Shown here: positions 1-12,074 of the stretch, piece after piece
How the letters are laid out: every line of letters starts with the position of its first letter
Position numbering within the stretch: the first letter of the stretch is position 1
Source: Chloroflexota bacterium
GTDB taxonomy: Bacteria > Chloroflexota > Anaerolineae > B4-G1
Assembly (NCBI GenBank): GCA_011046405.1
Contig: DSAR01000373.1
Location: 1-12,074 of the forward strand
Direction of reading: 5' to 3'
DNA length: 12,074 bases
Program-made: the position numbers and the translations under genes
The notes under the pieces: generated by a model
What the model saw: the letters and a program-made list of their open reading frames with translations, nothing else
What the model was told of the DNA's origin: nothing
Databases searched by the model: none

Positions 1-4
1 ATCC

Positions 5-102
5 AGAAACCAGGTTTTTTCACCAAAGCAATGCGCTACTCATTGAAAAACGTGTGTGATGAGGCATATTTCGCTCAACAAGTGCCTAAAAACCTGGTTT
101 CT
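5..102. repeat. 15-bp perfect inverted repeat pair (AGAAACCAGGTTTTT at 5-19; AAAAACCTGGTTTCT at 88-102) flanking a 68-bp spacer
   Basis: Direct reading shows 5-19 is the exact reverse complement of 88-102. The region is AT-richer than the coding DNA and lies upstream of the first regulator gene. Confidence 0.7.
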
Positions 103-179
103 CTGCCCCTGGTGAACGGTTACTAGAGAATCACAATGACAGGCCCATGCATGATCCCTGATAGTATAGTCCAACACCT

Positions 180-211
180 GTTTCAAAAGCGTTTCGAAAA
201 TCGTTTCAATA
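180..211 (+). promoter_or_regulatory. Three phased direct repeats GTTTCAAAA(180) / GTTTCGAAAA(191) / GTTTCAATA(203), 11-12 bp periodicity, ~45 bp upstream of the ORF1 start; candidate operator for an OmpR/SARP-type winged-helix regulator
   Basis: The repeats are seen directly, with one copy per helical turn on the same DNA face. This is the geometry of SARP/OmpR-family binding sites. Both adjacent genes encode SARP-type N-terminal DNA-binding domains. Confidence 0.4.
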
Positions 212-256
212 TCTGTAACGATCGGGCCTGTTTCTCGTCGAACACGTAGAGAACCC

Positions 257-3200
257 ATGTCCACGTCTCGATTGGCCCTATCGTTGCTCGGTTCACCATC
301 CCTCGAGCTTGACGGCCGCCCCGTCAAATTCGAGAGACGAAAGACCGTGGCGCTCGTCGCCTATCTGGCTGTCACCGCCGAGACTCACTCCCGTGAGGCG
401 CTGGCCGCGCTGTTCTGGCCAGCGCTCGACCAATCGCGGGCCCTATCTGGCCTCCGTCTGACGCTCTCGACGCTGAAGCGGGCGCTGGGCGAGAGATGGT
501 TGGAGATCGAACGCGACTGTCTAGCGGTCAGGACAGGCCGCGACGGATTCTGGCTGGACGTGGACCACTTCCACGATCTGCTCGATGCCTGCCAGAAACA
601 TGGCCATCCTCCCGAGCGAGTCTGTTCCGCCTGTCTTTCCTTTTTGACCGAGGCCGTCGATCTGTGTCGCGGCGCTTTTATGGCCGGCTTTAGCCTGCGC
701 GATTGCCCCACCTTCGACGATTGGCAGGCGTTTCAGGGCCAGCGGCTGAACGGTACGTTGTGCCACGCCCTGAAAAAGATCGTTCGCGGCTACGGCGCTC
801 AGAAGGCGTTCGACCGCGCTATCCCATACGCGCAACGTTGGCTGTCGATCGAGCCGCTGAGCGAGGCCGCCCATCGCACCCTCATGGGGTTGTACGCCCA
901 GACTGGCTGTCGAGAGGCCGCCTTGCGTCAATACGAGATATGCGCTCGGCGACTCGAGCGTGAGTTAGGGGTGGCGCCTGGTGAAGAGACTGCCCACCTG
1001 CACGATGATATCCTAAAGAGAGGTTCGCCCGCGCCCGCCTTTGAGACCGATCTCGCTTCCCCTCAAATGCCCCATGGCGTTCCCTTTTATCCTACCCCGT
1101 TCCTCGGTCGGTCGAGCGAATTGGCCAAGATAGCCCAATCTTTGGAGGATCCGGCCTGTCGCACGTTAACCCTGATCGGCGTTGGCGGCGTTGGTAAGAG
1201 CCGCCTGGCGGCCCAGGCGGCGGCGCAGGCGGTGGGCAACTTTGCCCACGGTGTCTACTATATCCCGCTGGCCGCGCTGAATTCGCCCACTCTGTTGGCT
1301 TCCACCATCGTCCATTCCCTGGGTCTCTTTCTGCACGGTGGGACGTCTCCCGTCGAACAGCTCCTCGGCTACCTGCGCGAAAAAGAGATGTTGCTCGTGC
1401 TGGATAATTTCGAACACCTGCTGCCTTTTGGGCAGGATCGCGGCAGCGGGACGGACACGGGCATTTCCGATGCAGCCGAGTTGCTCGTCAAACTCCTCGA
1501 GCACGCCCTGGGACTCAAGTTCCTGATCACGTCGCGGCGCCCCCTGGCCTTGAAATGGGAATCGACCCTGGTGGTTCAAGGGCTCGGATTGCCGAGCGAC
1601 GCGGCGGAGGATACGGCGGAACGCTGCGATGCGGTCCGGTTGTTCGTCCAGAGCGCGCGGCGGGTTCGACCGGGCTTTCAACTGGGGGGCGAGGAGAGGC
1701 CTTCGGCCATCCACATCTGCCGATTCCTGGGGGGGCTGCCGTTGGGAATCGAGATGGCGGCCACGTGGCTGCAGGCGCTTTCCTGTCAAGAGATCGCGCA
1801 AAAGATCGAGCAGGGGCCAGCGTTGCTGTCCACTCACTCACAGGACATCCCTGAACGGCATCGTAGCCTGCAAACCGTGTTCGACGACTCTTGGAAGCTG
1901 CTAACGGAAAAGGAAAGGCGGGTGTGTCGTGGGCTTTCGGCGTTTCGGGGCGGGTTTCACGGTGAAGCCGTCGCCGAAAACGTGGCGGGCGCCACTCTTC
2001 CCATCCTCTTTGCCTTGATGCGCAAGTCTTTTATCCACCGCACGCCCCGTGGGCGGTACGAGATGCTGGAAATTCTACGGTGCTATGTCGAGGAAAAGCT
2101 CGAGGACGAAGAGAAACGGCGGGTGCACGACGCCCACTGCCGATATTACGCCGACTATGTCTATCGGCGGGAACGCTGTGTGGATGGGGAGGATCAGCAG
2201 AAAGCGCTCGGCGAGATTCAGGCGGACATCGGCAACGTGCGCGCGGCCTGGAGGTGGGCCGTGGCCCAGGGCCGCTTGGAAGCGATCGACAAATCCCTGG
2301 AGAGCCTTTGCTTCCTCCACCAGGTGCGGGGCTGGTTCGAAGAAGGGCGCGCGCTCTTCGAGATGGCCGCCAGCAGGCTCGAGGAGATGGGCGATGTCCC
2401 CGCTGAAGGGAATCGGTCCAAGGATGCGGTGCTCGCTCGCGTTCTGGCTCGCCAAGCGAGGTTGTGCGTTCCGCTCTCTTTGTACGAAAAGGCGGATTCG
2501 CTCCTGCGGACCAGCCTGGGGATTTTCCGCCGCCTGGGGATGCAAAGAGAATCGGCGTCGGCGCTCTACTACCTGGGGCTCGTCGCCTACTGCCTGGGCG
2601 AATATGCGCGAGCCCAAGACCTGTATCGAGAAAGCCTGGCGATCTGTGAAGAGCTTGCGTATCTGCCTGGCGCGGCAAGGAGCCTGGTCCACCTGGGCGT
2701 GATCGCCTCTCATCAAGGTGAGCATGCAGCCGCGCGACAGCTGTGCCAGAAAAGCATGGCGATATTTCTAGAGACCGGAGATCGGCTGGAGACCGCCAGG
2801 TGCCTGGGCAATATGGGGCTCGTCGCGGCGGCCTCGAAAGAGCACGCCGAAGCGGAACGGTTGCATCGCGAAAGCCTGACGATGTTTGAAGAGATCGGTG
2901 ATCAGCTGGCGATCGCCAAGTGTTACCACAACATGGGGGCCGCCGTGCGCGCTCAAGGGGATCATCGCAAAGCCAGGCATCTCTACCAGCAGAGTCTGGC
3001 CATCGCCGAGTCCCTGGGCGACCGATGGGGCATCGCCAGCAACTCGATTGGCCTGGGGTTCACCCTCTCGAACATCGGGGAGGGGCGCGAAGCGAAAGAA
3101 CGGTTTCAAAAGGCCCTAGAAACGGCCGCGAGCCTGGGGGTGACGCCGATGATTCACGAGTCCCTGCTTGGATTGGCGGCACTCCTGGCGCAGACAGGGG

Positions 3201-3397
3201 ATATTGCGAAAGCGCTGGAAATCACCGCTTATCTGCGTCACTGTCAGGCCGTTCAGGGGGAGCAGGTCCAGGCCTTGGTCGAGGATCTCTTTGACCGATT
3301 GGCCCCTCAACTGGCGCCCAACCAACTAGCCCAGATCGAGGCCAGAGCCCAGGCCAGAGATATCGAGCATTACATCGACGTTTGCCGAGGGCGTTAA
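257..3397 (+). CDS. AfsR-like STAND transcriptional regulator: N-terminal SARP/OmpR-type winged-helix + BTAD, central NB-ARC P-loop NTPase, C-terminal TPR repeats (1046 aa)
   Basis: The N-terminus (LLGSPSLELDGRPVKFERRKTVALVAYLAV...ALFWP...LKRALGE) fits the trans_reg_C/SARP pattern. Walker A is LIGVGGVGKSRLA and Walker B is MLLVLDNFEHLL. The ITSR sensor-1-like motif and the GLPLGIEMAATWL (GLPL) motif of NB-ARC/STAND NTPases are present. The C-terminal ~350 aa consists of ~40-aa TPR-like repeats (LGxxxxxxGxYxxAxxxYxxSLxIxxxLGD). It is a long uninterrupted ORF. Confidence 0.85.
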   Translation: MSTSRLALSLLGSPSLELDGRPVKFERRKTVALVAYLAVTAETHSREALAALFWPALDQSRALSGLRLTLSTLKRALGERWLEIERDCLAVRTGRDGFWLDVDHFHDLLDACQKHGHPPERVCSACLSFLTEAVDLCRGAFMAGFSLRDCPTFDDWQAFQGQRLNGTLCHALKKIVRGYGAQKAFDRAIPYAQRWLSIEPLSEAAHRTLMGLYAQTGCREAALRQYEICARRLERELGVAPGEETAHLHDDILKRGSPAPAFETDLASPQMPHGVPFYPTPFLGRSSELAKIAQSLEDPACRTLTLIGVGGVGKSRLAAQAAAQAVGNFAHGVYYIPLAALNSPTLLASTIVHSLGLFLHGGTSPVEQLLGYLREKEMLLVLDNFEHLLPFGQDRGSGTDTGISDAAELLVKLLEHALGLKFLITSRRPLALKWESTLVVQGLGLPSDAAEDTAERCDAVRLFVQSARRVRPGFQLGGEERPSAIHICRFLGGLPLGIEMAATWLQALSCQEIAQKIEQGPALLSTHSQDIPERHRSLQTVFDDSWKLLTEKERRVCRGLSAFRGGFHGEAVAENVAGATLPILFALMRKSFIHRTPRGRYEMLEILRCYVEEKLEDEEKRRVHDAHCRYYADYVYRRERCVDGEDQQKALGEIQADIGNVRAAWRWAVAQGRLEAIDKSLESLCFLHQVRGWFEEGRALFEMAASRLEEMGDVPAEGNRSKDAVLARVLARQARLCVPLSLYEKADSLLRTSLGIFRRLGMQRESASALYYLGLVAYCLGEYARAQDLYRESLAICEELAYLPGAARSLVHLGVIASHQGEHAAARQLCQKSMAIFLETGDRLETARCLGNMGLVAAASKEHAEAERLHRESLTMFEEIGDQLAIAKCYHNMGAAVRAQGDHRKARHLYQQSLAIAESLGDRWGIASNSIGLGFTLSNIGEGREAKERFQKALETAASLGVTPMIHESLLGLAALLAQTGDIAKALEITAYLRHCQAVQGEQVQALVEDLFDRLAPQLAPNQLAQIEARAQARDIEHYIDVCRGR

Positions 3398-3408
3398 CGG
3401 GGGTGTCT

Positions 3409-6400
3409 ATGTCCAATCTGGCGCTGTACCTGCTGGGCGCGCCGCGTATCGAGCTCGACGGAACGGTGGTTGTCATTGGCAGGCGGAAGGCGGTGGCTTT
3501 GGCCGCGTACCTGGCTGTGACGGGTGAGAGACATTCTCGCACAGCTTTGGCCAGACTTTTCTGGCCAGAATCGGATCCGCCCCACGCCCTGGCGGCCCTG
3601 CGCCTGGCGCTCTTGACCTTGAAGGAGGCCATTGGCGAAGAATGGCTCGAGATCGAACGCACGAGCCTGGCCCTTTGCCGTACCCCAGATTACTGGTCAG
3701 ACGTGACGCATTTCCGCCATCTTTTGATTGGGTGTGAAGCGCATACCCATTCCCCCGACAGTGTGTGTCCTAACTGCCTTGCTCTGTTGACCAACGCCGT
3801 GCTCATCTACCGCGACGATTTCATGGCCGGCTTTACCCTGCGGGACAGTTCGGCTTTCGACGATTGGCAATCCTTCCAGTGTCAGGACCTGCAGCGCAGG
3901 TTGGATTACGCGTTGGAAAAGCTGTCCCTTGGCTACGGGGCGCGCGGCGAGTTGCACCACGCCGTCCCATTCGCTCAGCGATGGTTGAACCGCGATCCTT
4001 TGAACGAATCGGCTCATCGTTTGTTGATGCGTCTGTATACCTGGAACAAACAACGCGAGGCGGCCCTGCGCCAATATCAGCGCTGTCGAGAGGCGCTTGA
4101 GCAGGAGCTGGGGCGCTTTCCGGAAGAGGAGACGGATCAACTCTACCACGCCATCATTGAGGATCGTTTGCCTCCTCTCGATGGGCTTTCATCTTCATTT
4201 TCGTTTCGCCCTCTGCTGTCTCACAATCTTCCCTCTCAATCGACGCCCTTCCTGGGGCGGGAGCGTGAGTTGGCCAAGCTCCTGGCACTTCTCCGTGATC
4301 CTGCTTGCCGACTTTTGACGCTGGTCGGCGTTGGCGGGGCCGGCAAGACGAGGCTTGCCTTGCAGGCGGCCGCGGACGTCGCGATCCAGGATGCGGAGGC
4401 GTTCGTCGATGGTATACGGTTCGTCTCCCTGGCCTCCCTCACATCCCCAGATTTGCTGGGCTCAGCCATTGCGCGTTCGCTGGGCCCCTCTTTTCACGGA
4501 CAGGTAGACGTCGAGGCGCAAATTCTGGACTATTTGGAAGACAGGCGGATGTTGCTCGTGTTGGACAACTTTGAGCACCTGCTTTCTTCACCCATCTCTT
4601 CCAGCCGTTTGGAGAGAGGTGCAAAGGCGGCCGGGTTGATCGCCCGGATTCTAGGATCTGCCCCCCAGGTAAAGATGATGGTCACCTCGCGGGAACCGCT
4701 GGACCTTCAGGGGGAATGGCTCTTTGAAGTCACAGGGCTAAAGTGTCCTCCAGCGGATAGGACTGAAGCGCTGGAGCAGTACGATGCGATTCGATTGTTT
4801 CTGCAAAGCGCCCGTCGCGTTCAGCCAGACTTTCGAGTTTTGGAGGACGAGGCGCCTTTTGTGGTCCGCATCTGCCGGTTCTTGGATGGTTTGCCGTTGG
4901 GGATCGAACTGGCCGCCGCCTGGCTGCAAATGTTTACCTGTCAGGAGATCGCGCAGAGGATCGAACAGGGGCTCTGCTTCCTCGATACGTCCTTGCGAGA
5001 CGTCCCAGAACGGCACCGCAGCCTGCGAGCCGTGTTCGATCATTCCTGGGACCTTTTATCGGATGAGGAAAAGGACGTATGTCGCTGTCTTTCAGTGTTC
5101 CGGGGAGGATTCCGTGGTGAGGCCGCGGCAGAGCAAGTCGCTGGGGCCTCGTTGCCGACGCTTCTTTCCTTGATACGCAAGTCATTTCTCCACCTCGATC
5201 CCGATGGACGCTACGCGATGCCCGAGGTGCTGCGCAGGTACGTCGAGGGTAAGCTCGATCAGCATCCCCAACAGAAGGCGCTCGCTCGAGAGCGCCACTG
5301 TGAATATTACGCTGAATTCCTACACCAACGGCATGGCGACATAGAGGGAAGAAACCAACGGCAGGCGTTGGAAGAGATCCGCAAAGAGCTGGAGAACGTG
5401 CGGGTCGGTTGGGAGTGGGCCGTGAAGCAGGTGAATATGGAGGCCATAGACAAGGCCATAGGCAGCCTTTGTCATCTTTACGAGATGCACGGATGGTTTC
5501 AGGAGGGCGAAGAGCTCTTGACCAGGGCCTGGGAAGCGTTGAGTGAGTCTATGCAGGCGATGAACGATCCCCCGACTCGGGATCTCTTGATTCTGGCCCG
5601 GGTCATCGATTGGCGCGGCTGGCTGTGTTACTTGCTCTCCCGTTTCGAACAAGCTCGAGACCTGTTGGAAACCAGCTATGCCATGTTCTGCCGTCTTGAT
5701 GAACAAGAGGCGCGCGCCCTATCGCTCAAGAACCTGGGCAATGTGACGACGAGTCTGGGTGAATATGCCGCAGCTAGAAAACTATTTCAGAAAAGCGTTT
5801 CCATCTCTAAAAGGGCCGACGATCAGGTCGGCATTGGATGGGGATTTGATGGCCTGGGCTATATCGCCGAGGCGATGGGGGAGTATGCCAGGGCCCGGCG
5901 GTTGTATCAGAGATGCCTTGGAATTTGGAAAGAGCTGGGAAATCCAGAGGGGATCACCTGGAGCCTCATGGGGCTGGGATCGGTCGCCGAGGCGTCAGGG
6001 GAACAGAATGAAGCCAAAGACCTGTTCGACGACTGTATGGCTCATTGTACAAAGAGCGACAATCAGCAGGGGATTGGCTGGTGTCTCGACGGCCTGAGCC
6101 GTCTCGCTGAGGGTTCGGGAAACTACGAGGAAGCCAAACGGCTCGCTGGACGAGGACTGGCGATCTTTCAAGAGATCGGCGATCGTTCTGGGATAGCGAT
6201 TGGCTTTAGGAACCTGGGATTTGCTTCTCTGGCTCTGGGCGATTACCGAGAGGCCAGGGATGCTTTTCAGAGAGCGATCGACATGGCTCAGGATGTAAAG
6301 GCGATTCCTGTGCTCGTAGACACACTGGTGGGGGTGGCGGATTTGCTGGCGGCAGAGGGCGAGGCGGAACAGGCAGTGGAACTGCTCGCCTTTCTGCTCC

Positions 6401-6546
6401 GTCATCCCGCCACGACCGCCCGATACAAGAAGCGGGCGCAAAGGCTTCACACGGCGCTCTCCTCTCGGCTTTCGCCCCAGGCTTTCCGCCCCGCCGAAGC
6501 AAGGGGAGAAGCACGGACCCTGGAAAGTTTTACCCCCATCCCGTAG
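3409..6546 (+). CDS. Second, paralogous AfsR-like STAND regulator (SARP wHTH-BTAD / NB-ARC / TPR), ~1045 aa; alternative TTG start at 3382 would overlap ORF1 stop
   Basis: It has the same domain order and motifs as the upstream gene: LLGAPRIELDGTVVVIGRRKAVALAAYLAV, LVGVGGAGKTRLA, MLLVLDNFEHLL, GLPLGIELAAAWL, and a TPR-like C-terminus. The ATG at 3409 aligns with the paralogue N-terminus (MSNLALYLLGAP vs MSTSRLALSLLGSP). It is preceded by GGGGTG and starts 11 nt after the ORF1 stop. Confidence 0.85.
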   Translation: MSNLALYLLGAPRIELDGTVVVIGRRKAVALAAYLAVTGERHSRTALARLFWPESDPPHALAALRLALLTLKEAIGEEWLEIERTSLALCRTPDYWSDVTHFRHLLIGCEAHTHSPDSVCPNCLALLTNAVLIYRDDFMAGFTLRDSSAFDDWQSFQCQDLQRRLDYALEKLSLGYGARGELHHAVPFAQRWLNRDPLNESAHRLLMRLYTWNKQREAALRQYQRCREALEQELGRFPEEETDQLYHAIIEDRLPPLDGLSSSFSFRPLLSHNLPSQSTPFLGRERELAKLLALLRDPACRLLTLVGVGGAGKTRLALQAAADVAIQDAEAFVDGIRFVSLASLTSPDLLGSAIARSLGPSFHGQVDVEAQILDYLEDRRMLLVLDNFEHLLSSPISSSRLERGAKAAGLIARILGSAPQVKMMVTSREPLDLQGEWLFEVTGLKCPPADRTEALEQYDAIRLFLQSARRVQPDFRVLEDEAPFVVRICRFLDGLPLGIELAAAWLQMFTCQEIAQRIEQGLCFLDTSLRDVPERHRSLRAVFDHSWDLLSDEEKDVCRCLSVFRGGFRGEAAAEQVAGASLPTLLSLIRKSFLHLDPDGRYAMPEVLRRYVEGKLDQHPQQKALARERHCEYYAEFLHQRHGDIEGRNQRQALEEIRKELENVRVGWEWAVKQVNMEAIDKAIGSLCHLYEMHGWFQEGEELLTRAWEALSESMQAMNDPPTRDLLILARVIDWRGWLCYLLSRFEQARDLLETSYAMFCRLDEQEARALSLKNLGNVTTSLGEYAAARKLFQKSVSISKRADDQVGIGWGFDGLGYIAEAMGEYARARRLYQRCLGIWKELGNPEGITWSLMGLGSVAEASGEQNEAKDLFDDCMAHCTKSDNQQGIGWCLDGLSRLAEGSGNYEEAKRLAGRGLAIFQEIGDRSGIAIGFRNLGFASLALGDYREARDAFQRAIDMAQDVKAIPVLVDTLVGVADLLAAEGEAEQAVELLAFLLRHPATTARYKKRAQRLHTALSSRLSPQAFRPAEARGEARTLESFTPIP

Positions 6547-6562
6547 CAAGCTCCCGTTAACC

Positions 6563-6728
6563 TAACCTGGACGAGCCAGAGCCAAAAAGGAGCCATTGGC
6601 CATCAAATTCTTGCTCGCTGTACAAGGATTCTATTGGTTAGGCCCTAACCTGGACGAGCCAGAGCCAAAAAGGAGCCATTGGCCACCAAATTCTTGCTCG
6701 CTGTACAAGGATTCTATCGGTTAGGCCC
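6563..6728. repeat. 83-bp tandem direct repeat x2 (6563-6645 and 6646-6728; 81/83 identical, both differences T->C), each unit flanked by CCTAACC...GGTTAGG 7-bp inverted termini; copy junction forms a perfect 15-bp palindrome GGTTAGGCCCTAACC (6636-6650)
   Basis: Read directly from the sequence. Each unit also contains three GAGCCA hexamers (copy 1 at 6573, 6579 and 6590) and an AAAAAGGAG Shine-Dalgarno-like motif. It is located in the 370-bp intergenic gap between the second regulator and the pentapeptide gene. Confidence 0.9.
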
Positions 6729-6730
6729 TG

Positions 6731-6817
6731 GTAACTGCTCAGGCCAGCCCCTTGCTGCGATGGAGAGTGGGGGCCCCCGCCCATCCGCTGCAAACGGACG
6801 GTAGGCTGAGCAGTTAC
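6731..6817. other. ~87-bp imperfect palindrome / nested stem-loop: outer 12-bp perfect stem GTAACTGCTCAG(6731-6742)/CTGAGCAGTTAC(6806-6817), inner imperfect stem TTGCTGCGATGG(6752-6763)/CCATCCGCTGCAA(6781-6793), centre GGGGGCCCCC (6769-6778)
   Basis: Reverse-complement relationships were checked by hand and the symmetry axis falls at 6773/6774. No U-tract follows, so it is not a canonical intrinsic terminator. It could be a Rho-independent-like insulator, a protein-binding palindrome or a structured leader or RNA. Confidence 0.6.
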
Positions 6818-6834
6818 ATGCCCTGTAACAAAAT

Positions 6835-6863
6835 TTGCGTTTGAGGTAAATCTGTGATATTCT
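6835..6863 (+). promoter_or_regulatory. Candidate sigma70-type promoter for the pentapeptide/SPFH operon: -35 TTGCGT (6835-6840), 17-bp spacer, extended -10 TGaTATTCT (6855-6863)
   Basis: Hexamer spacing and the TGn motif were read from the sequence in an AT-rich stretch ~55 bp upstream of a strong RBS (AAGGAG 6904-6909) and the ATG at 6918. Confidence 0.4.
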
Positions 6864-6917
6864 TGATTTAGCCATTTATCTCTCATCCCTCGGCGTCCAC
6901 AAGAAGGAGCAACATAC

Positions 6918-7634
6918 ATGTCTTCGAACGTTAATCCCAAGGTTATCGGCGATCAACCGGCGGAACCGGTCGATCTCAGCAAGAAATGGCGCGTGCGGAG
7001 CGACCTGGCCAATCACAAAGATCTACGCCGCGCCAAGCTCAAGGGCATCCAATTGGCCGGGGCGAGTCTTTCTGGGAGAGCATTGCAAGGGGCAGATCTG
7101 CGGGAGGCGGATTTGTTCATGGCAGATCTAACCGGCGCAGATCTGGCCGGTTGTGATTTGCGGGACGCTGTGCTGGACCATGCCAAACTGGCCCGGGCGT
7201 CTCTTTTTCGGGCGGACCTATCGGGGGCCAGCCTCAGATCGGCCGATCTCAGCGGGGCGGATTTGGATGGCGTTTCTCTCAAGGAAGCAGACCTCTCATT
7301 TGCCTGTCTCTCCAAGGCCAGGTTGACGCATGCGGACCTGGAACAGACGAATCTCAGGAACGCGGTGTTGCGCGGCGCTTATCTGCATGGCGCCAACTTG
7401 ACCAAGGCGGATTTGCGAGAGGCGGATCTGGGCCAGACGAAACTGATGGGGGCGAATTTGACCCGGGCGGATTTGCGGGGTGTCAAGAATTTCCTGTTCC
7501 GCGATTTGCGACACATTGAATTTCAACGGACAAAAGGCTCGCTCCTCATTCTCTTGACGGGGATGCTCAGACGTTTACAAGATCAATTCTTGAATCCATC
7601 GACATCGAGTGACCAATCATCTGCCAGGACGTGA
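6918..7634 (+). CDS. Pentapeptide-repeat protein (238 aa)
   Basis: Residues ~40-195 are tandem A(D/N)L-x-x pentapeptides (ADLREADLFMADLTGADLAGCDLRDAVLDHAKLARASLFRADLSGASLRSADLSGADLDGVSLKEADL...). The canonical SD AAGGAG lies 8 nt upstream of the ATG. Confidence 0.85.
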   Translation: MSSNVNPKVIGDQPAEPVDLSKKWRVRSDLANHKDLRRAKLKGIQLAGASLSGRALQGADLREADLFMADLTGADLAGCDLRDAVLDHAKLARASLFRADLSGASLRSADLSGADLDGVSLKEADLSFACLSKARLTHADLEQTNLRNAVLRGAYLHGANLTKADLREADLGQTKLMGANLTRADLRGVKNFLFRDLRHIEFQRTKGSLLILLTGMLRRLQDQFLNPSTSSDQSSART

Positions 7635-7687
7635 CCCAGGGCACCTTCAACGGGATGACGTGACGTGAGCGGAAGGGAGTATTCGCT

Positions 7688-9424
7688 ATGCTCATCTTGC
7701 TAAAAGAGTTATTCTATTTATTATTGCAAGTCCTGATCGGCATGTTGACTCCCTTTTTGCTGGCGGGGACCGTGACGGGAGCAATGGTAGCACTGCTTTG
7801 GTTGGCCGGGTTCTCCCCATCTAAGCGGGGCAATGAGACTGTGGGATTTTTGTGGATGTTTGGCGGTGGCGCATGCGCGTTCTTTTACTCCTTCCTGCGT
7901 TTGATGTTGGGCCTCGATAGCCTCCTCGTGCTTTTCATCCTCAACGCCTTGGTGGGAGTGCTGATAAACGCCGGATTAGGTGGGTCGGCAACGAAGGACA
8001 AGCCATTCCGGTGGTGGGTGTTTTACCTGGCCTGGCTCTACCTGTGGATGACGGTCTTGCTGGGTTGGCGTTATGGCTTCCTGGGGCTTTTGCTGATCAC
8101 GTTACCGGCCCTGATCGTCGCCGAGTTGGGACTCTTTTTCGTAGCCGGCTACCTCTTGCCGTTCCCTTACCTGGATCTCTACCGGGACGAGCGACCCGCA
8201 CCAGATCCGGCCGATATACCGACTTTTATGGACGAGATCAAGGATTTCATCGCGCTCATGCGCTTGCCAGAGAACGAAGAAGCGCGCCGAGAGTGGTTCG
8301 ACCGGCGACGAAAGGCGCTGCAGTGCTTGATCACGTATGCGTTGGGAAGCAATTATCCATATTACGTCATCATCGACGAAAAAATCAACGAGCGGACCGA
8401 GGGAATTCGCACCTGGTTGCCCTGGGAAGATAAGCTGATCAAACGCCTGGATGGAGACGTCTTCAACGAGTTCCTGGCCGGACCCGGCATCATCCTCTCC
8501 GGTTGCGATCAAGCGGTCGTCCTTTCCACCGGCCTCAAGTTCAAGGGAGCCAAGGGGCCGGGCGTCGTTTTCACCGATTACGCCGACGCCCCCACCCAGG
8601 TGATCGATTTGCGGCCGCAGTTGCGAGGCTTTACCGTCAAAGCGCGAATGAAGGATGGCATTGAAGTCAAGGTTTTCACGTTCACACCCTTCCAGATCGG
8701 TACGGGTGAAGAACGGCCCAAGCTGGGTGAAAGCTTTCCCTACCGGACCAGCGATGTGTTCAAGGCTGTCCACGCCCAGTTGATCGAGCACGGAGACCTC
8801 TCTCAGGTGCCGGAGAATTTGGAGCGGAAGGAATGGTACGACCTGGCCCAGATCATCGGGGAGCGGGCCGTCCGGGAGGAACTCTCCAAGTACGAGTTTG
8901 ACGAGCTCTATGCTCCAATTGACGATCTGTACTTGCCACCCGATTGGGAAAGCATTCGGAATAAGGTTAACGGGGCGCTGCGGGATGCCCTGGAGAAAAA
9001 ATTACCCGAACGCGGATTGCAACGTGTGGGCAGCGGATTGAGCAACATCGAGCCGGTGGACACGCGCGTATTGGAGCAGCGGATCGAAGCCTGGCGGGCT
9101 CGTTGGACGCGCGAAATTATGTTGAAAGAAGCAGTGGGGCAATCTACCCGGCTGCGTATGGTGGAAGAAGCTCGGGCCCGGGCCCAGATCGATGTGATAG
9201 TGTCTATCGGTAATCAGATCAAAAAGTTGCGGGACGCGGGAGATTCGGTGCCAATGGGCGAAGTGGCTCGATATTTTATCCGCGTTCTCGAAGGATTGGC
9301 TGGAAGACCCGGCGTCCAGCTTCACCTCCCGAAAGATACGGAAGAGGTGCTGCGTAAAGCAGAACACGTGGTTTCGGAATCTGAAAAGACAGAAACAGAA
9401 ACTAAAAAGGAACGAGCGGCTTGA
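7688..9424 (+). CDS. Polytopic membrane protein (approx. 6-7 predicted TM helices in first ~165 aa) with C-terminal SPFH/band-7 (stomatin-prohibitin-flotillin-HflK/C)-like domain and coiled-coil tail (578 aa)
   Basis: The N-terminus has hydrophobic stretches (LFYLLLQVLIGMLTPFLLAGTVTGAMVALLWLAGF, FLWMFGGGACAFFYSFLRLMLGL, WWVFYLAWLYLWMTVLLGW and others). The core SPFH signature is GPGIILSGCDQAVVLSTG...VIDLRPQLRGFTVKARMKDGIEVKVFTFTPFQI (GE-G-V...VDLR-Q...TKDG-V-V...V-YRI pattern). An RBS AAGGGAG precedes the ATG. Confidence 0.6.
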   Translation: MLILLKELFYLLLQVLIGMLTPFLLAGTVTGAMVALLWLAGFSPSKRGNETVGFLWMFGGGACAFFYSFLRLMLGLDSLLVLFILNALVGVLINAGLGGSATKDKPFRWWVFYLAWLYLWMTVLLGWRYGFLGLLLITLPALIVAELGLFFVAGYLLPFPYLDLYRDERPAPDPADIPTFMDEIKDFIALMRLPENEEARREWFDRRRKALQCLITYALGSNYPYYVIIDEKINERTEGIRTWLPWEDKLIKRLDGDVFNEFLAGPGIILSGCDQAVVLSTGLKFKGAKGPGVVFTDYADAPTQVIDLRPQLRGFTVKARMKDGIEVKVFTFTPFQIGTGEERPKLGESFPYRTSDVFKAVHAQLIEHGDLSQVPENLERKEWYDLAQIIGERAVREELSKYEFDELYAPIDDLYLPPDWESIRNKVNGALRDALEKKLPERGLQRVGSGLSNIEPVDTRVLEQRIEAWRARWTREIMLKEAVGQSTRLRMVEEARARAQIDVIVSIGNQIKKLRDAGDSVPMGEVARYFIRVLEGLAGRPGVQLHLPKDTEEVLRKAEHVVSESEKTETETKKERAA

Positions 9425-9439
9425 AGGGAGATAGGATCT

Positions 9440-10981
9440 ATGTTCCGCTTACGGATTAGAGACCAGTATTCAAACCGGGTTTTCATGGTGGGCTTGATCG
9501 TCGTCCTAGGCATTCTCCTGGGTGCTTTGGTGGCTTATCAACACCGCCAGATCGACTTTATGGAATTCGTGGGATTGACGGAGTTTAGGGAGCGTCCTTT
9601 CCTGCAAGTATTTATGGCGATGAATCCTCAACAGAGCGTCCAATTGCTTTTCGGCTTGCTTCGCTTGGTGATTAGCCTGTTGCCAGTCGCCATATTCAAC
9701 TCGTTGCCGTTGTTCCTGATCCTGGCCGTGATTCCCTGGGGGGCAAGCCGCTTTATCCAGACGCTCTACGACGTGAAGGATTTCAAGGAAGCGCATCAGT
9801 TTTTGCACCGCAACGTCTTCGGTATGCATATGCTCAAACCAATTTTGATCGTCAAGGAAGGAAAAATCGCGGTAGGAGCAGGGGACCTCCACGATCGGAT
9901 CGGTGGCCGCTGTTTCTTGATCGTCTACCACGACAGCGCCATCGTCTTGGAAAATGGCGGACGTCTGACGCGGGTGGTGGGGCCCTCTCTCAGTTTCATG
10001 AGACCTCACGAACGCATTTGGGGGATCGTGGACTTGCGTCCTCAGCGATGGCCTTTTAGCGTAAGTGCAATGACCAAGGATGGCATTCCCATTTCCTGTG
10101 AAGCTGATATAACATTTAAGATCGACGATCGAGAAAAGGACGAGGATGGCAACGTCATTGTCAAAGCGCCGGTCAAGAAAGAGATCGATGCCGGAAAAGT
10201 AACCGACGCAGAAATTATGGCAGAAATGAAAAAGGCCGGCATCGCGGAACCGCTTCCATACACCGAGGAGGCTGTCTTCCGGGCCGCGACCAGTATCTGG
10301 ATCCGCATCCACCAACTCGATCACCCGGAGCAGTTGCGCTATTGGACAGGACGAGTCATTCTTGGGGATGTCGAGGGAGCATTGCGCAGTATTCTGATGG
10401 ACTATCGACTCGATGATTTATTGCGCGCTCCCAAACCGGGACAGGAAAAGCCCCGAGAGGAAATACGGCAGCGATTGGCGGAGAAGTTGCAAAAAGCTTT
10501 TTCCGTTGACAATGCCATTGGCGCTCGTATTCTCCAAGTCAACCTGGGAGAATTTCACGTGCGTGACGTACAAGATGTAGGCATTCCCGACAAGGTCTAC
10601 TCCCAGTGGATCCAGACGTGGGAAGCCGGTTGGCGGCAACGGGCGATGGTGGGGCAGATCGAGCGCGAGGAAAAACTGGCCCAGGTGCAGGCCACCCAGG
10701 TCCGGGCCCAGGCCGAGATGGTGTTGACATTGACAGAACGCATTCGCCCCCTGGTCAATGATACAAATGATGTGACTTCCTACTTGCTGGCTATGCGCTT
10801 CATCGAGACCTTGCGTTGGATGGCCTATGATCCGTTCAAGCGCGCCTTCTTGCCCCCCGAAATTATACGAACGCTGGATGAATTGGACAAGGCGCTGGAT
10901 AGAACGATTGTTAGGGGAACGGAGAAAGACGAGGCCCTGGATAAGATCGGGCGCTTGCTCCTGGACAGGGGAGTGAAATAA
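9440..10981 (+). CDS. Second SPFH/band-7-like membrane protein, paralogous to the upstream gene (513 aa; 2-3 N-terminal TM segments)
   Basis: TM stretches are VFMVGLIVVLGILLGALVAY and LLRLVISLLPVAIFNSLPLFLILAVIPW. The SPFH-like core is PILIVKEGKIAVGAGDLHDRIGGRCFLIVYHDSAIVLENGGRLTRVVGPSLSFMRPHERIWGIVDLRPQRWPFSVSAMTKDGIPISCEADITFKIDD. The C-terminal region (WEAGWRQRAMVGQIEREEKLAQVQATQVRAQAEMVL...LLAMRFIETLRWMA) resembles HflK/C-type tails and parallels the ORF4 C-terminus. The start lies 15 nt after the ORF4 stop with an RBS GGGAG. Confidence 0.6.
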   Translation: MFRLRIRDQYSNRVFMVGLIVVLGILLGALVAYQHRQIDFMEFVGLTEFRERPFLQVFMAMNPQQSVQLLFGLLRLVISLLPVAIFNSLPLFLILAVIPWGASRFIQTLYDVKDFKEAHQFLHRNVFGMHMLKPILIVKEGKIAVGAGDLHDRIGGRCFLIVYHDSAIVLENGGRLTRVVGPSLSFMRPHERIWGIVDLRPQRWPFSVSAMTKDGIPISCEADITFKIDDREKDEDGNVIVKAPVKKEIDAGKVTDAEIMAEMKKAGIAEPLPYTEEAVFRAATSIWIRIHQLDHPEQLRYWTGRVILGDVEGALRSILMDYRLDDLLRAPKPGQEKPREEIRQRLAEKLQKAFSVDNAIGARILQVNLGEFHVRDVQDVGIPDKVYSQWIQTWEAGWRQRAMVGQIEREEKLAQVQATQVRAQAEMVLTLTERIRPLVNDTNDVTSYLLAMRFIETLRWMAYDPFKRAFLPPEIIRTLDELDKALDRTIVRGTEKDEALDKIGRLLLDRGVK

Positions 10982-11001
10982 TGGCAATACGTACGCCATT
11001 A
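10979..11001 (+). terminator. Weak candidate stem-loop immediately at ORF5 stop: TAATGGC-aatacgtac-GCCATTA (7-bp stem, 9-nt loop containing TACGTA palindrome); no U-tract
   Basis: The inverted repeat was seen directly. The lack of a following T-run makes an intrinsic terminator function uncertain. Confidence 0.2.
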
Positions 11002-11136
11002 CGACCAAGCTATCCAGCCGTTTAAAATCATAGTTTGTGAGTATCATCTCAATAAACCGGGGTAAGTGAGGCGCAGGCAACCGGAGGTTGCACGCATTCC
11101 GCCCTACTTTTCCCTCAACTTATTGAGAAGATACGT

Positions 11137-11164
11137 TTGTGACTTGAAGAGATTGTGGTATCCT
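11137..11164 (+). promoter_or_regulatory. Candidate promoter for the kinase-like gene: -35 TTGTGA (11137-11142), 16-bp spacer, extended -10 TGgTATCCT (11156-11164)
   Basis: Sequence reading places it about 25 bp upstream of the RBS GGAGG (11177-11181), which precedes the TTG start at 11189. Confidence 0.35.
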
Positions 11165-11188
11165 TTATCCTAACACGGAGGTTGGAAA

Positions 11189-11854
11189 TTGTCTCAGAAC
11201 ATCGTAGCCCTCATCATCTCTTTCGCCTACGTCTTCGCCGCCATCGGCGCCGCCGAGGGGTTGCGCGCATGGCGCGGCTATTCCGTCGACTTCACCCGCA
11301 AATTCATCCACATCGCCGTCGGTATGTGGTCCTTCGGGACCGTCCTGCTCTTCGAGAGTCGCGCCTGGGCCGTGATCCCGCCGCTGGCGTTCGTGCTCAT
11401 CAACGCCCTCTCCTATTGGCAAGGAACCTTCAAGGCGATGGAGACGGGCGAGAAGTGGAAACTGGGCACCATCTACTTCCCGCTCTCCTTCGCCGCCCTC
11501 ATCTGGCTGTTTTGGGACCGGCCCGAACTGCTCGTGGCGAGCCTGATGCCGATGACGTGGGGGGACGCGCTGGCGGCCATCGTCGGGCGACGCTGGGGGA
11601 AACATCGTTTCGAGGTCAAGGGTGGCACCCGCTCGTTAGAAGGCTCGGCGACAATGCTGCTCGCCAGTTGGATCGCCACGCTGGTCCCGCTGAAACTGCT
11701 CACGCCGGAACCGTTGGCTTGGAGCACGGCCATCGTGGCAGCGCTGGTGACAGCCCTCAACGCCACAGCCGTCGAGGCCTTTTCTCCCTGGGGCGTCGAC
11801 AACCTGACCGTCCCCGCCATTTCCGCTTTGATCTTGATACTTCTTTTGCCCTGA
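11189..11854 (+). CDS. Integral membrane CTP-transferase-family polyprenol kinase-like protein (phytol kinase/dolichol kinase/CdsA superfamily), 221 aa, TTG start
   Basis: It is hydrophobic throughout. It has the RKFIHIAVG motif (like the RK-x-VHI of phytol kinases) and the C-terminal GDALAAIVGRRWGKHRF...GTRSLEGSATM motif, matching GD-x-xA-x-x-x-G-x-x-x-G-K...K(S/T)-x-EG-S of the CTP_transf_1 family. A strong SD (GGAGG) lies 7 nt upstream of the TTG. The +1-frame 254-aa Arg-rich ORF 11155-11919 is a GC-driven shadow. Confidence 0.6.
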   Translation: MSQNIVALIISFAYVFAAIGAAEGLRAWRGYSVDFTRKFIHIAVGMWSFGTVLLFESRAWAVIPPLAFVLINALSYWQGTFKAMETGEKWKLGTIYFPLSFAALIWLFWDRPELLVASLMPMTWGDALAAIVGRRWGKHRFEVKGGTRSLEGSATMLLASWIATLVPLKLLTPEPLAWSTAIVAALVTALNATAVEAFSPWGVDNLTVPAISALILILLLP

Positions 11855-11866
11855 ATCGGGTAGATC

Positions 11867-12073
11867 TCACCTCTCCGCAATCACAAACTGCGCGATCCCC
11901 TGTAACCGATCCTCGATAAACACCCGCATCTCATATGTGCCAGGCTCATACCCCCCCGGTGGCTTGTAGTAGAGATACGTTTTCCCCTCGCTGTTCCACT
12001 CCCACAAAGTGGTCGTCGCATCCATCAACTCACCTTCGCGGTAGATGGCAAACGTCCAAGGGACGCCGTTGGA
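11867..12073 (-). CDS. C-terminal 68 codons of a convergent minus-strand gene continuing beyond the window end (product unknown)
   Basis: The minus frame is open and reads ...SNGVPWTFAIYREGELMDATTTLWEWNSEGKTYLYYKPPGGYEPGTYEMRVFIEDRLQGIAQFVIAER* with its stop at 11867-11869. The composition looks protein-like and the track omits it because no start lies within the window. Confidence 0.45.
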   Translation of the reverse strand, partial: SNGVPWTFAIYREGELMDATTTLWEWNSEGKTYLYYKPPGGYEPGTYEMRVFIEDRLQGIAQFVIAER

Positions 12074-12074
12074 C

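Follow-up and report, generated by a model that had tools for sequence, protein, structure and literature searches.

The question raised by this locus is whether five co-oriented genes constitute one regulated system or are independent neighbours. The window, i.e. the whole stretch of 12,074 nucleotides analysed here (contig DSAR01000373.1 of a Chloroflexota bacterium), had been described in an earlier note as carrying a candidate module, in which two regulators could gate the expression of a membrane-scaffold operon. The five genes are real, and the domains predicted for them hold in all cases (Pfam, profiles and fold comparison). They encode two AfsR-like SARP-STAND regulators (ORF1 and ORF2), a pentapeptide-repeat protein (ORF3) and a pair of SPFH paralogues that recall HflK/HflC (ORF4 and ORF5), as the note had proposed. 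The block as a whole is probably a set of independent units lying side by side (three separate transcription units) and not one system.

257..3397, + strand: ORF1, large SARP (winged-helix DBD, BTAD, NB-ARC P-loop NTPase and TPR), 1046 aa; from Pfam, the match to AfsR and an N-terminal profile
3409..6546, + strand: ORF2, paralogous large SARP, 1045 aa from the ATG at 3409; from Pfam BTAD, NB-ARC and TPR_12
6918..7634, + strand: ORF3, pentapeptide-repeat protein, 238 aa, with AAGGAG as its ribosome-binding site; from Pfam PF00805
7688..9424, + strand: ORF4, SPFH-A, 578 aa; from a structure model, Foldseek, hydropathy and homologues
9440..10981, + strand: ORF5, SPFH-B, 513 aa

ORF1 and ORF2 are 46% identical. 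An alternative TTG start of ORF2 is located at 3382, and the ATG at 3409 is the start called in two contigs of the same population (L055 and L056). The HMM searches proposed in the earlier note confirmed BTAD, TPR, the pentapeptide repeats and the NB-ARC domain of ORF2, whereas Trans_reg_C remained silent, ORF4 was missed by Pfam and the NB-ARC score of ORF1 fell below the cut-off. The DBD of ORF1 and ORF2, undetected by Pfam Trans_reg_C, was recognized as the OmpR-type winged helix of the SARP family by a profile of four N-terminal sequences, which matched the SARP domain of AfsR (positions 4-252 to 45-285, E 2e-13) and the winged helix-turn-helix of EmbR (3-76 to 10-84, E 9e-10). ORF1 also aligns directly to AfsR (E 2.2e-9 over aa 18-354). 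The DBD is followed by BTAD (PF03704, 67.9 bits in ORF1 and 62.7 bits in ORF2, cut-off 22.1). Regarding NB-ARC, ORF2 scored 30.1 bits and ORF1 19.4 bits (cut-off 23.5); ORF1 is matched by AAA_22 and AAA_16 as well. A Walker A motif (GVGGVGKS) and a Walker B motif (LLVLDN) are visible in the translation of ORF1, and GVGGxGK[ST] and LLVLDNFEH occur in both proteins, as expected of an NB-ARC P-loop. The C-terminal TPR sensor is clearly present (TPR_12, 113.6 and 120.2 bits, respectively, cut-off 30.1). Neither protein is an AfsR orthologue by NCBIfam NF053617 (99.4 and 96.5 bits vs a cut-off of 1430). A metagenome scan for relatives of ORF1 yielded five loci, two of them N-terminal fragments of 42-44% identity and three TPR-only matches, none with usable gene context.

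ORF3 consists of tandem A(D/N)LXX repeats (PF00805, 163.1 bits vs a cut-off of 20.2, six stretches). Thousands of generic pentapeptide proteins came up as homologues, with no close orthologue and no orthologous family among them; the top-ranked match aligned to 62% of the query at 48% identity, others reaching about 54% at similarly partial coverage. ORF3, ORF4 and ORF5 are separated by 53 nt and 15 nt, respectively, and each is preceded by a Shine-Dalgarno sequence, a spacing that points to a probable operon. The pentapeptide-repeat gene upstream of the SPFH pair is specific to this lineage.

Both SPFH proteins are polytopic, and they share 25% identity. ORF4 comprises about five N-terminal hydrophobic helices, the SPFH domain, a 57-residue helix and C-terminal helices; ORF5 comprises two to three N-terminal hydrophobic helices, an SPFH domain with a charged insert of about 70 aa, a 55-residue helix and C-terminal helices. 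Monomer models were obtained with moderate confidence (pLDDT 73-74; 74 for ORF4), and in these models the long coiled-coil helix that follows the SPFH domain spans residues 460-516 of ORF4 and 384-438 of ORF5. Comparison of the predicted ORF4 fold with the PDB by Foldseek retrieved stomatin, HflK/C, PHB (prohibitin), flotillin and MVP (E 3e-8 to 1e-5), the alignments to the full chains of HflK/C, PHB and stomatin being about 290 columns long, which identifies the alpha/beta domain of the SPFH/Band 7 superfamily. The fold comparison was needed for this assignment because family profiles searched against PDB sequences reached stomatin at no better than E ~0.01, and Pfam gave no match for ORF4. 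Orthology to HflK or HflC was not indicated, as no NCBIfam model matched at E<=0.01 and the N-termini are polytopic. FtsH is not among the genes called in the three relatives examined for it, and NfeD matched neither any protein of the window nor the partner gene in relatives (TPR matches only), so that a stomatin-NfeD arrangement is not indicated either. Literature searches combining SPFH with Chloroflexi, pentapeptide or anti-phage retrieved no description of this pair.

The gene-order conservation on which the module claim depended was assessed in 51 distinct loci from Anaerolineae and Thermoflexia MAGs (49 genome loci plus two further distinct contigs; five had been fetched, three being duplicates). 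An ORF4-like gene is followed by an adjacent ORF5-like gene, in the same order, in every related locus with upstream sequence, and in the gene calls the two overlap by 4-17 nt. No homologue of ORF1/ORF2 or ORF3 was found beside the SPFH pair in any of the 51 loci outside the same population (blastp and phmmer), a comparison that covers distant relatives (ORF5 identity <=62%). The only phmmer matches were a weak one to the P-loop region in L011, on the opposite strand and some 2 kb upstream of the SPFH genes (E 2e-4), and one in L045 that is generic to TPR and lies 10 kb from the pair. The five-gene order is common only to contigs of the same population from three other assemblies (L055-L057), and the module claim thus fails by the test that the earlier note itself had set. 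Because linkage across about 50 related Anaerolineae genomes is confined to the two SPFH genes, sequence comparison marks the regulators and the pentapeptide gene as local neighbours and not as parts of a shared five-gene system. GC and GC3 values per gene gave no clear signal of foreign origin for ORF1-3.

The noncoding parts of the window bear on the same question.

180..209, + strand: candidate SARP-type operator of three direct heptamers, GTTTCAA/GTTTCGA/GTTTCAA (GTTTCRA); from an in-silico motif search
6561..6726, no strand assigned: 83-nt tandem repeat, two copies of 97-98% identity, units bounded by CCTAACC...GGTTAGG
6731..6817, + strand: GC-rich hairpin with perfect 12-nt arms, GTAACTGCTCAG / CTGAGCAGTTAC; from RNA folding

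The heptamers start at 180, 191 and 203, i.e. in units of 11-12 nt, and lie 48-77 nt upstream of the ORF1 ATG. Such a triple occurred in just two of 2000 dinucleotide shuffles of positions 1-256, and its format matches that of classical SARP sites (PMC10972967). A direct-repeat operator of this type was also sought in 6547-6917, upstream of ORF3, and none was found; the only triple is the one upstream of ORF1. This absence counts weakly against control of ORF3. The most likely target of ORF1 and ORF2 in the window would be their own promoter with its three GTTTCRA repeats, and other targets may lie elsewhere in the genome; we infer autoregulation through the predicted site.

The region between ORF2 and ORF3 contains two further elements. 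The hairpin has an RNA MFE of -48.1 kcal/mol (z -3.4; none of 200 shuffles folded as well), and the sequence of its arms recurs in L022 and L015. Lying between ORF2 and ORF3, it probably ends transcripts or insulates the two genes from one another, or else is a small TIR element. The copy number of the 83-nt repeat varies, as a contig of the same population has four copies. Together, the variable repeat and the strong hairpin would part the SARP unit from ORF3-ORF4-ORF5. (The 83-nt unit was also considered as a structured RNA and rejected, since its fold is no more stable than that of shuffled sequence, z about -1.)

These data can be set against the model of the earlier note, according to which the SARP-STAND pair senses a signal via NB-ARC and TPR and activates ORF3-5 as a lineage-specific regulated membrane-scaffold module. 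The genes are indeed co-oriented and adjacent, the arrangement is stable in the three other assemblies of the population, and the AT-rich stretch of about 100 nt at 6818-6917 could hold a promoter for ORF3; the conserved SPFH loci nevertheless lack such regulators or a pentapeptide gene, the textbook-format operator adjoins ORF1 and not ORF3, and hairpin and repeat intervene. We consider this model unlikely, and gating of the SPFH operon by the regulators is not supported. A lineage-specific regulatory link between the SARPs and ORF3-5 is plausible, because the nearest genomes with an SPFH pair are distant (nearest ORF5 homologue 60-62% identical) and because SARPs in actinomycetes are typically cluster-situated and control adjacent genes (PMC10972967).

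The operator also lies within an intergenic region that, in the longer contig L055, is shared by ORF1 and a divergent GH9/F5_F8_type_C gene, whose start is 473 nt from that of ORF1. The SARP pair might accordingly control this cellulase-like gene and serve polysaccharide utilisation, unrelated to the SPFH genes. The heptamers are, however, about 400 nt from the GH9 start codon vs 48-77 nt from the ORF1 ATG, and comparative support is lacking, the ORF1 relatives found being fragments; control of the GH9 gene is very improbable.

An anti-phage or conflict system, with the STAND NTPases as sensors and the SPFH and pentapeptide proteins as membrane effectors, would be in keeping with a catalogue of conflict systems in which STAND+TPR, Band-7 and pentapeptide repeats are recurrent themes (PMC7159879). 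In the PADLOC scan, ORF1 and ORF2 matched generic TPR models only and ORF3-6 had no matches, and PADLOC and PHROGs together revealed no defence or phage signal past generic TPR and pentapeptide matches, for which reason we dropped defence and prophage as explanations. Moreover, the STAND proteins begin with a SARP DNA-binding module, the context is neither phage nor mobile, and the SPFH pair is vertically conserved and syntenic across the class, unlike variable defence islands. An anti-phage role is extremely improbable. Neither tRNA nor tmRNA genes were found in the window, and the Rfam scan gave nothing above threshold. (A match to Rfam Ysr276 at 19 bits vs a gathering score of 100 was rejected as chance.)

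The independent-units reading directs attention to what does accompany the SPFH pair in relatives. In 48 of the 51 loci the ORF5-like gene is immediately followed by the start of a gene for a TPR protein of about 330 aa (in L001 this partner lies at 11553-12569); the sequence of the remaining three (L014, L033 and L049) ends where the ORF5-like gene does or at most about 600 nt away. A homologue of the TPR partner is also present in L058. The conserved unit, wherever downstream sequence exists, is SPFH-A, SPFH-B and the TPR protein of about 330 aa. Searches of the window for a remnant of this partner, with tblastn and with a family HMM run on the six-frame translation, gave only generic TPR similarity inside ORF1/ORF2; the third component seen in relatives appears to have been lost in this lineage. 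The SPFH family comprises 244 clusters at 50% identity (E<=1e-30). A further gene of the window belongs to the same syntenic surroundings.

11189..11854, + strand: ORF6, 221-aa polytopic membrane protein with a TTG start and a GGAGG ribosome-binding site; from synteny

ORF6-like genes frequently lie downstream of the SPFH unit and are syntenic with it in 21 related loci (55-75% identity). The family yielded nothing significant in Pfam, NCBIfam (single sequence and 17 members) or a PDB profile search. The WGDALAAIVGRRWG motif of ORF6 may resemble CTP-transferases or polyprenol kinases, which we take as a lead.

A broader interpretation would make the ORF4/ORF5 family and its invariably linked TPR/beta-rich partner of about 330 aa an undescribed three-component SPFH system, class-wide in Anaerolineae and Thermoflexia and with polytopic cage subunits, of which the window is a natural variant without the TPR partner, with a pentapeptide-repeat protein gained upstream and adjoining TPR-bearing STAND transcription factors. 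As a whole this interpretation is quite improbable; if true, the SPFH assembly might feed a membrane-state signal to the STAND regulators or be controlled by them.

Under the preferred reading of separate units, ORF1 and ORF2 would be a bicistronic pair of AfsR-type large SARPs, acting as STAND transcription activators that are switched by ATP/ADP and recognize heptamers repeated in direct orientation within promoters. ORF4 and ORF5 would co-assemble via their long coiled-coil helices, the two subunits alternating in a hetero-oligomeric cage or microdomain scaffold that is anchored in the membrane by unusually polytopic N-termini; we infer cage formation by analogy with HflK/C, PHB1/2, flotillin-1/2 and erlin-1/2 and from monomer models of moderate confidence. 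As the STAND and SPFH genes are neighbours in one lineage only, a catalogue of systems should not list the block as a new module of the regulated-scaffold or defence type. What it offers instead is a convenient case for testing the SARP mechanism in Chloroflexota, namely AfsR-type large SARPs outside actinomycetes with a recognisable heptamer site, and a natural partner-loss variant of a sizeable, very divergent SPFH subfamily of a poorly studied filamentous phylum, which always occurs as an A/B pair with polytopic anchors and a TPR partner.

Compared with AfsR and other actinomycete large SARPs (PolY, RslR3), ORF1 and ORF2 have the same OmpR-type winged-helix DBD, BTAD, NB-ARC and TPR in about 1000 aa, are homologous in sequence to AfsR over the DBD, BTAD and the start of the NOD, and share the three-heptamer direct-repeat site with 11-12-bp spacing adjoining a gene (ORF1). 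They differ in their host (Chloroflexota, Anaerolineae-like), in not being AfsR orthologues, and in forming a tandem paralogue pair outside any recognisable biosynthetic cluster. ORF3 resembles stand-alone pentapeptide proteins (HetL, Alr5209, MfpA/Qnr) in being a single-domain protein of about 240 aa with about 30 pentapeptide repeats, but stays under all equivalog cut-offs (HetL 106 vs 260, Qnr 52 vs 240, MfpA 54 vs 360). Stomatin/NfeD operons (QmcA-YbbJ, PH1511-PH1510) likewise encode SPFH protein(s) of stomatin-like fold together with a small partner that is conserved in the operon, whereas here there are two SPFH paralogues, not one. A further parallel is HflK/HflC (also PHB1/2, flotillin-1/2 and erlin-1/2), with two adjacent paralogous SPFH genes always found together and, as in cages of this type, an N-terminal membrane anchor and an SPFH fold followed by a coiled-coil helix of about 55 residues and further C-terminal helices. 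In ORF4 and ORF5, however, the N-termini are polytopic (about five and two to three helices, respectively) instead of one TM or a hairpin, the sequences have diverged very far, ORF5 carries the charged insert in its SPFH domain, and relatives conserve a TPR protein as the partner, with no link to FtsH seen in three relatives. The pair is best read as an undescribed and divergent form of the heteromeric SPFH cage that extends this theme, and as the only modestly interesting part of the block.

The window consists of one whole metagenome contig of 12,074 bp with six genes, all on the plus strand:

257-3397, plus strand, ORF1, large SARP regulator
3409-6546, plus strand, ORF2, paralogue of ORF1 (ATG 3409 as called in sister contigs)
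6918-7634, plus strand, ORF3, pentapeptide-repeat protein, Shine-Dalgarno-like motif upstream
7688-9424, plus strand, ORF4, SPFH-A, Shine-Dalgarno-like motif upstream
9440-10981, plus strand, ORF5, SPFH-B, Shine-Dalgarno-like motif upstream
11189-11854, plus strand, ORF6, membrane protein, Shine-Dalgarno-like motif upstream

The ATG of ORF2 lies 11 nt past the ORF1 stop and 3' of a G-run, and a TTG at 3382 opens the longest ORF. Minus-strand ORFs are nested within these genes and unsupported. The window holds no tRNA genes, and an Rfam scan of it returned 0 families at threshold.

ORF4 and ORF5 are two paralogous SPFH proteins with an SPFH plus long-helix architecture, and they represent a very divergent variant within the known SPFH kind. 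Database homologues numbered 136 for ORF5 (those named being from Chloroflexi or Anaerolineae) and 81 for ORF4; grouped at 50% identity, the family forms 244 clusters at E ≤ 1e-30 and 1221 at E ≤ 1e-10. A pattern scan covering a single genome from each GTDB species yielded 49 loci, all from Anaerolineae, Thermoflexia or Chloroflexota MAGs, and three long-contig look-ups added two more distinct loci (51 in total). Wherever upstream sequence was present, an ORF4-type gene was followed directly, on the same strand, by an ORF5-type gene, an order kept even at 25-28% identity to the window proteins (loci L051 and L054); in the gene calls of the long contigs looked up, the two genes overlap by 4-17 nt. 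De novo ORF clustering revealed a third component of ~326 aa, which in 48 of the 51 distinct loci begins immediately behind the ORF5-type gene; in the three exceptions (L014, L033 and L049) the contig ends at, or no more than ~600 nt past, the end of that gene. This component has N-terminal TPRs and a beta-rich C-terminal half without family assignment. Its C-terminus ends in GYIxALLKP (e.g., 11553-12569 in L001 and 11520-12506 in L002). The TPR partner is also present in the closest relative, L058 (3604-5499), fused there to a C-terminal multi-TM extension. No description of this type of SPFH pair was found in the literature searched; the family is later than the 12-subfamily SPFH scheme and outside its coverage (PMC2636767).

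The TPR partner is missing from the window, where the gap between ORF5 and ORF6 is only 208 bp, and no remnant was detected by tblastn with 44 family members or by the family HMM against the six-frame translation. The window lineage is therefore a naturally occurring variation on the conserved trio, with the partner lost or relocated and a pentapeptide gene upstream of SPFH-A. ORF6 (221 aa, polytopic) has homologues of 55-75% identity in 21 related loci, where they invariably follow the SPFH pair and the TPR gene. It yielded no match in Pfam, NCBIfam or PDB; its invariant WGDA..A..G motif may point to the CTP-transferase/polyprenol-kinase superfamily. What gives the locus lasting value is the Anaerolineae trio of SPFH-A, SPFH-B and TPR protein, together with this variant that lacks the partner.

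An earlier note had read ORF1 to ORF5 as a candidate module in which the regulators could gate a membrane operon. Its annotations and the common orientation of the five genes agree with the domain searches and gene calls; judged by the note's own yardstick, a gene order kept in relatives, the module itself is not supported. When ORF1, ORF2 and ORF3 were searched against the related SPFH loci (blastp, E 1e-5; phmmer, E 0.01), none of the 51 distinct loci had a convincing homologue beside the pair. There were only two hits: in L011, ORF1 aa 268-342 (the P-loop region) weakly matched a 969-aa ORF on the opposite strand ~2 kb upstream of the pair (E 2e-4), and in L045 a generic match to TPRs lay 10 kb from it. 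The five-gene order recurred only in three same-population assemblies (L055-L057), in which ORF4 is 100% identical. Because even the closest genomes are far removed (≤62% identity in ORF5), a recent wiring specific to this lineage may still exist. Nothing was found to link the block to defence. In a distant relative, L002, regulator-like genes (1-5502; AAA_16+TPR of 995 aa, AAA_16/ATPase_2, and Trans_reg_C of 487 aa) lie on the opposite strand upstream of the SPFH pair, 3-8 kb from it; as they are not detectably similar to either ORF1 or ORF2, the likeness is probably a coincidence. ORF3, 53 nt upstream of SPFH-A, is clearly a pentapeptide-repeat protein (Pfam, 163 bits), fell below every NCBIfam equivalog cut-off tested (HetL, Alr5209, Qnr, MfpA), and yielded no orthologous family in the homologue search.

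ORF1 and ORF2 share 46% identity over their full length. Both match BTAD, NB-ARC/AAA_16/AAA_22 and, strongly, TPR_12 in Pfam, and both Walker motifs are intact in their translations (A, GVGGxGK[ST]; B, LLVLDN). Pfam Trans_reg_C found no match in the N-terminal ~100 residues; the DNA-binding domain proposed there gained support from a four-sequence N-terminal profile, which matched the AfsR SARP domain (E 2e-13) and the EmbR winged helix (E 9e-10), and residues 18-354 of ORF1 aligned to AfsR (PDB 8k60, 8jke) at E 2e-9 with the full-length query. On these domain matches and N-terminal similarities, both proteins are "large SARPs" as PMC10972967 uses the term. They are new members of that known class outside Actinomycetota. 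Orthology to AfsR was rejected (NCBIfam score 99 bits, cut-off 1430), and the best ORF1 relatives recovered are fragments of 42-44% identity. Activation by nucleotide switching is established for AfsR-like STAND proteins; by analogy, ORF1 and ORF2 would be nucleotide-switched activators receiving input via their TPR domains.

At classical SARP sites, two or three heptamers are directly repeated with a unit length of 10-11 bp, in a position at the -35 region or close to it (PMC10972967). The sole intergenic arrangement of this type in the window is GTTTCAA, GTTTCGA and GTTTCAA at 180, 191 and 203 (11-12-nt spacing, 48-77 nt upstream of the ORF1 ATG). When region 1-256 was shuffled 2000 times with dinucleotides preserved, only 2 shuffles gave a comparable triple, and the GTTTCRA triple at 180-209 matches the SARP operator format as a candidate site. 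The only other triple (AGSCCAGA, 3328-3358, 11-12-nt spacing) lies in the 3' coding end of ORF1, ~50 nt before ORF2 starts, and may simply stem from the repetitive sequence that encodes AQ(I)EARAQARD. A near-perfect 15-nt inverted repeat in the intergenic region between a GH9 gene and ORF1 (5-19 / 89-103, AGAAACCAGGTTTTT ... AAAAACCTGGTTTCT; RNA fold z -3.3 on the plus strand) could be an operator or a 3' structure of an upstream element. The GH9 cellulase-like gene (908+ aa, CelD_N, two F5/8 type C domains) is seen in the longer sister contig L055 (1-2097), where it lies upstream of ORF1 and is divergent.

The ORF2-ORF3 spacer contains no SARP-type triple, its promoter-proximal 100 nt included, and is repeat-rich, as had been noticed. 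Of an 83-nt tandem unit (edges CCTAACC...GGTTAGG), the window (6561-6726) and L055 carry 2 copies each and same-population L056 (6102-6436) carries 4, so that this is a copy-number-variable minisatellite or MITE-like array; the unit was not found in any other retrieved locus, and folded as RNA it shows no more stability than shuffled sequence does. Next to it is an 87-nt hairpin (6731-6817; MFE -48 kcal/mol, z -3.4) with perfect 12-nt arms, GTAACTGCTCAG / CTGAGCAGTTAC, which could be an element of TIR or REP-like type that is dispersed among Anaerolineae. The same arm flanks a 144-nt element of a different species (L022, 12911-13054; other arm with 2 mismatches) right after the ORF6 homologue, and a single arm copy occurs in L015 (8805-8816). 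As the heptamer triple is found only at ORF1, the spacer holds repeat and hairpin, and the GH9 gene is divergent, we favour three predicted transcription units (ORF1-2, ORF3-5 and ORF6), with SARP control most plausibly acting at the ORF1 promoter.

To our knowledge, all well-studied SPFH paralogue pairs (HflK/C, PHB1/2, flotillin-1/2, erlin-1/2) co-assemble. Because ORF4 and ORF5 types are likewise paralogues, always co-encoded in fixed order and frequently with the stop codon of the first overlapping the start of the second, and because their SPFH plus long-helix architecture matches solved cages, the two would be expected to form an alternating hetero-oligomeric ring or cage on the membrane. 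Membership in HflK/HflC was rejected: unlike these, ORF4 and ORF5 give no family matches and have polytopic N-termini. Neither an FtsH partner (in the long-contig gene calls) nor an NfeD partner was seen, and the conserved partner is instead the TPR protein.

Follow-up and report, generated by a model that had tools for sequence, protein, structure and literature searches.

The repeat array between a regulator gene and a pentapeptide-repeat protein gene in a Chloroflexota contig (DSAR01000373.1; "the window" is the whole stretch of DNA that was analysed, 12,074 nucleotides) very probably represents two MITE-like, non-autonomous copies of a widespread IS-like family, and this is the best explanation overall. 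That the 83-bp unit is a non-autonomous member of a mobile, IS-like family can be said with high confidence. The unit is little beyond the two ends of that family, a left end of about 30 nt and a right end of about 45 nt. At the locus the result is deflationary: a striking repeat is to be read as selfish DNA rather than as a regulatory device of its SARP-type neighbours.

The array and its surroundings

The array occupies window positions 6561–6726 and consists of two head-to-tail 83-bp copies that are identical at 81 of 83 positions (Table 1). Tandem Repeats Finder reported a repeat at 6561–6729 with a period of 83, 2.0 copies, 97% matches and a score of 324, and a repeat search of the window returned copies at 6561–6643 and 6644–6726 with 98% identity. 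Both results confirm the duplicated element described in the initial annotation, whose coordinates (6563–6728) denote the same array with an offset of 2 nt. As had also been described, both differences between the copies are T>C changes (6603/6686 and 6635/6718). Because each half of the unit occurs twice, and only twice, in the window and had no match in 200 shuffles, the array is far beyond chance expectation. The copies abut directly, with no unique spacers between them, so the array was correctly distinguished from a CRISPR.

The 7-nt inverted termini CCTAACC/GGTTAGG noticed earlier are found on each unit. The junction between copies, which had been called a perfect 15-bp palindrome, does read GGTTAGG-C-CCTAACC, but it is really a 7+1+7 arrangement in which the central base is unpaired; a single CTAA core is common to both copies at this point. 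Three GAGCCA hexamers start at 6573, 6579 and 6590 (spacings of 6 and 11), in agreement with the claim that two of them lie 11 bp apart. The AAAGGAG at 6586–6592, for which a Shine-Dalgarno role without a credible start codon had been noted, is likewise present, but it is part of the AACCAAAnAGG motif conserved in the family and does not stand by itself as a ribosome-binding signal. In the second GAGCCA, a G has replaced an A of the conserved family motif GAACCAAA. On sequence comparison, then, neither this second GAGCCA nor AAAGGAG is an independent motif.

Table 1. Positions of the repeat array, its parts and its neighbours in the window.
Feature	Position	Strand	Remarks
Copy 1, 83-bp non-autonomous element	6561–6643	+	Family left end and right end, almost nothing between
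Copy 2 of the element	6644–6726	+	T>C relative to copy 1 at 6686 and 6718
Left-end module CCTAAC + hairpin + AGAGCCAAAAAGG	6561–6590; copy 2: 6644–6673	+	
Left-end hairpin	6567–6579; again 6650–6662	+	Stem CTGG 6567–6570, loop ACGAG, stem CCAG 6576–6579
Right-end hairpin TTCTTG-CTCGCTGTA-CAAGGA	6608–6628; again 6691–6711	+	About 20 nt short of the element 3′ end
Junction GGTTAGG-C-CCTAA	6636–6648	+	Copy 1 right end = family TTAG-NNN-CTAA; CTAA doubles as copy 2 start
CCT after copy 2, remnant of terminal CCTAA	6727–6729	+	Second palindromic element directly after
Palindromic repeat element adjoining the array	6731–6817	.	12-nt perfect terminal inverted repeats GTAACTGCTCAG/CTGAGCAGTTAC
ORF2, BTAD + NB-ARC/AAA + TPR regulator	3382–6546	+	Upstream neighbour; stop codon 6544–6546, 15 nt before the array
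Pentapeptide-repeat protein gene	6918–7634	+	Downstream neighbour; start codon 191 nt past the array

The palindromic element that adjoins the array folds as RNA with an energy of −48.1 kcal/mol (z −3.3). Relatives of it are found at L049, where one lies beside a window-like element, and at L014/L035, and it is separate from the 83-bp family. No sigma-70-like promoter or terminator was found in a scan of 6400–7000, and no autonomous, ORF-bearing copy of the family is located within the window.

The number of copies in the array is variable. Two are present in the window and in contig L001, and four, in the order ABAB, are present in the metagenome contig L002, which is otherwise 100% identical over the remaining 10.5 kb. 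The arrays thus differ by exactly one AB block, a difference that comes from short-read metagenome assemblies and may in part be explained by repeat collapse.

Dispersal and ends of the element family

Exact matches to the first 20 bases of the unit were found in at least 118 unrelated metagenome contigs, with different flanking sequences and a sharp left boundary. Some of the matched sites are elements of 80–250 nt like those in the window, and others are elements of 1.6–1.7 kb that contain one ORF of about 500 aa. Among 120 left-end matches, a right-end terminus is located no more than 250 nt away in 48 and at 1.4–2.2 kb in four. Window-like 83-nt copies, 84–91% identical, occur at other loci (L014, L049, L083 and L114), with at least seven on these four contigs of one assembly. 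The full-length element L163 from Caldilinea (1666 bp) is identical to the window unit at 26 of 30 positions in the left end and 38 of 50 in the right end; both ends are also present in the full-length elements L091 (about 1.6 kb, with a 501-aa ORF) and L075 and in a Paraburkholderia plasmid copy. The same ends and variable flanks were seen in protein-anchored samples of 17 insertions and 80 genome loci. Identical copies are found within single genomes, at least six in Anaerolineales H5_CFX5 and at least five in a Nitrospirota MAG. The initial annotation had named a lack of copies elsewhere as the outcome that would count against it; the abundance of other copies clearly contradicts that outcome.

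At E ≤ 1e-10 the protein encoded by full-length elements belongs to a family of at least 5500 clusters (50% identity), distributed among the Chloroflexota, Acidobacteriota, Desulfobacterota, Nitrospirota, Planctomycetota, Bacteroidota, Proteobacteria, Bacillota and other phyla. Members of the element family lie in either orientation and in arbitrary gene contexts. Typical contigs with an element are 1.6–2 kb long, which is one element length; the elements break metagenome assemblies.

The left end of the family is an almost invariant sequence of about 30 nt with the consensus CCTAAC-C[T/C]GG-N5-CC[A/G]G-AACCAAAnAGG. Window positions 6561–6590 fit the consensus of 52 distinct left ends save for one A>G change. 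In full-length elements the AACCAAAnAGG portion is found 48–380 nt upstream of the ORF. The right end, of about 45 nt, consists of a hairpin, about 20 nt, and a TTAG-NNN-CTAA terminus, and positions 6608–6648 of the window conform to it, with TTCTTG..CAAGGA followed by 20 nt finishing in TTAGGCCCTAA. For the left-end hairpin, in the 52 distinct left ends all 208 of 208 cells pair, compensatory double changes are seen in three of the four pairs, and none of 500 shuffles matched the score. For the right-end hairpin, 29 of 60 distinct right ends can form a perfect stem of 5 bp or more at the expected position, compared with 10.7% of shuffles. Hairpin covariation would also be compatible with a role at the RNA level. 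The 7-nt terminal inverted repeat is confined to the subfamily of the window unit, and other clades have GTAAGGT or GTAGAGG opposite the invariant CCTAACC.

No target-site duplication was found in the 17 and 80 protein-anchored insertions, in same-genome copies or at the window site. Long inverted repeats are absent from elements of the family, whose ends are asymmetric. The left flank is depleted in G at positions −1 to −4 and the right flank is random in composition; a strict external tetra- or pentanucleotide target was not demonstrated. Head-to-tail junctions occur at other loci as well (L012, L019, L025, L032, L075, where there are three, and L114), and those of L012, L075 (all three) and L114 have a single CTAA like the junction in the window. 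Some arrays mix subtypes, or combine a short with a full-length element. A promoter spanning the junction or reading outward (TGTACA-18 nt-TACTAA in other clades) was considered and dropped; the window version is poor and nothing was found in its support.

Relatives of the downstream 578-aa protein were searched for an empty site and none was found; the nearest are 55–58% identical and are not syntenic upstream. For this reason the insertion boundaries, and the assignment of CCTAA to element or target, are only inferred. Two observations bear on that assignment. Identity among same-genome copies includes CCTAAC, and one L075 junction, ACTAA|CCTGG, fits a shared CTAA core either way.

The protein of full-length elements and a model for movement

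Full-length elements encode a single protein of about 500 aa, labelled in databases as a MarR/ArsR regulator. No Pfam, NCBIfam or PDB transposase match was found for it, IS-family and Y1/RAYT models included, and Pfam, NCBIfam, PHROGs, PDB phmmer and PDB profile searches with this partner protein returned winged-helix signals only. An AF2 model (pLDDT 82.7) appears to consist of a TBP-like fold joined to a MarR-like winged helix. Fold searches with the model recovered TBP-like and winged-helix matches only; the Foldseek TM-scores are low, about 0.2–0.25, with nothing in the PDB at E ≤ 1e-3. The TBP-like part, of about 370 aa, seems to be a pseudo-dimer in one chain, with a second invariant pair of tyrosines, Y144 and Y146.

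In an alignment of 79 members that are 25–47% identical, 13 columns are invariant, including D22, E246, Y320, R328 and E330, and conservation is 90% or higher at K318, K322 and D250. In Rep_trans proteins the active site has the pattern D46, D142/D146, R189-x-Y191-x-K193 and R212-x-E214 (PMC4797284; pT181 RepC sequence). D22, E246/D250, K318-x-Y320-x-K322 and R328-x-E330 of the partner protein reproduce this rolling-circle nickase pattern. In addition, the partner protein as a query matches the same TBP-fold viral protein that RepSNJ2 did (PMC13107129). Across 80 members there was no match to PF02486 or PF25227 (Rep_trans) at E ≤ 10, and when the family profile was compared by hhalign with a fragment of pT181 RepC, the result lacked significance (prob 0.14%) and the alignment fell in another region. 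The partner protein looks like a rolling-circle-type DNA-nicking enzyme rather than a MarR/ArsR regulator. A Rep_trans-like nicking mechanism for the family, suggested by the residue pattern, is a possibility that we regard as evenly poised.

A possible route to the array in the window is as follows. The 83-bp copies would be mobilised in trans by the single protein of about 500 aa, whose winged helix and saddle may recognise the conserved ends and their hairpins and whose tyrosine may nick at the CTAA-containing termini. The element could then travel in nicked or single-stranded form, by a route of the rolling-circle or peel-and-paste type, and such movement would explain both the lack of target-site duplications and the lack of long inverted repeats. 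Right ends terminate in (C/A)CTAA and left ends begin with CCTAA; a newcomer that joined the closing CTAA of a copy already in place would produce the observed junction with its single shared CTAA. Arrays may subsequently grow through unequal recombination or slippage, for example from AB to ABAB. In the window, the element would have landed 15 nt past the stop codon of the regulator gene, and a regulatory role at the locus is neither shown nor needed.

A broader proposal is more tentative, and we place it somewhat short of an even chance. The 83-bp units could be miniatures of a superfamily of transposable elements that has so far gone unrecognised in prokaryotes, occurs in thousands of lineages of most bacterial phyla and is annotated as MarR/ArsR regulators, and whose transposase would be a Rep_trans/TBP-fold tyrosine nickase with a winged helix. 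This would constitute a third structural class of single-stranded DNA or rolling-circle transposase beside HUH Y1 and Y2. The head-to-tail arrays would be accounted for by the left end, nearly invariant over 30 nt, and by a CTAA terminus that targets itself. Should the partner protein prove to be a nickase with the Rep_trans fold, the family would be the first among transposons to rely on enzymes of this class, and the likeness of transposases to replication initiators, hitherto documented for HUH enzymes, would reach a second fold. The element, compact and with an end that is short, sequence-defined and extremely conserved, would also lend itself to studying or engineering insertion based on single-stranded DNA.

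The family is systematically mis-annotated as a transcription factor, and the left-end consensus together with the protein profile permits immediate annotation of the elements and their miniature derivatives. Literature searches with the sequence string, the features, and Rep_trans combined with transposase or transposon found no description of the family, most subscription journals and ISfinder being outside their coverage. The family is apparently undescribed so far.

Alternative explanations and comparison with known systems

The initial annotation offered several readings of the repeat, among them a duplicated operator array for the adjacent SARP-type regulators. In this reading, GAGCCA hexamers at 11-bp spacing would be bound by the two BTAD/SARP-type regulators, which would control the downstream pentapeptide/SPFH operon. 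The position of the array, between two BTAD-NB-ARC-TPR genes and the next operon, and the short direct repeats with 11-bp spacing in the unit are consistent with such a role. However, the same ends are found in the unrelated contigs described above and in genomes of many phyla, in unrelated contexts without such regulators, and the regulators are also missing upstream of related SPFH operons. The second hexamer is GAACCA in almost all relatives, which makes the GAGCCA triplet lineage noise. The array is also separated from the start codon downstream of it by about 190–350 nt that include another repeat element, no sigma-70-like promoter was found in the scanned interval, and Pfam gives no DNA-binding domain besides BTAD at E ≤ 1e-3. 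Known SARP operators are conserved direct heptamer or hexamer repeats with 11-bp spacing that are located next to the −35 of the target promoter and co-occur with the regulator, whereas the hexamers of the unit are unconserved and no promoter-like site accompanies them. We consider the operator reading highly improbable. That the unit encodes a small structured RNA, or acts on neighbouring genes as a cis-regulatory leader or a decoy Shine-Dalgarno sequence, is very unlikely. The appeal of this reading comes from the covarying left-end hairpin, which includes one G-U-type pair, from a subfamily consensus fold with a closing 7-bp stem and two internal hairpins, and from the location of the unit on the strand of the flanking genes. 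Yet that consensus has an energy of only −8.7 kcal/mol and one covarying pair, single units fold no better than shuffles on either strand (z −0.99 and −1.26), and the best hits of an Rfam scan of 6300–7100 at E ≤ 10 scored 13–24 bits against gathering thresholds of 45–90. The 7-bp terminal complementarity is not kept in other clades, and the variable orientation and context of family members also argue against action on neighbours. Hairpins do exist at the ends, and they do covary, but as features of transposon ends; the proposed decoy Shine-Dalgarno is a portion of the left-end motif that in full-length copies lies far upstream of the ORF.

The proposal of a MITE- or REP-like mobile element holds in its essential part, since the ends are dispersed among unrelated contigs with different flanks and bound full-length elements of 1.6 kb. 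It is very unlikely that the unit derives from a DDE-type insertion sequence as a classical MITE, or that it is a REP/REPIN mobilised by a RAYT. In favour of this, the unit is small, does not code for protein and is found at many loci, its termini are inverted over 7 nt, and a longer coding element has the same ends. On the other side, the ends are asymmetric, target-site duplications are missing from all 17 and 80 protein-anchored insertions, the 7-nt terminal repeat is not conserved in the family, and none of the transposase models searched in Pfam and NCBIfam, those for IS families and Y1/RAYT included, recognises the partner ORF. REPs are palindromes of 20–40 nt, usually in inverted pairs, and the present units are 80–250 nt long and head-to-tail. 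Least likely of all is a VNTR origin, in which unique intergenic DNA without any mobility was simply duplicated in tandem on the spot. Adjacent copies with 98% identity fit such an origin, as does the difference of one AB block between otherwise identical contigs, which indicates that recombination or slippage acts on the array. Nevertheless, the discrete ends of the unit recur at many unrelated loci, including as single copies, and arrays elsewhere (L114 and L075) join different subtypes, which is impossible by local duplication.

As non-autonomous copies of an IS-like family, the units resemble several known systems in part. Like classical MITEs such as the Correia elements and Nezha, they are small, non-coding and multicopy, share their ends with an autonomous element and are often intergenic beside genes; unlike MITEs, they do not have the clear terminal inverted repeats and target-site duplications produced by DDE transposases. 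Like REP/BIME sequences and the REPIN-RAYT system, they are intergenic, hairpin-capable repeats that are often clustered, but REPs are shorter, are palindromes that form inverted pairs, and go together with a HUH RAYT gene present in one copy, whereas the units here are head-to-tail and tied to a multicopy, non-HUH ORF of 500 aa.

Further parallels exist with IS200/IS605 and with rolling-circle transposons. In the IS200/IS605 family and its PATE derivatives, too, the two ends are asymmetric, subterminal hairpins lie on one strand, and both target-site duplications and long inverted repeats are missing. PATEs are short, non-coding derivatives that keep the ends only, and IS200/IS605 elements have a composition bias in one flank only, which in the present family is the left. 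In contrast to IS200/IS605, with its HUH Y1 TnpA of about 150 aa, the family partner is about 500 aa long with an apparent TBP-like fold and a winged helix and has no PF01797 or NCBIfam IS200/IS605 match, and head-to-tail arrays are a trait of the present family. IS91/ISCR elements and Helitrons also lack inverted repeats and target-site duplications, have short conserved termini and a hairpin whose short distance from the 3′ end is fixed, tend to occur in head-to-tail tandem arrays, and depend on a replication-initiator-type tyrosine nuclease, as is presumed here. They differ in their HUH (Y2) Rep domains, with a helicase in Helitrons; the enzyme of the present family is inferred to have the unrelated Rep_trans/TBP fold and has no HUH match and no helicase, and the elements of this family also have a left-end hairpin.

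The putative enzyme itself is best compared with Rep_trans proteins (PF02486: pT181 RepC/RepD), MOBT relaxases and the archaeal Rep-Arvir group (RepSNJ2; PMC13107129). No significant sequence or profile match links the family partner to Rep_trans, and known members of these groups replicate plasmids or phages or initiate conjugation; the searchable literature reports no Rep_trans-type member as the transposase of a multicopy chromosomal 1.6-kb element. The likeness lies in an apparent TBP-like curved sheet and a (winged) helix-turn-helix within one polypeptide, and in the motifs [R/K]-x-Y-x-K, R-x-E and [D/E]-x-A-x-D with an N-terminal Asp. The substrates of these enzymes are hairpin-containing DNA sites, just as the ends of the present family carry hairpins.

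Sequence and setting of the 83-bp array

Tandem Repeats Finder detected a single array in the window, at 6561-6729 (period 83, 2.0 copies, 97% matches, score 324), and comparison of repeats within the window placed the two copies, types A and B, at 6561-6643 and 6644-6726. Two occurrences of either half of the unit were counted across the window, versus zero matches in 200 shuffles. The initial annotation described the unit accurately in most respects: copy-versus-copy comparison returned the same two differences, both T>C, and the CCTAACC/GGTTAGG termini, the AAAGGAG motif and the three GAGCCA hexamers (starting at 6573, 6579 and 6590) are all in place. The junction palindrome, described as a perfect 15-bp one, is present but is built as 7+1+7. 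One hairpin lies at 6567-6579 and another at 6608-6628, and both are repeated 83 nt downstream. A small structured RNA, also proposed, is not supported, as the fold of one unit is not better than that of shuffles on either strand (z -0.99 and -1.26). Rfam returned chance-level matches only, and a promoter and terminator scan of 6400-7000 found none.

Downstream of the array lie, in order, a pentapeptide-repeat gene, the gene for a 578-aa protein and a Band_7/SPFH gene. The domain architecture of the upstream genes ORF1 and ORF2 identifies them as STAND/SARP-like regulators; no DNA-binding domain N-terminal of BTAD was found in either with Pfam at E<=1e-3. The 578-aa protein has no Pfam match, and many of its homologues contain Band_7.

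Coordinates of genes in the window and of short elements with a left-loop insert
Feature	Location	Remarks
ORF1, BTAD + AAA/NB-ARC + TPR	257-3397	~1050 codons; 16-nt overlap with ORF2
ORF2, BTAD + NB-ARC/AAA + TPR, ORF1-like	3382-6546	~1050 codons; stop codon 15 nt before array
Pentapeptide-repeat gene	6918-7634	start 191 nt past array end
578-aa protein and Band_7/SPFH gene pair	7688-10981	conserved in Chloroflexi, 50-58% identity (L223-L226)
Loop-insert element, contig L075	225-306	
Loop-insert element, contig L114	9850-9949	
Loop-insert element, contig L083	about 10225-10330	minus strand

It had been suggested that the array serves as an operator for the adjacent regulators; nothing indicates a regulatory function of the array. 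The window derives from a Chloroflexi MAG. Relatives of its SPFH gene pair reach just 55-58% identity and differ in what lies upstream, so the arrangement of regulators, repeat and target operon is not conserved, and these relatives offered no empty site for comparison. Neither the pentapeptide gene nor the regulators belong to the conserved neighbourhood of the 578-aa/SPFH pair.

Directly after the array, at 6731-6817, comes another repeat element, unrelated to the first. Its ends are perfect 12-nt inverted repeats (GTAACTGCTCAG/CTGAGCAGTTAC), and it can fold into a long hairpin (RNA MFE -48.1 kcal/mol, z -3.3). At locus L049 a related palindromic copy, in opposite orientation and with an extra palindromic insert of ~30 nt, adjoins a window-like 83-nt element, and at L014/L035 another copy lies ~230 nt from an element of the 83-nt type. 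Mutual targeting of the two repeat families, or a preference for a common site, may account for this proximity.

The pentapeptide protein is also encoded by three further public contigs. Contig L001 carries two copies of the unit (99.99% identity to the window), while L002, 100% identical to the window across 10.5 kb, carries four in ABAB order, an excess of one 166-bp AB block. The B-to-A junction is confined to L002, which implies more than two copies in at least part of the population; the two-copy versions are possibly the result of repeat collapse in short-read assemblies. The ABAB order must reflect a secondary duplication of the dimer.

Dispersal of the unit and its full-length relatives

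Copies elsewhere were the proposed sign of a mobile element, and the unit is indeed dispersed: in a scan of public metagenome contigs its first 20 nt (CCTAACCTGGACGAGCCAGA) were found in at least 118 contigs. Among the matches listed, the left flank of the extracted sites differs each time and the boundary at CCTAACC is sharp; past a conserved stretch of ~30 nt (CCTAACCTGGACGAGCCAGAACCAAAnAGG) the interiors diverge. Many of the sites are located at the ends of contigs, as would be the case for repeats, which break assemblies. Several sites are elements of 80-90 nt with an end like that of the window unit (...TTCTTGCTCGCyGTrCAAGGAT..GGTTAGGsCCTAA), and copies 84-91% identical to the window unit occur at unrelated loci (L014/L035, L049, three in L083 and two in L114), with at least seven window-like copies over four contigs of one assembly. 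A right-end terminus, searched as T[TA]AG-NNN-CTA[AGT], follows the left end within 250 nt in 48 of the 120 hits listed and after 1.4-2.2 kb in four.

In one subtype of short element the left-end hairpin has ~20-34 nt inserted into its loop (CTGG-CAGAAGCCGCTGCGCTTCCAAG-CCAG), and the insert could itself form a nested hairpin. Large loop insertions are thus tolerated while the 4-bp stem is retained.

In six loci an ORF of ~500 aa lies downstream of the conserved left end. The element in L091 is complete, with the left end at 388, the ORF at 441-1946 and a right end (...TTTTGCCAAAAAATACACGAATATCATTGATAAGATACTAA) finishing near 1993. The nearest full-length relative of the window unit among the matches listed is L163, a 1666-bp element from a Caldilinea MAG, identical at 26 of 30 positions of the left end and 38 of 50 of the right. 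Set against these full-length elements, the window unit is a MITE-like deletion derivative, a left and a right end with almost no interior. No homologue of the ORF is encoded within the window.

Because the DNA pattern forced the left-end sequence, a second sampling was anchored on the protein instead. Seventeen insertions encoding two Bacteroidales-type proteins all start with CCTAACCTGGACAAGCCAGAAyCAAACAGG and all end with GATAAGATACTAA; their flanks are unrelated and none has a target-site duplication. When one genome per species was scanned with the protein profile, at least 583 loci were recovered; the phyla and groups in the titles of the matches listed include Chloroflexota, Acidobacteriota, Desulfobacterota, Nitrospirota, Planctomycetota, Bacillota, Cyanobacteria, Proteobacteria, Spirochaetota and Actinomycetota. 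Identical copies occur within one genome (at least six in Anaerolineales H5_CFX5 and at least five in a Nitrospirota MAG), and one copy is on a complete plasmid of Paraburkholderia phytofirmans OLGA172, its protein (WP_063501089.1, NZ_CP014580.1 252808-254322) being annotated as "ArsR family transcriptional regulator".

Nearly all protein-anchored loci have the left end CCTAAC-C[T/C]GG-N5-CC[A/G]G-AACCAAAnAGG, and the right end is a hairpin followed ~20 nt later by ...AG[G/A]TACTAA. Across 82 distinct left junctions (L143-L222, L122-L141) CCTAAC is essentially invariant and G is depleted in the four bases upstream of it (2, 4, 4 and 6 of 82); flank bases at the right end are random, without bias. 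The left-flank depletion indicates a one-sided target preference.

In some clades (L173, L189, L194, L197 and L201) the ORF starts only ~48-50 nt past the first base of the element, leaving little space for an internal promoter; expression may come from outside read-through or from a promoter spanning a right-end/left-end junction. A full-length copy on a 1858-bp contig (L153) is assigned to an ANME-2 cluster archaeon MAG, and could reflect either mis-binning of a contig of repeat length or a transfer to archaea. In two contig pairs (L122/L129 and L127/L130) one flank of the full-length element is common and the other different, likely from assembly chimeras at the repeat or from inter-copy recombination, a caution for empty-site analysis in metagenome assemblies.

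Structured ends and tandem arrays

Pairing of the 4-bp stem is complete across 52 distinct left ends (100% of 208 cells), with compensatory double changes at three of the four pairs (CTGG/CCAG, CCGG/CCGG, TCGG/CCGA and CCGA/TCGG); its score was reached by 0 of 500 shuffles, and slid registers all collapse. At the right end the hairpin varies more: 29 of 60 distinct right ends form a perfect stem of 5 bp or more at the fixed position, versus 10.7% of shuffles, with variants including TCCTGC/GCAGGA, TTTGCC/GGCAAA and ACTCTTG/CAAGAGT. The 7-nt terminal complementarity noted initially exists, but only in the subfamily of the window; in other clades GTAAGGT or GTAGAGG faces the invariant CCTAACC.

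Head-to-tail junctions with a single shared CTAA (GGTTAGGs|CCTAACC) recur across the family, and tandem arrays are a family trait. In L012 a right-end remnant adjoins a short element; L114 has two adjoining short elements that differ in subtype, the second window-unit-like; and L075 holds, in order, a short element, a short element with a 34-nt left-loop insert, a full-length element and another short one, the last junction reading GGTACTAA|CCTGG. Right-end-like sequence adjoins a left end at three more loci. Local duplication is excluded as the origin of these heterogeneous arrays, in which different subtypes are joined; the implication is that a new copy attaches to one already in place, at the CTAA terminus of the latter. 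The two copies in the window are 98% identical, and could have arisen either by local duplication or by the joining of a new copy.

The encoded protein and its relation to known systems

Beyond weak winged-helix signals, the ORF has no match in Pfam, NCBIfam (which includes IS transposase family models), PHROGs or PDB sequences. Thousands of homologues, typically on contigs of 1.6-2 kb, go by the names "hypothetical", "MarR family" or "predicted transcriptional regulator". In a profile search against 1.84 billion cluster representatives, 10,354 clusters matched at E<=1e-3, a number that falls to 5,500 at E<=1e-10 and to 1,313 at E<=1e-30. The MarR or ArsR family labels on the ~500-aa proteins P0047, P0170, P0224 and WP_063501089.1 stem from the C-terminal winged helix alone, and on a multicopy, end-bounded element they are probably a systematic mis-annotation.

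An AlphaFold2 model from an 80-sequence alignment (mean pLDDT 82.7) gave nothing at E<=1e-3 in Foldseek against the PDB, where TBP chains topped the list with low TM-scores. Its best match among viral models was A0A2N9QVX7 (E 3e-5), followed by several Inoviridae proteins (E about 0.01-0.07). A0A2N9QVX7 is also the reported match of RepSNJ2, an archaeal Rep-Arvir protein with a TBP-fold domain and a MarR-like winged helix that acts on a hairpin origin (2026, PMC13107129). The Rep_trans active site comprises R189-x-Y191-x-K193, R212-x-E214, R140-x-D142-x-A144-x-D146 and D46 (Carr et al. 2016, PMC4797284), and pT181 RepC has the matching motifs TRLDLAFDF, RFIRIYNKK and WRVEIELK. The family counterparts, in P0224 numbering, are K318-M-Y320-D-K322, R328-I-E330, Q244-A-E246-Y-A248-T-D250 and D22. 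In a much more divergent alignment of 79 representatives, with 25-47% identity and a column mean of 38%, only 13 columns are invariant, and D22, E246, Y320, R328 and E330 are five of them; conservation is at least 90% at K318, K322 and D250, and Y144 and Y146 (motif KCLHxYxY) are also invariant. Speaking against a Rep_trans link, an hhalign comparison of the family profile with a RepC fragment was not significant and aligned another region, no member matches PF02486 or PF25227 even at E<=10, and the Foldseek TM-scores are low. The enzyme appears to have a Rep_trans/TBP fold and not an HUH fold.

A rolling-circle or single-stranded-DNA type of anatomy, together with an apparently Rep_trans-like enzyme, suggests a nicking model. 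The protein would bind the conserved ends and introduce nicks at the CTAA-containing termini; transfer of the element would proceed through nicked or single-stranded DNA, and the protein would act in trans to mobilise the 83-bp units. The leading CCTAA would be either the element's own or a strict target. We rate the finding at the locus itself, an intergenic miniature mobile element, as ordinary. The family belongs among the hairpin-ended transposons without target-site duplication, and there is a substantial chance that its enzyme represents a new transposase class. No account of such elements was found in the literature searched, excluding ISfinder and most subscription journals, and a prior description elsewhere is possible.

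The anatomy of the family is like that of IS200/IS605, IS91 and Helitrons, which are moved by replication-initiator-type tyrosine nucleases. The likeness extends to the asymmetry of the ends, a hairpin set at a fixed distance from each terminus, the lack of a target-site duplication, flank bias on one side only, arrays built head to tail and ends-only miniature derivatives. The difference lies in the enzyme, which is apparently of the Rep_trans/TBP fold in this family and of the HUH fold in those systems.
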